Of a stretch of 64,000 nt of DNA, positions 1 through 64,000 are shown one piece after another; within the stretch, counting starts at the first letter, position 1; every line of letters starts with the position of its first letter. This DNA is from a virus. Location: the IMG/VR virus record IMGVR_UViG_3300025151_008277, positions 32,001 through 96,000 of that record; one strand, written 5' to 3'. The notes below the pieces were generated by a model. That model was not told where the DNA came from and did not search any database. It saw only the letters and a program-made list of their open reading frames with translations. The translations under genes and the position numbers were made by a program.

Positions 1-7
1 GCTTGAT

Positions 8-1705
8 TCATTGTAATATCTCCCAACCTTGTTCTACAAGATCATCTATTTCATCACGTCTCTCACCAATATTTATATCTTGAAACACTACGTTAGGTGG
101 TTCCCATGTATCTGAAATATTTTGAGTCTTGTAGTCATTTAGAAAGCTTTTAAAATTTTGATGTACAAATTCCGATAAGATAATATTTTTTGGTTTACCG
201 TTATCATCTGTCTCTACAACATCATAGTATCTTTGTACTAACGTATTATCAAGAATCATTAACGCCCAAATCATAGCCATAACTCTATCATCCTCGTAGC
301 CTGGTTTTGCACTCCATGTACCGTTAGGTTTTCTTTGAAAATTACGTAACTCTTGTACTAATTGTTCACTTCTAAAACTAATACATTTAAGTTCATGAAC
401 CCAATATCTCATATTAATAACACCTTTATATTTGGTATTAGTATGAGCATATACTCCTAATCTATCAAACTTTTGTTTACCAGTTCGAGGACTATAACTT
501 ACTATATTAGGGTATCTATATGTTTGGTATAATAGATCTACAACCTGAGCTCCACAGTTGTTACGTTCTATTAGAATAGGAGGAGCACCCCAATGATGAC
601 ATATCTCATGAACTTTGGAAGTGAATTCAAACGGATTGATTGTGTTGCTTGCATACTCTGCTACTTGTTTAATTTCTGCTAAATCTGAAATATCGAATAC
701 TTGTATAACTGAATAGTTTTTATTAACACCTTCTGCAACATCTACTCCAATTGTGTATATACAATCTACATCAGGCTCTTCCCATACTTTATACGCACCA
801 TCATCAAATACATGTTTTGGTTCTATAATTAATGATTCAAGCTTAGCATAATATTCTTCATCAATAAAAGAGTCTCCTGTTTCTATAAACTCACAATCAA
901 ATTCTTGTCTAAAAGCTTCTTCGCTTCCAATAGACTGAATTGTCTCTTGTTTCCATTTTTCGTCTCGACCTGGTATTTCATACCACATCATCTTCTCAGC
1001 ATACCAATTACTCTTTTTATTTTGACCATCAATGTATAGTTTATAAAATAAGTTATCAGTGCCATTAGGAGTAGAAGCGATAAAAATTTTAGATTTTTTA
1101 GAAGAAGAAATAATTGGATAAACTGATTTCCAAAATGCATCTACTAAGTTATTAGGAATAAAAGCTAACTCATCCAGGATAAGAACGTTACAAGAATCAC
1201 CACGACCAGCGTCTGAGCTTGTAGTACTAATACCAATACTACTTCCGTTAGCTAGTTTCATAGATGTTTTTCCGTATTCTACAACCCCTGGTTTTAGATA
1301 GTTAGGTAACATCTCGTATGCTGTTCTGATACGAGAGAAAATATTGATAGCTGTTTGTTCTTTGTTAGCTACAACAAGTATGCGTTGATCTTCTTGAAAG
1401 CATGCAATCCATAGCGCATAGATTGTCATCATAGTAGTCTTACCAGTCTGTCTAGATGCTAAGCACGCTACAAAACGATTATCTCTCAAAGATCTAAGAA
1501 CGCGCTTTTGACTAGAGTATAAAGGTATTTTCATTTTACCTTTATCTAGATTGACTATATAAAAGAAGTTTTCTGCGAAGTATAAAATATTTTGCTTAGC
1601 TTTTTTAAGCTCTCGAACCATCTTAGGAGTCCATTCAAACTCCATGTTCGCAGAAGGTAGATTACTATTACCTAAGTAAAATTTGTCATCAGTCTTTTTT
1701 GGCAT
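8..1705 (-). CDS. gp17: Terminase large subunit (T4 gp17-like)
   Basis: SRQTGKT Walker A, LILDELAF Walker B, STPNG coupling motif, FRQEF, GVDVAEG nuclease and DDRVMA motifs. Confidence 0.97.
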   Translation of the reverse strand: MPKKTDDKFYLGNSNLPSANMEFEWTPKMVRELKKAKQNILYFAENFFYIVNLDKGKMKIPLYSSQKRVLRSLRDNRFVACLASRQTGKTTMMTIYALWIACFQEDQRILVVANKEQTAINIFSRIRTAYEMLPNYLKPGVVEYGKTSMKLANGSSIGISTTSSDAGRGDSCNVLILDELAFIPNNLVDAFWKSVYPIISSSKKSKIFIASTPNGTDNLFYKLYIDGQNKKSNWYAEKMMWYEIPGRDEKWKQETIQSIGSEEAFRQEFDCEFIETGDSFIDEEYYAKLESLIIEPKHVFDDGAYKVWEEPDVDCIYTIGVDVAEGVNKNYSVIQVFDISDLAEIKQVAEYASNTINPFEFTSKVHEICHHWGAPPILIERNNCGAQVVDLLYQTYRYPNIVSYSPRTGKQKFDRLGVYAHTNTKYKGVINMRYWVHELKCISFRSEQLVQELRNFQRKPNGTWSAKPGYEDDRVMAMIWALMILDNTLVQRYYDVVETDDNGKPKNIILSEFVHQNFKSFLNDYKTQNISDTWEPPNVVFQDINIGERRDEIDDLVEQGWEILQ

Positions 1706-1726
1706 AATGTAGCCGGTACAGGCCTT

Positions 1727-1942
1727 TTATTTTTCTTTGGGTGGGTTATACCTACGCTCAATCATGTCTCTGACTTGCTTGAATTGATTCATTAAATCTT
1801 CAGCAATATCTTTATGATTAAGATCCCAATTATATCCTATAATATTTTTATCAATATGATCGTATACTCCCGCGAGTACCCAATCTTCCATTTTGAAATT
1901 AGGTCTCCGACTTTCTTCGGAGTATTGTTTGAAGCTCTTCAT
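1727..1942 (-). CDS. Small late protein, possible internal head protein
   Basis: N-terminus MKSFKQYSEE resembles the T4 capsid-targeting sequence; ATAAATA 6 nt upstream of the ATG. Confidence 0.55.
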   Translation of the reverse strand: MKSFKQYSEESRRPNFKMEDWVLAGVYDHIDKNIIGYNWDLNHKDIAEDLMNQFKQVRDMIERRYNPPKEK

Positions 1943-1957
1943 TATAGTTATTTATTA

Positions 1958-2161
1958 TTACTTAAAGCTTTTCATAGTTTTCTTTATATTTTCTATTTGT
2001 AGTTTTGCTTCTTTATACTCTTGCAAGAGTTCATTGTTTACTGGGAATTTCATTACTGAACTACAATTAGGGCAAGCTGCAATAGGGTTTTCAATTATAA
2101 AGTCCATATTTACATTGAGTTTAACCCCACAGCAAGGGCAAGGGATACCAGAACCGATCAT
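1958..2161 (-). CDS. Small zinc-ribbon protein
   Basis: CPCC...CPNC motifs; ATGA overlap with the upstream gene. Confidence 0.65.
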   Translation of the reverse strand: MIGSGIPCPCCGVKLNVNMDFIIENPIAACPNCSSVMKFPVNNELLQEYKEAKLQIENIKKTMKSFK

Positions 2162-2628
2162 TTCGGATTAATGTTTTGAATAAGCTGATCTTCTATACGA
2201 CAAACTTCTTCTGGTTTATCTGTAACTTTGAATTTCAGTTTTACTTCTGCGAACCCTGCTGCATCTTCTTTTGTTTTTCTCATATCAACTTGTATGTCTT
2301 TATGTATAAAAGGATTGAGAGGATTCTTTTTTATTTGATGTACCAAACCATATTTTTCTTCTGTATTTTTATCTTCATCAGAATCATAAATTTTAGCCTT
2401 AAATGACATTTCAAGTTCATCCAAGGCTAATGTTTGGTGATTAACGAGAGTATATAACGGTACTTGAGTTTCTTTACCGTTAAAGTTTAGAGTCCTACAA
2501 ATAGGAGTTCCGTCATCGTTGAAGTACTCAGATATTTTTTGGATATGACTCTTTTCAAGTATATCTGTCGATTTAACAATAGAGAGCTTAATCGACTTTA
2601 TCAGGTTTTCCAACGAGACGGACTTCAT
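2158..2628 (-). CDS. DUF2589-like protein (short type)
   Basis: N-terminal helix, VPLYTLV, L-x-LDELEMSF strand, C-terminal PEEVCRI helix; same layout as the neighbouring gene. Confidence 0.7.
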   Translation of the reverse strand: MKSVSLENLIKSIKLSIVKSTDILEKSHIQKISEYFNDDGTPICRTLNFNGKETQVPLYTLVNHQTLALDELEMSFKAKIYDSDEDKNTEEKYGLVHQIKKNPLNPFIHKDIQVDMRKTKEDAAGFAEVKLKFKVTDKPEEVCRIEDQLIQNINPK

Positions 2629-2642
2629 GTATCAATAATAAC

Positions 2643-3227
2643 TTACTTCCCAGGATTTGCAACTACAGGCTCAATCATGGTGATGAGACTGTCACTGAGC
2701 TTTTTCATTCCTTCAGTTTCAGGAAGTTGCTCTGCGTGTACTTTAACATCGTACTTCGCTGTATTATCTGTCTTTCTCGTGTTTTCCGAGTGAGTAGATA
2801 CTTTACCGTGTAGTTTAGATTCTACACTTAATCCCCACCAAGACTTATACTTAACATCTACATCAACAGTAGTTTCAGTATCTTTGCTATCAGTATGAGA
2901 ATCATGCTGCTGTACTTCCATAGTGAATTCAATATCAGCTTGAGTAACTGCTAATGAAGGTAATGGAATTAAAGGCAACAATGGTACCTTACTTTGCAAA
3001 GTTTGAAGATCTGGTTTATCTGATCCTTCTACTTTTACATATCTATTGATCTCTACGTCAAGAGCTCTTGGTTTGAATTTTCCGTCTTTTTGTTCAAAAC
3101 CAACTTCTTGGATATACTTCCAAGTAACGTCGTTGAGTTTTGCTTGTCCTTTTGAAATACCTACCAAGGGAGAAACAATTAGTTCTTCAATTGGTAGCCC
3201 TCTGAATTGATCTGCAATGCTTGCCAT
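2643..3227 (-). CDS. DUF2589-like protein (long type)
   Basis: FRGLPIEELIVSPL, VPLLPLIPLPSL, IEFTMEV, AKYDVKVHA, PETEGMKKL motifs. Confidence 0.8.
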   Translation of the reverse strand: MASIADQFRGLPIEELIVSPLVGISKGQAKLNDVTWKYIQEVGFEQKDGKFKPRALDVEINRYVKVEGSDKPDLQTLQSKVPLLPLIPLPSLAVTQADIEFTMEVQQHDSHTDSKDTETTVDVDVKYKSWWGLSVESKLHGKVSTHSENTRKTDNTAKYDVKVHAEQLPETEGMKKLSDSLITMIEPVVANPGK

Positions 3228-3281
3228 AATAAAACTTTCGAGAATATTTAGCTTGAAAGTATAAAAATACTACCTATAGTA

Positions 3282-3288
3282 ATAAATA
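3282..3288 (+). promoter_or_regulatory. T4-type late promoter (ATAAATA)
   Basis: ATAAATA 5 nt before ATG 3294; divergent CTAAATA on the minus strand at 3245-3251. Confidence 0.7.
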
Positions 3289-3293
3289 ATTAC

Positions 3294-4178
3294 ATGAATC
3301 AGTCAGACATTAAAGACTTAAACAATCTTTATTCTACAAAAATTATCAATGAGAGTACCGAACAACAAGATATGCGTAAGGATATCGAGGACCTCAAAAA
3401 ACTATATGATAATCCAGATGAAGCTTTCGCTGTAAAAAATTACGGCAGTGTTGAAGCCTACAAGAAGATGCTAAGAAATAAAATCGAAGATATTGTATCT
3501 AAATTAGACGCCCCATATCCAGTATATCTTGAAGCAGAACAAAGACCAAAGGATGAAGTTAGCGCAGAAGAGATAGACGGAGATGGTGCCGATGTTGAAG
3601 GAGTAGAAGACGCCACTGAAGAGTCTGAAAAAAATACAGAGAAAAAGGTAAAAGAAAACATAAATAATTTAACGAAAGATAAAGTCATGACTGAAGATAA
3701 ATCTATTTTCGATAAATTATTCGAACAAGTAATGGGCGAAGCCGACGATGAGGAGTTGGAACTCGGTATTGATCTAGACGGTGCCGAAGACGAAACACCC
3801 GCTGGCGACGATGAAGGTAGTGTAACAATTACCTTAGACAAAGAACTAGCAGCTAAACTTCATGAAATTTTGATGGACGTTTTAGGTGATGAAGAAGGAG
3901 AAGAAGAGCCTTCTGATGAAACCGAAGAAGGTGAACATGGTTATGGAGAAGATGTTGAGCCATTTGAGGAAGAAAACCAGCACACTAATGACGGAGCTCA
4001 ACCTGGTGTTGATCCTTCTGATGGTGGCGGTAAAGCAACAGAGCCTGATGCAGATAGCTTAGGCGGAAAGTCTGCTGGTACAGGAGATGCTTCTGCGACA
4101 GACGAAGTCGGTAGTAAAGACACAGGTGAAGGTAAGAAGCCTGGTCATTCTTCTGCAAAGAATTCACCCACAGTTTAA
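3294..4178 (+). CDS. Highly acidic late protein (possible prohead core/internal protein)
   Basis: 294 aa, D/E-rich and low complexity; late promoter upstream, terminator downstream. Confidence 0.7.
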   Translation: MNQSDIKDLNNLYSTKIINESTEQQDMRKDIEDLKKLYDNPDEAFAVKNYGSVEAYKKMLRNKIEDIVSKLDAPYPVYLEAEQRPKDEVSAEEIDGDGADVEGVEDATEESEKNTEKKVKENINNLTKDKVMTEDKSIFDKLFEQVMGEADDEELELGIDLDGAEDETPAGDDEGSVTITLDKELAAKLHEILMDVLGDEEGEEEPSDETEEGEHGYGEDVEPFEEENQHTNDGAQPGVDPSDGGGKATEPDADSLGGKSAGTGDASATDEVGSKDTGEGKKPGHSSAKNSPTV

Positions 4179-4200
4179 TTAACAGTAAACAAATATTTGT

Positions 4201-4230
4201 AAGAGCCTCTGTAATAGAGGCTCTTTTTTT
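4201..4230 (+). terminator. Rho-independent terminator
   Basis: AAGAGCCTCT-GTAAT-AGAGGCTCTT perfect 10-bp stem followed by a T-run. Confidence 0.9.
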
Positions 4231-4237
4231 ATAAATA
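4230..4237 (+). promoter_or_regulatory. T4-type late promoter TATAAATA
   Basis: Exact T4 consensus, 5 nt before ATG 4243. Confidence 0.8.
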
Positions 4238-4242
4238 ATTAT

Positions 4243-4545
4243 ATGTTATTTGAGAAGCTATTCTACGAAGCTTTAAAGCCTATGAAACTTCAAGGGTCAA
4301 CTGGTTCTTATAGAAAGAGACAAAACCTTGTAGCTGATTATGATAAAACTAATCCATCTTATCCTCAAGTTTTAGAAAGGCTTAAAAAACTAAATGCAGG
4401 TACATTTAAAATACCAGTAGAAACAGCTAAGAAAATAATTAGTATTTTTAAAATTACCGATCTTACTGAATCTAATCCTAGGAAGCTAGGTAATACTGGT
4501 ATATCTTTATCAGTTAACAACGGAAAATATGTTATAAGTAAATGA
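4243..4545 (+). CDS. Hypothetical late protein
   Basis: 100 aa ORF after a late promoter; overlaps the start of the next gene. Confidence 0.65.
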   Translation: MLFEKLFYEALKPMKLQGSTGSYRKRQNLVADYDKTNPSYPQVLERLKKLNAGTFKIPVETAKKIISIFKITDLTESNPRKLGNTGISLSVNNGKYVISK

Positions 4546-5264
4546 GCTGTTACTCAACATCTAACATTACAGGAATTAATTACTATACTAGTACCGGTAG
4601 GTTTACTGATAAAAGTAATAATTCTAATGAAAGAGATAATCTTTTCAAAGTATGGTGGAAAGATCAAATAGCTCAGTATGGTACAAGTACTACGTACTTT
4701 GTGAGAGATTTTACTTTATCTGCTGCTGATAAATTCTACGGGGAGAATACAGTATCAGGGTTTAAATCTGGTACTACATTAGTAATGGTTATGAACCTTA
4801 GCGATAATTCCATTACGTTTTCTAAATTTGGATTAACATCAGACGATGAGGTTGAAGCATATATTGATATAAGCACGTACCAATCTACATTATCCTCTTC
4901 TTATGTATCAGGAGAAGTTATAGAACCTAAAGCAGGAGATGTATTTCAATTAACTGAGTTTGGTAATGACAGACCAGGAGGACGCGATGGTAAATACTTT
5001 GAAATTACTGAAAGAGTTGATGAAAGTATTAATACAATAAATCCTTTACAAGGTCATTATTTATATAAAATTAAAGCAAGACGCTTCGACTTCTCATACA
5101 CTGATAATGATGTTGAAGAAGGGGCTTCAGAACAAATCACTGATGATGCGTTGAGTGGTAAGACTACAGATACCATACAAGATTATATTAATGATTTAGA
5201 TACTGAACAAGCGACTTACTTTAATTACGGTGATAATGATGATGTCTATGGTGATTACTCTTGA
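4542..5264 (+). CDS. gp14: Neck/head-closure protein (T4 gp14-like)
   Basis: DKFYGE, FSKFGL, EPKAGD, YFEIT, RRFDFS motifs typical of gp14. Confidence 0.8.
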   Translation: MSCYSTSNITGINYYTSTGRFTDKSNNSNERDNLFKVWWKDQIAQYGTSTTYFVRDFTLSAADKFYGENTVSGFKSGTTLVMVMNLSDNSITFSKFGLTSDDEVEAYIDISTYQSTLSSSYVSGEVIEPKAGDVFQLTEFGNDRPGGRDGKYFEITERVDESINTINPLQGHYLYKIKARRFDFSYTDNDVEEGASEQITDDALSGKTTDTIQDYINDLDTEQATYFNYGDNDDVYGDYS

Positions 5265-5452
5265 TGAGCTTTTTCGTATTCCAAGTCTTTGAATACCGCA
5301 GGATATCTCTCCTTTACATACTTCTCAATAGGTAGAGGCTTAAGAAACGTATCACTCTTAACTCCAATATCTTCTGCTTTTGCTGCAATGATGTTCACTG
5401 CTTCAAATAAGCATAACCATCTTGCTTCTTGTTCATTATTTAGTATACTCAT
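5255..5452 (-). CDS. Hypothetical protein
   Basis: 65 aa ORF in an overlapping minus-strand operon. Confidence 0.6.
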   Translation of the reverse strand: MSILNNEQEARWLCLFEAVNIIAAKAEDIGVKSDTFLKPLPIEKYVKERYPAVFKDLEYEKAHQE

Positions 5453-5823
5453 AAAATGTTAGTTTTTGTAATAGTTTTAAACTCGATGTTAAGTATATTA
5501 TCAGTCCCACAGTGAGTGCAAGTAAATTCATTACTACCTGATAAATCTACCCGTACACTATTTGTTTTTTTACAAGAACTACATTCTAATATAACATTAT
5601 TAGTATTGATGAGCTGAATTGTTTCGAGGTTTTCTCTCTCTAGTTTTAACCTTGTAAAATATGAGATAAGACTATTATAGAAATAAAAGAAAACAAGCTG
5701 TAAAACCGTAGCGAATAAAAATATCTCAATGAATGACTTTGAGGTATACTCCCAACCAATATAAGCTGCTAATCCGCTAACCGAGCATAGTAAAATTATA
5801 CTTTTAAGAATCTGAAGAATCAT
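5449..5823 (-). CDS. Membrane protein with C-terminal zinc ribbon
   Basis: Two hydrophobic segments, then CSSC...CTHC. Confidence 0.65.
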   Translation of the reverse strand: MILQILKSIILLCSVSGLAAYIGWEYTSKSFIEIFLFATVLQLVFFYFYNSLISYFTRLKLERENLETIQLINTNNVILECSSCKKTNSVRVDLSGSNEFTCTHCGTDNILNIEFKTITKTNIL

Positions 5824-6169
5824 TTTTATCTAAATCTTTCGATATAGATTGTATAGTCTCCATAACTTTTTGCAACTTCTTTTTTACTAAAGTTTTAGTT
5901 TCATCGCTATAATTTAATGTAGGATTATCAAACAATTGACCGATAAGATAAGATGCATCACTAGTTTTAGTATATACAGCTCCTAACGCTTCTACAACAG
6001 CATCACCAGGGTAAGGTACCATATTAGATGTTTGTTTATTATACTGATCTGGACTATTTTTAACAATATCAGCTAATGTTTTAGTTACTGGTCTTGCTGA
6101 CCGAGCAGCTACGTCCTTATAATATTTGTTGGTATATGTATATAAGTCCTCGAAAAGTATGTCATTCAT
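5804..6169 (-). CDS. Hypothetical late protein
   Basis: 121 aa ORF; ATAAATA 6 nt upstream. Confidence 0.65.
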   Translation of the reverse strand: MNDILFEDLYTYTNKYYKDVAARSARPVTKTLADIVKNSPDQYNKQTSNMVPYPGDAVVEALGAVYTKTSDASYLIGQLFDNPTLNYSDETKTLVKKKLQKVMETIQSISKDLDKNDSSDS

Positions 6170-6170
6170 A

Positions 6171-6182
6171 ATAAATATTTAT
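6171..6182. promoter_or_regulatory. Palindromic bidirectional late promoter ATAAATATTTAT
   Basis: Perfect 12-bp palindrome giving ATAAATA on both strands, between divergent ATGs at 6169 and 6183. Confidence 0.75.
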
Positions 6183-6578
6183 ATGAGTAAGTTCGAAAAA
6201 CAGTTTTTTTCTTTATTAAAAGAGCAAGAAGATGTCGATGCTTTAGCGGCTACACCAGAAGATGATGCTGATTCTTTTGACGGTTCCTTAGATGAACCAG
6301 GTACTAGCGGAGATTTTGAAGAGGTACAAGAGCCTAATGTTGACTATCAACAAGACCTCGAAACCTTAAAAGGTTGGATTAATACTATAGAATCGTTTAA
6401 AGATTATCTCAACGGAGAAGCTGGTAGTATTTTAGGCAAACTTAAAGCAGAAGCTAAAGTAGGTACATTATTTGATGACGTAAGTGATGCTACGAAGGCT
6501 AATGTACTTGATATCGCCGAGCGATTAGCATCTTTAAACGAGCAATTCAAGAATTTATATACCGAAAAGCATAAATAA
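6183..6578 (+). CDS. Acidic hypothetical late protein
   Basis: Start re-assigned to ATG 6183 (MSKFEKQFFSLLKE) behind the late promoter. Confidence 0.7.
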   Translation: MSKFEKQFFSLLKEQEDVDALAATPEDDADSFDGSLDEPGTSGDFEEVQEPNVDYQQDLETLKGWINTIESFKDYLNGEAGSILGKLKAEAKVGTLFDDVSDATKANVLDIAERLASLNEQFKNLYTEKHK

Positions 6579-6585
6579 TCTTATT

Positions 6586-6837
6586 ATGGGACTATTTGAT
6601 CAAATGACATGTGGTTGTTCAAACGAAAATACATCTTGTACAACCGATAACAAACCAGCAGAAGCTCCTAAAGCTCCAGAGCCAGCTCCAGCTCAATCTT
6701 GTAGTTGTAACGTGGGTGTTGGAAGTTCATCTTCCAATACATGTTGTAGTGTAGGTGTTGGAAGTAGCTCTCCTTCAGGAAGCTCTTGCGTAAATAAAAA
6801 AGCTGCAGCTAAACGCCGCAGAGTTTTAGGTAGATAA
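6586..6837 (+). CDS. Small Cys/Ser-rich protein with basic tail
   Basis: 83 aa, 8 Cys, repeated C-x-VGVGSSS; ATAAATA at 6571-6577. Confidence 0.6.
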   Translation: MGLFDQMTCGCSNENTSCTTDNKPAEAPKAPEPAPAQSCSCNVGVGSSSSNTCCSVGVGSSSPSGSSCVNKKAAAKRRRVLGR

Positions 6838-7845
6838 ATTTAATTTTACAATACCTTCTACTCCTTCAAACGTATTACTCAGAATAAAAGGCGAGGTGAT
6901 TTCATCTCGCCTTCCTTTTGTACATATGTCATTAAAGTCTTTAAACATTTTAAGCTCTTTAGGCCATATAAAACATTTGTGACCTTCTTTTAATAGAATT
7001 TTAGTTTTTAATTTTGCGGATTCATCTACAAACTGATTATCTAAAACCCATACTTTATCGTAAAACGGATACTTATTGATTTGAGTTTCTTGACTAGGGG
7101 TAAAAGTATTCTTAGATGTACTTTGAATTCCTCCTACAGCTACGCCATTTTGAACAAAAAAGGAATCTATAGGTCCTTCAAATATAAAAATATTATTAGT
7201 TACAGAAGATATATTATCGAAATTGAATATTGTTTTTTCTGTACTGACCTTAGAGAGATACTTAGGTTTTTTATCACTAGATAAAAGTTTCCTGCTTTGA
7301 TAGAAAACTATATTTTTATCCTCATAAAAAGGTATAATTATTCTATTCTTATGAATATAATCTTCTTTACAATACCATAAGGTCTTAGGCTTGTTTATCG
7401 CTGTATCTAAACGACGCTCTCTTATGTATTCTAATGCCTTTACTACATTTGTATCTTTAGAATAGAAAGCTGTCTGAGCTTTATCATAAAGGTTTATGCA
7501 GTCCCCGGGTAAAGAAGCTAAATTCTTTTCTTTTTCTATTTCTACATCTTGCGGGATAAATTCATGTTCGATATTTTTAGCTTCTTGTAAGATATCAAAC
7601 TGACTAACTCCTTCAACCTCGGAAACCCATCGAAGAGGTGAACCTGACCAGCCACAGTTATGGCAGAATATACTCGACTCTTTTACAATATAATAAAGTC
7701 GGCGCTTTCTACCCCAAGATTTACCTTCTCGACATAAAGGACAACCACCTTCGTAAACGTTAGTGGTTTTTTTATATCGCGGATAGCCCGCATGCTCATA
7801 GAATTTTTCTATGATGAAGCTTTCAGGTATTACTTTATCCAGCAT
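6826..7845 (-). CDS. gp61: DNA primase (T4 gp61-like)
   Basis: CPLC...CHNC zinc finger, RIIIPF, PKYL, TOPRIM EGPIDS, KDFND. Confidence 0.95.
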   Translation of the reverse strand: MLDKVIPESFIIEKFYEHAGYPRYKKTTNVYEGGCPLCREGKSWGRKRRLYYIVKESSIFCHNCGWSGSPLRWVSEVEGVSQFDILQEAKNIEHEFIPQDVEIEKEKNLASLPGDCINLYDKAQTAFYSKDTNVVKALEYIRERRLDTAINKPKTLWYCKEDYIHKNRIIIPFYEDKNIVFYQSRKLLSSDKKPKYLSKVSTEKTIFNFDNISSVTNNIFIFEGPIDSFFVQNGVAVGGIQSTSKNTFTPSQETQINKYPFYDKVWVLDNQFVDESAKLKTKILLKEGHKCFIWPKELKMFKDFNDICTKGRRDEITSPFILSNTFEGVEGIVKLNLST

Positions 7846-8011
7846 CAACTTTTCTGGTTTCTACTACAACTTTAGTAATAAATCTACCAGTGTCTGGGCA
7901 TACGTAATGAGCTTCCGTACGGATTTCATTACCAATTCTTACTTCTCTTATTTGAGGTCTTACTGTAGCCCCTGTATGAGGTGATTGAATATTTCTAGGT
8001 TGATTTAACAT
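7835..8011 (-). CDS. Small hypothetical protein (58 aa, not in ORF track)
   Basis: MLNQPRNIQSPHTGATVRPQ...YVCPDTGRFITK; exactly fills the gap between RNase H and primase with overlaps at both ends. Confidence 0.65.
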   Translation of the reverse strand: MLNQPRNIQSPHTGATVRPQIREVRIGNEIRTEAHYVCPDTGRFITKVVVETRKVDAG

Positions 8012-8942
8012 TATTTGTTATCCTTTCTTTAATTATATTTATACTTTTATGTAATCCACTATCTTGGCTAGTTTGGAATGAATTTTGCCAGTCATGCGCG
8101 TTTCTTACAATTGAATGGAAATTTAAACTTTTGCAGTGCTCTATAAATACTTCCATAAATATATTTCTCTTCCAGTTTTGCATATATTGAGCTCTATAAG
8201 TTACAGTTTCTTCAGGGTAATAGTTATAACCGATATTAAGATCCATTAACTGCTGATTACGTTCAACAATTAATTTTTGATCCTTATTGAGATTGAGCTC
8301 TTCAATATTTTTTAAGTTCCAAGCTTGAGTTAGTTTTTGATAAGTCTTAAGACCGAAGCGTTTTATACCATCTATATTATCAGATTTATCCCCAGTAAAG
8401 CACCTATACCAAAAATAGTCTTTAGGGTTTCTAAGTCCTGTTATCTCTTGAAAATTATCTTCTTCAATTATCTTTTTAGATATGGGATTAAAAATCTTTA
8501 CATTAGAGTTTACTAACTGTAACATATCTTTATCGGTAGATATGATTATTTTTTCTCCTTCAATCGTATTTGCTAACCAAGAAATAGCATCATCAGCTTC
8601 CATGCGCCAAGGATAAAAATTATGAACCCCTAGGTGTTTCAGTATATCAATTATTTGATCGAGAGAGTCGAATACGTTTTTAAATTTTTCTTTATTACGA
8701 CCTCCTTTATATTCAGTCTCGCATACTTCTGAACGGAAGTTTTTTTGAGGATAGGCTAAGCGTTTATCCCAAACACAGTAAATATTTTGCCATGGAGCAA
8801 ATTTATCTGCATATGATTTTACTGCTTTGAGAAAAATATAAATACCGCGGTTAGGGTCTTCACCGTCAGTCTTATAATTTGCAGCCCAGAAGGTACGATA
8901 AAGTAAATTATTACCGTCTATTAGAATTGTTTTATCATCCAT
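7995..8942 (-). CDS. rnh: T4 RNase H / 5'-3' exonuclease (flap endonuclease)
   Basis: LIDGNNL, YKGGR, EADD, STDKDMLQL, GDKSDNIDG motifs. Confidence 0.93.
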   Translation of the reverse strand: MDDKTILIDGNNLLYRTFWAANYKTDGEDPNRGIYIFLKAVKSYADKFAPWQNIYCVWDKRLAYPQKNFRSEVCETEYKGGRNKEKFKNVFDSLDQIIDILKHLGVHNFYPWRMEADDAISWLANTIEGEKIIISTDKDMLQLVNSNVKIFNPISKKIIEEDNFQEITGLRNPKDYFWYRCFTGDKSDNIDGIKRFGLKTYQKLTQAWNLKNIEELNLNKDQKLIVERNQQLMDLNIGYNYYPEETVTYRAQYMQNWKRNIFMEVFIEHCKSLNFHSIVRNAHDWQNSFQTSQDSGLHKSINIIKERITNNVKST

Positions 8943-9966
8943 TGTTCCACCAATCTTGGTTTTTTACATACCACATTATAGTATCATCCAAATCTCTTTC
9001 AAATGTTTTTTGCAGATGTGGTAGTTCGTATTGGTGGGGTCTAGATCGATCAGCTAGATGTCTTAGTTTTTTACCATCTAAGCGATATCTCAAATCATGG
9101 CCTTTTCGATCCGTAACATATTCAATATACTCATCATAGCTATCCGGGTTATATAAGCTTCCGATGATTTTATGAACTAAATTAATATTATTAATTTCGT
9201 TGGGAAGGATTTTATGCTGTAAGTCTCTATAGGATGGAGCTATGTTATATATTTCTCCTGCTTTTCCATAAAGCATAGCATCATAAACTTGTTTACAGTG
9301 ATCCTTTACATATATCCATTGACGCATATTAGTACCAGAACCGTAAACAGGAATTTTTTCATTTTTAAGTAACTTATTTACTGCTACAGGTATTAGTTTT
9401 TCTGGATATTGTCTAGGTCCGAAGTTATTACAGCATCTAGTTACTATAACATCTGTTTTATGCGTCTTATGAAAAGAAAGAGCAATTAGATCGGCTGATG
9501 CTTTAGTAGAAGAATAAACTGAAGAAGGTTCTAAATTATCTTTTTCTTTACTTGGTTGAGCATTAAAGCTTAAACTACCGTAAACTTCATCAGTACCAAT
9601 TTGTATAAATCGAGTTCCTTCATTTACCTGTTTTAAGAGACTGTACATCCCGTTGACGTTAGTCTTAAGAAATTCATCTCCTGAAGAAATACTCCTGTCA
9701 ACATGAGATTGAGCTGCGAAATTTACAACGTAGTCATATTTTTTTTCAAATATAAAATCATTAATATCTGCTTCAAATACTTCTAAGCTATTGGAAGTAT
9801 CTCTCTCTTTATCTAATAAAAAATCTTCAGTCTTATCTGATACACAATAGTCTAAAATATCTACAACATGAATATCACACTCGTTGCATCTTTTTAATAG
9901 TAGTTCTACAAAGTGACTACCAATAAAACCTAAACCACCAGTAACCAATATACTTTTATTTTTCAT
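8935..9966 (-). CDS. rmlB: dTDP/NDP-glucose 4,6-dehydratase
   Basis: VTGGLGFIGS, FAAQSHVDRSI, TDEVYG, YSSTK, CNNFGPRQYPEKLIP, DRKGHDLRY. Confidence 0.95.
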   Translation of the reverse strand: MKNKSILVTGGLGFIGSHFVELLLKRCNECDIHVVDILDYCVSDKTEDFLLDKERDTSNSLEVFEADINDFIFEKKYDYVVNFAAQSHVDRSISSGDEFLKTNVNGMYSLLKQVNEGTRFIQIGTDEVYGSLSFNAQPSKEKDNLEPSSVYSSTKASADLIALSFHKTHKTDVIVTRCCNNFGPRQYPEKLIPVAVNKLLKNEKIPVYGSGTNMRQWIYVKDHCKQVYDAMLYGKAGEIYNIAPSYRDLQHKILPNEINNINLVHKIIGSLYNPDSYDEYIEYVTDRKGHDLRYRLDGKKLRHLADRSRPHQYELPHLQKTFERDLDDTIMWYVKNQDWWNNG

Positions 9967-10837
9967 TATCAAGAGCTTTTATAATAGATTCTTTCTCAGT
10001 TGGTAAGCTAATACCTGTTATTTCTGTTGTATATTCGTTATCTAATACACAATTTGATCTACCACATTTAGTTGATTCATATAACTTCTCTAAATCAATC
10101 CATTGCCAATTAGGATTCCAAAATTCATAACCATCAAGAATTTCTACAACTTCTTTAGTTGTTAATGGCTCCGGATTTACAACATTATAATTACCGCTAG
10201 GTAAAATATTTGTTTTGTTACGTACGATAAAATTATAAGTAAAGGATAATAAGTCGTTAATTACTGTTTTGGAGTTCTTATAATCTATAAGATTATTGTA
10301 TTTGAGAATCTTTGTAAGATAGTTTTTCTTTTCGTTTAAATTACCAGTGACAGGCATTCGTATACGAAAGTTAAATACATTTTCATAGTTAGCAAAACTC
10401 ATTTCGCAAGCGTGCTTTGATTTACTATACCAACTACTTTCAGGGGTCCATAAACCGAAGTTTGGTTTACATTTCTCGGTAAATGCTTTTTGATAACCTG
10501 TATAAATACAACCTGAGCTAATATTAATAAGATTAGATCCGTATCTATTACAAATATTTGCTAACATGGATGGAAAGGTTACATTTAGATACCATGTATC
10601 TTGTTTATTGTCCTCGCACCCGTCAACATTAGGACTACCGGTATATCCTACACAATTAATTACCCAATCAATTTTACTATTAACTATCTTATTCTCTATA
10701 GAATTTTGGATTTGCTTTGGATCAAAGTAGTTAAGACTGAATACATGATGAACATTAACGTCTTGTACTTCAGATAAATATTTTTTTAATTTACTTCCTA
10801 CAAATCCATTACCAATAATAAGTACATTACTCTTCAT
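9956..10837 (-). CDS. NDP-4-keto-6-deoxyglucose reductase (RmlD-like, resembling bifunctional 3,5-epimerase/4-reductase NRS/ER)
   Basis: GNGFVG, G-x-PNVDGCE, SSGCIY, PNF, YSKSK, RIRMP, RSNCVLD; adjacent to rmlB. Confidence 0.8.
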   Translation of the reverse strand: MKSNVLIIGNGFVGSKLKKYLSEVQDVNVHHVFSLNYFDPKQIQNSIENKIVNSKIDWVINCVGYTGSPNVDGCEDNKQDTWYLNVTFPSMLANICNRYGSNLINISSGCIYTGYQKAFTEKCKPNFGLWTPESSWYSKSKHACEMSFANYENVFNFRIRMPVTGNLNEKKNYLTKILKYNNLIDYKNSKTVINDLLSFTYNFIVRNKTNILPSGNYNVVNPEPLTTKEVVEILDGYEFWNPNWQWIDLEKLYESTKCGRSNCVLDNEYTTEITGISLPTEKESIIKALDNEK

Positions 10838-11093
10838 TATTTTCGCTATCTTCTAATTTACTTAAATTTAATTTCATGTTTGTAAACCTATTAATTAGAC
10901 ATTCTAAAGAATCAAAATCTTGTTCTGTTTTTCCGTTAACCATAAGAACACTTCCTTCATCATTATCATACCCTACCAAAAAATAAGCTTTGAGGTATTC
11001 TCCTAGATAGTTTTGCAACATGTTTAAGTTGACATCATTGCTTTTATTCTCCATTGCATTTAGGAGATCGTTTAGTTCACTTTTTTTGACCAT
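10827..11093 (-). CDS. Hypothetical protein
   Basis: 88 aa ORF in operon. Confidence 0.6.
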   Translation of the reverse strand: MVKKSELNDLLNAMENKSNDVNLNMLQNYLGEYLKAYFLVGYDNDEGSVLMVNGKTEQDFDSLECLINRFTNMKLNLSKLEDSENNEE

Positions 11094-11394
11094 GCTCAGT
11101 AGGTAATATTTTTCTTTCTATTAGATGGGTAATTATAACTTCCATGCTATCGGTTTTCAATTGAAAGTTTTTAGGAAAAAGGTTACCACCGTCATTAAAT
11201 TCAAACATTAAATCATTATTAAAATCTTTATTGAAAAAGCATGTTATTAATACCGATTGTACACCTGGATTGACGATAATAGTCCACCTTCTAGGGTCGG
11301 TCTGCCCGTAATCATTGAATAATCTAAAAGAATAAAAACCGTTATCTCTTATCCTTTTCAAAAAATAACCGCATGTAGTTACTTTGTTTTTCAT
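11077..11394 (-). CDS. Hypothetical protein
   Basis: 105 aa ORF in operon. Confidence 0.65.
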   Translation of the reverse strand: MKNKVTTCGYFLKRIRDNGFYSFRLFNDYGQTDPRRWTIIVNPGVQSVLITCFFNKDFNNDLMFEFNDGGNLFPKNFQLKTDSMEVIITHLIERKILPTEHGQKK

Positions 11395-12167
11395 TAACCC
11401 TTGTGACTTGAAACAACGTAGTTAAGAGTAGCGCTTTCTACTTCACACTTAATATTAACTACTTTAAATTTACTATTAATATATACTTGCGCGGTTTCGA
11501 AATTCAAGGAATTAATCATTCTAAATAATTCAAGATTAAGAATAATAGTATCTTGTTCTACGGGATCTCCTTCAAAACTTTCACTAATAACAGAAGTAAA
11601 TACATCTGTATTTTGAAGCTTTTTATCACATAGATCCCCGTAAACAAAATTATGAGGTACGTTACTCTCTAAGTTACGAGGCTTAGGCGCAGTATAAAGA
11701 TATAGCTTACTAGACTCTGTAAGTAAAGGTAAAGTCTTTAAAACTCTGCGAAGATCATCTTTAGTAATCTCGAATTTAGTATTGTACGAATCTTCAAGTT
11801 GCTTTAGATGATCAAATATATGAGAATTATCTTTCTTAATTGAACGATCAAAAAGAAAATATTTAAACTTGAAACTTTTATTACGATACTTAATATAATT
11901 ATCTTCTATAAGAAGACCGATCTGATCACCATCAGAGCATTGTAGAGCTTTAATTAATTTATTTGCGTCAGGTAGAACAAAATTATCAATATCTCTATCT
12001 TCAATTTTGCAATCATATCTTGCAAATAAAAATACATCTGAGCCTCTGTCTACAAAACATGAAAGCTGGTTATCTTCAACTTTAATATCTGGAGTATTAT
12101 CAATTTTTGATAAAGGAGATAAAAACGTACGAATAAAGTTACTCTTGTTCGGTATTTGTATTTTCAT
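11394..12167 (-). CDS. gp45: Sliding clamp (gp45-like)
   Basis: 257 aa two-repeat alpha/beta pattern ending LNYVVS; lies in the replication block. Confidence 0.7.
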   Translation of the reverse strand: MKIQIPNKSNFIRTFLSPLSKIDNTPDIKVEDNQLSCFVDRGSDVFLFARYDCKIEDRDIDNFVLPDANKLIKALQCSDGDQIGLLIEDNYIKYRNKSFKFKYFLFDRSIKKDNSHIFDHLKQLEDSYNTKFEITKDDLRRVLKTLPLLTESSKLYLYTAPKPRNLESNVPHNFVYGDLCDKKLQNTDVFTSVISESFEGDPVEQDTIILNLELFRMINSLNFETAQVYINSKFKVVNIKCEVESATLNYVVSSHKG

Positions 12168-12531
12168 TCAACTTTATTCTTATGTTAATCTCTTTTGCGT
12201 TTTTTACAACTCTTCTCTCAATTAGATTAAAAAATCTATCAATCTTTTTTTCAACACTAGTTAGTCGCTCAATAAAATCTTTAGCTGTATTCTCATCAAT
12301 ATTATTTTGAGGTACATTAGGTGGAGGTATATTAGGTACTTGCGGTTGAGCAACAGCCTGAGGGTTCAATGGTTGTTGCGGTACAGGGACTTTTGACGCG
12401 GGGTTGCCTGAATAAATTTGTTTATTCAAAGGAACTTTTTTCATACCTGCGGTCTCATTTATTATATTTTTATTAAGTAAATGAGTCTGCTTATTAATAT
12501 CATGTATAAATTGAGCTGCTGGGTCTTGCAT
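12139..12531 (-). CDS. Hypothetical Pro/Gln-rich protein
   Basis: Likely start MQDPAAQ, after the gp32 hairpin. Confidence 0.6.
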   Translation of the reverse strand: MQDPAAQFIHDINKQTHLLNKNIINETAGMKKVPLNKQIYSGNPASKVPVPQQPLNPQAVAQPQVPNIPPPNVPQNNIDENTAKDFIERLTSVEKKIDRFFNLIERRVVKNAKEINIRIKLNENTNTEQE

Positions 12532-12547
12532 TTTTTTATTAAAGTTG

Positions 12548-12571
12548 AAGGCGCGACCTAAGCCGCGCCTT
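12548..12571 (-). terminator. GC-rich hairpin downstream of gp32 (terminator/processing)
   Basis: AAGGCGCG...CGCGCCTT 8-bp stem; imperfect U-tract. Confidence 0.65.
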
Positions 12572-12586
12572 ATTTGATTGTATGTG

Positions 12587-13477
12587 TTAGAGATCCATTG
12601 AGGCAAGAATCTCTTTGACTTTAGTTTCGTCATCTTCGCTCTCCGCTTTAGTAGTGCTAGATGATGGACCGTAGTCAATATCATCATCATCTTCTACTTT
12701 AGAAGCAGTAGGTGCGCTTGCAGTAGCGACTGACTCTGGTACAGCAGGTACAGCTGGTTCATCAGGATCAGAGCAGTAAAAATGCTCATTAAGCATTTCC
12801 TTAAGCTCATCGTAGCTCTTTACAGAGAATACAGATTCAAGATCATAATTCGATTTATATACCTCGTTAATAGCTTCGTCGTTAACTAATCCAGGAACAG
12901 CTTTCGGAGATTCAAACCGAGAACTAACGTAAGTCGGAAAACCTCCTTGCTCTTCGATCTTAATCTTCAAACTACATCCTTCGCTAGAAAGATCAAACAC
13001 TCGATGACCGAATTCTTCAGCATCTTCTCCTTCAATTGCACTCATAATGATCTTATGAAGTTGCTTGCCAAAGCGTAGAATTTTCACCTTACCATTATTT
13101 TCACCATTAGTAGGATCGCTTACTACATACACATTAATGAGCCAGTTTTCACGTCGAGTGAGCATCTTAGAATCTTCTTTTTCTTGTTCAGATCCATGCT
13201 TTGCAAGACGGAACTTAGCTTCATCGATTGGGTCTCTTTCACCCCAAGTACTAGGACTGATAGCACTTACATACTGACCAGTTGCGAGACTATTCCAACC
13301 ATGTGAATAGTAATGAAACAAGGTCTTATTCGGTGCTTTCACGTTAGGTAGCAAACGTACAGAGTACGTATTACCTGGCTTCAATCGAAGAATGTTACCA
13401 ATATTCGATTGCTGACTGTTGTTGCTTTTCATTGCTTCGCTAATTTTAGCGAACATCTCTTGATTATATGCTGCCAT
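12587..13477 (-). CDS. gp32: Single-stranded DNA-binding protein (gp32-like)
   Basis: VRLLP, NVYVVSDP, ENNGKV, FGK, FD...G, YVSSRF, acidic C-terminal tail. Confidence 0.92.
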   Translation of the reverse strand: MAAYNQEMFAKISEAMKSNNSQQSNIGNILRLKPGNTYSVRLLPNVKAPNKTLFHYYSHGWNSLATGQYVSAISPSTWGERDPIDEAKFRLAKHGSEQEKEDSKMLTRRENWLINVYVVSDPTNGENNGKVKILRFGKQLHKIIMSAIEGEDAEEFGHRVFDLSSEGCSLKIKIEEQGGFPTYVSSRFESPKAVPGLVNDEAINEVYKSNYDLESVFSVKSYDELKEMLNEHFYCSDPDEPAVPAVPESVATASAPTASKVEDDDDIDYGPSSSTTKAESEDDETKVKEILASMDL

Positions 13478-14120
13478 ATCTTTTTAGTATTTCGTTTAGT
13501 TTAGTTATTATTTTTTCGTTTAGTTTTTTCAGTTTAACTGATCTATAATATCTCGCTCTTAACGAGTCGACAGTATTATAGAATCCAGTCACGATAAAAT
13601 CAACATCTTCTTTCGGGAAAGTTTTGAGAATTTTATCATAATTATTTATCGCTAAAATATTATAATAATTAATATCACGCTCACTTAAAGCGATGAGAAA
13701 ATCTGGATAATATGTTTTAAGGGTGAAGTATTCTTCTACGGTTTTCAGTTTATTTTCTTTACATTTTTCAAAGATAAAAAGGAAACCATCCTTCACCATA
13801 TTAATAACAATTTCATTATCAGGTTCTTCAATAAATAGTTTTTCTATCCATAAATTATAAGCTTTGATTGCTTTAAATTTGGAAAAATAATCTAACGGAT
13901 AATATTTTTTGTCCTGCCATAGCTCATAAGGAGCTCGGAAATAATCATCCGGTTTTATATTTTTTGTGTTGAGTATTGAGTTAATCTTTTTAATTAACTC
14001 CTCCTCTACTAATGGAAGCTTTTCAAAATTCTCTCTTGGTCTCCAAGGTTTATTTTGATACGATCTAGAAGTTTTTAGATGCGCGTTGTAGATATATTTT
14101 TCAGTATATGAAAGACTCAT
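13464..14120 (-). CDS. Hypothetical protein, possible helicase loader (gp59-like)
   Basis: 218 aa helical protein immediately upstream of gp32, as gp59 is in T4; synteny and size only. Confidence 0.4.
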   Translation of the reverse strand: MSLSYTEKYIYNAHLKTSRSYQNKPWRPRENFEKLPLVEEELIKKINSILNTKNIKPDDYFRAPYELWQDKKYYPLDYFSKFKAIKAYNLWIEKLFIEEPDNEIVINMVKDGFLFIFEKCKENKLKTVEEYFTLKTYYPDFLIALSERDINYYNILAINNYDKILKTFPKEDVDFIVTGFYNTVDSLRARYYRSVKLKKLNEKIITKLNEILKRYGSI

Positions 14121-14395
14121 TTTCTATATTTGTCGTAAGTTTTGAAAAACTTTGTTATATACTTACTTTTATATAAAAACGGGTCATATTGCAAGAACAT
14201 TTTTACCAGCTCAAATTCATTTTCTATTTCTAAAATATTTAAAAATAACCATTTGTATTGTTTCTCCTTAAGAGATAACAATAAAATGTTAGCTAGATTC
14301 ATTTTTTTGTTTTCGCAAATAGAAACGTAGGTACATAAACATAAAAATTTATGATCATTATCTTTTTTTTCTAAAATTGAAAACGGGTCGTTCAT
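14117..14395 (-). CDS. Hypothetical protein
   Basis: 92 aa ORF with overlapping start/stop codons. Confidence 0.6.
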   Translation of the reverse strand: MNDPFSILEKKDNDHKFLCLCTYVSICENKKMNLANILLLSLKEKQYKWLFLNILEIENEFELVKMFLQYDPFLYKSKYITKFFKTYDKYRK

Positions 14396-15282
14396 AAAGG
14401 TTGAAATTCTTTGCTCAAAGTTTTTACAGCTTCGGTTAGTTTGCCGCCAGCAGCGTATTTATGACCACCACCATCACATATCTTTTCTGCAAATGTACCT
14501 AAATTAATATCAGAACTCTTTTGTCTTCTTAAATATACTCTTTTATTATTTGCGTTAATTAATAATACTACATCGCAATTATCTTTATTGTTCTGTAATA
14601 TATGATGAGCTACATCATTTACATACTTGTCAACAAAAGCGCTAATAAATTTATATTCTCTATTTTTCATAGGAATATTAGCGGAATACATCCTCAAATT
14701 TTTATAGTATTTCTGAAACTTACGATTGTACGAATTAATTAAATTAGCCTCTTCTTTAGTAAAACCATAAAAACCGTTATTAAACCTTTTTGCAAAATAC
14801 TCTAATCGATTCGAATTATAATACCAAAATAAAATATTAAGATTATAAGTGTCTTTATATTTTAAAGTATAGCTATCATAATCATCGATTAAAGAAAGTA
14901 ATCTTATTTTTTCGAGACTTAAACTATCTTTATTATCATTAAGATTATTGAGTATAAGTTTTGTACAAGAAGTCGTTATGACTATGTCAGCTTTTGCTTG
15001 CTTATATTCATATGTATTAGTCTCATGATGATCAAAAATATATACGTTAGGCTTATCAATTAAATCTCCAACCGCGGTAGTGTCGAGATCGAAAAAATAA
15101 ATTTTATCGTATTTTTCAAATGAATTATTTCCTAACCAACTAAGAAGCTTTTCTCTAAGATTACTCACCTTAAGCGGAATTACCTCCGTGTTATCATTAT
15201 TTGTTAACCACTTGTATGCGAGGTAACAACCAACACCATCGAGGTCGTAATCCGTAAAAACAATGCACCGATCCATGTCCAT
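14392..15282 (-). CDS. DHH/DHHA1 phosphoesterase
   Basis: DYDLDG, FFDL, FDHH, GGGHKYAAG. Confidence 0.92.
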   Translation of the reverse strand: MDMDRCIVFTDYDLDGVGCYLAYKWLTNNDNTEVIPLKVSNLREKLLSWLGNNSFEKYDKIYFFDLDTTAVGDLIDKPNVYIFDHHETNTYEYKQAKADIVITTSCTKLILNNLNDNKDSLSLEKIRLLSLIDDYDSYTLKYKDTYNLNILFWYYNSNRLEYFAKRFNNGFYGFTKEEANLINSYNRKFQKYYKNLRMYSANIPMKNREYKFISAFVDKYVNDVAHHILQNNKDNCDVVLLINANNKRVYLRRQKSSDINLGTFAEKICDGGGHKYAAGGKLTEAVKTLSKEFQPL

Positions 15283-15286
15283 TTAT

Positions 15287-16672
15287 TTATGCCCTTTCCC
15301 CGTATTCTCCAGCGGATAGCTCTATATCATCAATCTCATCATTCTCGTTCAAGGACTCATCCTCGTATACGGTCATTGTACGATAATCTACTCCAAGTCT
15401 GGTTACACCGTTGTTTCTACCAAAGCGGTTTTTCATAACGTTAAGATGAATAGCATTATCTTCTTTATCTTGATCAGTACGAAATATACCAAACACAGCA
15501 TCGGCTGTTGCTCCAGTACCATAACTCTCACTCACAGAAGACATCCCCGGGCCGTTTCTATCATAGATTTGAGTTTGACTGGTAGAACCTGCGCCACTAT
15601 AACCAGTACGATTTAATTGCGTAGCTGTTATGACAGGGCACTGAAACTCGTAAGAAAGCGCTCTCAACTGCTCACTTATATTCTTTATTTTTTCATATGA
15701 ATTATTACCATCTCCTGCAAGAAGATTAAGATAATCCACAACAATCATATCTGGATTAAATTTTTTAGTAGATACAATCTGCTTAATATAAGTTTTAAGT
15801 ACAGAAGGTGTTACGGTATTAGGTGGGTATTCTTTAACAATAAGACCAGTATCTGGTCTTAACATTCTAAAGTTATCAGCTCCTTTTTTAATCTCACTAA
15901 CTTTAGTTTTAAGCTCTCTGTTATCAATTTGGGATATAGTAGATGTAATTCGAATGTTATACATTTGCTCGGACATTTCGAGACTAAACAATATAACTTT
16001 TTTATTTTGCTTCATTGCATTGATAGCCATATTATGCAAAAATATAGACTTACCAACATTAGTTTCACCAGCAAAGATATACATTGATCTACCTTCTTGT
16101 AAGAAACCTCCTTGAAGTATCTCATCCATCCAATCTAAACCAGTTTTAATATGATTAGTTTCAGTAAGTAGATCATCAATATGCTTTTGTATATCGTCAA
16201 AATAATTATGACCTTCGCTGCTACGTAAACTATAACCAATAATTTTTTCTACTGAATTATAAAACGTAATTAGATCATCTTTATCAGAAACAGAATCCCA
16301 TTTTTCCGCAATTCGAAGTAAGGTGTTTTGAAAACTTTGTAGCTTAAGAAACTTCTCGGCGTGGTCTAAAAGAGTGTTATACTCTACTTCTTCATCAATT
16401 TCATCGGAAGATTTTTTTACTACAGAATAAGCTTCCTTGAGTTTATCACTACTAAGGAATGCAGATAATTCCGCGCTTGTAGGTCTTTTGTTAAATTTAG
16501 AAAAATACTTCTGTAGTAACTCAATAAGTTTTTTATTATGCTTATTGCTAAATAAATCGGAATTAAGATAAGGTATAACTACAGAAAGAAACTGCTCATT
16601 TTCTAAGCAGTTTTTCATAATTAACCTTTCTATGTATTCAAAATCTTCTTTAAGATTGCTATCTTTTGTCAT
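15287..16672 (-). CDS. gp41: Replicative DnaB-like helicase (gp41)
   Basis: GETNVGKS, SLEM, IVKEYP, VVDYLNL, TATQLNR, SESYG, KNRFG. Confidence 0.96.
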   Translation of the reverse strand: MTKDSNLKEDFEYIERLIMKNCLENEQFLSVVIPYLNSDLFSNKHNKKLIELLQKYFSKFNKRPTSAELSAFLSSDKLKEAYSVVKKSSDEIDEEVEYNTLLDHAEKFLKLQSFQNTLLRIAEKWDSVSDKDDLITFYNSVEKIIGYSLRSSEGHNYFDDIQKHIDDLLTETNHIKTGLDWMDEILQGGFLQEGRSMYIFAGETNVGKSIFLHNMAINAMKQNKKVILFSLEMSEQMYNIRITSTISQIDNRELKTKVSEIKKGADNFRMLRPDTGLIVKEYPPNTVTPSVLKTYIKQIVSTKKFNPDMIVVDYLNLLAGDGNNSYEKIKNISEQLRALSYEFQCPVITATQLNRTGYSGAGSTSQTQIYDRNGPGMSSVSESYGTGATADAVFGIFRTDQDKEDNAIHLNVMKNRFGRNNGVTRLGVDYRTMTVYEDESLNENDEIDDIELSAGEYGERA

Positions 16673-17366
16673 ATATTGTTTTTAAGGATTCGTAAAAGTA
16701 TTGCTCTGATTCACGAAATTCATCAGTAAACTTAGTTAGTCCTGGTGAACCATGAACAACATGAACAGGTACAGTACCTAGTATAATGCCAGCTTGAAAA
16801 CAATCAACAGAAAATTTTAGATCATAATGATGAAAGCCTTTTATGTTTTCATCAAACGTAATATTTTTTTCAATAAGTTTTTTTGGTTGTATAGCGAGAA
16901 ATAAACCGTCAAGAAGAATCACCCTTTTACCTATCTCACCGAATATAGTAGGCATATAATTATCTCCGTGCTTGTGACTCACGACTCCTGACCACGAGGT
17001 TTTATCAGACATTAGATGCCACAATAACGGTTTTTTTATCTTAAGACGAGAACCACCAGCAAGCCCACAAACATCAAACTTTTTAAAACCATCAAAAACC
17101 TTTTCTACGAAACTACTGCTATCAATATATACATCATCGTGAGCAAAAATAACACAATCCCACTTATCATCTATATTTTCATTGTATAGCTCGCATAAAC
17201 CTTTTTTATTGTTATTGTAGAATCTTACGTAGCCATCATACTTTAAATCATCTAAGCTCTTGTATAAAAGAGTATCAGTATAATCTTCTTTTTGAGTAGC
17301 GCTAACTACTAAAACCTTATCATATGAAAAATCCCGTCGAGGCTTGAAACGTATCATATTGCTCAT
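16659..17366 (-). CDS. GT-A fold glycosyltransferase (GT2-like)
   Basis: FAHDDVY DxD motif, GLAG, LDGLFLA, FDE-x-x-x-GFHHYD. Confidence 0.8.
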   Translation of the reverse strand: MSNMIRFKPRRDFSYDKVLVVSATQKEDYTDTLLYKSLDDLKYDGYVRFYNNNKKGLCELYNENIDDKWDCVIFAHDDVYIDSSSFVEKVFDGFKKFDVCGLAGGSRLKIKKPLLWHLMSDKTSWSGVVSHKHGDNYMPTIFGEIGKRVILLDGLFLAIQPKKLIEKNITFDENIKGFHHYDLKFSVDCFQAGIILGTVPVHVVHGSPGLTKFTDEFRESEQYFYESLKTIYDKR

Positions 17367-17952
17367 ATTTTTGCTTAGTGAAATTAAATCTATAAATTAT
17401 ACCCTCATCTAATAATTTCCAATCATATACAGGTTTAGAGCTAATATTTCTCCCATCAGTATAGACTGTACTACCAGATCGAAAAACAAATAACTCAGAA
17501 GTTTTTGAATCATACAACCAACAACCAAACGTACCTTCTAGTTCTTGTAAAGTTTGTTTAAGACCTATTTTATCTATCATAGGTAGTATAATACTACTAT
17601 CGACTTCGTTAACAGTACCGTCAGGTAGATACTTATCATATTTTGATTTCAGTTTATCAAAATTACTAAGCACTCCATTATGAGCTAAATATTTTTCTTT
17701 ATATTCGAAAGGGTGAGTTGTAGCTTCTGAAAAGTCTCTCTTAGATGAAGTAGGGGATTGTAGATGACCGAGATAAAATACAGTATCGTCTTCGAAGTCT
17801 ATTTTTTTATCGAAGTCAGTATCTTTAATAACCTTAATAGTGTTACTTATATTAAATTTAATAACCCCATACGCGAAGTTACCTCTCTCTTTATTGAGGT
17901 GAAATAAATGATCGAAGCCGTGTCTATCAGGAGATCCTATTATACCGCACAT
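17320..17952 (-). CDS. Class II glutamine amidotransferase (Ntn), partner of QueC
   Basis: MCGIIG N-terminal nucleophile, ERG, GH-x-QSPT, HPF, LAHNGV, VDS. Confidence 0.9.
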   Translation of the reverse strand: MCGIIGSPDRHGFDHLFHLNKERGNFAYGVIKFNISNTIKVIKDTDFDKKIDFEDDTVFYLGHLQSPTSSKRDFSEATTHPFEYKEKYLAHNGVLSNFDKLKSKYDKYLPDGTVNEVDSSIILPMIDKIGLKQTLQELEGTFGCWLYDSKTSELFVFRSGSTVYTDGRNISSKPVYDWKLLDEGIIYRFNFTKQKYEQYDTFQASTGFFI

Positions 17953-17954
17953 AA

Positions 17955-18644
17955 TTACTCATTCCATGGTATATCATTTCTTTCATATTGCAACGGATCT
18001 TTAATACCAGCATCTAAAAATCCCTTGATACGAGAACTACAAGCAGTACAGTGACCACACGCTTTATCTCTACCTTCATAACAAGTCCATGTATCAACAA
18101 AGGATACATCATGTTCTACCCCTTTGAGAATAATGTCTCTCTTAGTTAGAGTAATTAAAGGTGCTAATATATTAATCTTATTCTTCCTATTGAGAGCGAT
18201 AAGATTATTAATACTATCAAGAAATTCAGTACTACCATCCCAGTATCCTGCTTGACTATCAATTAAAGCTGCGCCGTGATAAACAGTATCTGCGCCTACG
18301 CTTTCTGCATATGCGCACGCAATAGATAATAACATTTGATTTCTAAAAGGCACATAATTAACAGTTTGCGCATCTCCAAGAACATCTTTTGTCTTAGCAA
18401 CATCAATACCGTTATTAGTTAAAGAAGAAGTTGAAGCAATATCTCTAAAAAAAGATAAATTTATCTCTTTATAAGCTTCTCCAGATTGCTTTTTTGCACA
18501 GTCAATTTCTTTTATATGTCTTTGACCGTAATTAAATGTAATAGGAAATACTTGCGTATGTTTACTTCTAGCATAACTTCTAGCATACGCAAGTATGACA
18601 CTACTGTCTATTCCCCCACTTACTGGAACTACTGCTTTACTCAT
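17955..18644 (-). CDS. queC: 7-cyano-7-deazaguanine synthase
   Basis: SGGIDS PP-loop, FNYGQRH, YVPFRN, TWTCY...CGHCTAC. Confidence 0.96.
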   Translation of the reverse strand: MSKAVVPVSGGIDSSVILAYARSYARSKHTQVFPITFNYGQRHIKEIDCAKKQSGEAYKEINLSFFRDIASTSSLTNNGIDVAKTKDVLGDAQTVNYVPFRNQMLLSIACAYAESVGADTVYHGAALIDSQAGYWDGSTEFLDSINNLIALNRKNKINILAPLITLTKRDIILKGVEHDVSFVDTWTCYEGRDKACGHCTACSSRIKGFLDAGIKDPLQYERNDIPWNE

Positions 18645-19737
18645 CTTCGTCTATTATATCAGGTATTGCGTTTTCGTTCAACTCTTTACCGTAACGATAT
18701 TTTTCTTTAATAGACTCTTCTAGTTTAACTAGAATCTTATCCCAGAGTTCCTCGTCGTTTCTCCAGTTTTTATAATACCCTAATTTTTTATCATCCATAA
18801 CGAACGTTGAACCAGTTTGCTCAATTACTCCATGAGAAACAGCAACATCGCGTAGACCTGAAAATTTATCTAATCCAGTTTTAAAATTAAGATATGACTC
18901 GCATTGCAAAAATGCAGGTACGAACCTATTTTTGACGGTTAACATTCTTAATGTGACACCGCTGTAGTTTCGAGATTCTGAAATAGCAACATCATTGTCA
19001 TTACTCGAATCTGTTTTTTCTTTCTTGGCAGCCATTTGTACGAGAATTGACGCCATATAAATAGGTCCTGAACCACCTGCTTGTTGTTTTACTAAAGTAG
19101 GGTGCAATGCACCAGGATCAGCATATGTATGATTACTAGCAATAATGGTAGTACCAGTTACTGCTGCCTTGTATGTAATCATACGCATCATGGATTTGAG
19201 CTGCTTTGCACGTAGACCCATATCCATTGCACCCTTTCCAGCACCAGCGTCGTTAATTTCCTTTTCTGATGCTAAATTACCTAATGAATCAATAGAAATA
19301 ATAAACTTACCGTGTAACTCAGGCTCCTTTTCTACATTATCAAGAAATGTCATAATTTGATTACGACAAGTCTCTACAGTATCAACAGGTACATACTTTA
19401 CGTTTTTGCTATCAAGTCCGACACCCTCTGCGCTAGCTTTATCAACAGCCACCTCAGTATCAAAAATGACAGGAATCAGATTCATTTTTTGAGCATTAGC
19501 AAGAATTTTATTTAGAATAAAAGTCTTACCACAACCTGATTCACCTGCAAAGATAGTAATTCTACCTTTAGGTACGCCACCGTATAAAGAACCTGATAGA
19601 ATTGTATTCAAGGCCATGCAACCAGTATCAATCCAATCAGTTACGTTACTCAAAGTATTATCTTCAAGTACTGTAGCATTCGCGTTTAGTTTTTGTAAAC
19701 TAGCAAAAGCTTTATCGGCAAGTTTATTAATATCCAT
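18637..19737 (-). CDS. uvsX: RecA-like recombinase UvsX
   Basis: DTG, GESGCGKT, FDTE, IDSLGNL, DMGLRAK, NHTY. Confidence 0.95.
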   Translation of the reverse strand: MDINKLADKAFASLQKLNANATVLEDNTLSNVTDWIDTGCMALNTILSGSLYGGVPKGRITIFAGESGCGKTFILNKILANAQKMNLIPVIFDTEVAVDKASAEGVGLDSKNVKYVPVDTVETCRNQIMTFLDNVEKEPELHGKFIISIDSLGNLASEKEINDAGAGKGAMDMGLRAKQLKSMMRMITYKAAVTGTTIIASNHTYADPGALHPTLVKQQAGGSGPIYMASILVQMAAKKEKTDSSNDNDVAISESRNYSGVTLRMLTVKNRFVPAFLQCESYLNFKTGLDKFSGLRDVAVSHGVIEQTGSTFVMDDKKLGYYKNWRNDEELWDKILVKLEESIKEKYRYGKELNENAIPDIIDEDE

Positions 19738-19739
19738 AA

Positions 19740-20105
19740 TTATTTCTCGAATAGTTCAACTACTGGCTCTTCTTCAGTAGCTTGAGGTACTTCTTCAGCT
19801 TTAAAATTAATCTTAGTAAAATAATGCTCTAAGATTTTATCAGTGAGAGTAACATCTACAGGTGTAATATTACTCTTGCTAAAGTGAAATAAGCTTACCC
19901 TATCTCCATTTTCAGCTGGAGTAATAAACTCATTAAAGAAAAGAGGAATAACATCTACTTTCATTTGATGAGCTTCATTCGGAGAAACCATAATCATAGC
20001 AGGATTCTTTAGTACATATGTACTATCAGTCTCTTCTGCTAGTTCACCGAAACACGTTCGGCCGATGCCATCATTAAAAACTACTAACTTATAATTTTCG
20101 TACAT
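19740..20105 (-). CDS. Hypothetical protein (Sm-like beta pattern)
   Basis: 121 aa ORF; LKNPA motif. Confidence 0.65.
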   Translation of the reverse strand: MYENYKLVVFNDGIGRTCFGELAEETDSTYVLKNPAMIMVSPNEAHQMKVDVIPLFFNEFITPAENGDRVSLFHFSKSNITPVDVTLTDKILEHYFTKINFKAEEVPQATEEEPVVELFEK

Positions 20106-20135
20106 ACAACAATAATAACATATGGTTTTTATTAA

Positions 20136-22814
20136 TCAACGGTCTATTTTAAAGAAATCAAATAAATCTGTTTGATATGCTTCACCAGGCTTATACGGTC
20201 GCCATTTGACTGAATCATAAAATCTTTCTATTACTTGAAACAGAATTTTTTCAAACATCTTTTCGTAGTCTACTAAGAATAAACTCTTAAATTCATCAGG
20301 AAAGTTATACTTAAACGCTAAGCTGTTGCACCCATATTTGTTAGGTTGTTGTACGTAGAAGTATCTTACCTTATCTCCAGAACCAATAGTTTCGTACTTA
20401 CCGCTAAGATTAAACTCTTCTAATAATTCATTGTAAAATATAGATGACTTAACGTGTATAGGTGTACCTTTACCAATGGTAAAATTATCAGCTTTAATAG
20501 CATACTTATCGTAATCTTTTATACCCATTACAAATGCTATATCTTCTACAGGTAAGCTAGAAAACAATTGGTATACCTTATCAAACATCTCATTAGTCTT
20601 AGCTTGATCCCGTGTCATGATCATATTTTCAATAATACCTCTCACATGAGGCTTGATAGGTTCTGGCATAGTAGTGCGCACTACTTCTACTCCAGTATAC
20701 TTGAAAGTATTACAAGGGTCTCCTTCATCATCTAGTTTATGAAGTACGTATCTTTTCTTCTGCAAAAACATACCCTTATCGCAAATAGATTCTCTCTTAA
20801 AGACGAACCTCGGGTCGATGGTATTAAGTGTATTTCTAGCCCAAGTCTCAATATGCTTATTGAGATAGTCTTCTATATTTTGAACTAAATCATACACCTC
20901 AGGTTTAACGACAATATTTTTCGTTGCAGGAGAATGCGCTTCGATAAAAAGAGGTATATTCATATGCTCAAGTAAAGGTGATATAGTAACATAACTTGAG
21001 TCAGTATCATTGTATATAACCGGGTCATTATTTTTAAGATCTTCATCAGAGAGATTAGTATGCTCTTTAATGTAGTTTCTTAGTATAACATTACTTTGTT
21101 TAATTACATCCTGTCCTGTAAGTGTAATAGACCTTGCAATATCACCATCACCCATTTGAGAGTGTTTATTACCAAAGTAGCCATATATTCGATTGATAAG
21201 AATTTTTAGAGTAAGCTGATAAATTTTAGCTTGGTTAATCTTAGTAGGTAATTCCCCAATACGTTTATTAATTTTCTCCTTTTCTTTTGTATCAGTAATA
21301 TCATCTACTTTATTTTTAAGATCAGTTAACTCTTTTTTAAGTTCGATCATTAAGTCTTTCTTCTCTCTTCTAATCTTATAGAAGTGTTCTGATATGGTAG
21401 GGAAAATACCTTTAGGTTCTTGAAAGAATAGTTTCTTTGCTCTTGTAACAGCTATTTTATTCTTTTTAATCCACTTAACAAAATTAGGTTTTGAGAACTT
21501 GAAGTCTTCGTTATTGATTGACTTTACATAAACAGTATCATCATCAGTAAAGGTAATTTCTCCAAACTTAGTTTCAGGACTAAGATTAAGAGTAATCATA
21601 GTAGAAGGGTATAGAGAGTTAGCATCAAATGATATAATATTGTCTTGAAATCCTCGCTGTGGTTCACTTACGTAAGCTCCTTCATACTTCTCTGTACGAG
21701 ATTTATCTTTAATGAATGTAGGGATAACTCGAGGGTCTTCACCTCTACGAGCTTGAATTATAGCTCTTCCATTTACAGTACTAATGGTGCCTAGAGCAGC
21801 ATTAAATGGAGTTAAACCAATATAAGATAACATTCTTACAAGATCTAAGAATTGTAATTTTTCATCAAGTTTGCAGAGAAGAGTAACGTCTTGAATATTG
21901 TAATCTACGAATGTCTTCCAGTCTTTTTTAGCAAGAGTAGCTAAGTTAGTATTATTAGTATCTATCTTTCTACCTACTCCTTCGTATTCACCAATTGAGT
22001 CAAGCTTATAACTATCTCTCATACCCATTGAGAATGTTTTGTAGATATCAAGATAGTCAAGCATACTAATACCTTCTACTACATACTTTGTTTGCTCTTT
22101 ACCAAACGTACCTCTGAATTGTCTAGCATAAACAGGTTGTTTAAGTTCTTCACTCATCGGAGAGATCATATTCCGAACATCTTCTCCAAAAACATTTTGT
22201 AAGCGATTTATGATATATGGAATATCAAATGTCTCACTATTCCATCCAGATAAGATATCAGGAGGGTCTTTACGATAGAAGTTGAGGAAGTTCCATAAGA
22301 GGTCTTTTTCTGTCTTACAGTTTACATAAACAACATTATCTAGCTCGGGTTTGTATTCTCCTAGTCCCCATGAATAGTATGTTTTATCTAAAGTATCATA
22401 TACCGTAATAATGTTGATAGGAAACTTAGCATCTTCAGGTTTAGGGAATTCATCAGGAGAATAAACCTCAATATCAAAAAACCAATTCTTTAACGGGAAT
22501 TGATCAAACGTATCACTCTCATTTTCATTCCAATATGAGTCTATAAGAAATTGTTGATAGGGAGTAATGTTCTCAAAAATACGATCAATACCTAGATCTT
22601 GAATTCGAGTTCTTCTATCCTTTTCAGACTTACAAACAATACGTCTGAGCTTCGTACCATACAGAGAGGTAGCAACTTGAAGTCTAGGATTAGAGGTTTC
22701 GTAATAGAAGTAAGGTCGATAATCAACATCAGTAGTTATTCTACCACCGTCTTCCGACCAAGTAAATAACCGCATTTTACGCTCATGCGGCATATATGAT
22801 AAACCTCTATACAT
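20136..22814 (-). CDS. gp43: Family B DNA polymerase (gp43)
   Basis: ExoI DIE, GWN-x-x-x-FD, YNIQD, motif A SFDANSLYPS, motif B KILINRIYG, motif C DTDS, KKRY. Confidence 0.98.
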   Translation of the reverse strand: MYRGLSYMPHERKMRLFTWSEDGGRITTDVDYRPYFYYETSNPRLQVATSLYGTKLRRIVCKSEKDRRTRIQDLGIDRIFENITPYQQFLIDSYWNENESDTFDQFPLKNWFFDIEVYSPDEFPKPEDAKFPINIITVYDTLDKTYYSWGLGEYKPELDNVVYVNCKTEKDLLWNFLNFYRKDPPDILSGWNSETFDIPYIINRLQNVFGEDVRNMISPMSEELKQPVYARQFRGTFGKEQTKYVVEGISMLDYLDIYKTFSMGMRDSYKLDSIGEYEGVGRKIDTNNTNLATLAKKDWKTFVDYNIQDVTLLCKLDEKLQFLDLVRMLSYIGLTPFNAALGTISTVNGRAIIQARRGEDPRVIPTFIKDKSRTEKYEGAYVSEPQRGFQDNIISFDANSLYPSTMITLNLSPETKFGEITFTDDDTVYVKSINNEDFKFSKPNFVKWIKKNKIAVTRAKKLFFQEPKGIFPTISEHFYKIRREKKDLMIELKKELTDLKNKVDDITDTKEKEKINKRIGELPTKINQAKIYQLTLKILINRIYGYFGNKHSQMGDGDIARSITLTGQDVIKQSNVILRNYIKEHTNLSDEDLKNNDPVIYNDTDSSYVTISPLLEHMNIPLFIEAHSPATKNIVVKPEVYDLVQNIEDYLNKHIETWARNTLNTIDPRFVFKRESICDKGMFLQKKRYVLHKLDDEGDPCNTFKYTGVEVVRTTMPEPIKPHVRGIIENMIMTRDQAKTNEMFDKVYQLFSSLPVEDIAFVMGIKDYDKYAIKADNFTIGKGTPIHVKSSIFYNELLEEFNLSGKYETIGSGDKVRYFYVQQPNKYGCNSLAFKYNFPDEFKSLFLVDYEKMFEKILFQVIERFYDSVKWRPYKPGEAYQTDLFDFFKIDR

Positions 22815-22838
22815 AAAAGATAGTATAGAGGTTTTCCG

Positions 22839-24068
22839 TTAGTTTACAACTACTTTATTTAGCTTGTTTATATTTTTACGATCCGGATGTCCGTACGGAT
22901 ACTTATATAGCTCTTCGTAAAAACCTATGTTGTCTTCTAACCAACGATTGTTACTGAAAATTTTAGCCTTCTTACTAGCTGACATATAACGCTTACGATC
23001 TGAAACCAAAGCTTTAATTTGATCAATTAGTTCATCCCCAGTTTTAAATTTATAAGGAGCGTTTTTGTATGTAACTAAATCCTGACAAATAGTAGGAATA
23101 CCCATACAGCAACCTTCAATAAATTTGAGATCACTCTTAGCTTTATTAAAGGTATTATCAGCTAAAGGTGCATACATTAACTGACATTTAAGTTCATGAA
23201 TTTTGTATGGATATCTCATTAATCCTTCCCAACCGTGAAATTCGACTTTTCTTTCTCTTACCAAGTCTGCTAGTGGCCCTGGAAAACCTCCAAAAAATAC
23301 CCATTGAAAGTCTTTTACAGTCTTTCTGATCGCATCGTTAACTAAAAAGAAATCATCTTGATGCTTTACCCTTTGGTCAACATCAAAATGAGCTCCAGAA
23401 CCGCAATACAAGATCCTAGGCTTCTTTTTATTATTTTCATAATTTGTAGAGATTTCTGTTCTATCGTAAAAACGATCCATCCAAAACTTAGGTACAAAAT
23501 TAGGAATAACAGTAATTTGTTCATGACCAGTTTTCTCCTGAAAGTATTCTTTCATAAACTGATTGGTGACAGTCATTTCATCTGCCATTTGCATAATCTC
23601 CATTGATGTTTTTCTTATTTCTGGATCTGCAAATGCAGTTTTAAATTTATTATATTCTGGTATATCCTCATGAAAAATAATATCGTCAATCTCGTATATA
23701 AGATTCATATTATTTTGTTTTTGTATATCTTTTAAAAAGCTAAAGTATTCTTTTTGCTGTAATGTAGCTTGACGTTGCACGCGTATGGTTTTTACATTAT
23801 GGAAGAAATTACCCTCTCCTACCATTACAGTACTTCCTGCAATATTAAATTTTTGATTAGCTTTTAGAACTTGTTCAGGCCAAATCATACGCCAGTGACC
23901 ACAACCAGAATAGTCTGCATAAAAATTTAATACTCGATCAAGGTCGTCTTTTTTCTTTTTAGCTTCTTCTTCTTTTAGAGTAGCTTGCGCTAAAGCAGCT
24001 AAACTACCTACCGTTGGTTCTACTGTACTAAATGGTCTTCTTGTTACGTTATTGAAAGGGGATAACAT
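22839..24068 (-). CDS. GT-B fold glycosyltransferase
   Basis: SGCGHWRM, VQRQ, YEIDD, VIPN, APLADNTFNKAKSDLKFIE. Confidence 0.8.
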   Translation of the reverse strand: MLSPFNNVTRRPFSTVEPTVGSLAALAQATLKEEEAKKKKDDLDRVLNFYADYSGCGHWRMIWPEQVLKANQKFNIAGSTVMVGEGNFFHNVKTIRVQRQATLQQKEYFSFLKDIQKQNNMNLIYEIDDIIFHEDIPEYNKFKTAFADPEIRKTSMEIMQMADEMTVTNQFMKEYFQEKTGHEQITVIPNFVPKFWMDRFYDRTEISTNYENNKKKPRILYCGSGAHFDVDQRVKHQDDFFLVNDAIRKTVKDFQWVFFGGFPGPLADLVRERKVEFHGWEGLMRYPYKIHELKCQLMYAPLADNTFNKAKSDLKFIEGCCMGIPTICQDLVTYKNAPYKFKTGDELIDQIKALVSDRKRYMSASKKAKIFSNNRWLEDNIGFYEELYKYPYGHPDRKNINKLNKVVVN

Positions 24069-24069
24069 A

Positions 24070-25881
24070 TTAATTGTTGTATTTTAATTTTCTAGTTATG
24101 CCGTTAGTTTTTTCTAAGTAAATAACTTCCCCAGAACTTTCCTTGGCTGATTCTTTTCTATGCGATATTATATATATCGACTCATTGTAAGTTTCAACTC
24201 TTTCTTTAAGAATATTGAGTACTAACTCAACTCCCTTTTCATCAAGAGAAGAGTCTAGAAGTTCGTCAAACATAACAAGGTTATAAGAAACATCACCTTG
24301 CATTCTTCTAATATCCATAAAAGTAAACAAGCAAGCTAAATCAATATTCTTTCTTTCTGCACCAGAGAAATTAAAGTAAGAACATTCTTGTCCTTTGTCA
24401 TTTTTAATCTCTTCTTCAAAAAATTCATTAAACTTACAAACACAATTTGCGTCCATCTTTTTAAGATAGTATAAAAGTCTACCGTTTAAAATATTAAGAA
24501 TTTTCTTTACAATAAACGACTTAACTCCTTCTTCAGATAGAATAAATTTTACAAACTCTAATACTTTGTTATTCTTAGAAAGAGATTCAACTTGTTCTTC
24601 AAGCATATCTACCTTAGTAGTATAATCTTTAATCTGATTTTCTAGATCCAAATCATTATCATTACTACTTTCAGCATCTTTAATCTCTTTTTCGATATCT
24701 AGAATTTCTTCTTTAATTTCGGTTATACTTGCTCTTACTCGCTTATTAGACTCTATCGCAGTTAAACAATCTTTAAGATAAGATTTACATTTATCAGATT
24801 CTAATCTATAATCGTTTTTATAATTCTTTAGTTTGTCAACTTGTAATAAAATCTCATCAATATCACTTTCTCTATCAGCAATATCATTACTAATTTTATT
24901 TTTTTCATCTTCTATATGAGCGAGATCCTCAGAAGAAATTTCATGCAAGCAAACTGGACACGAGCTTTTATCAGTACCGATTTGTTTAAATGTTCTCTCA
25001 AACATTTTAATCTCAGTCTCATACTGCATTTTTTTATAATGCTCTCTTTCGATAGCAGTATCTATGTCGGATATTTTATTATCAAAGTTACTTTTCTTTT
25101 CTTTAATATCGCTGACGAGTTTTAAATTAGGTTCAGTAATTTGATCTTCAAGTAAAATTAGTTTGTTTTTCTTTTTATTGATATCTGAATTATATCGACT
25201 AATTCTATTTTTAATATCAGACTTTTTATCTTCTAATTGCTTAGAAACTATATCTTTATAATTCTTTTGATGATTAAGTTCTTTATTTGTAGAATCATAA
25301 TCTCTTAACACATCATTATGCTCGTTCCGAGCTGCTTGTAGCATTTGAGAAAACACCTCAAGTTTAAGAATACCTTCAATAAACTTTCTCTTCTCTACTT
25401 TTTTCTGAGCCATAAAAGGTAGAGTGGTATTAATAGACATAATAACACAATTCTGAAATATCTCTTGAGACGCGTAAAGTATCTCTTTGATTCTGTTTGT
25501 TGTGTTAATTATGGTACTTTCAGTTTTATCTTCATCATTTATATAAAGGAAACATTTTGTAGGTTTAAGAGATCTAATTATTTTATACTCAGTTACCTTA
25601 TTACTTTCAGTGACAGAAAATGAGAGCTCTACGTATGTACCCTTTTTAGTAATATTATTAACAATATTACTCTTAGGTATTTCTCTTATTGTCTCCCCAA
25701 AGATAGCAAAGTGTATACTATCAGCAATAGTACTTTTACCTACTCCATTACGCCTATCAACCTTATCTTTATTATTACCTGTGATAACATTGATACCTTT
25801 CTTAAAGACAACTTCAACCTCTTCATCACCTATTGATAAAAAGTTTCTAGCTTTGATATAATTAAAGTTAACGAACTTCAT
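24070..25881 (-). CDS. gp46: Rad50/SbcC-like recombination ATPase (gp46)
   Basis: NFLSIG, NGVGKST, CPVC hook, FSGAE, FDE, ISH. Confidence 0.96.
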   Translation of the reverse strand: MKFVNFNYIKARNFLSIGDEEVEVVFKKGINVITGNNKDKVDRRNGVGKSTIADSIHFAIFGETIREIPKSNIVNNITKKGTYVELSFSVTESNKVTEYKIIRSLKPTKCFLYINDEDKTESTIINTTNRIKEILYASQEIFQNCVIMSINTTLPFMAQKKVEKRKFIEGILKLEVFSQMLQAARNEHNDVLRDYDSTNKELNHQKNYKDIVSKQLEDKKSDIKNRISRYNSDINKKKNKLILLEDQITEPNLKLVSDIKEKKSNFDNKISDIDTAIEREHYKKMQYETEIKMFERTFKQIGTDKSSCPVCLHEISSEDLAHIEDEKNKISNDIADRESDIDEILLQVDKLKNYKNDYRLESDKCKSYLKDCLTAIESNKRVRASITEIKEEILDIEKEIKDAESSNDNDLDLENQIKDYTTKVDMLEEQVESLSKNNKVLEFVKFILSEEGVKSFIVKKILNILNGRLLYYLKKMDANCVCKFNEFFEEEIKNDKGQECSYFNFSGAERKNIDLACLFTFMDIRRMQGDVSYNLVMFDELLDSSLDEKGVELVLNILKERVETYNESIYIISHRKESAKESSGEVIYLEKTNGITRKLKYNN

Positions 25882-26900
25882 ACAAACTGCTTATAGATTT
25901 CTATGGTTTTTTTAATGACATCAACTTTGTATTCGTCATCAATCGTATTATCAATATATTCTATAATGCATTCCCTAGTATTCAAGTCAGCTAATTCATT
26001 AGTAAACGGCGTATCTCCAGGATTAAATTTGTGAAGATAATCTACTGTAAGGTCAACTGGGTTATAAGAGTTAACTTTAGAAACAATATTATCTAGATCT
26101 TTAATCTTAATATCATTATCTACTAGAAGTTTTAGAATTATATTATGTAGTCTATCTTTATATTGAGGTAGTGTTGCAATATCGCTGGTTTTTATTTTAA
26201 CATGATTAGGTGAATAATTATTCTCAATAAACTCATACGATAAATCTTCCAGATCAATAATATAAAATCCCTTTTTATCTCCTAGATCACTAAAGTCCAT
26301 TTCAAAAGTGTTACCCGCATATACTACTACACCATTATCATAATTTCTTTCTTCTCTCTTATGAAAGTGGCCTGAGAATACTCTCGTAGTTTTATTTAAA
26401 AGTTCTCTAGAATTAAAACCATGTTCACAAACTTTAAAATTATTATACTTAAAGTTCTGAATCTCAAAATGACCAAATATGATATCAGCAGGCTCAATCT
26501 CACTCATATCAATACCCCAAGGACACATCATTAAGTCTCTGCCTTTTTTCCTAATTACTTTAGGAACATCAATGACGTCAATATTATTTTTAGTATTAAG
26601 AATTGATAAAGAATTTACTGTAGAATGATCCTTATAATAAGAATCATGATTACCAGTAATCATAGTAATATTGAAATCTTTAAATGTATCCAATATTAGA
26701 TTAGCTGCATGTAAGCATTTTACATTTACTTCATCTCTATAATGGAAAAAATCCCCTCCAAAAATTAGTTCATGTATATTACGATCCTTTAGCTCTTTTT
26801 GAAACCAATTAGACCATTCTAAAGCAATAGTTAACCAGCGTTCGCTATTTTGATGAACACCGAGATGAAGATCTGTAAAAAACGCAATCTTAGAATTCAT
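25878..26900 (-). CDS. gp47: Mre11/SbcD-like nuclease (gp47)
   Basis: TDLHLG, GDFFH, GNHD, GHFE, SGHFH. Confidence 0.95.
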   Translation of the reverse strand: MNSKIAFFTDLHLGVHQNSERWLTIALEWSNWFQKELKDRNIHELIFGGDFFHYRDEVNVKCLHAANLILDTFKDFNITMITGNHDSYYKDHSTVNSLSILNTKNNIDVIDVPKVIRKKGRDLMMCPWGIDMSEIEPADIIFGHFEIQNFKYNNFKVCEHGFNSRELLNKTTRVFSGHFHKREERNYDNGVVVYAGNTFEMDFSDLGDKKGFYIIDLEDLSYEFIENNYSPNHVKIKTSDIATLPQYKDRLHNIILKLLVDNDIKIKDLDNIVSKVNSYNPVDLTVDYLHKFNPGDTPFTNELADLNTRECIIEYIDNTIDDEYKVDVIKKTIEIYKQFV

Positions 26901-27361
26901 TAGTCGTTGTAATTAATCATACCATCTTCATCGGAGTTTTTTACATACACTCTCCCGTTTCCTTCAGCGCACATAATTTCTTCGTAGATGGTTTCTTGAT
27001 ATTCATTAATAGTCTGTTTGTATCGCTTTTCTTTCTTAATTCGATTTATAAATGCATGATAAGCTATTGTTGTAAAATAAGAGAAAGGATTTGAATGTGA
27101 TTCAATATTAAATTTCTTATGTTTCAAAGCTGTAAACATTTTAACTACTGCATCCCCGACCATTTCATCTTTATAGGTGTAATTGATAAAATTAGTTGCA
27201 TAGCTTAGTCCAATTGCAATCTTATGAACCGACTCGGCAAGAGTATCACATAAATCATCTGTCTCGTAATAAGTTTTAATCTGATTATAAAACTCTTTAG
27301 GATTTACGTAATATTCAGTCTTCTTACCCTTTTTATTTTTCGAAGTAGTTTTTTTGTTCAT
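26900..27361 (-). CDS. gp55: Late transcription sigma factor (gp55)
   Basis: YYVN, NFINYTYKDEM, NPFSYFT, AFINRIKKEK. Confidence 0.95.
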   Translation of the reverse strand: MNKKTTSKNKKGKKTEYYVNPKEFYNQIKTYYETDDLCDTLAESVHKIAIGLSYATNFINYTYKDEMVGDAVVKMFTALKHKKFNIESHSNPFSYFTTIAYHAFINRIKKEKRYKQTINEYQETIYEEIMCAEGNGRVYVKNSDEDGMINYND

Positions 27362-28763
27362 ATTTTATATTTTCTGAATCATAAAGTTTTTTTCGCTCAT
27401 CTATATGTCTTTGACCATATATCAAGTTGTCAGCGATATCGAATATTATAAGCTGCTTCTTATCTTTATGCAAGCGTAAGCCTCTACCTATACTCTGAAT
27501 AATTCTAACCTTAGCTTTGCCGCCGTTAGCGAACATAATATAGTGAAGGTTTTTAATATTAATACCAGTTGAGAATATTTTCGAAATAGCAATAACAACA
27601 ATATTGGTTTCGGTTTCCATTAACTTTTGGATATTACGTCTTTCCTCAACTTCAACATCTCCCCTTATAAAGAAAACCTTTTTATCCTTACAAGCACGAG
27701 TTACATAATCTAATAAAATCTCTCCATGCTCAATATAATCAATTAGTATAAGTGTATTATTATCTAAAGCAGAAGAGATTTTACTTATTACATTGTTTCT
27801 GTAGTTGTTGTTTTTTATAAATTCTCCTTCTTGTAAATAAAAATTTACAGAAGATTTTTTATCATAGATATCAGATTCTTTAGCTTTATAATTAAGCTCT
27901 AAAATATGAACCTTTGCAGGGGTAACATAATTATCTTCTCTGAGTTGATATGCTTTTCTTTCATATAACTGAGGCCCGATCTTACCAAAAATATTCCATC
28001 TATCTAAAGGTTCATCAGGAAGAGTACCAGTGAATCCAAACTTATGTTTAGTATCAATAGTTTTAATAATATTGTTTATTTTATTGTCTTTTCGTAGCTT
28101 GTGAGTTTCGTCAACTATGAGTATATCGATATTTTTTATCCAACTAGTATCACTTTTTTCGCTTTGTAGTATTCCCATATTAGCAATAACTACATGTGTA
28201 TTCATATCTAATTGATTATTACCAGACCATATAGAATGAGAATAGTTAACTTCATACTCGATAAAATCATTATGTGTTTGATTAACCAGGCCTAGATCAG
28301 GTACAATAATTAAACCTTTAAAAAATTTATTGACGTTTTGATAATAATATTCTATCAAGCTAGCCATGGTGAGAGTTTTACCGCCAGCTGTTGCTAACAC
28401 TACTGTACCTCTGCCAGCTCGAATACATCTCTCAACTATATCTTTTTGATAATCTCTTAAATCAAATTTAAGATCATATTTTATTGTAGGAGGCGGTAAT
28501 GTGGGTACGAGTATATCTGTAACTCCTTTTTCAAATTTATATTCAATATCTTTAGATTGACAAAATTTAATTATTTCATGTACTAATCCAATATCACATC
28601 TACCTTTAGGTGTTATTGCATATATTCTATCTTTAGTAAATCTCCGGAGTCGTCGTTGAAAGTTAGCCGCTTTATTTTCTACACTAAAATGTTCTCTGAT
28701 TAAATTTAACTCAGTACCACATACGTAAACAAGCTTATCATTATGGAATTTAAATTCTATCAT
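27333..28763 (-). CDS. uvsW: UvsW SF2 helicase
   Basis: LRDYQ, ATAGGKT, VDETH, FGFTGT, FSTGINI, QSIGRGLR. Confidence 0.95.
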   Translation of the reverse strand: MIEFKFHNDKLVYVCGTELNLIREHFSVENKAANFQRRLRRFTKDRIYAITPKGRCDIGLVHEIIKFCQSKDIEYKFEKGVTDILVPTLPPPTIKYDLKFDLRDYQKDIVERCIRAGRGTVVLATAGGKTLTMASLIEYYYQNVNKFFKGLIIVPDLGLVNQTHNDFIEYEVNYSHSIWSGNNQLDMNTHVVIANMGILQSEKSDTSWIKNIDILIVDETHKLRKDNKINNIIKTIDTKHKFGFTGTLPDEPLDRWNIFGKIGPQLYERKAYQLREDNYVTPAKVHILELNYKAKESDIYDKKSSVNFYLQEGEFIKNNNYRNNVISKISSALDNNTLILIDYIEHGEILLDYVTRACKDKKVFFIRGDVEVEERRNIQKLMETETNIVVIAISKIFSTGINIKNLHYIMFANGGKAKVRIIQSIGRGLRLHKDKKQLIIFDIADNLIYGQRHIDERKKLYDSENIKYEQKNYFEK

Positions 28764-29164
28764 TGAAGCTCTAACTTTTCTAATTCAATTAAGTTTTTAA
28801 TATCCCATTGTATATTATTCACAATGTTTTGTATTTTTTCTAAATACTCTAAAATTAGTTCTTCTTCTTGAATTTTAATATCTATCTCTACTAATTCTTT
28901 TCTATTAGTTACAGATTTTTCAGCAATGGATATGTTAACTTTTACAGGAGATTGATCAATATATTCTGATACCAATTCTCTATATAATTCTTTTTTAGCT
29001 ACTTTTAATTTAATTAATCTTCTTTTATGATTAATATAACGACCAGCCCATTTATGCTTTAAAGAAGGTAATTTAGTTTGATGATTATCGAGGTTTAACT
29101 TATTAATATTGATCTCTGGTTTGAGCTCATTACTATAGTCCTCTAATATCTGATCAACATCCAT
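28760..29164 (-). CDS. uvsY: Recombination mediator UvsY
   Basis: Helical ~134 aa protein with KW and C-terminal WDIKNLIE; adjacent to uvsW; start re-assigned to MDVDQ. Confidence 0.85.
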   Translation of the reverse strand: MDVDQILEDYSNELKPEININKLNLDNHQTKLPSLKHKWAGRYINHKRRLIKLKVAKKELYRELVSEYIDQSPVKVNISIAEKSVTNRKELVEIDIKIQEEELILEYLEKIQNIVNNIQWDIKNLIELEKLELQ

Positions 29165-29170
29165 AGATTT

Positions 29171-29197
29171 ATTATAACTATAAATCACAGAAGTCAA
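29171..29197 (-). promoter_or_regulatory. Sigma70-like early/middle promoter for the replication operon
   Basis: TTGACT-N15-TATAAT-N6-ATG. Confidence 0.6.
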
Positions 29198-29286
29198 CTA
29201 TAGAAATTTAGACTATAGTTTTTCGTTCCCTCCGTAATTCATTTATTTTGGCACTGTAAAATTGCAACTGTATGATAAATACTTAT

Positions 29287-29883
29287 ATGGATTTTGATAA
29301 TCTATACAAATCTTACTTAGCTGAATTTACTGTAGCTGATGCTGGACTCGCTGGTGATGCAGAGTTCGCGTATAATAGTGATGATACGTATGCTCCTGGG
29401 GACGTGAGAACTCCTAAAGCTTTAGGAGCTACTATTTCACGAAAAGGTAAAGTAAAGAAAAAGAAAAAGAAAAAAAAGCTTAACGAAGATACAATATACG
29501 ACTATTTACTTTTCCCTCCTGAAGGAGAAGATCAAGAAAAAATTACTACTTACATAGCTACTTTAAAATCTGATTCAGATGAAGTATACAGGGGTATGTC
29601 TTCTGCGGAATATAAAAACTTAATCAAAGATGGTAGTGTTGTATCTAGAGGCGCTGGTAATACTAGAAAGGGTATTAGCGGTAGTTATGTTTCTGACAGT
29701 ATACAACTCGCGGGTAGATTTGCTTTTGCAGAATATAAAGATAAAGGTAGAGCTTATTTGGTAGCTTTTGATAAAGATAAATTACCAGAATTAAATCCTG
29801 CTGATGAAGGTAATTATTGGACTTCAAATCTCTTTAAAGATGCTATCACCGCAGCTTATTATTTGCCAGATCTGGCTAAGTAG
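29287..29883 (+). CDS. Late protein: capsid-N-arm-like peptide + poly-Lys + putative ADP-ribosyltransferase-fold domain
   Basis: ATAAATA 5 nt upstream; YNSDDTYAPGDVRTPKAL; K8 run; VYRG...YVSDS...DEG motif order. Confidence 0.6.
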   Translation: MDFDNLYKSYLAEFTVADAGLAGDAEFAYNSDDTYAPGDVRTPKALGATISRKGKVKKKKKKKKLNEDTIYDYLLFPPEGEDQEKITTYIATLKSDSDEVYRGMSSAEYKNLIKDGSVVSRGAGNTRKGISGSYVSDSIQLAGRFAFAEYKDKGRAYLVAFDKDKLPELNPADEGNYWTSNLFKDAITAAYYLPDLAK

Positions 29884-29896
29884 TATATATTAGTAC

Positions 29897-30427
29897 ATGC
29901 CTAGTAGAGCTAAAGCAAAAGGTAACGCATGGGAAAGAGACGTTGCTAAACATCTAAGTGAAGTTTTTAATGAGAACTTTATGCGTGTACCTAATTCTGG
30001 TGCATATACCGGAGGAGCTAATGTATTTCGTGTAGATAACTTAACCGAAACTCAAAAAAGAATGATGGACGGTGATATTATTGTACCAGAATCTATCAGT
30101 AATTGGAAAATTGAGTGTAAAAACTATAAAGATCTTGATTTTCATGGTTTTTTTACCAAATCCCGCCAGTTAGATGAGTGGATTAAACAAGCTGAGAGTG
30201 GCACAAAGTGGTTTTTAGTTGTAAAAATTTCTAGAAAATGTAGATTTGTTTGTTTCTCAGAATATTACCGTAGAATTTTTCATTATTTAAATTATACTTA
30301 CTATAAGAAATATATCTTAACTGATTATACTGATTTTTTCGAAAATAATTTTTGGAAAATGCGTGAGTTAAATGAAGAAACTATACAACACATTTGTATT
30401 ACCGAAAAGTCGGTACAAACTAGTTGA
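29897..30427 (+). CDS. Holliday junction resolvase (Hjc-like PD-(D/E)xK nuclease)
   Basis: KAKGNAWERDVA, RVPNSGA, GDI, IECKN, W-x-x-QA. Confidence 0.88.
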   Translation: MPSRAKAKGNAWERDVAKHLSEVFNENFMRVPNSGAYTGGANVFRVDNLTETQKRMMDGDIIVPESISNWKIECKNYKDLDFHGFFTKSRQLDEWIKQAESGTKWFLVVKISRKCRFVCFSEYYRRIFHYLNYTYYKKYILTDYTDFFENNFWKMRELNEETIQHICITEKSVQTS

Positions 30428-30890
30428 CTTGAATGATGTCTTTGTTAATTCTAACATAGAGCATGTAAAAAATATCTTTGAAAATCAGCTCACAAATAAA
30501 CCTATCATAAGAAAATACTTCTATCATACATATATTTTTAATATATGTAAATCTGTAATTGATAACAATAAAAAGCATGTTCCAGTATTAATTTTTAATA
30601 CAGAAGATGAGAGTTTATCTAATGATGAATCAAAAATTTTTGATAAGTTTTTAAGAATGTTCCCTGTTATTAATATTAAAACTAAAATTAGTTTTAATTA
30701 CTTTATAAAATCATTATCTGACGCTGGAATGAGAGAAGAGATATCTAACGTAATATATTGTAGTCAAGATAAAATATCGCGTAAGCGTTTTTACTTCTCA
30801 AAGATAGAAAACTTTTGTAAGAGATACGAATTAACGTTTTTAGACAAAAAATTCTTTGGGGACATAAAAAATAAAATGCTTATGATATAA
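30372..30890 (+). CDS. Hypothetical protein
   Basis: 172 aa ORF. Confidence 0.6.
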   Translation: MKKLYNTFVLPKSRYKLVDLNDVFVNSNIEHVKNIFENQLTNKPIIRKYFYHTYIFNICKSVIDNNKKHVPVLIFNTEDESLSNDESKIFDKFLRMFPVINIKTKISFNYFIKSLSDAGMREEISNVIYCSQDKISRKRFYFSKIENFCKRYELTFLDKKFFGDIKNKMLMI

Positions 30891-30899
30891 ATAATTATA

Positions 30900-31340
30900 A
30901 TGAGCAAGTTCCTATCTGTTATTGAAAATTTAGCGTCTAAGAAAAAGTTAGCTTTACCTCCTGAAGATGAAGCTCTCAAGGATATCGACCGTAAAAAGAA
31001 GAACAAGGAAATTCTTTCTCCTCAAGAAAAGGAATTAGATAGGCTTAATAGTTTAGTTTTAAAGAAAGCTAAAGACAGGCTCAAAAAACAATTAGCTACT
31101 GAGGAAGAAGATCAAGTAGCTCAAGAACCCTCTACCGAACCAGAAACAGCTACCCAGGTATTATCCCCTGAAGGAGAAGTGTTTTATGTTGATCAAATAA
31201 AGAAGGCCTTATTTGTAGACTTAGATAACGTTGAGTTAACTTCTTCAGAAAAAGAGGCTATAACTCACGACGTTACACCCGAAAACGCAAAAAAAGTCGC
31301 TGAAGTACTACAAAAGATCATCAGCGACTTTGGTTTGTGA
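30900..31340 (+). CDS. Hypothetical late protein
   Basis: TATAAATA at 30886-30893, 6 nt upstream of the ATG. Confidence 0.7.
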   Translation: MSKFLSVIENLASKKKLALPPEDEALKDIDRKKKNKEILSPQEKELDRLNSLVLKKAKDRLKKQLATEEEDQVAQEPSTEPETATQVLSPEGEVFYVDQIKKALFVDLDNVELTSSEKEAITHDVTPENAKKVAEVLQKIISDFGL

Positions 31341-31349
31341 GCTTAAATT

Positions 31350-32384
31350 TTATCTCAATCCAGTAGATTCAAATACGTCTCTTGCTACCCCAGCGGTAAA
31401 GCCTCCTGGTACACCTTTAACTATAACTGACACTGCATTATGACTATGTAGGCTCTCGTTATGAGATGCTACAATCTTAAAGTCTGTAATGCGGGATTCA
31501 TTAGTTAGTTTATCATATAACAATCTTACTGCATCTTCTACGAATTTAAGATAAGCACCATTCTTTTCTGCGAATGCTTGCTCATCTTCTCTCTTTACCA
31601 TTACTTGAGTTTCAGTTTGTAGAGCCTCTAAACATAATTCTTGAAGATCTTCTACCCATAGCATTTCATCGAACTTAACACTAACACGGGCCACGCTTCG
31701 TTGACTATGAGGAACAGTTGCTCTATTTCTGTATTTCTCTGCATGTTCACTTAACTCAAAACTGCAAGGACATGCTGAGGAATAAACAAAATCAAAGTGA
31801 ATATATTTTTTGAACTCACCGTCTTTAGTTAAGTCACCTTCAAATACCACATCGTAGTATTGATAACCTTCTAAACCACTTCGTAAACTTTTTTGTTTAA
31901 TAGGATAAGATATTTTCAACATAATACGAGAGTCAAAACTCTTAAGATTATTTTTATATGTTTCTAAAACATCTTTAATTTTACTGATACTGAATACCTC
32001 GTCTTTATGATCATAAAAACTTCTCATAATTCGAGACATATTAATACCTTTTTTATGAGCCTCTAAACTTACACTACCAGTAACACTAGTTTCGAGCTCG
32101 ATAGTATCTCCGTTTCTCTTTTTATAATTTAGAGGTAATTTAAAATTATGTATTCCTACTTGTTGAATAGGTACTGCAGCTCCTTGAATTAAGCTTGATG
32201 GACCGTTTTGTAGATCTGGTAAAGAAGAAATATATTTTTTATCAGCTTTTACCGAATTATCATATACACGAATAGGAGGGAAATAGCTCTTACTGTATTC
32301 ATCTCCCATTATTTCTTTAGCGATGATGTCCTTCTCTCCAGTCAGCTCGTCATCTTCGCCCAGCCATTCATAATTTTTATCCAT
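31350..32384 (-). CDS. folE2: GTP cyclohydrolase IB
   Basis: [46 protein letters not shown]. Confidence 0.96.
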
Positions 32385-32390
32385 GGCTTT

Positions 32391-32449
32391 ATTATATAGT
32401 GTTTCCTTTTAATTTCAAGCCTTGATTTTAGTTCGGATAATATTATAAT
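32391..32449. promoter_or_regulatory. Back-to-back sigma70-like promoters for folE2 and queD
   Basis: Minus strand TTGAAA-N16-TATAAT-N6-ATG; plus strand TTGATT-N16-TATAAT-N6-ATG. Confidence 0.7.
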
Positions 32450-32455
32450 CTTTTT

Positions 32456-32896
32456 ATGAGCGATTTTGAGAGTACAAAAATTATTGAACTTGGAAGCTGT
32501 GCTTTTCGTCAACCTAACGCTACTAGTCATTGTAAATATCTTCATGGATATAGATTAGTTGCTAAGTTCTGGTTTGGATGTAAAGAGTTAGATGACAAGA
32601 ATTGGGTTGTTGATTTTGGTGGTTTAAAACAATTAAAACAAAACCTTGAACGTCAATTTGATCATACTACAATTATATCTTCTTCTGATCGATTTTTAGA
32701 TTCTTTTAAAAAATTAAATGAAGCAGGAGCGATTGATTTACGTATTATGGATGGAGTTGGTATTGAAAAATTTGCTGAATACTGTCTCAAAACCGCGCAG
32801 AACTTTATCGACGATATGACTGACGGTAGATGTTGGGTTAATCAAGTTGAAGTATTTGAACACGAAAAGAATAGCGCGATCTGCAAGAAAGGTTAA
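32456..32896 (+). CDS. queD: 6-carboxy-5,6,7,8-tetrahydropterin synthase
   Basis: HCKYLHGY, WVVDFG, FDH, VFEHEKNSA. Confidence 0.93.
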   Translation: MSDFESTKIIELGSCAFRQPNATSHCKYLHGYRLVAKFWFGCKELDDKNWVVDFGGLKQLKQNLERQFDHTTIISSSDRFLDSFKKLNEAGAIDLRIMDGVGIEKFAEYCLKTAQNFIDDMTDGRCWVNQVEVFEHEKNSAICKKG

Positions 32897-32898
32897 CT

Positions 32899-33075
32899 AT
32901 GGGAAAGGGAAGTAAAGCTAGACCGTATACTGATAAAAAGGATTTTTATTCTAATTGGGATAATATTGATTGGGATAATAAGAGAGAGGAAGTATCTGCA
33001 GAAGCACCGTCTCCTGATAAAATAAATAAGTTGCCATTTGGTAATGATATTGAATACTATGAAGATAGAAATTAA
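32899..33075 (+). CDS. Small hypothetical protein (58 aa, not in ORF track)
   Basis: MGKGSKARP...FYSNWDNIDW; exactly fills the queD-queE gap. Confidence 0.65.
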   Translation: MGKGSKARPYTDKKDFYSNWDNIDWDNKREEVSAEAPSPDKINKLPFGNDIEYYEDRN

Positions 33076-33076
33076 T

Positions 33077-33835
33077 ATGACCGACGAAGATTATAGCACA
33101 AAAGAGTTAATACTATCAGACGATAAGATTTTTTATACGATTGAAGGTGAAGGGGAATTTGTAGGTCAGCCTTCTGTGTTTATGCGATTATCTATGTGTA
33201 ATCTAACATGCATTGGATTTGCGTCACCTAATTCTCCGCATGGATGTGATAGTTATGTTTCTTGGAGCGTTAAGAATAAAATGCAATTTAAAGATATTTT
33301 ATCTTTCCTTGAAACTAGTGGCTATAAAGATCACTTACTTAATGGAGCTATTCTTAAGATTACTGGCGGTGAACCTCTAATACAACAAAAGAAATTATTA
33401 GAGCTTATTGATTATATTAATATTGAATGGGGCTGGCTACCTCGTATAGATTTTGAAACTAATGCTACACTTATGCCTGATCCTCGATGGATTCAAAAAT
33501 ATATTGGAGCAACGTTTACTACATCACCTAAGCTTACTTCTAATGGAGACCCTAGAAATAAAAGGTATATTCCTGAAGTACTTGAATGGCACTCTACTTA
33601 TGGTTCAGGTTTTAAGTTTGTAGTCAAAGATGAATCCGATATGGATGAAATTATTAATGACTACGTTGATAAGTTTGATATTCCTGCATCCAGAGTATGG
33701 TTGATGCCATGCTGTGGTAGTAGAGAAGAGCATTCTCGTGTTTGTAGTACGGTTGCAGAGCTTGCTAAGAAGCATTATTTTAACTTTAGTCCTAGATTAC
33801 AATTAGTTATATGGGATAAAGCGTTGAAAGTTTAA
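33077..33835 (+). CDS. queE: 7-carboxy-7-deazaguanine synthase (radical SAM)
   Basis: FYTIEGEG, CNLTC-x10-CD, TGGEP, ETN, SPKL, FKFV, SPRLQ. Confidence 0.95.
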   Translation: MTDEDYSTKELILSDDKIFYTIEGEGEFVGQPSVFMRLSMCNLTCIGFASPNSPHGCDSYVSWSVKNKMQFKDILSFLETSGYKDHLLNGAILKITGGEPLIQQKKLLELIDYINIEWGWLPRIDFETNATLMPDPRWIQKYIGATFTTSPKLTSNGDPRNKRYIPEVLEWHSTYGSGFKFVVKDESDMDEIINDYVDKFDIPASRVWLMPCCGSREEHSRVCSTVAELAKKHYFNFSPRLQLVIWDKALKV

Positions 33836-33856
33836 TTATTTAAGTAAATATAACTA

Positions 33857-34537
33857 ATGAGAATTGCAATCAGCGGCACTGCATGTCAAGGTAAAAGTAC
33901 TTTAATTAAAGACTTTAAAGAAAGGTGGCCGAGTTATAAATCTCCTGATAAAACTTATAGAGATATTATAACTGAACAAAATTTAGAACATTCATCTACT
34001 ACTAATAAGGAGACTCAGATGGCTATTCTTAATTTTATGATTGATGAGCTTCAAAAAACATCTAAAGGAGATAAAGTTATCTTCGATAGATGTCCTCTTG
34101 ATAATATTGTCTATAGTATTTGGGCTGAGGCTAAAAAGGAGTCAGATATTGATGATGCTTTTATTAAAAAGTGTATGACGTTAGTCAGCGAATCTTTAAG
34201 ATTTATTGATATGATTTTATTCGTACCTATAACTAAGGTTGCTCCAGTAGAAATAGAAGAAGATAATTTAAGAGATACAAACGAAGATTATATTGAAGAA
34301 ATAGATAATATTTTCAAAGCAGTTCATAGAGATTATATGAATAATCCTCGTTCTTCTTTTTTCGTAGAAGATGATAGACCCGCTATTATTGAAATTTTCG
34401 GCAGCAGGAAAGAGCGCATAGAATTAATTAAATTATATCTCGATAATGACGGGGATTTCATTGAACCTGGTAATATTATTACCGAAGAAGAATTGAGAGA
34501 AATGGAAAAACTCAAAAAAGCGTTCGGGGTTGACTAA
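33857..34537 (+). CDS. P-loop nucleoside/nucleotide kinase-like ATPase (NadR/AAA_28 type)
   Basis: ISGTACQGKST, FDRCPLD. Confidence 0.8.
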   Translation: MRIAISGTACQGKSTLIKDFKERWPSYKSPDKTYRDIITEQNLEHSSTTNKETQMAILNFMIDELQKTSKGDKVIFDRCPLDNIVYSIWAEAKKESDIDDAFIKKCMTLVSESLRFIDMILFVPITKVAPVEIEEDNLRDTNEDYIEEIDNIFKAVHRDYMNNPRSSFFVEDDRPAIIEIFGSRKERIELIKLYLDNDGDFIEPGNIITEEELREMEKLKKAFGVD

Positions 34538-34545
34538 ATAATTTA

Positions 34546-34734
34546 ATGAACTATGACGAGCTATGCGAAGGGTATCTTACCGTTAAGACCCGAATGTTTT
34601 ATCCACGTAATCTAGAACTGTCTAAAGAGTTTGTAGAAGCTTTTAAGCGTGAGTACGCTAGACTTTCTGAATCAGGTGAAAATAAGAAAAACTTACACTC
34701 TAGAATGAGTAAAGCTTTACGTTTTCATCTTTAA
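34546..34734 (+). CDS. Small hypothetical late protein
   Basis: CTAAATA 5 nt upstream. Confidence 0.6.
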   Translation: MNYDELCEGYLTVKTRMFYPRNLELSKEFVEAFKREYARLSESGENKKNLHSRMSKALRFHL

Positions 34735-35466
34735 TTCATCTAATCTACCAACGATATACTTCAAAATTTCACTACGTACTACTTCAGTCGCAGTAAATTC
34801 GTAGGTATATATCCCTTGACATTCAGACATATAGTCACTGAATAAGTTATATATATCCATAAAACCAGATCTATTACCGATATCGGATTGTCTTGCATCT
34901 CCTACAATAAAATACTTACAATTAGTACCAATTCTAGTTAAAATAGTAATAATTTCTGGTAGAGTTAAGTTTTGAGCTTCATCTACAATAACACAACTAT
35001 TACGAAAAGTAGCACCTCTAACAAAATTAACTGGAATACCTCTTACAATATCTTCAGAAATTAAATTTTTAGCAGATGTTTCAGTTAGTAATTCCTGAAG
35101 CTTATCAAATAAAGGATACATCCAAGGTAAGAACTTTTCATCAGCTTCTCCGGGAAGAGAACCTAGACTCCTAGAAGAAGATTCTACAATGCTTCTAACA
35201 TATACTATCTCATCTACGTAATTACTTTTTAAACATTGCAATGCTGCTAGTACAGATATATATGTTTTTGCTGATCCAGCTGGACCGTCAATCATTGATA
35301 TTTTAGTCTTTTTATTTAAAGCTAACTCAATAAACGATTTATGAATATCTGTAAGTTCAAATTCTTGGTTAATTTCAAAATTGGTGAAGTAATTTTTTTG
35401 AATCCTCTCTTCAATATCCTTTGAAGCCTTACTGGGCTTCTTAGATTCCCGTTTTTGTCTAGGCAT
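34717..35466 (-). CDS. phoH: PhoH-family ATPase
   Basis: GPAGSAKT, LGSLPG, RGATF, VDEAQN, TRIG, GD-x-x-QSD, VRS. Confidence 0.95.
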   Translation of the reverse strand: MPRQKRESKKPSKASKDIEERIQKNYFTNFEINQEFELTDIHKSFIELALNKKTKISMIDGPAGSAKTYISVLAALQCLKSNYVDEIVYVRSIVESSSRSLGSLPGEADEKFLPWMYPLFDKLQELLTETSAKNLISEDIVRGIPVNFVRGATFRNSCVIVDEAQNLTLPEIITILTRIGTNCKYFIVGDARQSDIGNRSGFMDIYNLFSDYMSECQGIYTYEFTATEVVRSEILKYIVGRLDELKMKT

Positions 35467-35515
35467 ATCGTATAATTATTTATTGACTTTTCTCTATTAT
35501 CGATATAATAATAGC

Positions 35516-36166
35516 ATGGAAGTTAACTTAGTTTCAATTACTAAACCAGAAATTAAATTTGATACTGAAGGAACGGCTGAAGATTTAATCGCTTACTGTG
35601 CTCGAGTCTCTAATCCCACTAATCAACACAATACAGCAACTGCACCTAAGCTTTTAGGTTACCTTATTAAACATAAACATTGGTCTCCTTTTGAGATGGT
35701 TGATATGTGTCTAGAAATTAAAACCTCTAGAGCAATTGCAGCTCAAATTTTACGACATCGTTCTTTTTCTTTTCAAGAGTTTAGTCAGAGATATAGCAAC
35801 GCTACAAATTTAGAAGATATTACTTGGCGTCTACAAGGTAAAACTAATAGACAAGTCGGTGAAGAGACATATTATTTGGATGATGTAAACCAAGATATTA
35901 TTGATCAACATCTCAAACTATCTACTACGTTATATAATGATTTAATTGATAAAGGAGTAGCAAAAGAGTGTGCTCGTATGATTTTACCTTTGTGTACTGA
36001 GACTACTATGTATATGAAAGGATCAATTAGATCTTGGGTACATTATATTGATTTAAGATCTAAAGAAGACACCCAACAAGAACATAGAGATATTGCATTG
36101 AAATGTAGAGATATTTTTGTAAATAATTTTCCTAATACTTCTAAAGCATTAACATGGACTCAGTAG
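35516..36166 (+). CDS. thyX: Flavin-dependent thymidylate synthase
   Basis: CARVSNP, HWSPFE, QILRHRSFSFQEFSQRY, KECARMILP, TQQEH. Confidence 0.97.
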   Translation: MEVNLVSITKPEIKFDTEGTAEDLIAYCARVSNPTNQHNTATAPKLLGYLIKHKHWSPFEMVDMCLEIKTSRAIAAQILRHRSFSFQEFSQRYSNATNLEDITWRLQGKTNRQVGEETYYLDDVNQDIIDQHLKLSTTLYNDLIDKGVAKECARMILPLCTETTMYMKGSIRSWVHYIDLRSKEDTQQEHRDIALKCRDIFVNNFPNTSKALTWTQ

Positions 36167-36909
36167 GTGTAATAATTCTCACAAAAGATAACTTTGATGT
36201 AATTAAAAGATGCTTAGATTCTTTTGTAGAAAAAAATACCTATGATAATATTAATTTTTATATTGGGGATACCGGGTCAAGCCAGAATAATTTAGATAAA
36301 TTATACGAATATGTTAAAGAGTTTAAATATACTACTAGAGTTATAAAATTTAATTATTATAATTTTGCAAAAAATAATAATTGGATAGTCAACAACTTAA
36401 TAAAAGAGCGTTTCATTTTATTCTGTAATGATGATATTGAACTTATTAACGACTCATTAACTAATTTAGTTAATAACTGGTCTGAAGATTTGGGAACCGT
36501 GGGCTGTAAGTTACTCTTTTCTAATAATCTTATACAGCACGCTGGCCAAATACACGTTATGTCAGGCTCTGACCCTATTGGTGCTACTCACAAGTTATAT
36601 AACGAAAAAGATAGAAAGTTAGATATAGAATATAATGCTGGCAATACTTTTGCATTTTGCTTAACAACTAAAAAAGTATTTGATACGGTTAATGGCTTAA
36701 ATACAAACTTTAAAACATGTTTTGAAGATGTAGCTTTTAATATATCTTGCTCTCAGGTAGACTTAAAGCATAAATTTGTCGGAACTACCTCGTGTTACCA
36801 TCATGAAAGTGTTTCTCGTAAGAAAAGTAAAAATGATTATATAGCAGAAAATGATTCTCTTTTATTAATGTCGTTAATGAGAAAATTTTATAAAAATAAA
36901 ACAAAGTAA
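36154..36909 (+). CDS. GT2 glycosyltransferase
   Basis: IGDTGS, NFAKNNN, FCNDDIE, VGCKL, IQHAG, FEDV, HHESVSR. Confidence 0.9.
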   Translation: MDSVGVIILTKDNFDVIKRCLDSFVEKNTYDNINFYIGDTGSSQNNLDKLYEYVKEFKYTTRVIKFNYYNFAKNNNWIVNNLIKERFILFCNDDIELINDSLTNLVNNWSEDLGTVGCKLLFSNNLIQHAGQIHVMSGSDPIGATHKLYNEKDRKLDIEYNAGNTFAFCLTTKKVFDTVNGLNTNFKTCFEDVAFNISCSQVDLKHKFVGTTSCYHHESVSRKKSKNDYIAENDSLLLMSLMRKFYKNKTK

Positions 36910-36910
36910 T

Positions 36911-38227
36911 ATGAAAACTTTAAACAATTTATTTGATCAAAACACTAAACCTTACCTGCTTATTGGCAAAGGCCCGTCGTTTAATATAATTGATAAAATT
37001 TTATTAAACAAGTACTTCACAATAGCATTAAATCATGCAGTAGAAAACACACAATGTGATGCTGTCTCTATTATTGATATAGATGTTGTTAGAGATTGCC
37101 CTGAAGCAATATACCGCAATGCTAAAACTCTTATAATACCGTGGCATCCTCATGATAAAAATAATAATTTTCAACCGTGTAGTAAAACTATCGTAGATTA
37201 TTGTAAGGAAATAAAGGTTTTAGGAGATATGCTTGCTGAGGGTAGAATACACTCCTATAATGCTAGTAGCGCAAAAGCTTTTAACTTTGAAGACAATAAA
37301 GAACTACCTAACTATAATGTTTTTATTAATAACGGAGACAGTATATTCACTATGCTAGTAGCTAACAATAATAAAAAAATATATTCTATTGGTATTGACG
37401 GTGGTACAACATATAGTAGTTCGTTTTCTAATTATAAGCCTGGTGGTAATGGTCGAAGCTTTGAAGAGAGTTTAGCGGTCATTAAGAAGGTAGAAGAACA
37501 AAGTAATGCTGAACTTATTAGATTAGGGGAATTAGAAGAAATAAAAGTATTTGTAGGTTGTTCTGAAGCAGAGCTCGTACCTACTAAAGTATTAGAATAT
37601 TCAATAAAGAAAAACACTAATAATCCTGCATCTATTATTCCGTTATTTCAATGTGATACTAAACATAGAGTGCCTCAGAACCCTCAATGTCGACCTAGAA
37701 CTCCGTTCTCTTTTCAAAGATTTTTTATACCTTCTCTGACTAGCGGTAAAGCATTTTATTTTGACTCTGATATGCTGGTCTTTAAAGATATGGCAGAGTT
37801 ACTCTCTTATGATTTTGAAGGGTATGACGCCTTGTCTTGTAAAGACATGAATATATACGGTCATTGGAAAGGTTCTGAGTATGCAGTATTAATGCTCGAT
37901 TGTGATAATATTAAATGGGATATCAACTCTATTATTGATGATTTAGATTCTGGTAAACTTACATACGAAAAATTAATGTTTGATTTTGCCATGGCTAAAG
38001 TAAATCCGGTTTTTGATCCATCGTGGAATAGTCTTGATACATACGAGGAAAATAAAACAGCAAATCTTCACTATACTAATATGAACACGCAACCATGGCG
38101 ACATAATGGTAGTCCGTATATGAATTTGTGGTTCAAATATTTAAAAGAAGCAGTAGATAATAATATTTTATCTAAAGAGTTAGTAGTAAGTCATGGCCAA
38201 AAAGGTCATATAAGAAAATTTAAATAA
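36911..38227 (+). CDS. Two-domain glycosyltransferase (Maf/sialyltransferase-like N-domain + GT8-like C-domain)
   Basis: N-domain LLIGKGPS, TIALNHA, SIGID; C-domain TPFSFQRF, YFDSDMLV, WNSLD, LHYT-x-M-x-TQPW. Confidence 0.75.
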   Translation: MKTLNNLFDQNTKPYLLIGKGPSFNIIDKILLNKYFTIALNHAVENTQCDAVSIIDIDVVRDCPEAIYRNAKTLIIPWHPHDKNNNFQPCSKTIVDYCKEIKVLGDMLAEGRIHSYNASSAKAFNFEDNKELPNYNVFINNGDSIFTMLVANNNKKIYSIGIDGGTTYSSSFSNYKPGGNGRSFEESLAVIKKVEEQSNAELIRLGELEEIKVFVGCSEAELVPTKVLEYSIKKNTNNPASIIPLFQCDTKHRVPQNPQCRPRTPFSFQRFFIPSLTSGKAFYFDSDMLVFKDMAELLSYDFEGYDALSCKDMNIYGHWKGSEYAVLMLDCDNIKWDINSIIDDLDSGKLTYEKLMFDFAMAKVNPVFDPSWNSLDTYEENKTANLHYTNMNTQPWRHNGSPYMNLWFKYLKEAVDNNILSKELVVSHGQKGHIRKFK

Positions 38228-38228
38228 T

Positions 38229-38921
38229 ATGATAGGTATCAATTTAAGTAAGAAAATATTAAACGAAGTTAATAACTTATTACCATGGCATACCAAAACT
38301 AATATTTCTAGAGATATAATTTTAGGCAAATCTCAAAATTCTAATAAAAGAAATTATATTGAGAAAATACCTGATGATAGAATTACTAATTTAGATAGCT
38401 TAATTAATTTATCTGATAAAACAGTACTTGAGATGGGTTGTCTTGAAGGTTCTCATACCTTAGGTTTACTGCAATATGCGAAAGAAGTTGTTTCTATTGA
38501 TTGTAGACCGGTTAACGTTATTAAAACTTTAACTCGTTTGAGCTTTCATGGTAAAACTTCCCGAGTTTTTTGTTTTAACGCAGATGACTTATCAGTAGAT
38601 AATTATGGTTTTTATGATGTTATATTTCACTGCGGTGTTTTGTATCACCTTAAAGATCCTATATCTCATTTAAATAATATTTTTAAAATGTGTAACTATA
38701 TATTTTTAGATACACACGTTACAGAAGGTTCTAATAAAATAGTACCTGAAAATAATTGGAAAGCTCCGTTTGCTGGTAAAGATGATACTGCTTTGTGGTT
38801 AAATGTGGATGAGCTAGAAAAAATTTGTACTGATAATAGTTTTACTGTTAATAAACTTGAAAGAAGAGATGAGCGTAATGGTCTTAGAATATCTTGGTTA
38901 CTAGAAAAAAATGAAAAATAA
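38229..38921 (+). CDS. Class I SAM-dependent methyltransferase
   Basis: VLEMGCLEG, YDVIFHCGVLYHL. Confidence 0.88.
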   Translation: MIGINLSKKILNEVNNLLPWHTKTNISRDIILGKSQNSNKRNYIEKIPDDRITNLDSLINLSDKTVLEMGCLEGSHTLGLLQYAKEVVSIDCRPVNVIKTLTRLSFHGKTSRVFCFNADDLSVDNYGFYDVIFHCGVLYHLKDPISHLNNIFKMCNYIFLDTHVTEGSNKIVPENNWKAPFAGKDDTALWLNVDELEKICTDNSFTVNKLERRDERNGLRISWLLEKNEK

Positions 38922-39273
38922 ATTAGGTAAAATATGGGGTAATACCTTTCCTCTTTTTAATAAAAACAATGTAGAGATACATAGAATTGAAATTAATAAA
39001 GGAGGTTTTTGCAGTAAACATAAGCATGTATATAAGTATAACTGTTTTTTTGTGGAGACAGGTAAGCTTAAAATTTCTGTATGGAAGAATGATTATGATC
39101 TTAAAGATATAACAATTCTTAACAACAAAGAATCTACAATTATACCTCACGGAGAATATCATCAGTTTGAAGCATTAGAAGATACTATATGTTATGAGAT
39201 TTATTGGGTAGAATTAAATGAAAACGATATAGTAAGAGACAATCACGGAGGTAACATAAATTATGAAACATAG
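38911..39273 (+). CDS. Cupin-domain protein
   Basis: KIWG, CSKHKH, F-x-V-x-x-G, HQF. Confidence 0.85.
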   Translation: MKNKLGKIWGNTFPLFNKNNVEIHRIEINKGGFCSKHKHVYKYNCFFVETGKLKISVWKNDYDLKDITILNNKESTIIPHGEYHQFEALEDTICYEIYWVELNENDIVRDNHGGNINYET

Positions 39274-40009
39274 AGTTGCTATTTGTCTATCTGGCTTAGT
39301 AGGCAATAGCAAAGGTAAAAGTCATGACCACGAAGACGACGACTCTAAAGTTCTAGAATTATCTATACCGCATTGGAACTTTTTTACATCAAATTATGAA
39401 TGTGATTATTTCATTCATACTTGGTCCGGTCATTTAAAGCAAGATATTATTAACGGATTAAAACCTGTTGATATCATAACACAAGATCAACCATCGTTTG
39501 ATATACCTAAATATGTGCCTGGTTCTTTTGAGAGAAAACATGCTCACTGGTGTAGATGGTTTTCTATAAAAGAATCTGTGAGATTAAAACAAGAGCATGA
39601 AGAAAAGAATAATATACGTTATGATAGTGTTATAGTTTCTAGATTTGATTTAGCTTGGGCTAAACAAATCGATTTTAAATATCTCGATATGAACAAAATG
39701 TGGTTACCTAGATGGTTTGAGAACGGTAATCTTGTTGACCCTATAAACTACAAATGCAAAGATTATTGGTTTCTTTCTTCATCCAAAAATATTGATAAAT
39801 TTTCTTCTCTTTACGACTCCTTAAACACCTATACAAAAACTGGAGCTTGTCGTATTAATACTGCAATGGGAGTATCTAGTCACTACTTAGCTGCATATCA
39901 CATAAAAAATCTCGGTATTGAAGTTGGCCATGTTTTAGAAGCTCGAGATAATTTTTTAAATTGCGACTTTCCCGTTATAAGATTTAAATACTTTTCCGCA
40001 AATATTTAA
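39263..40009 (+). CDS. Putative glycosyltransferase-like protein
   Basis: VAICLSG, DYFIHTW, YDSVIVSRFDL. Confidence 0.65.
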   Translation: MKHRVAICLSGLVGNSKGKSHDHEDDDSKVLELSIPHWNFFTSNYECDYFIHTWSGHLKQDIINGLKPVDIITQDQPSFDIPKYVPGSFERKHAHWCRWFSIKESVRLKQEHEEKNNIRYDSVIVSRFDLAWAKQIDFKYLDMNKMWLPRWFENGNLVDPINYKCKDYWFLSSSKNIDKFSSLYDSLNTYTKTGACRINTAMGVSSHYLAAYHIKNLGIEVGHVLEARDNFLNCDFPVIRFKYFSANI

Positions 40010-40045
40010 TTGAGTTTTTATTTTTATATCTTATAATTTAGCGTA

Positions 40046-40513
40046 ATGAGTACATACCAACATAGTGATAAGTGGATCGAAGAAGCTCTTAATCAATATA
40101 AAGATAAGATTGATAACAAAAAAGATCATCGTTTAGATGTTAGTTCTTATAAAGTAGAAAAGCCGTGGGGTCATGAAGTATGGTTAGAATTAAATGAGTT
40201 CTATGCATATAAAATCATTCATATGAAAGCGGGTAACCAAAGTAGTCTTCAATGGCACGAAAAGAAAGTAGAGACTAATTATGTAATTGAAGGAAAAGCT
40301 GAGGTATTGCTACAAAATGAGAAAGGTGAAATCGACTCTAAAATTTATGAAGCTGGTTCCGGTTGGTCAGTGCCTCTCCAAACTAAACATAGAGTAATCG
40401 CTATTACAGATTATACCGCACTTGAAGTATCTACACCTCATCTAAATGATTGTATACGTTTTGAAGATGATAGTAATAGATCTAGTGGTAAAATCGATTC
40501 AGAGCATAGCTAA
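40046..40513 (+). CDS. Cupin (mannose-6-P isomerase type II-like)
   Basis: VEKPWG, SSLQWH-x-x-K-x-E, HR, EVSTP. Confidence 0.85.
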   Translation: MSTYQHSDKWIEEALNQYKDKIDNKKDHRLDVSSYKVEKPWGHEVWLELNEFYAYKIIHMKAGNQSSLQWHEKKVETNYVIEGKAEVLLQNEKGEIDSKIYEAGSGWSVPLQTKHRVIAITDYTALEVSTPHLNDCIRFEDDSNRSSGKIDSEHS

Positions 40514-40516
40514 TAT

Positions 40517-42052
40517 ATGCCTAAAGTATGTATATTAGCAGCAGGTATAGGTTCAAGGAATAAATGTATTGAGGGCTTACATAAAGCTCTCTTACCCTTG
40601 AATAATAAACCTGTTATTTCTCATATAATTGATTCATTTCCTCAAGATATGGAAATAGTCATTGCTCTTGGGTATAAACAAAAGCAATTACTTTCTTATT
40701 TAGAAGAAGTACATACTTCTAAAAATATTACTTATGTTACTGTAGATAATTTTGATAAATCTGGATCAGGTCCCGGATATAGTCTTTATCAATGTAAAAA
40801 CCATTTACAAGAGCCGTTTATTTTTACTTCAGTAGATACTTTATTAGATGAGTTTCCTGTAAGCGTTGATAGTAATTGGATCGGTACTTCTAATATAGAT
40901 GAAAAAAAATCTTCTAGTTATTGTTTAGTTTCAGTAGATAACGAAACCGTAAAAGATTTATATTACGGTAGTGGTAATTTAGCTTTCGTTGGAACTGCTG
41001 GTGTTAAGGATTATAAGACATTTTGGAATAATTTAGAAAAAACATTATTATCAGTTAACGAAATACAAGTTATACCTGCATTACAGAGTCTTACTAATAT
41101 TAAGGCTATTAATTCTGTATGGTATGATACTGGTAACATAGAATCCTATTACAATACTAAAAAGGTATATAATAATGATATTGTAGCCCCTAAAAATAAC
41201 GAAACAATATTTTTAGACAATAATCTCGTAATAAAATACTTTAGTAATTCTAAAAAGAACTTAAGTCGAGTTGAACGAGTTAAATTCTTAAACGATTGTA
41301 CACCAGATACAACATATCTTAATGACAACATGTATTGTTATGAATATATTAATGGAGCTCTATTAAGCAATATTACTAACGTTGAGATTATGAGAGAGTT
41401 TTTTAGTTTTTGTGATAGTAAACTCTGGTTAAAGAAAAATAGAGATGATATTTTTATTAGTAATTGTAGGTCTATGTATGAATTCAAAACTAAATCTAGG
41501 ATAAATGAATTAATAGATAGTGATTTAGATAAAATACGATTTATTAACGGGCTTGAGGTACAACCTATTAGAACAATTTATGAAAAAATAGGTTGGGGAC
41601 AAATTTATAATAATGCTTTACCGGTTTCTTTTCACGGAGACCTACAACCAGAAAATATTATATACAATAATGAGAGATTTTTTCTTATAGACTGGAGAGA
41701 GTCTTTTGGTAACAGTCTTGAAGTGGGGGATATATATTACGATCTATCTAAACTGTATCATGGTTTAGATATTAACGGTACTTTAATGAATAGTAAAAAT
41801 TATTTTTATAACATTGAAGATAAATCTGCCAATATAGGATACAACATAAAGAGTAATTTGATCGATCTTAAAGACACACTCAAAACTTTTGTTATTGAAA
41901 AAGGTTTGGATTGGTATAACATAAGATTGTTAGGTGCATTGCATTATTTGAATATTTGTACATTATATAAAGACTTTCATAACGGAGAGTATGGTAGGTT
42001 TTTATTTCTTTATAGCAAATATCTTTTACAAAACATCTTGCAAAACAAATAA
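40517..42052 (+). CDS. Fused sugar nucleotidyltransferase + APH/choline-kinase-like phosphotransferase
   Basis: ILAAGIGSR...KALLP, WYDTG; C-terminal FHGDL-x-x-ENI, LIDWR, YDLSKL. Confidence 0.88.
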   Translation: MPKVCILAAGIGSRNKCIEGLHKALLPLNNKPVISHIIDSFPQDMEIVIALGYKQKQLLSYLEEVHTSKNITYVTVDNFDKSGSGPGYSLYQCKNHLQEPFIFTSVDTLLDEFPVSVDSNWIGTSNIDEKKSSSYCLVSVDNETVKDLYYGSGNLAFVGTAGVKDYKTFWNNLEKTLLSVNEIQVIPALQSLTNIKAINSVWYDTGNIESYYNTKKVYNNDIVAPKNNETIFLDNNLVIKYFSNSKKNLSRVERVKFLNDCTPDTTYLNDNMYCYEYINGALLSNITNVEIMREFFSFCDSKLWLKKNRDDIFISNCRSMYEFKTKSRINELIDSDLDKIRFINGLEVQPIRTIYEKIGWGQIYNNALPVSFHGDLQPENIIYNNERFFLIDWRESFGNSLEVGDIYYDLSKLYHGLDINGTLMNSKNYFYNIEDKSANIGYNIKSNLIDLKDTLKTFVIEKGLDWYNIRLLGALHYLNICTLYKDFHNGEYGRFLFLYSKYLLQNILQNK

Positions 42053-42076
42053 TTTAGAATAAAATATTTAGTAAAT

Positions 42077-42721
42077 ATGAATACGGGAGATTATATAGAT
42101 TTATACAAAAAAGAATCTATCGATATTGTTAACAATGTTTCTAGCGCTTCAATAGAGCAGTTTATTAATTTAATCTATGAAGCTTATACAACTGAAAATA
42201 CAGTTTATCTTGCAGGTAACGGAGGTAACGCTGCGTACGTACAGAATTTCGTTGTTGACCTAAACATGCATCCGTTTGTTTCAGAAGATAAATCATCTAA
42301 TTCTAGTATACCTCGTAATTTATTTAAATCTGTTAGTCTTTGTAGTGATCCCGCAACTATATCAGGTATAAGTAATGATTTAGGATTTAATTCTATCTTT
42401 AAAGAGCAAATGAAATATCAAGGTATCCGAAATGATATCTTTATTGGTATTTCCGGTTCAGGTAATTCTAAAAATATTCTTGAAGCTATGGAGTTCAATT
42501 CTCGTAAAGGTATAAAAAATATTTTACTTACGAGAAATAAAGAAAATAAATGTAATGAGTTCGCAGATTTAACTATTAGTGTTGACGGCGTTTCTAAATT
42601 CCCTGGCCAAACAGGTGGTAATAATAATAACTTTCATTTTGAAGATTTTATTTCTAAGCTGTCTCATATCACTGTAGGTATTTTAAAATTAAGAGTACAG
42701 CAAAGGATACAAAATGCTTAA
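42077..42721 (+). CDS. SIS-domain phosphosugar isomerase (GmhA-like)
   Basis: AGNGG, SND, F-x-EQ, GISGSGNS-x-NI. Confidence 0.85.
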   Translation: MNTGDYIDLYKKESIDIVNNVSSASIEQFINLIYEAYTTENTVYLAGNGGNAAYVQNFVVDLNMHPFVSEDKSSNSSIPRNLFKSVSLCSDPATISGISNDLGFNSIFKEQMKYQGIRNDIFIGISGSGNSKNILEAMEFNSRKGIKNILLTRNKENKCNEFADLTISVDGVSKFPGQTGGNNNNFHFEDFISKLSHITVGILKLRVQQRIQNA

Positions 42722-43475
42722 ACCAAACATATTACGCAAAAAAGTTTTAGATTTAGTCTATAAAAAGAAATCTGGTCATATAGGTGGTAGTTTTTCTATT
42801 GCAGAGCTTATATGTACTTTATATAATGATTATAATATCGGAGAAACTGATAAGCTTATTTTATCTAAAGGTCACTCTGTACCTATTGTTTATGCCGCCT
42901 TACATGAGTTAGGTTTAATTAGTGATGATGATCTTGATAAGTTTAGAGAGATAGACTCTCCCCTTCAAGGTCACCCTGATAAAAATAGGTTAAAACATCT
43001 CCACGCTACTACAGGCTCTCTCGGCCAAGGCTTAAGCATCTCCGTCGGCCATGCTTTAGCTAAAAAGCATAAAAAACTTAATGGTACTGTTTTTTGTATA
43101 TTAGGCGACGGAGAAATTCAAGAAGGTCAGGTATGGGAGGCATTTTTATCTGGTTCCAAATTTAACTTAGATAATCTTGTATGTTTTATTGACTGGAATA
43201 AAGCTCAAAGCGAAGGATTTGCTTCTGATGTTATGCCGATGTATGAAAATTTAACCGAAAAAATATCATCTTTCGGTTGGCATAGCGTTTTAATAAATGG
43301 TCATAATATATACGATATTAAAAGTAGTATAGATAATAGAGTTAAAGATAAGCCTACTTGTATTGTACTCGACACAGTTAAAGGTAAAGGTGTTTCTTTT
43401 ATGGAAGAACCTAAATGGCATTCTAAGTGCCCTACAGAAGAAGAATATAATAAAGCAATAAAGGAGTTATTATGA
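42714..43475 (+). CDS. Transketolase, N-terminal (TPP-binding) subunit
   Basis: SGHIGGS, LSKGH, LQGHP, TGSLGQG, GDGE-x-QEG. Confidence 0.95.
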   Translation: MLKPNILRKKVLDLVYKKKSGHIGGSFSIAELICTLYNDYNIGETDKLILSKGHSVPIVYAALHELGLISDDDLDKFREIDSPLQGHPDKNRLKHLHATTGSLGQGLSISVGHALAKKHKKLNGTVFCILGDGEIQEGQVWEAFLSGSKFNLDNLVCFIDWNKAQSEGFASDVMPMYENLTEKISSFGWHSVLINGHNIYDIKSSIDNRVKDKPTCIVLDTVKGKGVSFMEEPKWHSKCPTEEEYNKAIKELL

Positions 43476-44392
43476 AAGCAACAAGAGATGCAGTAAATGA
43501 TATTCTACCACAAGCAGGAGAGAAGCACTCTAACATAGTTGCGTTAGATGCCGACTTAGGCGGAGCTACTAAGATAAAAGCTTTTGGTCAGAAATACCCT
43601 GATAGATATTTTCAAGTAGGTATTGCCGAAGCTAATATGATTAGTATTGCTTCAGGTATGTCTGAATATGGCCTCAAAGTATTTTTAGCTTCTTTTAGTG
43701 CTTTCCTTACTGGTAGATATGATATTATACGTTGTAGTATATGTTATCCTAATCAACCAGTTGTTTTAGTTGGTAGTCATGTTGGAATGGCTATAGGTAA
43801 AGATGGTGTTACTCAAATGGGTCTTGAAGATGTTAGTATAATGCGCGCATTACCTAATATGAATATTTTAAATCCATGTAATTATACACAGGCTTGTAAA
43901 GTTATTGAGTATCTTTGTGATACTGAACTCACTCAACCACATTATTTACGTATTGGTAGAACACCTGTAGAAGATTTTGATATAGATTTTGAGTTTAATA
44001 AAGGAGTGATCGTTAGACCGGGTAAAGATGTAACTTTGTTTAGTACGGGTTGTATTTTGAGTGATGTATTAGAAGCTTCTTACATTATTGAGCGAAATAC
44101 TAATTTATCTGTACGGGTAGTAGACTTCTCTACTTTAAAACCTATAGATAAAAAATTAATATATAAATGCGCCACTGAAACTGATCATCTATTTACAGTC
44201 GAAGATCATTCCATAGTAGGCGGCTTAGGATCGATAGTTTCCGAAGTATTATGTGAAACATATCCTGCAAAATTACATAGAATAGGATTGAATGATCAAT
44301 TCCCTGAATCAGGTCCTCCAGCAGACTTGTATAGCAAATATGGTTTGAATGCAGAAGGTATAGCAAATTCTGTATGCAGTAATATTAGCTAA
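43472..44392 (+). CDS. Transketolase, C-terminal subunit
   Basis: ATR, DADL, GIAEANM, DG-x-TQ (Q in place of the usual H), EDHS-x-x-GGLG. Confidence 0.95.
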   Translation: MKATRDAVNDILPQAGEKHSNIVALDADLGGATKIKAFGQKYPDRYFQVGIAEANMISIASGMSEYGLKVFLASFSAFLTGRYDIIRCSICYPNQPVVLVGSHVGMAIGKDGVTQMGLEDVSIMRALPNMNILNPCNYTQACKVIEYLCDTELTQPHYLRIGRTPVEDFDIDFEFNKGVIVRPGKDVTLFSTGCILSDVLEASYIIERNTNLSVRVVDFSTLKPIDKKLIYKCATETDHLFTVEDHSIVGGLGSIVSEVLCETYPAKLHRIGLNDQFPESGPPADLYSKYGLNAEGIANSVCSNIS

Positions 44393-45189
44393 TGTTAATA
44401 GACAATAAGACCAAATTATTTTTCTCAGCAGCTATGTCTCCAGGTAATTTTGGAGCTACTGTATATAATTCTCTTTTTAATCACTATCAAATTAATGCAG
44501 TTTACCTTCCAAAGAGATTTGATAACGCTGAGTCGATTATTACAGCGTTATCTGTTTTAGATATACAAGGCTGCAGTATCACTATGCCTTTCAAGAGCGA
44601 TGTTCTTAAATTCTTAGATGTAACTAATGATATAGTTGACAATACCTTTTCAGTAAACACTATAGTTAAAAAAGAAGATAAGCTGTATGGATATAATACA
44701 GATTATTTTGCGGTTCAACAAATAATTAAATCTCTAGACTTTAAAACAGTTTTAGTTTATGGATCTGGATCAGTTACTAATACAGTAATTCACTGCTTGA
44801 TAAAAAACGGTATAAAACCGACTGTTGTATCTCGCAATAAGGAGGCATTAAAAAATATATATTGTAGGTATTATGTTGAAGCAATATATGAGAAAGATTT
44901 TGTTGTAGAAAATAATGCATTTGATCTTTTAATAAATTGTACACCAGTAAGTAACAACGAAGATTCCTTTCCGTTCGAATTATTAAAGGTATGTAATCAA
45001 TTATTTGACTTAGTAGTGGATAAGAAGGAGACTAGGTTATGCGAAGTTGCGAAACAAAATAAAAAGAAGTATATTAAAGGGTGCGACATGTCAAAATGGC
45101 AGCTACAAAATCAATTCTTGCATTATATTGGATTTGCTCCTAATATGGATATAATAAATCGTATACTTAACAGTCAGTTCTATGAATAA
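44392..45189 (+). CDS. Shikimate dehydrogenase-like protein (SdhL subclass)
   Basis: PGNFG, GCSITMPFK, SVNTI, GYNTD, GSG, INCTP. Confidence 0.85.
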   Translation: MLIDNKTKLFFSAAMSPGNFGATVYNSLFNHYQINAVYLPKRFDNAESIITALSVLDIQGCSITMPFKSDVLKFLDVTNDIVDNTFSVNTIVKKEDKLYGYNTDYFAVQQIIKSLDFKTVLVYGSGSVTNTVIHCLIKNGIKPTVVSRNKEALKNIYCRYYVEAIYEKDFVVENNAFDLLINCTPVSNNEDSFPFELLKVCNQLFDLVVDKKETRLCEVAKQNKKKYIKGCDMSKWQLQNQFLHYIGFAPNMDIINRILNSQFYE

Positions 45190-45550
45190 CGACCATCGCC
45201 CTTATACTATTTTTTGTGACATTGACGGTACTTTAACTAAACAGGCAACAGCTAGTGAAGTAGCTAACCCTGAGTTTGTTTTAGAGCTATTACCAGGTGT
45301 GATACAGAAACTAAAAGAGTGGGACCAAAAAGGGTATAATATTATTCTTACTACCGGGAGGAAAGAAAGTATGAGATTTTCTACAGAGTCTCAACTAAAA
45401 CGCGCAGGCATTTTTTATGATAAGCTTATTATGGGTATAGGTGGTGGTAAGCGCTTTCTTATAAATAACTTCAAAAGAGATAGCGATATACCGTACGCTA
45501 GTAGTATCAATATACCTATTAACACAGGATTAACTGATATTGAGATTTAA
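45182..45550 (+). CDS. HAD-family phosphatase (capless)
   Basis: FCDIDGT, ILTTGR, YDKLIMG. Confidence 0.85.
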   Translation: MNNDHRPYTIFCDIDGTLTKQATASEVANPEFVLELLPGVIQKLKEWDQKGYNIILTTGRKESMRFSTESQLKRAGIFYDKLIMGIGGGKRFLINNFKRDSDIPYASSINIPINTGLTDIEI

Positions 45551-46606
45551 TTATCTTAAATCTTCTATATTTTTAGTTAAGTCTTCTATTGCTCCTTTAT
45601 ACCCTTTGTATTTAAAAATATCTTTCTCGCGAAAGAACTCTACAACTCTACCATAATTGAGTTTATTCTCTCTTGTAAAATCACATATAAACCTATTCAT
45701 TTCATCTAACCATATGTGATAATATCTCATGGCTTCTGGGTCTGTATTTTTATCATGCTTTTTATAGTAGTACTCTCGAGCTACAGCCCAATCGATAATA
45801 AAGGTATGCTGAAAGCTTATTTGGTTTTTGAGCCCAAAATAACCCCATCTTATTTCTGGCGGTGCATGTCTTAAACTAGCCCAGTATTCATCCCATATGT
45901 TAGGATGGTTATCTCTTTTATTAGCGAGAATATCGGCTGACATTACTGTCATATTTTTATGGTATTGGTCCATTGCTCGCGGTTCCCCACCAAACATTTG
46001 ATCACCTATTTGTAGAACCCCCTTTCTCACATCTATATATGGTATACCTATTACTGATTCAAACTCCGCTCTGTTATTTACATACTTAACCCAGTCATAA
46101 AAATAATTCTTATGAAACCTATGATCAAATTTTCCATTATACCAATAAAAATCAGGTCTTATCCTCACAACATAATCATATTCAAAGTCGTTTTCTAATT
46201 CATATTGTCTTCTCAGCTCAAGAACTCTCTCAGCTTGATAAAATTGACCGAAATACATATAATTCCAATGCTTCGCGGCTTGTAAATCGTCTTTATCAGA
46301 TATGTTTTCTTCTATTATTTTTCTTATACCTTCATCGTCTGATTCAATCTTCATTGAAACAGGTTTAATAACATTTTTAACATTGTCTATAACTGCACTA
46401 GGAAGCTTTTCTGTGTGCGGGTCACCTGCAATATCTGCAAAAAGAGTATGTTTACGAGTTATGTAATCAGGAGCGTATATAAAATAATCGATTTGAGAGT
46501 CATAATAAAAATAATCAAAGGTTTCTTTTATATTTTCCAACGTTAAATGAACATCTCTCAACTGAGAGCTAATACACACTGCTAATCTGTTAAGTTTTTT
46601 TACCAT
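45551..46606 (-). CDS. Putative glycosyltransferase-like protein
   Basis: LAVCISSQLR, DYF, YDYVVRIRPD; same family pattern as 39263-40009. Confidence 0.65.
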   Translation of the reverse strand: MVKKLNRLAVCISSQLRDVHLTLENIKETFDYFYYDSQIDYFIYAPDYITRKHTLFADIAGDPHTEKLPSAVIDNVKNVIKPVSMKIESDDEGIRKIIEENISDKDDLQAAKHWNYMYFGQFYQAERVLELRRQYELENDFEYDYVVRIRPDFYWYNGKFDHRFHKNYFYDWVKYVNNRAEFESVIGIPYIDVRKGVLQIGDQMFGGEPRAMDQYHKNMTVMSADILANKRDNHPNIWDEYWASLRHAPPEIRWGYFGLKNQISFQHTFIIDWAVAREYYYKKHDKNTDPEAMRYYHIWLDEMNRFICDFTRENKLNYGRVVEFFREKDIFKYKGYKGAIEDLTKNIEDLR

Positions 46607-46608
46607 TT

Positions 46609-47664
46609 CTAAAAATAATCTGATATGTTACCTTTTTCTAGTTTATCATACTCTTGTATATTTTTAAGTACGTTCAAAAAATCGTTATGCGATGGATGTC
46701 TCTTATCGAAAATATCATGTTTCATAAAATCTATAGGAGTAAATGTGCCCCAGTTAACTATTCTTGAAGTAGCGCATCTAAAATTATACTTTCGAGCTAT
46801 ATCTAAAAATTGAGGTATTGTTTTATAGTTATTATATTGTACAACCATATCCAATCTCACATCTTCTACTTTACCTTCTTTTTGTAATTTGCTTATAAAT
46901 TCTAAATTTTGATTGACATTATTCCAGTTACCACCTACTCGAGTTAAATTATAAGCTTCTTCTGTACCTGCATCAAGACTAACGATAACATCTACATGAA
47001 ACTTATGTAAGTTTTGTAGGCCTTCCCATCTTTTTTCATTAAAAAGAACACCGTTAGTTTGTAACGTTATATGTAATAGAGGGTTCTTGCTATAATTTAA
47101 TTGCTTCAAAAGATCAAAAAAGTGTTTCGAACCAAAAGGGTCTCCAGACCCGGTAACAATTAAGTTAATTAGCTTTTTTTCTGAATGTACATACTTAAGA
47201 ACAGCTTTATTTATTTCAGTTAATTTGTCAAATTGTTTTTTATGCGTTTCTTTCGTATAATATATAAAATCATTTCTACAAGAAGGACACTTCAAATTGC
47301 ATGATCTATCATAACATAAGTTTATAATATCTGGTTTATCTGCTTGGGTTAAACCAAATTCTAATATTGTAGAAAATTTAGATCCTATTTTACCTGATCT
47401 TACTTCATTCAACGTAGGTAAGGAGTTACTCGCTATATCCGGGCATAATTTCTTATTACAGTACTTAAAACTTCCATCAAGAATTGACCTTCTAAATTCT
47501 TTTGCTTTTTCTCCGTTCCAAACCCCTTCAATATCTAAATCATCTGTAGTCTTACCAACGTAATTATGATTTACCCATGTAGGACAACAATTATAAATTT
47601 CATTCTCTTGTATTTCAAAAAACCCCCATGGTTTGTAGCAAAATTTATCTTTTAAATCAATCAT
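46609..47664 (-). CDS. Radical SAM protein with extra N-terminal Cys cluster (SPASM/Twitch-like)
   Basis: FCYKPW...CC...C-x4-CP; CNLKCPSC; GSGDPF; TNG; SLDA. Confidence 0.9.
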   Translation of the reverse strand: MIDLKDKFCYKPWGFFEIQENEIYNCCPTWVNHNYVGKTTDDLDIEGVWNGEKAKEFRRSILDGSFKYCNKKLCPDIASNSLPTLNEVRSGKIGSKFSTILEFGLTQADKPDIINLCYDRSCNLKCPSCRNDFIYYTKETHKKQFDKLTEINKAVLKYVHSEKKLINLIVTGSGDPFGSKHFFDLLKQLNYSKNPLLHITLQTNGVLFNEKRWEGLQNLHKFHVDVIVSLDAGTEEAYNLTRVGGNWNNVNQNLEFISKLQKEGKVEDVRLDMVVQYNNYKTIPQFLDIARKYNFRCATSRIVNWGTFTPIDFMKHDIFDKRHPSHNDFLNVLKNIQEYDKLEKGNISDYF

Positions 47665-47720
47665 ATGTTGTTGATATTTTCAGAATATACTATAATTTAT
47701 ATAAGAGATAGCTAAAAGCC

Positions 47721-48074
47721 ATGGAAATTACATATAATAGCGAAACAATTACCCTAAATGAGGAGAAATTCGAAGATATTGAGTATTTTGACATAAAAAC
47801 CCCAAAAACAATCACCGACGACGGGTCTGAAATTTATTGGTGTCCGTTTGAGTGGGATTGGCGCATAATTAATCATAAAGATCAAATGGAAAAGCGGTTT
47901 AAGAATTGTATGAAGACAATTTATTTTACCGAGAAAGTATTTTTAGTTGAAAAGAAGTCAATGCGCAAGCACTTCAAAGACGGTAAATTAGTTGATGTGT
48001 GCCTATTGCCAATTGGTATCTATGTATATTGGGATAATGATACTGAGGAATGGTCTTTTCTTGGTTATAAGTAA
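47721..48074 (+). CDS. Hypothetical protein
   Basis: 117 aa ORF. Confidence 0.6.
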   Translation: MEITYNSETITLNEEKFEDIEYFDIKTPKTITDDGSEIYWCPFEWDWRIINHKDQMEKRFKNCMKTIYFTEKVFLVEKKSMRKHFKDGKLVDVCLLPIGIYVYWDNDTEEWSFLGYK

Positions 48075-49021
48075 TGCCTTCATGTAGAATTTACTATTGG
48101 GATAACGGGGTTGGAGTTAAAACTGATGCAGCTCTTATTTCTGAATGCTTAAGTAAGAAATTTGAGTGCGAGATATTCGATTTTTCTTATTCAGAATGTA
48201 ATGAAAATTATTTTAATTATACAGTAGAAAAAAAGCCTGTCGATGTTGGTATTTTTGTACAAAATTATTATACAGATTTACTGTCCGATAATAAAATCAA
48301 TATTTTAATTATTAATGAAGAGTGGTTAGCTTTTGAAGACTTAGATGGTCTTAAAAATTTCGACCACGTTATAGTTAAAAGCGAGTACGCAAAAAAATTA
48401 TTATTCGAAGCTCATCCGAGTATTCATGTTTTGCATTTTTGGTCGAGAGATCTATATTCAGATTACTACTCTGGATTTAAAAATAATGACGTACTTCATT
48501 TCGCAGGTAAGTCTATGCAGAAGAATACTGAGAGTGTTATTAATAACACTGATATACATATATTTGACAGTAACGGTCGTTTTAAAGATGTAAGAACCGA
48601 AAAATATTATTATAATTTTATTTCCGATAACAAGTTACAGCGAGTTTTTAACGTATGTGATACTCACATATGTCCTTCATTATATGAAGCTCATGGACAT
48701 TATTTTTTCGAAGCATTATTATGCAATAAAAAAGTTATAGCATCTAAATGTCCGGTATGGGAAGAAATAATTGATCCCGAATATTTAGTTTTTGTTGAAA
48801 CAAGTGCTTGTGTTATAAGTAGCTCTGATCATGATTGGCTTAACGGTGAGCAATCTCAAGGTAAATTTACTAAGTTTCCATTTAGAAGAGGATTTATAGT
48901 ACAATCTGAAGCTATAAATGCGGCTTTAGAAAGTAGTAAATTTAAAAAACCAAGAAAGTATATCCTAGATTTATTTTCTAACAATCAAAAAAAGTTTTTT
49001 GACTTTTTTACAAACCTATAA
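48074..49021 (+). CDS. GT-B (GT4-like) glycosyltransferase
   Basis: HFAGKS-x-QKNT, ICPS-x-YEAHGHYFFEA (E-x7-E). Confidence 0.8.
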   Translation: MPSCRIYYWDNGVGVKTDAALISECLSKKFECEIFDFSYSECNENYFNYTVEKKPVDVGIFVQNYYTDLLSDNKINILIINEEWLAFEDLDGLKNFDHVIVKSEYAKKLLFEAHPSIHVLHFWSRDLYSDYYSGFKNNDVLHFAGKSMQKNTESVINNTDIHIFDSNGRFKDVRTEKYYYNFISDNKLQRVFNVCDTHICPSLYEAHGHYFFEALLCNKKVIASKCPVWEEIIDPEYLVFVETSACVISSSDHDWLNGEQSQGKFTKFPFRRGFIVQSEAINAALESSKFKKPRKYILDLFSNNQKKFFDFFTNL

Positions 49022-49921
49022 TAATTTATTATATAAATTTTTAAGCTCAAAAAACTCTTCATTATCTAGATTATATTTGTTTGTAAGTTGATCTAAAGAA
49101 TTTATACATTCCTCTACACTAAACTTTATAAGATTCATATCCTCTATTTGTCTTAAAGTGGTTATAGAAGAAATATGATTAAAATTTATCGTATGAATTT
49201 TCTTTGAGTAGTGTTGAAGTACATTTGAACTCTTTAAAATAAAATCTATACCATTATGATGGTATAAATGATTCAAATTTTTTTTAAAAAATCTATTAAT
49301 TAAAAATAAACTATTTACTTCTTTTTTTAAAAACCTACTAATTACTCGAAATTTTTCTTTAAAAGGATTTATAATCTTTACTATACTTTTTCGTTTATTT
49401 TTTAAAGGTAGTTCTGTAATTGAAGTTAAAAAAGAGTTTACCGAGCTTTTAGATACTAAAAAGTATTTGTTAAAATCTTCTTTAGTTATGTAAAATAGAG
49501 AATGATTACTCTGAATAATTATATCTTTACCTACATAATTGGTCTTACTTATTAAATCTGCGTAAAACCAATCCCATATATAAAGGTAGCTTTCTTTATA
49601 TAAAATTTTATCTTCTATTTTATTAATAATTAAATCATCATCATCTTGACTATAAAATAATATATCTTCCTCTATTTTATTAGACATAAAATATGTAAGA
49701 AAATCCATATAATTATAAAACACTAAATCAAAGTTTTGTTTAATTATATTTCTTATTACGATATCTCTAATTTCAGATCGAAAATCCCAGTAATCATATT
49801 GTAAGGAGTTTTCCCAATCTTTAATTTTTTCTTCAAGTATTATTTTATTTTGTTTACCATACGTAAACTCTCTACCCGCAATATAATCCTTACTACCTCT
49901 TATTAAACAAACTTTTATCAT
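49016..49921 (-). CDS. Hypothetical protein, possible GT-A glycosyltransferase
   Basis: SQDDDD motif; glycan-island context; extremely AT-rich. Confidence 0.5.
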   Translation of the reverse strand: MIKVCLIRGSKDYIAGREFTYGKQNKIILEEKIKDWENSLQYDYWDFRSEIRDIVIRNIIKQNFDLVFYNYMDFLTYFMSNKIEEDILFYSQDDDDLIINKIEDKILYKESYLYIWDWFYADLISKTNYVGKDIIIQSNHSLFYITKEDFNKYFLVSKSSVNSFLTSITELPLKNKRKSIVKIINPFKEKFRVISRFLKKEVNSLFLINRFFKKNLNHLYHHNGIDFILKSSNVLQHYSKKIHTINFNHISSITTLRQIEDMNLIKFSVEECINSLDQLTNKYNLDNEEFFELKNLYNKLL

Positions 49922-50742
49922 TTTATATTCTTTAATATTTCTTTATATTCGATTTGCTGACAAGGTATTTGTTTAATTATATCTGTCCGTTTACATTTAT
50001 TCCAAGAAGCACACCCTACGCAATAAATTAAATCCTTTAAAATCTTCATATTATTATCTGGAAATAGTAAGTTTACATTATTTGATTGGCTTAATGTAAT
50101 AATTTTTTTATTGTAACCGTTAGCTATGTGGAGCGGTCCTGTTACAGGTGTGATGATTGTATCACATAAGTATATAAACGTAGTTATATCTAATACATTG
50201 TTGATTGGTAATTTAGGTATATTTGTTTTATCATAATCTAGTATAAAAGAGGTGCCGGGCAAGTTTTCTGCTGTCTTCTCCATAATATGTATAGGTATCT
50301 TTCTAGTAATATCACTATAAGACCCGTGTACAAATATATACCACGGTTTTTTAAAATTTTCTAGATATTTTGTTTTTTCAATAACTTTATCTTTATAAAT
50401 TTTTAACTCAGGTTTTTGTATTTTATAATCTATTTTTTTGTTATGCTTTTTTAAAAAATTATTAGTTTTATTTATCCAATATTTTGGTTCTGCATCTTTT
50501 CGAGTAAGAGTATTGTTAATATTAACATATTCATATACACCATCATAATCAATATCTATTCTCCCTTCGTATTCATTAGTGTGATATACATTAGTAATAT
50601 ATGGAGATAGCAGACCTACTTCTTTATATTGTTCTGAAACTATTAAAGTAACTTCATAACCAATACTAACAAGTTTTTCCGCTACTATAAAAGTAGTAAT
50701 TATATCACCGATCGCTCCTGACCTCTTTAAAGTTATATTCAT
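49918..50742 (-). CDS. GT9 (heptosyltransferase-like) glycosyltransferase
   Basis: GAIGD, SPYI, TGPLHIA, C-terminal C-x-x-C...C...C; start re-assigned to MNITLKR. Confidence 0.85.
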   Translation of the reverse strand: MNITLKRSGAIGDIITTFIVAEKLVSIGYEVTLIVSEQYKEVGLLSPYITNVYHTNEYEGRIDIDYDGVYEYVNINNTLTRKDAEPKYWINKTNNFLKKHNKKIDYKIQKPELKIYKDKVIEKTKYLENFKKPWYIFVHGSYSDITRKIPIHIMEKTAENLPGTSFILDYDKTNIPKLPINNVLDITTFIYLCDTIITPVTGPLHIANGYNKKIITLSQSNNVNLLFPDNNMKILKDLIYCVGCASWNKCKRTDIIKQIPCQQIEYKEILKNIK

Positions 50743-50758
50743 TTGTGTATATAATATT

Positions 50759-51541
50759 ATGGTAGTATTCGCTAATATTAAAACAGATCCGGAGAATTTC
50801 AATAATACTGGAAACCGTTTCTGTACTCCTTACATTTATTATAAATTCCCATTTGATTGTACTCATAGGTGTATTGTTGGGGATTCTTTTAATGAAGAAG
50901 AGTATCCGTTAGTTTTAGGCGGTGGTGGAATGTTCCAAGGTTGGTTTATTGATAATGTATTTCCTAAATTTAAAAATAAAATAAAAATAGTATGGGGATC
51001 CGGTACTAATTACCACCATACTAGTGAATATATTTTACCAGAGTTCCTCAACAAGTGGGATATGGTAGGTGTGAGAGATAAAGAGACAGATTTTTTTCGT
51101 AATAACAATATTGAGTACGATTGGGTGCCCTGTGTTAGTTGTAAAAATGAGTTATTTGATATTTCGTATACTTCAAAGCACGATATTGTTATCTATGAGC
51201 ACTTACACGCTCCTATTGATATTGATTTTTTACCTAATGCTCCAAAGCTTAATAATATAGGAGGTAATCTCGAAGAGAAAATTAATTTTATAGGATCAGG
51301 AGATATTGTTATTACTAATTCCTATCACGGAGCCTACTGGGGATTACTTTTAAATAAAAAGGTTATTATATATAAACCATTTGCAAATAGATATCTTTAT
51401 TTCCCATGGGATATAAGTATAGCTCATGAGTGGGATATTAAAGATACAATAAAGTCATGCACTAGTTTTAATATTCTACAAGAGTGTAGAGAAGCTAATG
51501 ATGATTTTTATCAAAGAGTTTGCAATCTTATATTAAACTAA
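50759..51541 (+). CDS. Polysaccharide pyruvyltransferase-like protein
   Basis: NTG, LGGGG, WGSG, VGVRD, TNSYHG. Confidence 0.8.
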   Translation: MVVFANIKTDPENFNNTGNRFCTPYIYYKFPFDCTHRCIVGDSFNEEEYPLVLGGGGMFQGWFIDNVFPKFKNKIKIVWGSGTNYHHTSEYILPEFLNKWDMVGVRDKETDFFRNNNIEYDWVPCVSCKNELFDISYTSKHDIVIYEHLHAPIDIDFLPNAPKLNNIGGNLEEKINFIGSGDIVITNSYHGAYWGLLLNKKVIIYKPFANRYLYFPWDISIAHEWDIKDTIKSCTSFNILQECREANDDFYQRVCNLILN

Positions 51542-52466
51542 CAAAATCTCTTTTGTAAATATTTTTTAGTAAGTGTTTTTTCTCTAAATTTACACTAACT
51601 GCAACACAGTCATTTATACCGCCGTGTATAGTCAAACAATCTTTTGTTTCTTCTACATTTTGAGGGAAGAATATATCTACTACCCATGTAGAGTTAGTTC
51701 TACTTCTCCAATTGACAAACTCTTTTCTCTGTTCTTTATTATAATTATCAAATGAACCAAATAATGGTATTCTGTTATAAGAAATAGGTATATAATCTTT
51801 AGTAACTTCCATTATACCGCAAAAGTATTTCAACTCCCCTGCTATACCATACAATGTAGATGGATCTTCAACACAATATTCTTTTATAATTTTAGTTTTT
51901 ATACTACTATGAAATATAGTATATGTTTTATTTCTTAATTTAAATGTGTTAGTGCTTAGCCTTGGTATACCATATTTCTTTATCCAAGGTTCCCATTTTT
52001 TATTCTTTTCAAGTTTAACAATATTCCGATTGTTGCTATTATATATTTCTAATGGCTCTATTTTGTAAATAAATTTCCTATTATGTATTTGCCAGTTCTT
52101 TTCGTAAGCCCTATTATTTAAATTATAGATATCACAACTTCTTTTTTTTATAGAACTATGACCCATCTTACACCCTAATACACTTGTAGTTTTTTTATCA
52201 AAGTAAGTTAAACAAAATGTGAATTTACTTTTATTATAAAATCTCGGATCCTCGTATGATTCAAGGAAAAGACCATCTGTATTACTCTCTACTAAAATAT
52301 TATCTTGTTTATCTACTATACTACTTAAAACAAAATCTACTTCATCCACGTATCTTTCCCTTCTGTATATAGGTGTATCATTTAAACAAGACATATTTAA
52401 ATAATTCTCATAACCATCAAAGGATTTGTGTTCCTTTATATCGAAATCTTTTACTAATGGACCCAT
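51528..52466 (-). CDS. Putative beta-propeller glycosidase/phosphorylase-like protein
   Basis: EDPR and EKNW motifs; late G-x-ND. Confidence 0.55.
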   Translation of the reverse strand: MGPLVKDFDIKEHKSFDGYENYLNMSCLNDTPIYRRERYVDEVDFVLSSIVDKQDNILVESNTDGLFLESYEDPRFYNKSKFTFCLTYFDKKTTSVLGCKMGHSSIKKRSCDIYNLNNRAYEKNWQIHNRKFIYKIEPLEIYNSNNRNIVKLEKNKKWEPWIKKYGIPRLSTNTFKLRNKTYTIFHSSIKTKIIKEYCVEDPSTLYGIAGELKYFCGIMEVTKDYIPISYNRIPLFGSFDNYNKEQRKEFVNWRSRTNSTWVVDIFFPQNVEETKDCLTIHGGINDCVAVSVNLEKKHLLKNIYKRDFVSLI

Positions 52467-52545
52467 CTAAAAATGCTTGAAATTAATTATTTTGTTTCCT
52501 TAAAATATCTCTTGATAAAATTAAGATAGATAATATTATCGTTGT

Positions 52546-53142
52546 ATGATTCTGCAAGGACAAGAAGAAACTAAAATTTATGATGGTAATCTCATCCATA
52601 ATCGGTTTGCTTATAAATACTTTGGCAAAAAAACACTACCTATCGGAAATATTATTGCTTTTCGTGCTCCAATGCATGTAGAAGCAGAAGGAATGATTGA
52701 TAATGAAGACCTTATTAATAATGATTATATTTACTCTGATGACGCTATTAATTTTTGCTGGGAACTTCCTAATATTTGTCCTCTTGGTGCTGTTGCATTT
52801 CAGAGATTGCTTAACACGCAGATTGCAAACATTCTTTCAACGAAATACCTCAAGAAGCCCATCGAAGTAGACGGGGATGATCTTATTGTTCATGCAGAAC
52901 ATAATCAGCATAACATTATTCAGCAAAAAGGTAAGTGTAGCGTAAGCATTACCTACTCAAAAGATAATGTCGCTATTGGTCACACCGCTATTAACATAAC
53001 TGCAGGTAAGAAAGCTCCTGCTTTTGCTTTTAGTACAGAGCTAAAAGATAATGAATCTATTGATTTCATGAAAGATGTTATTGATGTGTTTTATGAAATG
53101 GCTGATGATATGTTTATCGCTACTACTAAAGTGATTGTATGA
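52546..53142 (+). CDS. DUF366-family protein (biotin/lipoate ligase-like fold)
   Basis: YDG, AY, AFR, M-x-D-x-ED, QRL, GDDL, K-x-SVSI, H-x-x-IN. Confidence 0.75.
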   Translation: MILQGQEETKIYDGNLIHNRFAYKYFGKKTLPIGNIIAFRAPMHVEAEGMIDNEDLINNDYIYSDDAINFCWELPNICPLGAVAFQRLLNTQIANILSTKYLKKPIEVDGDDLIVHAEHNQHNIIQQKGKCSVSITYSKDNVAIGHTAINITAGKKAPAFAFSTELKDNESIDFMKDVIDVFYEMADDMFIATTKVIV

Positions 53143-53507
53143 CGTTATTTGACTTCCTTAACAATATAACACATGATAAGAATAAGCCTGAATTAGATAT
53201 ATCAGACTTATCTAATTACAGCCCTTATATTATTAATCGCTTTTTGTCTCAATACAGTCCTGAGATAAGTTATATAATCAATCATACTGTAAACAAAACG
53301 TGTGAGACTAATTCAGATAAAGAGCATCATTATAAATTTTTAACTTATGCATTACCTGCGTTGAAGAAAAAATTTATACGTTATATTAAGAAGAAAAATG
53401 AAAAAAATAAAGATTTTACTAAGTGTGCTTCTTTACATGAAATATCGAAAAGAGAGGTAGATTTGTATTTTAAAGAATTTAATGTAAATATAGAAAATTA
53501 TGAGTGA
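53139..53507 (+). CDS. gp62: Clamp loader small subunit (gp62-like)
   Basis: LFDFLNNI, YSPYIINRFLS, HYKFL, ISKRE. Confidence 0.85.
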   Translation: MTLFDFLNNITHDKNKPELDISDLSNYSPYIINRFLSQYSPEISYIINHTVNKTCETNSDKEHHYKFLTYALPALKKKFIRYIKKKNEKNKDFTKCASLHEISKREVDLYFKEFNVNIENYE

Positions 53508-53985
53508 GTTTGAAAAGGCCCTTGATAAGTCAGGTATTGAACTGACAGATTCTCAACGCGATGCGTTTGATGTTACTGCTAAAAGAAGTTTAATTAATCT
53601 TGATACCTATGAAAATGATACTTTCAGTTTATTAGGTTATAAACTTAGAACAGTTTTAGATGATATTCTTTTAGTTCAATATGTAGATCTATCTAATGAT
53701 GGTAAATCTATTATGCGTAATGGTATTTTAATTCCGTTAGCGCAAGTTCAGCGTACATGGCGTATTGCTCGAGTAATCCTTAAAGGACCGCTATGCAAAT
53801 ACACTAACGTTGGTGACTATATTTGTTTTCCTGATGACAAAGGTATTAAAGTAGATAATATTTCTGTCGCTGGAATCGAAGGATCAGCTAGAGATTGCGT
53901 ATTTTTAAATGAAGCGCGAATCTTTGGTGTTTGTGATCCTGAAGAAATCGAAGTAGTAAACAACGAACAAAATGAAGATCAGTAG
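53500..53985 (+). CDS. GroES-like co-chaperonin
   Basis: DDILLV, GILIP, V-x-x-x-GP, VGD, FLNEARIFG. Confidence 0.8.
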   Translation: MSEFEKALDKSGIELTDSQRDAFDVTAKRSLINLDTYENDTFSLLGYKLRTVLDDILLVQYVDLSNDGKSIMRNGILIPLAQVQRTWRIARVILKGPLCKYTNVGDYICFPDDKGIKVDNISVAGIEGSARDCVFLNEARIFGVCDPEEIEVVNNEQNEDQ

Positions 53986-54346
53986 AACAGCATTATTAGC
54001 TGAATTAAATAACAACGTTTGCGAGATTAGGTTTATGAGACGTAACCCAAAAGAGGGTTCCCCGTCAACAAGGCGTATGCTTGCCTGTAATAATCTTAAT
54101 CTGTTAGGTAGTGTTAACGGTCGAACGGTTTTAAATTTTAAACCTAGTAGTTCTAGTCCCAGATATAACACTGCGAATGAAAATACAATTATTACATGGG
54201 ACGTTTTTATGCAAAACTGGCGTACTATAAACTGTGATAACGTGGAGCTTTTGAATACATGGTCTGATGATCAATTTTGGGATGTATTTAACGAAAGTTT
54301 CGCTCCATTATCTTCAGATGATAAGATAGCCTTTATGAATACATGA
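53972..54346 (+). CDS. SH3/WYL_2-like beta-barrel protein
   Basis: CEIRF, RRML, WDV-x-x-QNWRTI. Confidence 0.6.
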   Translation: MKISRTALLAELNNNVCEIRFMRRNPKEGSPSTRRMLACNNLNLLGSVNGRTVLNFKPSSSSPRYNTANENTIITWDVFMQNWRTINCDNVELLNTWSDDQFWDVFNESFAPLSSDDKIAFMNT

Positions 54347-54669
54347 GTCAAGTTGAATTCATAGAAACACAATTTAAGTCAATTTTATTGGAAACTATAT
54401 CTGTAGAGCTGAGAGGTAAAACTGTAGCTAAAGGTAAGTTAGTTTTCTATGAATTCAAAGACTTTAATTTCAAATTTATATTTGACACTAATAAAAAATT
54501 TGAATTCCCTTATCCTTTCGATGTTGAGTCTAAATCTAAAGAGATTAGGCTTTCTTACCACAACAAGTTCATACATCACAACGATCCATTACAAAAGTTT
54601 AAGATGGTTAATTGTATGAAAAACTTAAAAAATAAGTTTTATAATTCCACGCTAGTAGTTAAAATATAA
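54343..54669 (+). CDS. Hypothetical protein
   Basis: 108 aa ORF. Confidence 0.6.
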   Translation: MSQVEFIETQFKSILLETISVELRGKTVAKGKLVFYEFKDFNFKFIFDTNKKFEFPYPFDVESKSKEIRLSYHNKFIHHNDPLQKFKMVNCMKNLKNKFYNSTLVVKI

Positions 54670-54674
54670 CTCGA

Positions 54675-56306
54675 ATGAGAAAATACTTTCCTCAAGGTTA
54701 TACCCCTACGGTTAAGCAGGAGTCTGTACTTGATTTGATTGGTGATAAGTTTTTTAACAATAAAAAGTTTCTTATCATACAAGCACCTACTGGAACAGGT
54801 AAGAGCTTTATATCTAAAACTGTAGCAAACGCAGCTAGACAGTGCACTAAGCAGTTTAGGGAGCTAGTTACATCAGGGGACATATACAAGACTCATGGCT
54901 TTGACGGCAGTTACGTTTATGCTGATAAAGTCTATAGTGAACCAGCTCATGGTTGCTTCTCGTTAACTATAACCAAGACGCTTCAAGATCAATATGCTAA
55001 CTTATTTGATGATACAACTGTATTCAAAGGTAAGTCAAATTATGATTGCGCGTTATTTCCAGAGTTTGAAGTTGATACAGCTCCTTGCTCCTATATTGGT
55101 AAACAAAAAGTAGAGTGTTTAGCTAATAAGTGTTGTAGCTACTACAATAAGCGAGATGAATCTCTTACTAGTCAGTTTAGTAGTTTGAGTTATAGTAAGT
55201 TTCTTACTATGGAAGACCATACTAAACGTAGACAGTACTTAGTATTAGATGAAGCTTCAGAGTTAGAGTCGGAGTTAGTTAAAGAATTTACCTTCTCTCT
55301 ACCTCATAAAGACCTCCGAAAGAAGGGTATCATATTTAAAAATAGTTCTAATAGAACAAAGCTATTTGAAAACCTATTTGAGTGTTATGGTGAGTTAAAA
55401 AACTACTTAGATGACGTTAAGAGACTTATTAACAGAAAGAAAACCACCTACACTAATGAAAGTAACCTGGTAAGAGACTATAAAAAGTTTAATAAAATAG
55501 CGCTCGGTCTAAAAACTCTAATTAACACTTATAGGGAAAGTAAGTATATCGTTGAACGAGATAGTTTAGAGACAACGTTTATACCTCTCAAGGTAGATGT
55601 ACTCAGTAAACACATATTCGACCATGCTGAGAAGATTGTTTTACTATCAGCTACAATAGTAGGTGTAAAGAGCTTTGCAAAGTCGTTAGGTATTAGTGAA
55701 GATAACTTTGACTATATTAATATAGAGAGTAATTTTGACGCTAAAAGGTCTCCGATTTTCGTTTATAAAGATACTCCCCTTAATGCTAAGAACTTAAACT
55801 CGACTTTACCTACTATAGTAGATAGAATTGAAGGATTATTAGAACATCATCCTGAAGATAAAGGAATTATACATACTCAGAGTAATGTAATTACAGAATA
55901 TATTAGAGACTTTATCGATAAGAAGTATGCTAAGAGAATGTTATTTAGGGAACCCGGTATTAAAAACGAGACAATACTAAAACTTCATACTGAAAGTCCT
56001 GAGCCTACAGTGTTAGTTAGTCCATCTATGACATATGGGGTCGATTTGAAAGATCATTTAGGTAGATTTCAGGTAGTAGTTAAACTACCATACCTTCCAT
56101 GGCGAGATAAACGAGCAGAAATGATTAGAAAGATTGATGAGAAATGGTACACTTATAAAATGCTTTCTAATCTCATTCAAGCTTGTGGTAGAACTACTAG
56201 AGGTGAAGAAGATCATAGTGTTACCTATATAATGGACTCTACTTTCTTGCGTATATTAGATATATATAGCGAAGATATTCCATCATACTTCTTAAAACGA
56301 CTATGA
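54675..56306 (+). CDS. DinG/YoaA/XPD-family helicase
   Basis: QAPTGTGKS, KGKSNY-x-C...C...C...C (FeS), DEA, LSAT, GVD, QACGRTTR. Confidence 0.92.
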   Translation: MRKYFPQGYTPTVKQESVLDLIGDKFFNNKKFLIIQAPTGTGKSFISKTVANAARQCTKQFRELVTSGDIYKTHGFDGSYVYADKVYSEPAHGCFSLTITKTLQDQYANLFDDTTVFKGKSNYDCALFPEFEVDTAPCSYIGKQKVECLANKCCSYYNKRDESLTSQFSSLSYSKFLTMEDHTKRRQYLVLDEASELESELVKEFTFSLPHKDLRKKGIIFKNSSNRTKLFENLFECYGELKNYLDDVKRLINRKKTTYTNESNLVRDYKKFNKIALGLKTLINTYRESKYIVERDSLETTFIPLKVDVLSKHIFDHAEKIVLLSATIVGVKSFAKSLGISEDNFDYINIESNFDAKRSPIFVYKDTPLNAKNLNSTLPTIVDRIEGLLEHHPEDKGIIHTQSNVITEYIRDFIDKKYAKRMLFREPGIKNETILKLHTESPEPTVLVSPSMTYGVDLKDHLGRFQVVVKLPYLPWRDKRAEMIRKIDEKWYTYKMLSNLIQACGRTTRGEEDHSVTYIMDSTFLRILDIYSEDIPSYFLKRL

Positions 56307-56335
56307 AAATATGACAGAAGTAATAAATATTATTA

Positions 56336-57019
56336 TTGAAAACTCAATATTACGGCTTTGAAATAAAAGATATTATGAAGCAGTTCGTTTCTGCTTTTAA
56401 TAGTATCGTTATCGACAGATATAATAAAAACAGAGTTGTCCAAGAAAAGATTCAAGCTAATTTCGTTTATGCTCCTAAGGAGAGAGTAATCCACGACTTA
56501 GTAAATAAGAATCAACATTTAAAATTACCTGTAGTAGCTGTTTCTATGAACAGTGTTACTAGAGATAATGAGAGAGTGTTTAATAAGATACCTGGTTTTT
56601 ACGTATCAAGAGCTCCTTCCGTAAGCGCAGGAGCTACCACAACAAATTTCTTTCCTTCTCCAATACCAGTTAATATAGGAGTTACAATGGATATATTAAC
56701 TAGGTTTCAAACTGATATGGATCAAATTATTAGTAATTTTGTACCATATAATAACCCGTATATTATTATAAGTTGGAAGCTCCCTAGTTCTCAAAACTTA
56801 TCTGAAAATTTAGAAATAAGATCTGAAGTATTATGGGATGGTAATATTAGTTTATCTTACCCTGAAAAGCTTTCTGGGGTAGAACCATACAGAGTTTCTG
56901 CGACGACTAACTTTACAATTAAAGGTTGGTTGTTTAAGAAAAATATTGATAGTACGGTCGCTAATATTTTCACAATCGACCAAAAATTTGTACCAGTAAG
57001 CGGATTCGAATATGAGTAG
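56336..57019 (+). CDS. gp15: Tail terminator/tail completion protein (gp15-like)
   Basis: F-x-x-x-FN, YAPKE, LP, P-x-P-x-NI, DMDQI, FTIKGWLF; TTG start 6 nt after ATAAATA. Confidence 0.85.
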   Translation: MKTQYYGFEIKDIMKQFVSAFNSIVIDRYNKNRVVQEKIQANFVYAPKERVIHDLVNKNQHLKLPVVAVSMNSVTRDNERVFNKIPGFYVSRAPSVSAGATTTNFFPSPIPVNIGVTMDILTRFQTDMDQIISNFVPYNNPYIIISWKLPSSQNLSENLEIRSEVLWDGNISLSYPEKLSGVEPYRVSATTNFTIKGWLFKKNIDSTVANIFTIDQKFVPVSGFEYE

Positions 57020-57491
57020 ATCAATAAAATACAGCAGTAAACTAACCTCGGTTACTAGTTTTAGCGGTAACTTTGACGCTCAATCTCTTTCAGCACGACC
57101 GCAACTTACTCGTGGCAATACCTTTACTACATTAACTTGTGGTTTCTCAGGTCAGAGCAGAACGTTTGAAGGTTATAGTTTTGATAGTGTAGAATCAGTT
57201 TTATTGAGCTGTCAAAATAATACTAATGTTTTTGTAAGTGGTGGTGACCCTAGTCTTACAAACTGGCCTATATCAGGTTTTACATCTATTTCAACACTTT
57301 GTGACGGTACAACCCTTGATCCTCCCATATCTGGTATTATAATTGGCGGATACACTATAAATAGTTACAGTAGTATGACTATCAAGTTCCCTGAGATCTC
57401 AGCTACAGGTAATATTGACATTTTATTAATGAATGCTGCTGGTTACGGTAGTATGGTGAAGGATTTAAGTACAACAATAACAATAAACTAA
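57012..57491 (+). CDS. Ser/Thr-rich putative virion protein (Ig/IPT-like)
   Basis: beta-rich, N-x-AGY; sits between gp15 and portal. Confidence 0.55.
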   Translation: MSRSIKYSSKLTSVTSFSGNFDAQSLSARPQLTRGNTFTTLTCGFSGQSRTFEGYSFDSVESVLLSCQNNTNVFVSGGDPSLTNWPISGFTSISTLCDGTTLDPPISGIIIGGYTINSYSSMTIKFPEISATGNIDILLMNAAGYGSMVKDLSTTITIN

Positions 57492-57492
57492 C

Positions 57493-59247
57493 ATGGATAC
57501 AGGTAAAAGTTCAACTTTTGGAAGAAATTTGCAGCAATTTATATCAAACGCGCTACCATATAGGTCGCCAGCTGCGATTATCGACGACGTACAGCAAGAT
57601 AACCCTAAGTTTAAGGAATTTTATCAAGCTGGGTCTTTGCGACAGGATCTTTTATCGAAGCACTCCGTGGTTACACCTAAAGTACCTGAATCTGATCACC
57701 CTGTAGGTAATTTTTTAGCTGATCGAGCATACAACCAGTTAATGTATGCTAATCTTGACGTTGATAAGGGTAAAAGATTAAGAGATTATCGTATGATGGG
57801 AGCTTTTGCTGAAGTTGCTGATGCCTTAGATGAGATTTGTGACGAGTTTTTGTGCGAGGATGATATGGGTAAGGTTATTGAACTACAATTTAGAGATATA
57901 ATCGACTTTGATCCTTTAGTTAGTAAGCAACTACGAGAAGAGTTTAATAATTTTATCAACATCTTTGAGCTTAAAGAAAAAGGTTGGGAGTATTTGAGGT
58001 ATTTGTTAACAGATGGTGAGGTTTATTTTGAAAATATTATTCATAAGAAACATCCTGAGAGCGGTATACTTGGTGTAGTTAATATTCCTACTCATATTAT
58101 TGATCCTGTGTATGATAATTACCAGAATATGTCTATTAAAGCTTTTTTGTTGCGTAAATTAAAACATCACAAAGATGATCAACGTAACGCAGGTCAAAGC
58201 TCTGTGCATTTAAAAGATAAAGACTTTATTCCTCTTGATAGAAATCAAATTACGTACATTAACTCAGGTACTTGGAACGAAGATAAAACGTTTAGAGTGC
58301 CATTTATTGAAAATGCTCGCCGAGCTTATCGTCAGTTAACGTTGGTAGAAGATTCTGTTATTATTTACCGACTAGTAAGAGCTCCTGAACGTCTTGTTTT
58401 TAACGTCGACGTTGGTAATATGAGTCCTCCTAAAGCAGAAGGATACATGCGCAAGCTAATGCAGAACTATTGGTCTAAGAAAACGTTTAACTTAGATGAG
58501 AGTAAGAGAGTTAACTCCTTTAACCCACAATCTATACTTGATGCTTTCTGGTTCCCTAAAAGAGAAGGCAGTAATGGTACGTCAGTTGATTCTTTACCTG
58601 GCGGAGCTAACTTAGGTGAACTTCAAGACTTAGTATACTTTGTTAAAAAGCTATATAAAGCTCTGAAGGTGCCTACTAATAGAGCAGAAATCGAAAGCAC
58701 GTATCAAGCTGATGCGAATGTACTTAGAGAAGAGCTTAAGTTTGCTAATTTTATCGTGAGACTACAGGCTAGTTTTGCTAAAGGATTGAAAGAGTCTTTT
58801 GTAACTCATCTTAAATTAAAAAAGATGTGGAAGAATTTTGAGTTAAGAGAGAATGCTTTTGATTTAGTTTTCACTCCACCTCGTAATTACCATGAGTTAC
58901 GTAAGCAACAAATTATGGACTTGAAGTTAGGTAACTTCAACACTATTACTCAGAACGAATCCATCTCTAAGGGGTATGCTCAGAAGGTATACTTAGGTTG
59001 GAACGATGAACAGATTAAAGCTAATAGAGAATGGCTTCGCAAAGATGCATCTCTTCAACACGAGATTGGTAAAATTCAAGAAGGTGGTAGTGATTGGAAC
59101 GCTGGTAGTGCTGCAGGACCAGATCTCGGCGCTGGAGTAGATCAGGGTGAAGATACACCTCCTGAATTCGGTCCTTCACCTGGAGGTGAACCCGAAACTG
59201 GTGAAGAACCTGAAGCTTCTGCACCGGAGCCGCCACCAGAAGCCTAA
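57493..59247 (+). CDS. gp20: Portal vertex protein (gp20)
   Basis: YR-x-M, EV-x-DALDEI, DG, EDSVIIYRLVRAPER, DVGNM, LPGG, KLYKALKVP, REELKF. Confidence 0.97.
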   Translation: MDTGKSSTFGRNLQQFISNALPYRSPAAIIDDVQQDNPKFKEFYQAGSLRQDLLSKHSVVTPKVPESDHPVGNFLADRAYNQLMYANLDVDKGKRLRDYRMMGAFAEVADALDEICDEFLCEDDMGKVIELQFRDIIDFDPLVSKQLREEFNNFINIFELKEKGWEYLRYLLTDGEVYFENIIHKKHPESGILGVVNIPTHIIDPVYDNYQNMSIKAFLLRKLKHHKDDQRNAGQSSVHLKDKDFIPLDRNQITYINSGTWNEDKTFRVPFIENARRAYRQLTLVEDSVIIYRLVRAPERLVFNVDVGNMSPPKAEGYMRKLMQNYWSKKTFNLDESKRVNSFNPQSILDAFWFPKREGSNGTSVDSLPGGANLGELQDLVYFVKKLYKALKVPTNRAEIESTYQADANVLREELKFANFIVRLQASFAKGLKESFVTHLKLKKMWKNFELRENAFDLVFTPPRNYHELRKQQIMDLKLGNFNTITQNESISKGYAQKVYLGWNDEQIKANREWLRKDASLQHEIGKIQEGGSDWNAGSAAGPDLGAGVDQGEDTPPEFGPSPGGEPETGEEPEASAPEPPPEA

Positions 59248-59256
59248 ATAATTAAA

Positions 59257-60558
59257 ATGGCAACTACAACATGGTCAGATTCATTTTTAAGCGCAGGTAG
59301 TCATTTATTCTCTACTAATCTTGCTAATAAAATAGCTAAGTACCAAGATTTAGCAGATAGAATATGTTACGATCTAGGATACCCTTTAGTTAATCTAGAG
59401 ATTCACGGTCAGCAACTGTATACTAATATAGCGCGCTCAGTGGAAATGTTTAGTAAGTTCGCTGGGTACACAGAAGAATTTTTAGTTTTTGATAGTAGCC
59501 TTTATACTCGTGGTAAAGGTTTAAATATAGAAAAATTATTAACCAATACACCTGAGTTAACAAGTACGTATGCTACTACTTTACAAACTACCCAGGCTAC
59601 AACTAATACGGTTGCTACACTTACTTCAATTGATTTCGAAGCTAATTCTGACGATACATTTATTACAGTCTTTCAGTTTGATGTTTCTGATATAGTTGTA
59701 GATCCATCTGAATATACCTTTACTGTTACACTAGGAGATACTAATACTCAAATTACTAAACTACTTTCGGTAGCTACGTCTGGTGTTCCAACAGCAACAG
59801 TAAGTGAAACTGAGTTCGGTACTGTTTTTACCACTTCCACTGAAATTTTTGAGCTAAGTACTACAGTAGCTAGTAACTTAATATCTATTGGGTTAGTTCC
59901 TAAGACTGATAAATCTGGTTCTATAGTAGCAAACAGAAACGCTACAGTTATTAACGATACTACGACAACAACACTTACTACACAAAAAGCTATTATAGCT
60001 AATTTTGATGAACTAACCAAACAATATCGTAAAGTTATTGAAGTATATAGCTTTGACGAAGCTAGTAATAGCGGTATCAATAACCTTTTTACCATCGAGC
60101 AGACATTAGCGCAACAAACTTATTTTAGTTATGCTATGGGTAACTATGGATTTGATTTAATTAGTTGGTATATATTAAAGCAGTGGATGGAAACGAGAGA
60201 GAAAATGCTCTCTATACGTCGTACGTTTAAGTTTGATGATAGGACTCAGCATTTACATTTGTTCCCTGAACCAAAAACAGGAGAAAGCTTTTACGGGGTA
60301 GTAGGAGCTTATGTTGAAAAACCAATTAGAGACTTAATTGTAGAGCCATGGGTCTTTCAGTACGCATCTGCATTAACTAAAATATCAATCGGTAGGGTTC
60401 GTAGTAAGTTCGGTGGTACTCAATTATTTGGTGGAGGTACATTAGATACTTCCTTGTTACAAGAAGGTCTTTCAGAGAAGAAAGAGTTGGAGCAAATGTT
60501 ATTGACTGGTACTCCAGGATTTGGTGACGCAGCTCCGCCTCAATTCTTCGTAGGATGA
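59257..60558 (+). CDS. gp13: Neck protein (gp13-like) with Thr-rich internal insertion
   Basis: LGYPLVNLEI, W-x-x-QYASAL, G-x-x-RSKF, GGGTLD, P-x-FFVG. Confidence 0.88.
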   Translation: MATTTWSDSFLSAGSHLFSTNLANKIAKYQDLADRICYDLGYPLVNLEIHGQQLYTNIARSVEMFSKFAGYTEEFLVFDSSLYTRGKGLNIEKLLTNTPELTSTYATTLQTTQATTNTVATLTSIDFEANSDDTFITVFQFDVSDIVVDPSEYTFTVTLGDTNTQITKLLSVATSGVPTATVSETEFGTVFTTSTEIFELSTTVASNLISIGLVPKTDKSGSIVANRNATVINDTTTTTLTTQKAIIANFDELTKQYRKVIEVYSFDEASNSGINNLFTIEQTLAQQTYFSYAMGNYGFDLISWYILKQWMETREKMLSIRRTFKFDDRTQHLHLFPEPKTGESFYGVVGAYVEKPIRDLIVEPWVFQYASALTKISIGRVRSKFGGTQLFGGGTLDTSLLQEGLSEKKELEQMLLTGTPGFGDAAPPQFFVG

Positions 60559-61013
60559 TACATAAAAAAGGAGATTTTAAAAAAGGTCTTTTTAGACCAA
60601 AAAATAAAAACAAGTACATCGGTCAAAAGCACCCAGCTTACAGAAGCTCTTGGGAGCTTTATTTTTTTCAGTGGTGTGATCGTAACCCTAATGTACTTGA
60701 ATGGGCTTCTGAAGCAGTAATTGTTCCATATATTTCCCCTTTAGACAATAAAGTACATAGATATTTTGTTGATAACATATTAATACTAAAAGAGGGTAGT
60801 AAGAACGTAAAATACCTTGTAGAGATTAAACCGTATAAACAAACTATACCACCTAACGCTACAAGAAGAAAAAAAAGAGAGACATTGCTACACGAACAAG
60901 CAACATATGAGGTTAATAAAGTTAAATGGGAAGCTGCGTCAGAATGGGCAAAGAAAAACGGTTACAAATTCATTATCATCACAGAGAAAGAACTATTTCC
61001 TGAGAAAAAGTAG
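60555..61013 (+). CDS. gp4: Head completion nuclease (gp4-like)
   Basis: PKN-x-x-KY, YRSSWE, WASE, PY-x-SP, HRYFVD, VEIKP, KW-x-AA, ITE. Confidence 0.93.
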   Translation: MIHKKGDFKKGLFRPKNKNKYIGQKHPAYRSSWELYFFQWCDRNPNVLEWASEAVIVPYISPLDNKVHRYFVDNILILKEGSKNVKYLVEIKPYKQTIPPNATRRKKRETLLHEQATYEVNKVKWEAASEWAKKNGYKFIIITEKELFPEKK

Positions 61014-61021
61014 TTTATAAG

Positions 61022-61029
61022 TATAAATA
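61022..61029 (+). promoter_or_regulatory. T4-type late promoter TATAAATA
   Basis: Exact consensus upstream of the prohead protease. Confidence 0.75.
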
Positions 61030-61052
61030 TTTAGTAAAAGTAATTTAAGCAA

Positions 61053-61712
61053 ATGGCATTTAAACTTTTAGTAGAAAAACCGGACCTTAGCGAATTCGAA
61101 TACATCGTTGAAGAAAAGAACTCTAAAGAGCCTTCCAAGCTTTATATTCAGGGACCATTCATGATGGCATCTGAGAAAAATCGTAATAATAGAGTTTACG
61201 ATCTCGAAGAAATGGCTAAAGAAGTCGACCGCTATACAGCAGAAATGATCGATGAAAACAGAGCAATGGGTGAACTTAATCATCCTACTACTGCAGAAGT
61301 TGATCTTGAACGTGCTTGTCATGTCGTCACAGAGCTCACTCAAAAAGATAACGTCTTTTATGGTAAGTCTAAAGTTTTAAGTACTCCTTGCGGTCAAATC
61401 GTAAGAAGTCTTGTTATGGACGGTGTAAAAGTAGGAGTCTCTAGTAGAGCATTAGGTCAAGTAGCAGAAAATCCTGCAGGTCATTCTGAAGTAAAGGATA
61501 TGAAGTTAATTGCCATTGATTGTGTTGCTGATCCTTCCTTTCCTGCAGCTTTTGTTAACGGAATCCTCGAATCTAAACAATGGGTACTTGCTGATGATGG
61601 TAAGTATGAAGAAATCTACAATAAATTTGAAAAGGGTGTGAGTAAGCTACCTAAAAAGGATTTAGATAGCTATTTAAGGGAACATATAATTAGTTTCATA
61701 AAAAACTTTTAA
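61053..61712 (+). CDS. gp21: Prohead protease (gp21)
   Basis: NRNNRVY, GELNHP, TPCG, GVSSRALG, D-x-VADPS. Confidence 0.97.
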   Translation: MAFKLLVEKPDLSEFEYIVEEKNSKEPSKLYIQGPFMMASEKNRNNRVYDLEEMAKEVDRYTAEMIDENRAMGELNHPTTAEVDLERACHVVTELTQKDNVFYGKSKVLSTPCGQIVRSLVMDGVKVGVSSRALGQVAENPAGHSEVKDMKLIAIDCVADPSFPAAFVNGILESKQWVLADDGKYEEIYNKFEKGVSKLPKKDLDSYLREHIISFIKNF

Positions 61713-61731
61713 TTTACAATAAATAATTATG

Positions 61732-61881
61732 ATGGACAAAAGCTTAAAAGAATCAATTAAGTCTTTTTTGAGTAATCTGGGCAATAAAGACTACAGTAAC
61801 GCTAATAAAGACTTGAATAAAGCGATTGAGCGTAAGCTTCAAGAGCGGATCAATAAAGCATATAAAAAGGATTTATTTTAA
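61732..61881 (+). CDS. Small helical protein, possible prohead core protein (not in ORF track)
   Basis: MDKSLKESIKSFL...KDYSNAN...KLQERI; ATAAATA 6 nt upstream; lies between gp21 and gp22. Confidence 0.65.
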   Translation: MDKSLKESIKSFLSNLGNKDYSNANKDLNKAIERKLQERINKAYKKDLF

Positions 61882-61882
61882 A

Positions 61883-62752
61883 ATGAGCAACATAACTGAT
61901 ACACTAAAAGAGGCTGCCAAGGACGTTGTTTCTGAGGAGACCCTTCAAGCAATTGAACAGGCCTTCCAAGAACAATTAGACGAGAAGGCAGAGGAGCGTT
62001 CTAAGATTGCAGTCGAAGCTGCTCTTAATGAACAAGACGAGAAATACGCAACTAAGTTAGAGGCTTTACTTGAGGCTATCGACAAAGATCATTGTCGTAA
62101 GCTGAATAAGGTGGTTGAGTCCCTTGATACTGATAGAACTAATAAGCTCAAGCAGATTATTAAGAAGTATCAAACAGAACTTAACACAGAAGCTGCTAAA
62201 TTAAGAGACACAATCGTAGAGAGTGTTTCTGATTACTTAGATTCTTATATTGACGAAGCTATTCCTGCTGATTCAATTCAGGAAGCTGTTGATAATAAGA
62301 AAGCGATTAATATTCTTGAAAGCTTCCGTAAGACTCTTGGTGTTGATCTCGCTCTTGCTAACGAATCTATTCGTGACGGTGTCATGGATGGTAAGAAGCG
62401 CTTAGATGAGTCAGTATCTCATGCTACTAAGTTAGAAGAGAAGAACAGTGCTCTAGAGAATGAATTAACTGAACTTAAGAAATCAGTTTATCTGTCTGAG
62501 AAGACAAGATCTTTTGATGAGAAGAAGACTAAATTCATTAATAAGACTTTCGAAGGTAAAGACATGGAATTCATCGAAGAAAACTTTGACTATACCGTGA
62601 AAATGTTTGAGAAAAAGCATACCGAGGTGCTTGATGTACTGAAGGAAGATGCTATTTCTGAGTCAGAAGTGAAAGATAACGTCGATCAAGAGTTGACTAC
62701 TGAGAAGGTTGTTAAGAACCCTTATGTTGACCAATTATCTAGAATTATCTAA
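61883..62752 (+). CDS. gp22: Prohead scaffolding protein (gp22-like)
   Basis: Acidic coiled coil, VSDYLD, directly before the capsid gene; start re-assigned to MSNITD. Confidence 0.85.
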   Translation: MSNITDTLKEAAKDVVSEETLQAIEQAFQEQLDEKAEERSKIAVEAALNEQDEKYATKLEALLEAIDKDHCRKLNKVVESLDTDRTNKLKQIIKKYQTELNTEAAKLRDTIVESVSDYLDSYIDEAIPADSIQEAVDNKKAINILESFRKTLGVDLALANESIRDGVMDGKKRLDESVSHATKLEEKNSALENELTELKKSVYLSEKTRSFDEKKTKFINKTFEGKDMEFIEENFDYTVKMFEKKHTEVLDVLKEDAISESEVKDNVDQELTTEKVVKNPYVDQLSRII

Positions 62753-62826
62753 TTTAAACTTGTTGAGGTACTTGCTACCTGATCTCCAATGTAAAGGACC
62801 CTTTTAAACCCAATATATAAAATATT

Positions 62827-64000
62827 ATGAACGAAACACAGACAAGACCCAATACAGAATATATTGACGGGAACAGGGCACAACAGTTGTTGGAGAAGTG
62901 GAGTCCAGTTTTGGACTATACCTCTGACAAGGTTGGGGCTATCACAGATAGTCATACCCGTCTTAACACCGCCATGCTTTTGGAAAACCAAGAGACATGG
63001 TGTTTGAAGGAAGCCAATACCTCTTCCCCCGGGAATGGTACAGGTGCTTTAGGATCCCCGCTACGTGCTGATGGACAAGGTGGCGGTATTTATAACAGTG
63101 ATGATACATATGCCGATGGCGATCAGAGACTTCCTAAGATTCTGATTCCAATGATTCGTCGTACGTTCCCTGAGTTGATTACTAACGAAATCGTTGGTGT
63201 TCAGCCCATGAGCGGACCAGTCGGTTTGGCATTTGCACTTCGTTATAAGTACTCTGCTACTGGTATCGGTGGCAACCCTGCTTCTAACGATGGAAACCCA
63301 GAAAGCCAAACAAGCGCAGGTGGCGGAGGTACTGGTGAACTTGGTCATAACTTGTTAGATACTCGTTATACAGGTGATACCGCAGGATTCATGAGCACTG
63401 CAGCAACATCCGCACTTAAAGGTATCGATGGTACCAACGTCGCGATTGTTACTGGTGATCAAGGTTTTGCAGCAGCTCTTAGCTCATTTGAGATGGACGG
63501 AGCATCTGGAATGCCTACTGTTGAGCTTAGCTTCGAAAAGACAGCTGTTGAAGCTGGTACTCGTAGGCTTGGTGCTCGTTGGTCGGTTGAGCTCGAGCAG
63601 GATCTTAAGAACATGAACGGTATTGATGTTGACGCTGAGTTGACTAACGCCATGTCTTATGAAATCCAGGCTGAGATTGATCGTGAAATGATCATTCGTA
63701 TGATTCAGGCTACCTTAGGTGCAGGATCCGGTACAGGTTATACTACCTTTAATATCGCTTCTGCTGATGGTCGCTGGGTTGCTGAAAGAAACCGCGCTTT
63801 CTATCAGAAACTGATCATTGAGGCAAACAGAATGGCTGTGCGCAACCGTCGTGGTGCTGCTAACTTTATTGTTGCTACCCCACGTGTTTGCTCTATCCTC
63901 GAAATGCTTCCTGAGTTCAGCTGGATGACAGTTGAAGGCAATGTTAATACATCGCCAGTTGGTGTTGCTAAGATCGGTAACGTTGGTGGGCGTTTTAATG
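62827..64000 (+). CDS. gp23: Major capsid protein (gp23), runs off the window end
   Basis: LLEKWSPVL, AMLLENQ, LIPMIRR, VGVQPMSGPVGLAFALR, ELEQDL, EIQAEIDRE, RRGAANF. Confidence 0.98.
   Translation, partial: MNETQTRPNTEYIDGNRAQQLLEKWSPVLDYTSDKVGAITDSHTRLNTAMLLENQETWCLKEANTSSPGNGTGALGSPLRADGQGGGIYNSDDTYADGDQRLPKILIPMIRRTFPELITNEIVGVQPMSGPVGLAFALRYKYSATGIGGNPASNDGNPESQTSAGGGGTGELGHNLLDTRYTGDTAGFMSTAATSALKGIDGTNVAIVTGDQGFAAALSSFEMDGASGMPTVELSFEKTAVEAGTRRLGARWSVELEQDLKNMNGIDVDAELTNAMSYEIQAEIDREMIIRMIQATLGAGSGTGYTTFNIASADGRWVAERNRAFYQKLIIEANRMAVRNRRGAANFIVATPRVCSILEMLPEFSWMTVEGNVNTSPVGVAKIGNVGGRFN

Follow-up and report, generated by a model that had tools for sequence, protein, structure and literature searches.

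The window examined here, a 64,000-nucleotide stretch of an IMG/VR virus record, comes from an uncultured marine T4-like phage. At 29287-29883 on the + strand it holds a gene whose product, ...FAYNSDDTYAPGDVRTPKALGATISRKGKVKKKKKKKKLNEDTIYDY..., joins a leader that includes a copied piece of the phage's own major capsid protein to a domain with a predicted ADP-ribosyltransferase (ART) fold. The reading frame has two possible starts, of which we favour ATG 29287, at the position of the aligned Met in most homologs' starts, over ATG 29272. The gene is divergent from uvsY (28760-29197, - strand; Pfam UvsY, E 4.2e-10), which marks the locus, and sits among replication and recombination genes, away from the head genes. 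An earlier note on this DNA had called it late: a late-like promoter sequence, GATAAATA, does end 5 nt upstream of ATG 29287, but it is overlapped by a sigma-70-like site (10/12 matches), and from these signals the timing of expression is ambiguous.

The leader-ART protein is built of distinct modules, all on the + strand. It begins with an amphipathic helix, MDFDNLYKSYLAE (29287-29325), a CTS-like leader that follows the family consensus M..F......L.E, is placed at residues 3-16 by the AF2 model, and ends in L-A-E (residues 11-13, counted from ATG 29287), the first predicted prohead-protease site. A Gly/Ala/Asp-rich linker follows (29326-29370), disordered like the surrounding region (residues 14-65, pLDDT <50); it corresponds to the stretch rich in Gly with which mature gp23 begins, called the N-fist region in T4, and GG.FG-type stretches are common to leader proteins and gp23. 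Next comes YNSDDTYAPGDVRTPKAL (29371-29424), a copy of the start of the gp23 N-arm with the family core D.YAPGD.R.PK.L, and then a poly-basic tract read from the sequence as GATISRKGKV and eight lysines (29425-29478, the lysines at 29455-29478); a poly-K/R tract after the core motif is a trait of the whole leader family. L-N-E (29479-29487), the second predicted protease site, directly precedes the folded domain of ~131 residues, which runs with its stop codon from 29488 to 29883 and has the motif order VYRG / SYVSDS / ADEG. KKKLNE is kept in long forms of the protein, and short forms also have L-x-E before the ART-fold domain.

The head genes of the same phage supply the other half of the comparison. 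A gp21-type prohead protease, the expected cutter of L-x-E sites, is encoded at 61053-61712 (+; Pfam Peptidase_S77, E 1.8e-29). It is followed at 61883-62752 (+) by a gp22-like scaffolding core protein, assigned from the gene order gp21-gp22-gp23 as in T4; this protein has no Pfam match, and in an alignment of 14 orthologs its C-terminus shows a conserved NPY..EL in which Y281 is invariant and L285 nearly so. The major capsid protein gp23, ...GIYNSDDTYADGDQRLPKILIPMIRR..., occupies 62827-63999 (+; Pfam Gp23, E 8.4e-64), its reading frame open at the 3' end of the window and 490 residues long in the full record; it is ~34% identical to cyanophage and pelagiphage gp23 (tblastn). Maturation of T4 gp23 removes 65 residues (PMC9958956). 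The predicted equivalent here is L-K-E (63004-63012, +; cleavage after E62), which aligns with the T4 L-T-E65/A66 junction, and [LIFV]-x-E is kept at this site in most of 25 clade gp23 sequences. The segment copied by the leader, YNSDDTYADGDQRLPKIL, is residues 89-106 of gp23 (63091-63144, +); Y95, D99 and R101-L117 (RLPKILIPMIRRTFPEL) are invariant in 25/25 clade gp23 sequences.

Leader and gp23 segments share 14 of 18 residues (YNSDDTYA.GD.R.PK.L) and 38 of 54 bases, as the earlier note had reported with the same coordinates; the L-x-E sites, the lysine run and the ART-like motif order that it listed are likewise all present. Pairwise BLASTP of the two proteins gives E 3e-6. Within the 127-kb record gp23 is the sole non-self match of the leader-ART protein (E 6.4e-4), and a regular-expression scan of all six frames found the motif in these two open reading frames only. 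A leader-only profile, made from 25 proteins from elsewhere, matches the leader-ART protein at E 8.4e-28 and the window's gp23 at E 1.2e-10; aligned by hhalign with a profile of 25 gp23 N-termini, the profile of 25 leader proteins gives a probability of 98% and E 2.6e-13 over 32 columns. Across 25 leader proteins, whose identity elsewhere is 30-57%, none departs from the core Y, G, D, R and P. Judged from these comparisons, tag and gp23 segment are homologous.

The codons bear on how the resemblance is maintained. At 7 of the 14 matched positions the two genes use the same codon, while drawing synonymous codons at random by the genome's codon usage would give 6.9; over 11 genome pairs with 193 identical aligned residues, the codon is shared at only 70. 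Because sharing is at the level of random expectation, the match is not a recent DNA copy, and recent gene conversion is ruled out as its cause; the codon data leave room for ancient patchy conversion within lineages as its source. The view that selection acts on the peptide, with no recent DNA duplication, is thus supported as far as the nucleotide comparison goes.

Searches of 50,697 phage records by tblastn, with the whole leader-ART protein and with a stand-alone leader (P0150), gave no match and no cultured relative, and no PHROGs family matches the leader-ART protein. Further gene pairs were drawn from IMG/VR loci and their records, leader loci being sought with a degenerate DNA pattern. 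The module order is family-wide: a helix ending in L-x-E, a Gly-rich stretch, D.YAPGD.R.PK.LG, and poly-Lys. In 5/5 records, three of them complete genomes, the leader profile found exactly one leader gene plus gp23, and in 12/12 loci the leader gene diverges from uvsY-uvsW. The window protein has every one of these family traits: core and poly-basic tract, profile homology to gp23, a single copy, and divergence from uvsY.

What follows the leader varies. Most leader-type reading frames, 39 of 53, encode stand-alone proteins of 55-126 residues, and the remaining 14 are fused to other domains, so that the C-terminal domain is swapped or absent in relatives while the peptide is conserved in them, two points that the earlier note had proposed to check. 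Among the fused domains of other leader proteins are some that look ParB-like and GNAT-like, as read from motifs only, and a second ART-like domain is present in relatives. Many stand-alone members end in IPIQRRTFP-like residues, that is, in more of the gp23 arm (IPMIRRTFPEL); ART-carrying forms, the window protein included, lack the IPIQRR part. The tag is C-terminal in two proteins (G035 and P0171) and internal in a third (L207), and on this sequence evidence is portable across proteins and positions. Family domain borders all fall on [L/I]-x-E: LAE, LNE and, between the two domains of a 310-residue form, INE. In most ART-carrying clade members the first site is L-T-D instead of L-x-E. Short-form relatives begin MHSFKTYLLE, MKTFQEIRE or MKSFKEFL (pattern M.[ST]F..[FY]L.E), and the ART-fold domain also follows a plain T4-CTS-like start (MHSFKTYLLE.., MKTFQEIRE..) where gp23 is without the motif, as seen in the one pair examined (G004). 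These borders, and the short forms consisting of a CTS-like start and a domain, uphold the modular layout proposed earlier.

Does each leader track its own gp23? Some resemblance is present in every examined record with both genes. Over 11 genomes the leader is closer to its own gp23 than to other gp23s (permutation p 9e-5; p 3e-4 once one close relative is dropped), and ahead of the core, residues peculiar to a lineage recur in the leader and gp23 of the same genome: GNQFPSQND in G030 and G034, PG.PND.YAPNDTR in G013, SPP..T in G031, and YNSDDTYA in the window phage. One ancient duplication with independent drift ever since would leave no tracking, so the tracking observed counts for a role as a tag. 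Inside the window's own clade of four genomes (G000, G001, G003, G006) there is none (p 0.83): the window's 14 of 18 is the best pair score, the other three, counted by eye, being 13, 10 and 10. The co-variation that the earlier note had wanted checked therefore stands across deep lineages (p ~1e-4, n=11) and fails among close relatives.

The ART fold that the same note had read from motifs at 29488-29883 is borne out by modelling. Block-mean pLDDT in the AF2 model is 90-97 from residue 71 on, except at residues 121-130 (63). The top Foldseek rows are all ART-type (Tpt1/KptA, CC0527, TreTu, cholera toxin/LT; E 4e-3 to 0.1). The best match by VIA-align is KptA (9ld3_A; Z 10.4, rmsd 2.2 A over 85 residues, 16% identity), model residues 96-191 aligning with residues 92-180 of the KptA chain; lower rows are TreX (Z 7.2), CC0527 (7.1), pertussis S1 (6.8), LT (6.5) and DarT (6.3). 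Thirty chains score Z of at least 5, and the recognised rows among those listed, where scabin also appears, are ART-type. In ESM Atlas the PARP, Tox-ART-HYD1 and Arr-ms clusters score 0.84-0.86, values that we take as leads only. We assign the domain to the ART fold with high confidence on the strength of the model.

Sequence searches place the domain in no ART family. Pfam yields only TreTu_C for the window protein (E 0.09; 13.8 bits, where the cut-off is 27), 0/49 family members reach the cut-off, with weak TreTu_C matches in 2/49, and NCBIfam has no match for the domain; a PDB sequence profile search with the domain family gave at best a non-significant E 0.49, to a diphtheria-toxin homolog. 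The classical catalytic triad of ARTs is R-S-E or H-Y-E, in strands 1, 2 and 5. In the family alignment (198-residue numbering) S120 and Y134 never vary, and R102 of VYRG, D173 and N176 hardly do; the Glu of ADEG, the classical catalytic residue, varies in the wider family (E/K/P/I). With no Pfam ART match and this Glu variable, enzymatic ART activity is doubtful. Nor is the two-lobe architecture of Tpt1/KptA seen, since only the C-lobe aligns and a single helix (residues 80-92 of the model) precedes the domain; part of the Arg-His-Arg-Arg tetrad of Tpt1/KptA lies in the N-terminal nucleic-acid lobe. By the signature of its gene (core motif and poly-Lys, beside uvsY), this very small unclassified ART-fold domain would be a likely early-acting effector.

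Taking these lines together, we think it somewhat probable that the gene product is a head-packaged, protease-processed polyprotein, docked through its copy of the part of gp23 in contact with the scaffolding core. The first ~67 residues would form a portable packaging tag: a CTS-like helix to L-x-E, a Gly-rich stretch, the gp23 copy, and poly-Lys. The copied segment would correspond to the N-fist/N-arm junction, D.YAPGD.R.PK.L. During prohead assembly the tag would take a gp22 site of the kind used by the gp23 N-terminal region, and the protein would be built into the core; the gp21-type protease would then cut after LAE and LNE, yielding a basic peptide of ~54 residues, which may remain on the DNA, and the ART-fold domain of ~131 residues, which would be kept in the head and enter the host with the DNA, like T4 Alt and the internal proteins. 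Packaging, docking partner, cleavage, injection and enzymatic activity of the leader-ART protein are what we infer rather than observe.

Support for the core as docking place comes from T4. Before expansion the T4 counterpart of the segment is internal to the head and probably touches the gp22 core, and once the head has expanded it is exposed on the outside; the head-length mutations A94V and G97S map to it (PMC9546572). In an alignment anchored on the RR pair, A94 and G97 correspond to I105 and P108 of LPKILIP in the window's gp23. Since the T4 segment faces the gp22 core before expansion and is outside afterwards, scaffold-core docking fits better than docking to the shell. A complex prediction with leader residues 6-75 and gp22 (289 residues), run with no controls, returned a score of 0.00 and a mark of 0.32, which speak neither for nor against binding. 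Weighing against packaging by way of the core are three observations: the first site of most ART-carrying clade members is L-T-D, whereas T4-type cleavage follows Glu; the gene lies among replication and recombination genes, with ambiguous timing; and tracking is absent inside the window's clade.

The earlier note had suggested the portal vertex or inner shell, among others. The copy would there fill an N-arm/N-fist groove on a neighbouring gp23, or a portal contact, and anchor the cargo to the wall, for instance in unoccupied positions next to the portal or vertices. T4 offers such surfaces, its N-arm and N-fist touching four neighbouring subunits (PMC9958956) and its portal N-whiskers contacting Met98 in the gp23 N-terminal region (PMC9546572); tracking of the own gp23 would suit binding to gp23 itself, and stand-alone members with IPIQRRTFP-like ends copy still more of the arm. 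We nevertheless regard shell or portal docking as unlikely. The ART-carrying forms are the ones without the IPIQRR part, and the predicted LAE and LNE cuts would separate cargo from copy anyway. T4 arm and fist are external after expansion, the mature arm lying on the outer surface (PMC9958956), so that a copy bound to the shell would no longer be within the head, which is hard to square with an internal, protease-released cargo; docking at the scaffold site, though itself something we infer, avoids the problem.

The protein might instead not be packaged at all and mimic the gp23 N-terminus as a decoy or regulator, absorbing a host defence sensor, a chaperone or the prohead protease, with an enzyme fused to it in some lineages. 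This would account for the commonest form being cargo-free and stand-alone (39/53), for the single copy and fixed synteny, as expected where a protein has its own role, and for tracking too, since a decoy has to look like the gp23 of its genome. The neighbouring gp23 segment contains, in T4, the Gol peptide, an activator of the Lit protease that binds EF-Tu. A decoy does not explain why there should be a CTS-like helix, poly-Lys and [L/I]-x-E at each domain border, or why the ART-fold domain is also found after plain T4-CTS-like leaders, and no defence or anti-defence family was matched in the family searches made (Pfam, NCBIfam and PHROGs); we consider it rather improbable.

To our minds it is quite improbable that the protein is a cytoplasmic ART directed at nucleic acid by a basic tether, its gp23-like stretch a relic of an old partial duplication or patchy conversion. 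By structure it comes nearest to the NAD lobe of KptA/Tpt1, and that enzyme works on RNA and DNA ends; DarT and scabin are also listed. Poly-Lys would bind nucleic acid, the neighbours are recombination genes, and tracking is absent in the window's clade. Yet the core residues Y, G, D, R and P do not change, whereas synonymous sites are random, which indicates purifying selection and not a leftover, and lineage-specific tracking is unexpected of a relic. Chance, which might be suspected because only 18 residues are involved and low-complexity Gly-rich flanks can inflate local scores, has a negligible claim, being refuted by the BLASTP and profile-profile values and by recurrence in every record with both genes.

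If packaging does go through the scaffolding core, the copied capsid-arm leader seems to be a new route by which proteins enter a phage head. More tentatively, with rather more doubt than belief, we suggest that uncultured aquatic T4-like phages of a large clade rely on a portable packaging tag copied from gp23, kept similar to gp23 by peptide-level co-evolution, on a single-copy poly-basic internal protein, with repeatedly captured enzymes as cargo. A recent review of the T4 head describes the placing of proteins in T4-type scaffolding cores as something that "remain[s] mysterious" (PMC9958956). A tag homologous to the core-facing gp23 segment, and co-varying with it across lineages, points to a defined shared binding site; if this is true, D.YA..D.R.PK.L marks the long-sought contact between T4-type capsid protein and scaffolding core, the gp22-like protein being the proposed partner. 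It would also provide a sequence rule for spotting injected proteins in metagenomes, the signature of core motif and poly-Lys beside uvsY flagging candidate packaged or injected proteins in uncultured phages, and a compact natural tag could interest those who load proteins into capsids.

Our literature search found no description of a capsid-arm copy as a packaging tag, and the closest parallels are partial. In T4 the CTS, MKTYQEFIAE (PMC8442874), packages foreign proteins when used as a leader (PMC8442874, PMC9958956). The helix MDFDNLYKSYLAE and the short forms are CTS-like by pattern, an unscored likeness, and a gp21-type protease is encoded by the same phage. As in T4 IPI, IPII and IPIII, a short amphipathic N-terminal leader running to [L/I]-x-E precedes a basic protein or cargo and is portable; unlike theirs, the leader here is ~67 residues long, with the gp23 copy, poly-Lys and a second site, and the tag can be C-terminal. 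T4 gp67, with its acidic tail, and gp68, with its basic tail, were rejected as homologs, showing no gp23-arm copy by eye in unaligned sequences.

T4 Alt is delivered with the DNA (PMC9958956); gp21 cuts after Glu, and Alt is cut at ITE-6 and LTE-619 (PMC5694885). Alt is thus a head-core ART with gp21-type [L/I]-x-E trimming, as is predicted from sequence for the window protein. It differs in size (~68 kDa when mature, against a domain of ~131 residues here) and in that the window domain has no ART-family sequence match and has as its fold neighbour the KptA/Tpt1 NAD lobe, not an R-S-E toxin. To Tpt1/KptA the likeness is of structure, the best match being to the NAD-binding C-lobe; the window domain lacks the N-terminal nucleic-acid-binding lobe and has no Pfam match to that family.

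For docking, the precedents are scaffold proteins. The coat N-arm is bound by the scaffold C-terminus in P22 (PMC9965877) and 80alpha (PMC5644958), and docking of scaffold to coat N-arm is described for P22, 80alpha, T7 and SPP1 (PMC9965877, PMC5644958, PMC9546572). The tag copies the type of coat N-arm segment that the scaffold C-terminus contacts in these phages; the difference is that their cargo rides on the scaffold protein, whether by nature or by engineering, whereas here the cargo itself appears to carry the coat-side copy.

The gene of interest lies on the + strand at 29272/29287..29883 and encodes 203 or 198 aa, depending on the start codon; because the Met aligned with 29287 is the start of most homologs, residues are numbered from that codon (198-aa form). 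Read from the sequence, the product begins with MDFDNLYKSYLAE (residues 1-13), which terminates in L-A-E, and continues through a Gly/Ala/Asp-rich stretch to an 18-mer, YNSDDTYAPGDVRTPKAL (residues 29-46; 29371-29424), then GATISRKGKV and a K8 tract (29455-29478), L-N-E (29479-29487) and a C-terminal domain of about 131 aa (29488-29880). The gp23 of the same phage (translation of 62827..>63999) reads WCLKE and then ANTSSPGNGTGALGSPLRADGQGGGIYNSDDTYADGDQRLPKILIPMIRRTFPEL. The earlier note's observation that the 18-mer copies a gp23 peptide proved right in every particular, coordinates and codon divergence included: 14 of the 18 residues and 38/54 bases are identical, with the same codon at 7 of the 14 shared residues, against 6.9 expected from codon usage. 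A terminator-like hairpin of 7 pairs (CTCCTAAAGCTTTAGGAG, 29411-29428) coincides exactly with the codons for TPKALGA in the copied peptide but is likely to be incidental, shuffled sequences yielding a mean of 0.7 such sites vs the one seen.

The resemblance of this leader, or tag, to gp23 is not due to chance. Pairwise BLASTP of the two proteins gives E 3e-6; within the 127-kb IMG/VR record from which the window comes, the window protein matches only itself and gp23, and a six-frame regex scan confines the motif to these two ORFs. Alignment by hhalign of 25 leader-only proteins (A3) with 25 gp23 N-termini (A4) returns a probability of 98% and E 2.6e-13 over 32 columns, which take in the Gly-rich stretch besides the core. 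In each of 5 records, of which 3 are genomes of 200-208 kb that are complete or nearly so, a leader profile matches one leader gene and gp23 and nothing else. The leader gene is divergent from uvsY-uvsW in 12/12 loci examined, and since the window's ART-carrying gene shares this place it is orthologous by position to a stand-alone protein of 75 aa in complete genome G006.

Pfam matches identify uvsW and uvsY adjoining the gene, the portal gene gp20 (57493-59247, Portal_T4), the prohead protease gene gp21 (61053-61712, Peptidase_S77) and gp23 (62827..>63999, E 8.4e-64), within which the window ends; the gp22-like gene (61883-62752), without a Pfam match, is assigned by position alone. The gp20-gp21 interval (59257-61013), the place of genes 67/68 in T4, holds a 433-aa ORF without a Pfam match and an ORF of 152 aa for a TnsA-like endonuclease (E 7.4e-19), and shows no evident counterpart of gp67 or gp68. 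Because its gp23 is only ~34% identical to those of cyanophages and pelagiphages, and because tblastn against 50,697 phage records matched neither the window protein nor a stand-alone leader protein, we assign the phage on sequence grounds to an uncultured T4-like clade. IMG/VR is rich in close gp23 relatives (63-81% identity), with 348 confirmed stretches, of which 80 were kept.

Upstream of the gene, GATAAATA, with ATAAATA at 29275-29281, ends 5 nt before the ATG at 29287 and is overlapped by a TTGGCA-17-TATGAT site. ATAAATA, which forms the core of T4-type late promoters, is rarer than expected in the window (33 matches vs 57 from shuffles). Copies at 29275-29281, 30887-30893 and 56323-56329 stand only 5-6 nt before start codons 29287, 30900 and 56336, so that transcripts would have little or no 5' leader if these served as late promoters; another, at 61023-61029, is 23 nt before gp21.

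To follow the two sequences through the clade we compared leader and gp23 segments (25 upstream residues plus core) from 11 records holding both genes. Several pairs have lineage-specific residues in common outside the invariant core: those of G030 (leader GNQFPSQNDKAYAPGDARIPKIL, gp23 GNQFPSQNDAAYAQGDARLPKIL) and G013 (leader PGAPNDVYAPNDTRVPKVL, gp23 PGSPNDTYAPNDTRLPKIL), the latter with N in place of the consensus G in both proteins, and likewise G031 (SPP..T) and the window (YNSDDTYA). The co-variation with each phage's own gp23 for which the earlier note had proposed a test holds across the 11 records, where summed own-genome alignment scores beat those of shuffled pairs (p 9e-5 with the whole segment, 1.1e-4 when only the 25 upstream residues are used, and ~3e-4 without G034, a close relative of G030). 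It does not hold within the window's own clade (four genomes, G000, G001, G003 and G006; p 0.83), whose 18-mer identities, counted on peptides, are 14, 13, 10 and 10. No excess of own-genome scores would be expected had the two genes diverged independently after one old duplication; the excess therefore implies co-evolution, old conversion within particular lineages, or more than one origin. Recent DNA exchange between the two genes is excluded by codon divergence: of 193 identical aligned residues over the 11 pairs, only 70 have the same codon (4/22 in G013, 5/24 in G030).

The leader is one module of a varied family. Back-translated, the core YAPGD.R.PK was found in at least 119 stretches of IMG/VR; the 80 loci analysed comprise 53 leader-type ORFs and 27 gp23 genes bearing the exact leader consensus. 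Among the 53 listed, 39 are of 55-126 aa and 14 are longer, with other domains, counts that are approximate because the first Met is taken as the start throughout and contig ends cut into some ORFs. Three of these 14 have the ART-fold domain and four (L180, L182, L191, L203) a DGNHR-motif domain that is putatively ParB-like. The consensus is M..F......L.E, a Gly-rich stretch, D.YAPGD.R.PK.LG...R.G and poly-K/R, with Y, G, D, R and P invariant among 25 aligned members. Many stand-alone members terminate in IPIQRRTFP-like residues, comparable to IPMIRRTFPEL of the gp23 arm, and so copy the next part of the arm too, with the poly-basic tract inserted between both parts. The tag may also be C-terminal (L297 of G035, P0171) or internal (L207); the N-terminal domain of L297 has a GNAT-like R.KG.A motif, and Cys-rich tails are fused to the tag in L183, L208 and L209. 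Other small ORFs of related phages copy the gp23 propeptide instead (profile positions 7-69, ..L.EKW..VLDY...): L286/L287 (records G043/G023, 136-aa frame) and L290 (G032, 90-aa frame); the record that holds the window yielded none. Copies of parts of the gp23 N-terminus thus seem to recur in the clade.

Homologs of the window protein (117 in a word-indexed search at E <= 0.01; 61 cluster representatives in an exhaustive one at E <= 0.001) take several forms: long, like the window protein; short, of ~135-145 aa, in which M..F..YL.E is followed directly by the domain (MHSFKTYLLEVK.., MLNFRAFLKEQK..); a 310-aa form ordered leader-LNE-domain A-INE-domain B; and many proteins with the leader as sole common part. 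G004, a phage with short-form cargo, has a gp23 without the motif (a single case). Domain A matches the Exotoxin-A catalytic domain weakly, below cut-off (E 0.024). This second small domain (..ILYHATYKP..VVYLAKDP..), bordered by LNE and INE, stands between tag and ART-fold domain in L057/L044 (G003) and P0035, and L139 (G007) consists of the tag and this domain only; the domain may be an ART of the H-Y-E type. In longer metagenome proteins with T4-CTS-like starts the ART-fold domain comes at the end, after a cytidylyltransferase-like domain in P0128 (Pfam E 1.2e-6), while P0124 and P0127 also contain DUF5824; an NMNAT-like partner would fit NAD-related chemistry.

That the C-terminal domain adopts an ADP-ribosyltransferase (ART) fold, as the earlier note had proposed, is borne out by modelling. 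AlphaFold2, with a 49-sequence alignment, models the protein beyond residue 70 at a block-mean pLDDT of 90-97, except at residues 121-130 (63), the conserved S.G.GNTR loop; residues 14-65 fall below 50. Against 48,161 chains, VIA-align places TkoKptA first (9ld3_A; Z 10.4, rmsd 2.2 A over 85 residues, C-lobe only), then TreX (7.2), CC0527 (7.1), pertussis S1 (6.8), mouse Tpt1 (6.7), LT (6.5) and DarT (6.3), with 30 chains at Z >= 5. Foldseek recovers these families too, with E 4e-3 at best and none at <= 1e-3, and the Atlas neighbours PARP, Tox-ART-HYD1 and Arr-ms (scores 0.84-0.86) are leads only. The domain fits none of the curated sequence families: TreTu_C matches at E 0.09, Pfam recognizes 0/49 family members at cut-off, NCBIfam returns nothing, and the best hit of a PDB profile search has E 0.49. 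R102 (of VYRG), S120, Y134, R144, D173 and N176 vary little or not at all, unlike the Glu of ADEG. We regard the ART fold as established and enzyme activity as putative.

What is observed comprises homology, selection, modularity, the fold and a gp21 gene in the same phage; the most economical reading, which we hold to be slightly likelier right than wrong, is that of a head-packaged polyprotein. The tag would occupy a gp23-type place on the scaffolding core, the protein would thereby be built into the prohead, gp21 would cut at the L-x-E borders, and the ART-fold domain would remain in the head, as T4 internal proteins and Alt do, and presumably be injected likewise. Fang et al. (2022; PMC9546572) describe the N-terminal region of T4 gp23, as far as L106, as disordered inside the unexpanded head, where it probably touches the gp22 core, and as shifting to the outer surface when the head expands, there becoming the arm and N-fist; they map to it the head-length mutations A66D, A94V and G97S. 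When T4 R100-R101 is anchored on R111-R112 of the window gp23, A94 and G97 fall opposite I105 and P108 of LPKILIP, which would put these mutation sites within or beside the copied segment. The scaffold C-terminus is reported to bind the coat N-arm in both P22 and 80alpha (PMC9965877, PMC5644958). The gp22-like protein ends (62680-62752) in an NPY..EL..K motif, Y281 being invariant and L285 nearly so in 14 orthologs 28-53% identical to the window's, and this end is a candidate 'helix-and-hook' contact for the gp23 N-terminal region. Against packaging we count the first site, L-T-D rather than L-x-E in most ART-carrying relatives, the position of the gene outside the head module, and its promoter context, ambiguous between late-like and TTGGCA-17-TATGAT.

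The tag is proposed to work in the manner of the T4 system of capsid targeting sequence (CTS; sequence in PMC8442874), internal proteins and Alt, the last being reported as cleaved at ITE-6 and LTE-619 (PMC5694885). By eye, the T4 core proteins gp67 and gp68 hold no copy of the gp23 arm, and we found no description in the literature of a capsid-arm copy serving as a packaging tag. Unlike the T4 CTS, the tag of the window phage is long and poly-basic and shares homology with the N-terminal segment of the capsid protein itself; by this comparison it is to be considered a tag of a different kind, within an otherwise known head-cargo scheme.
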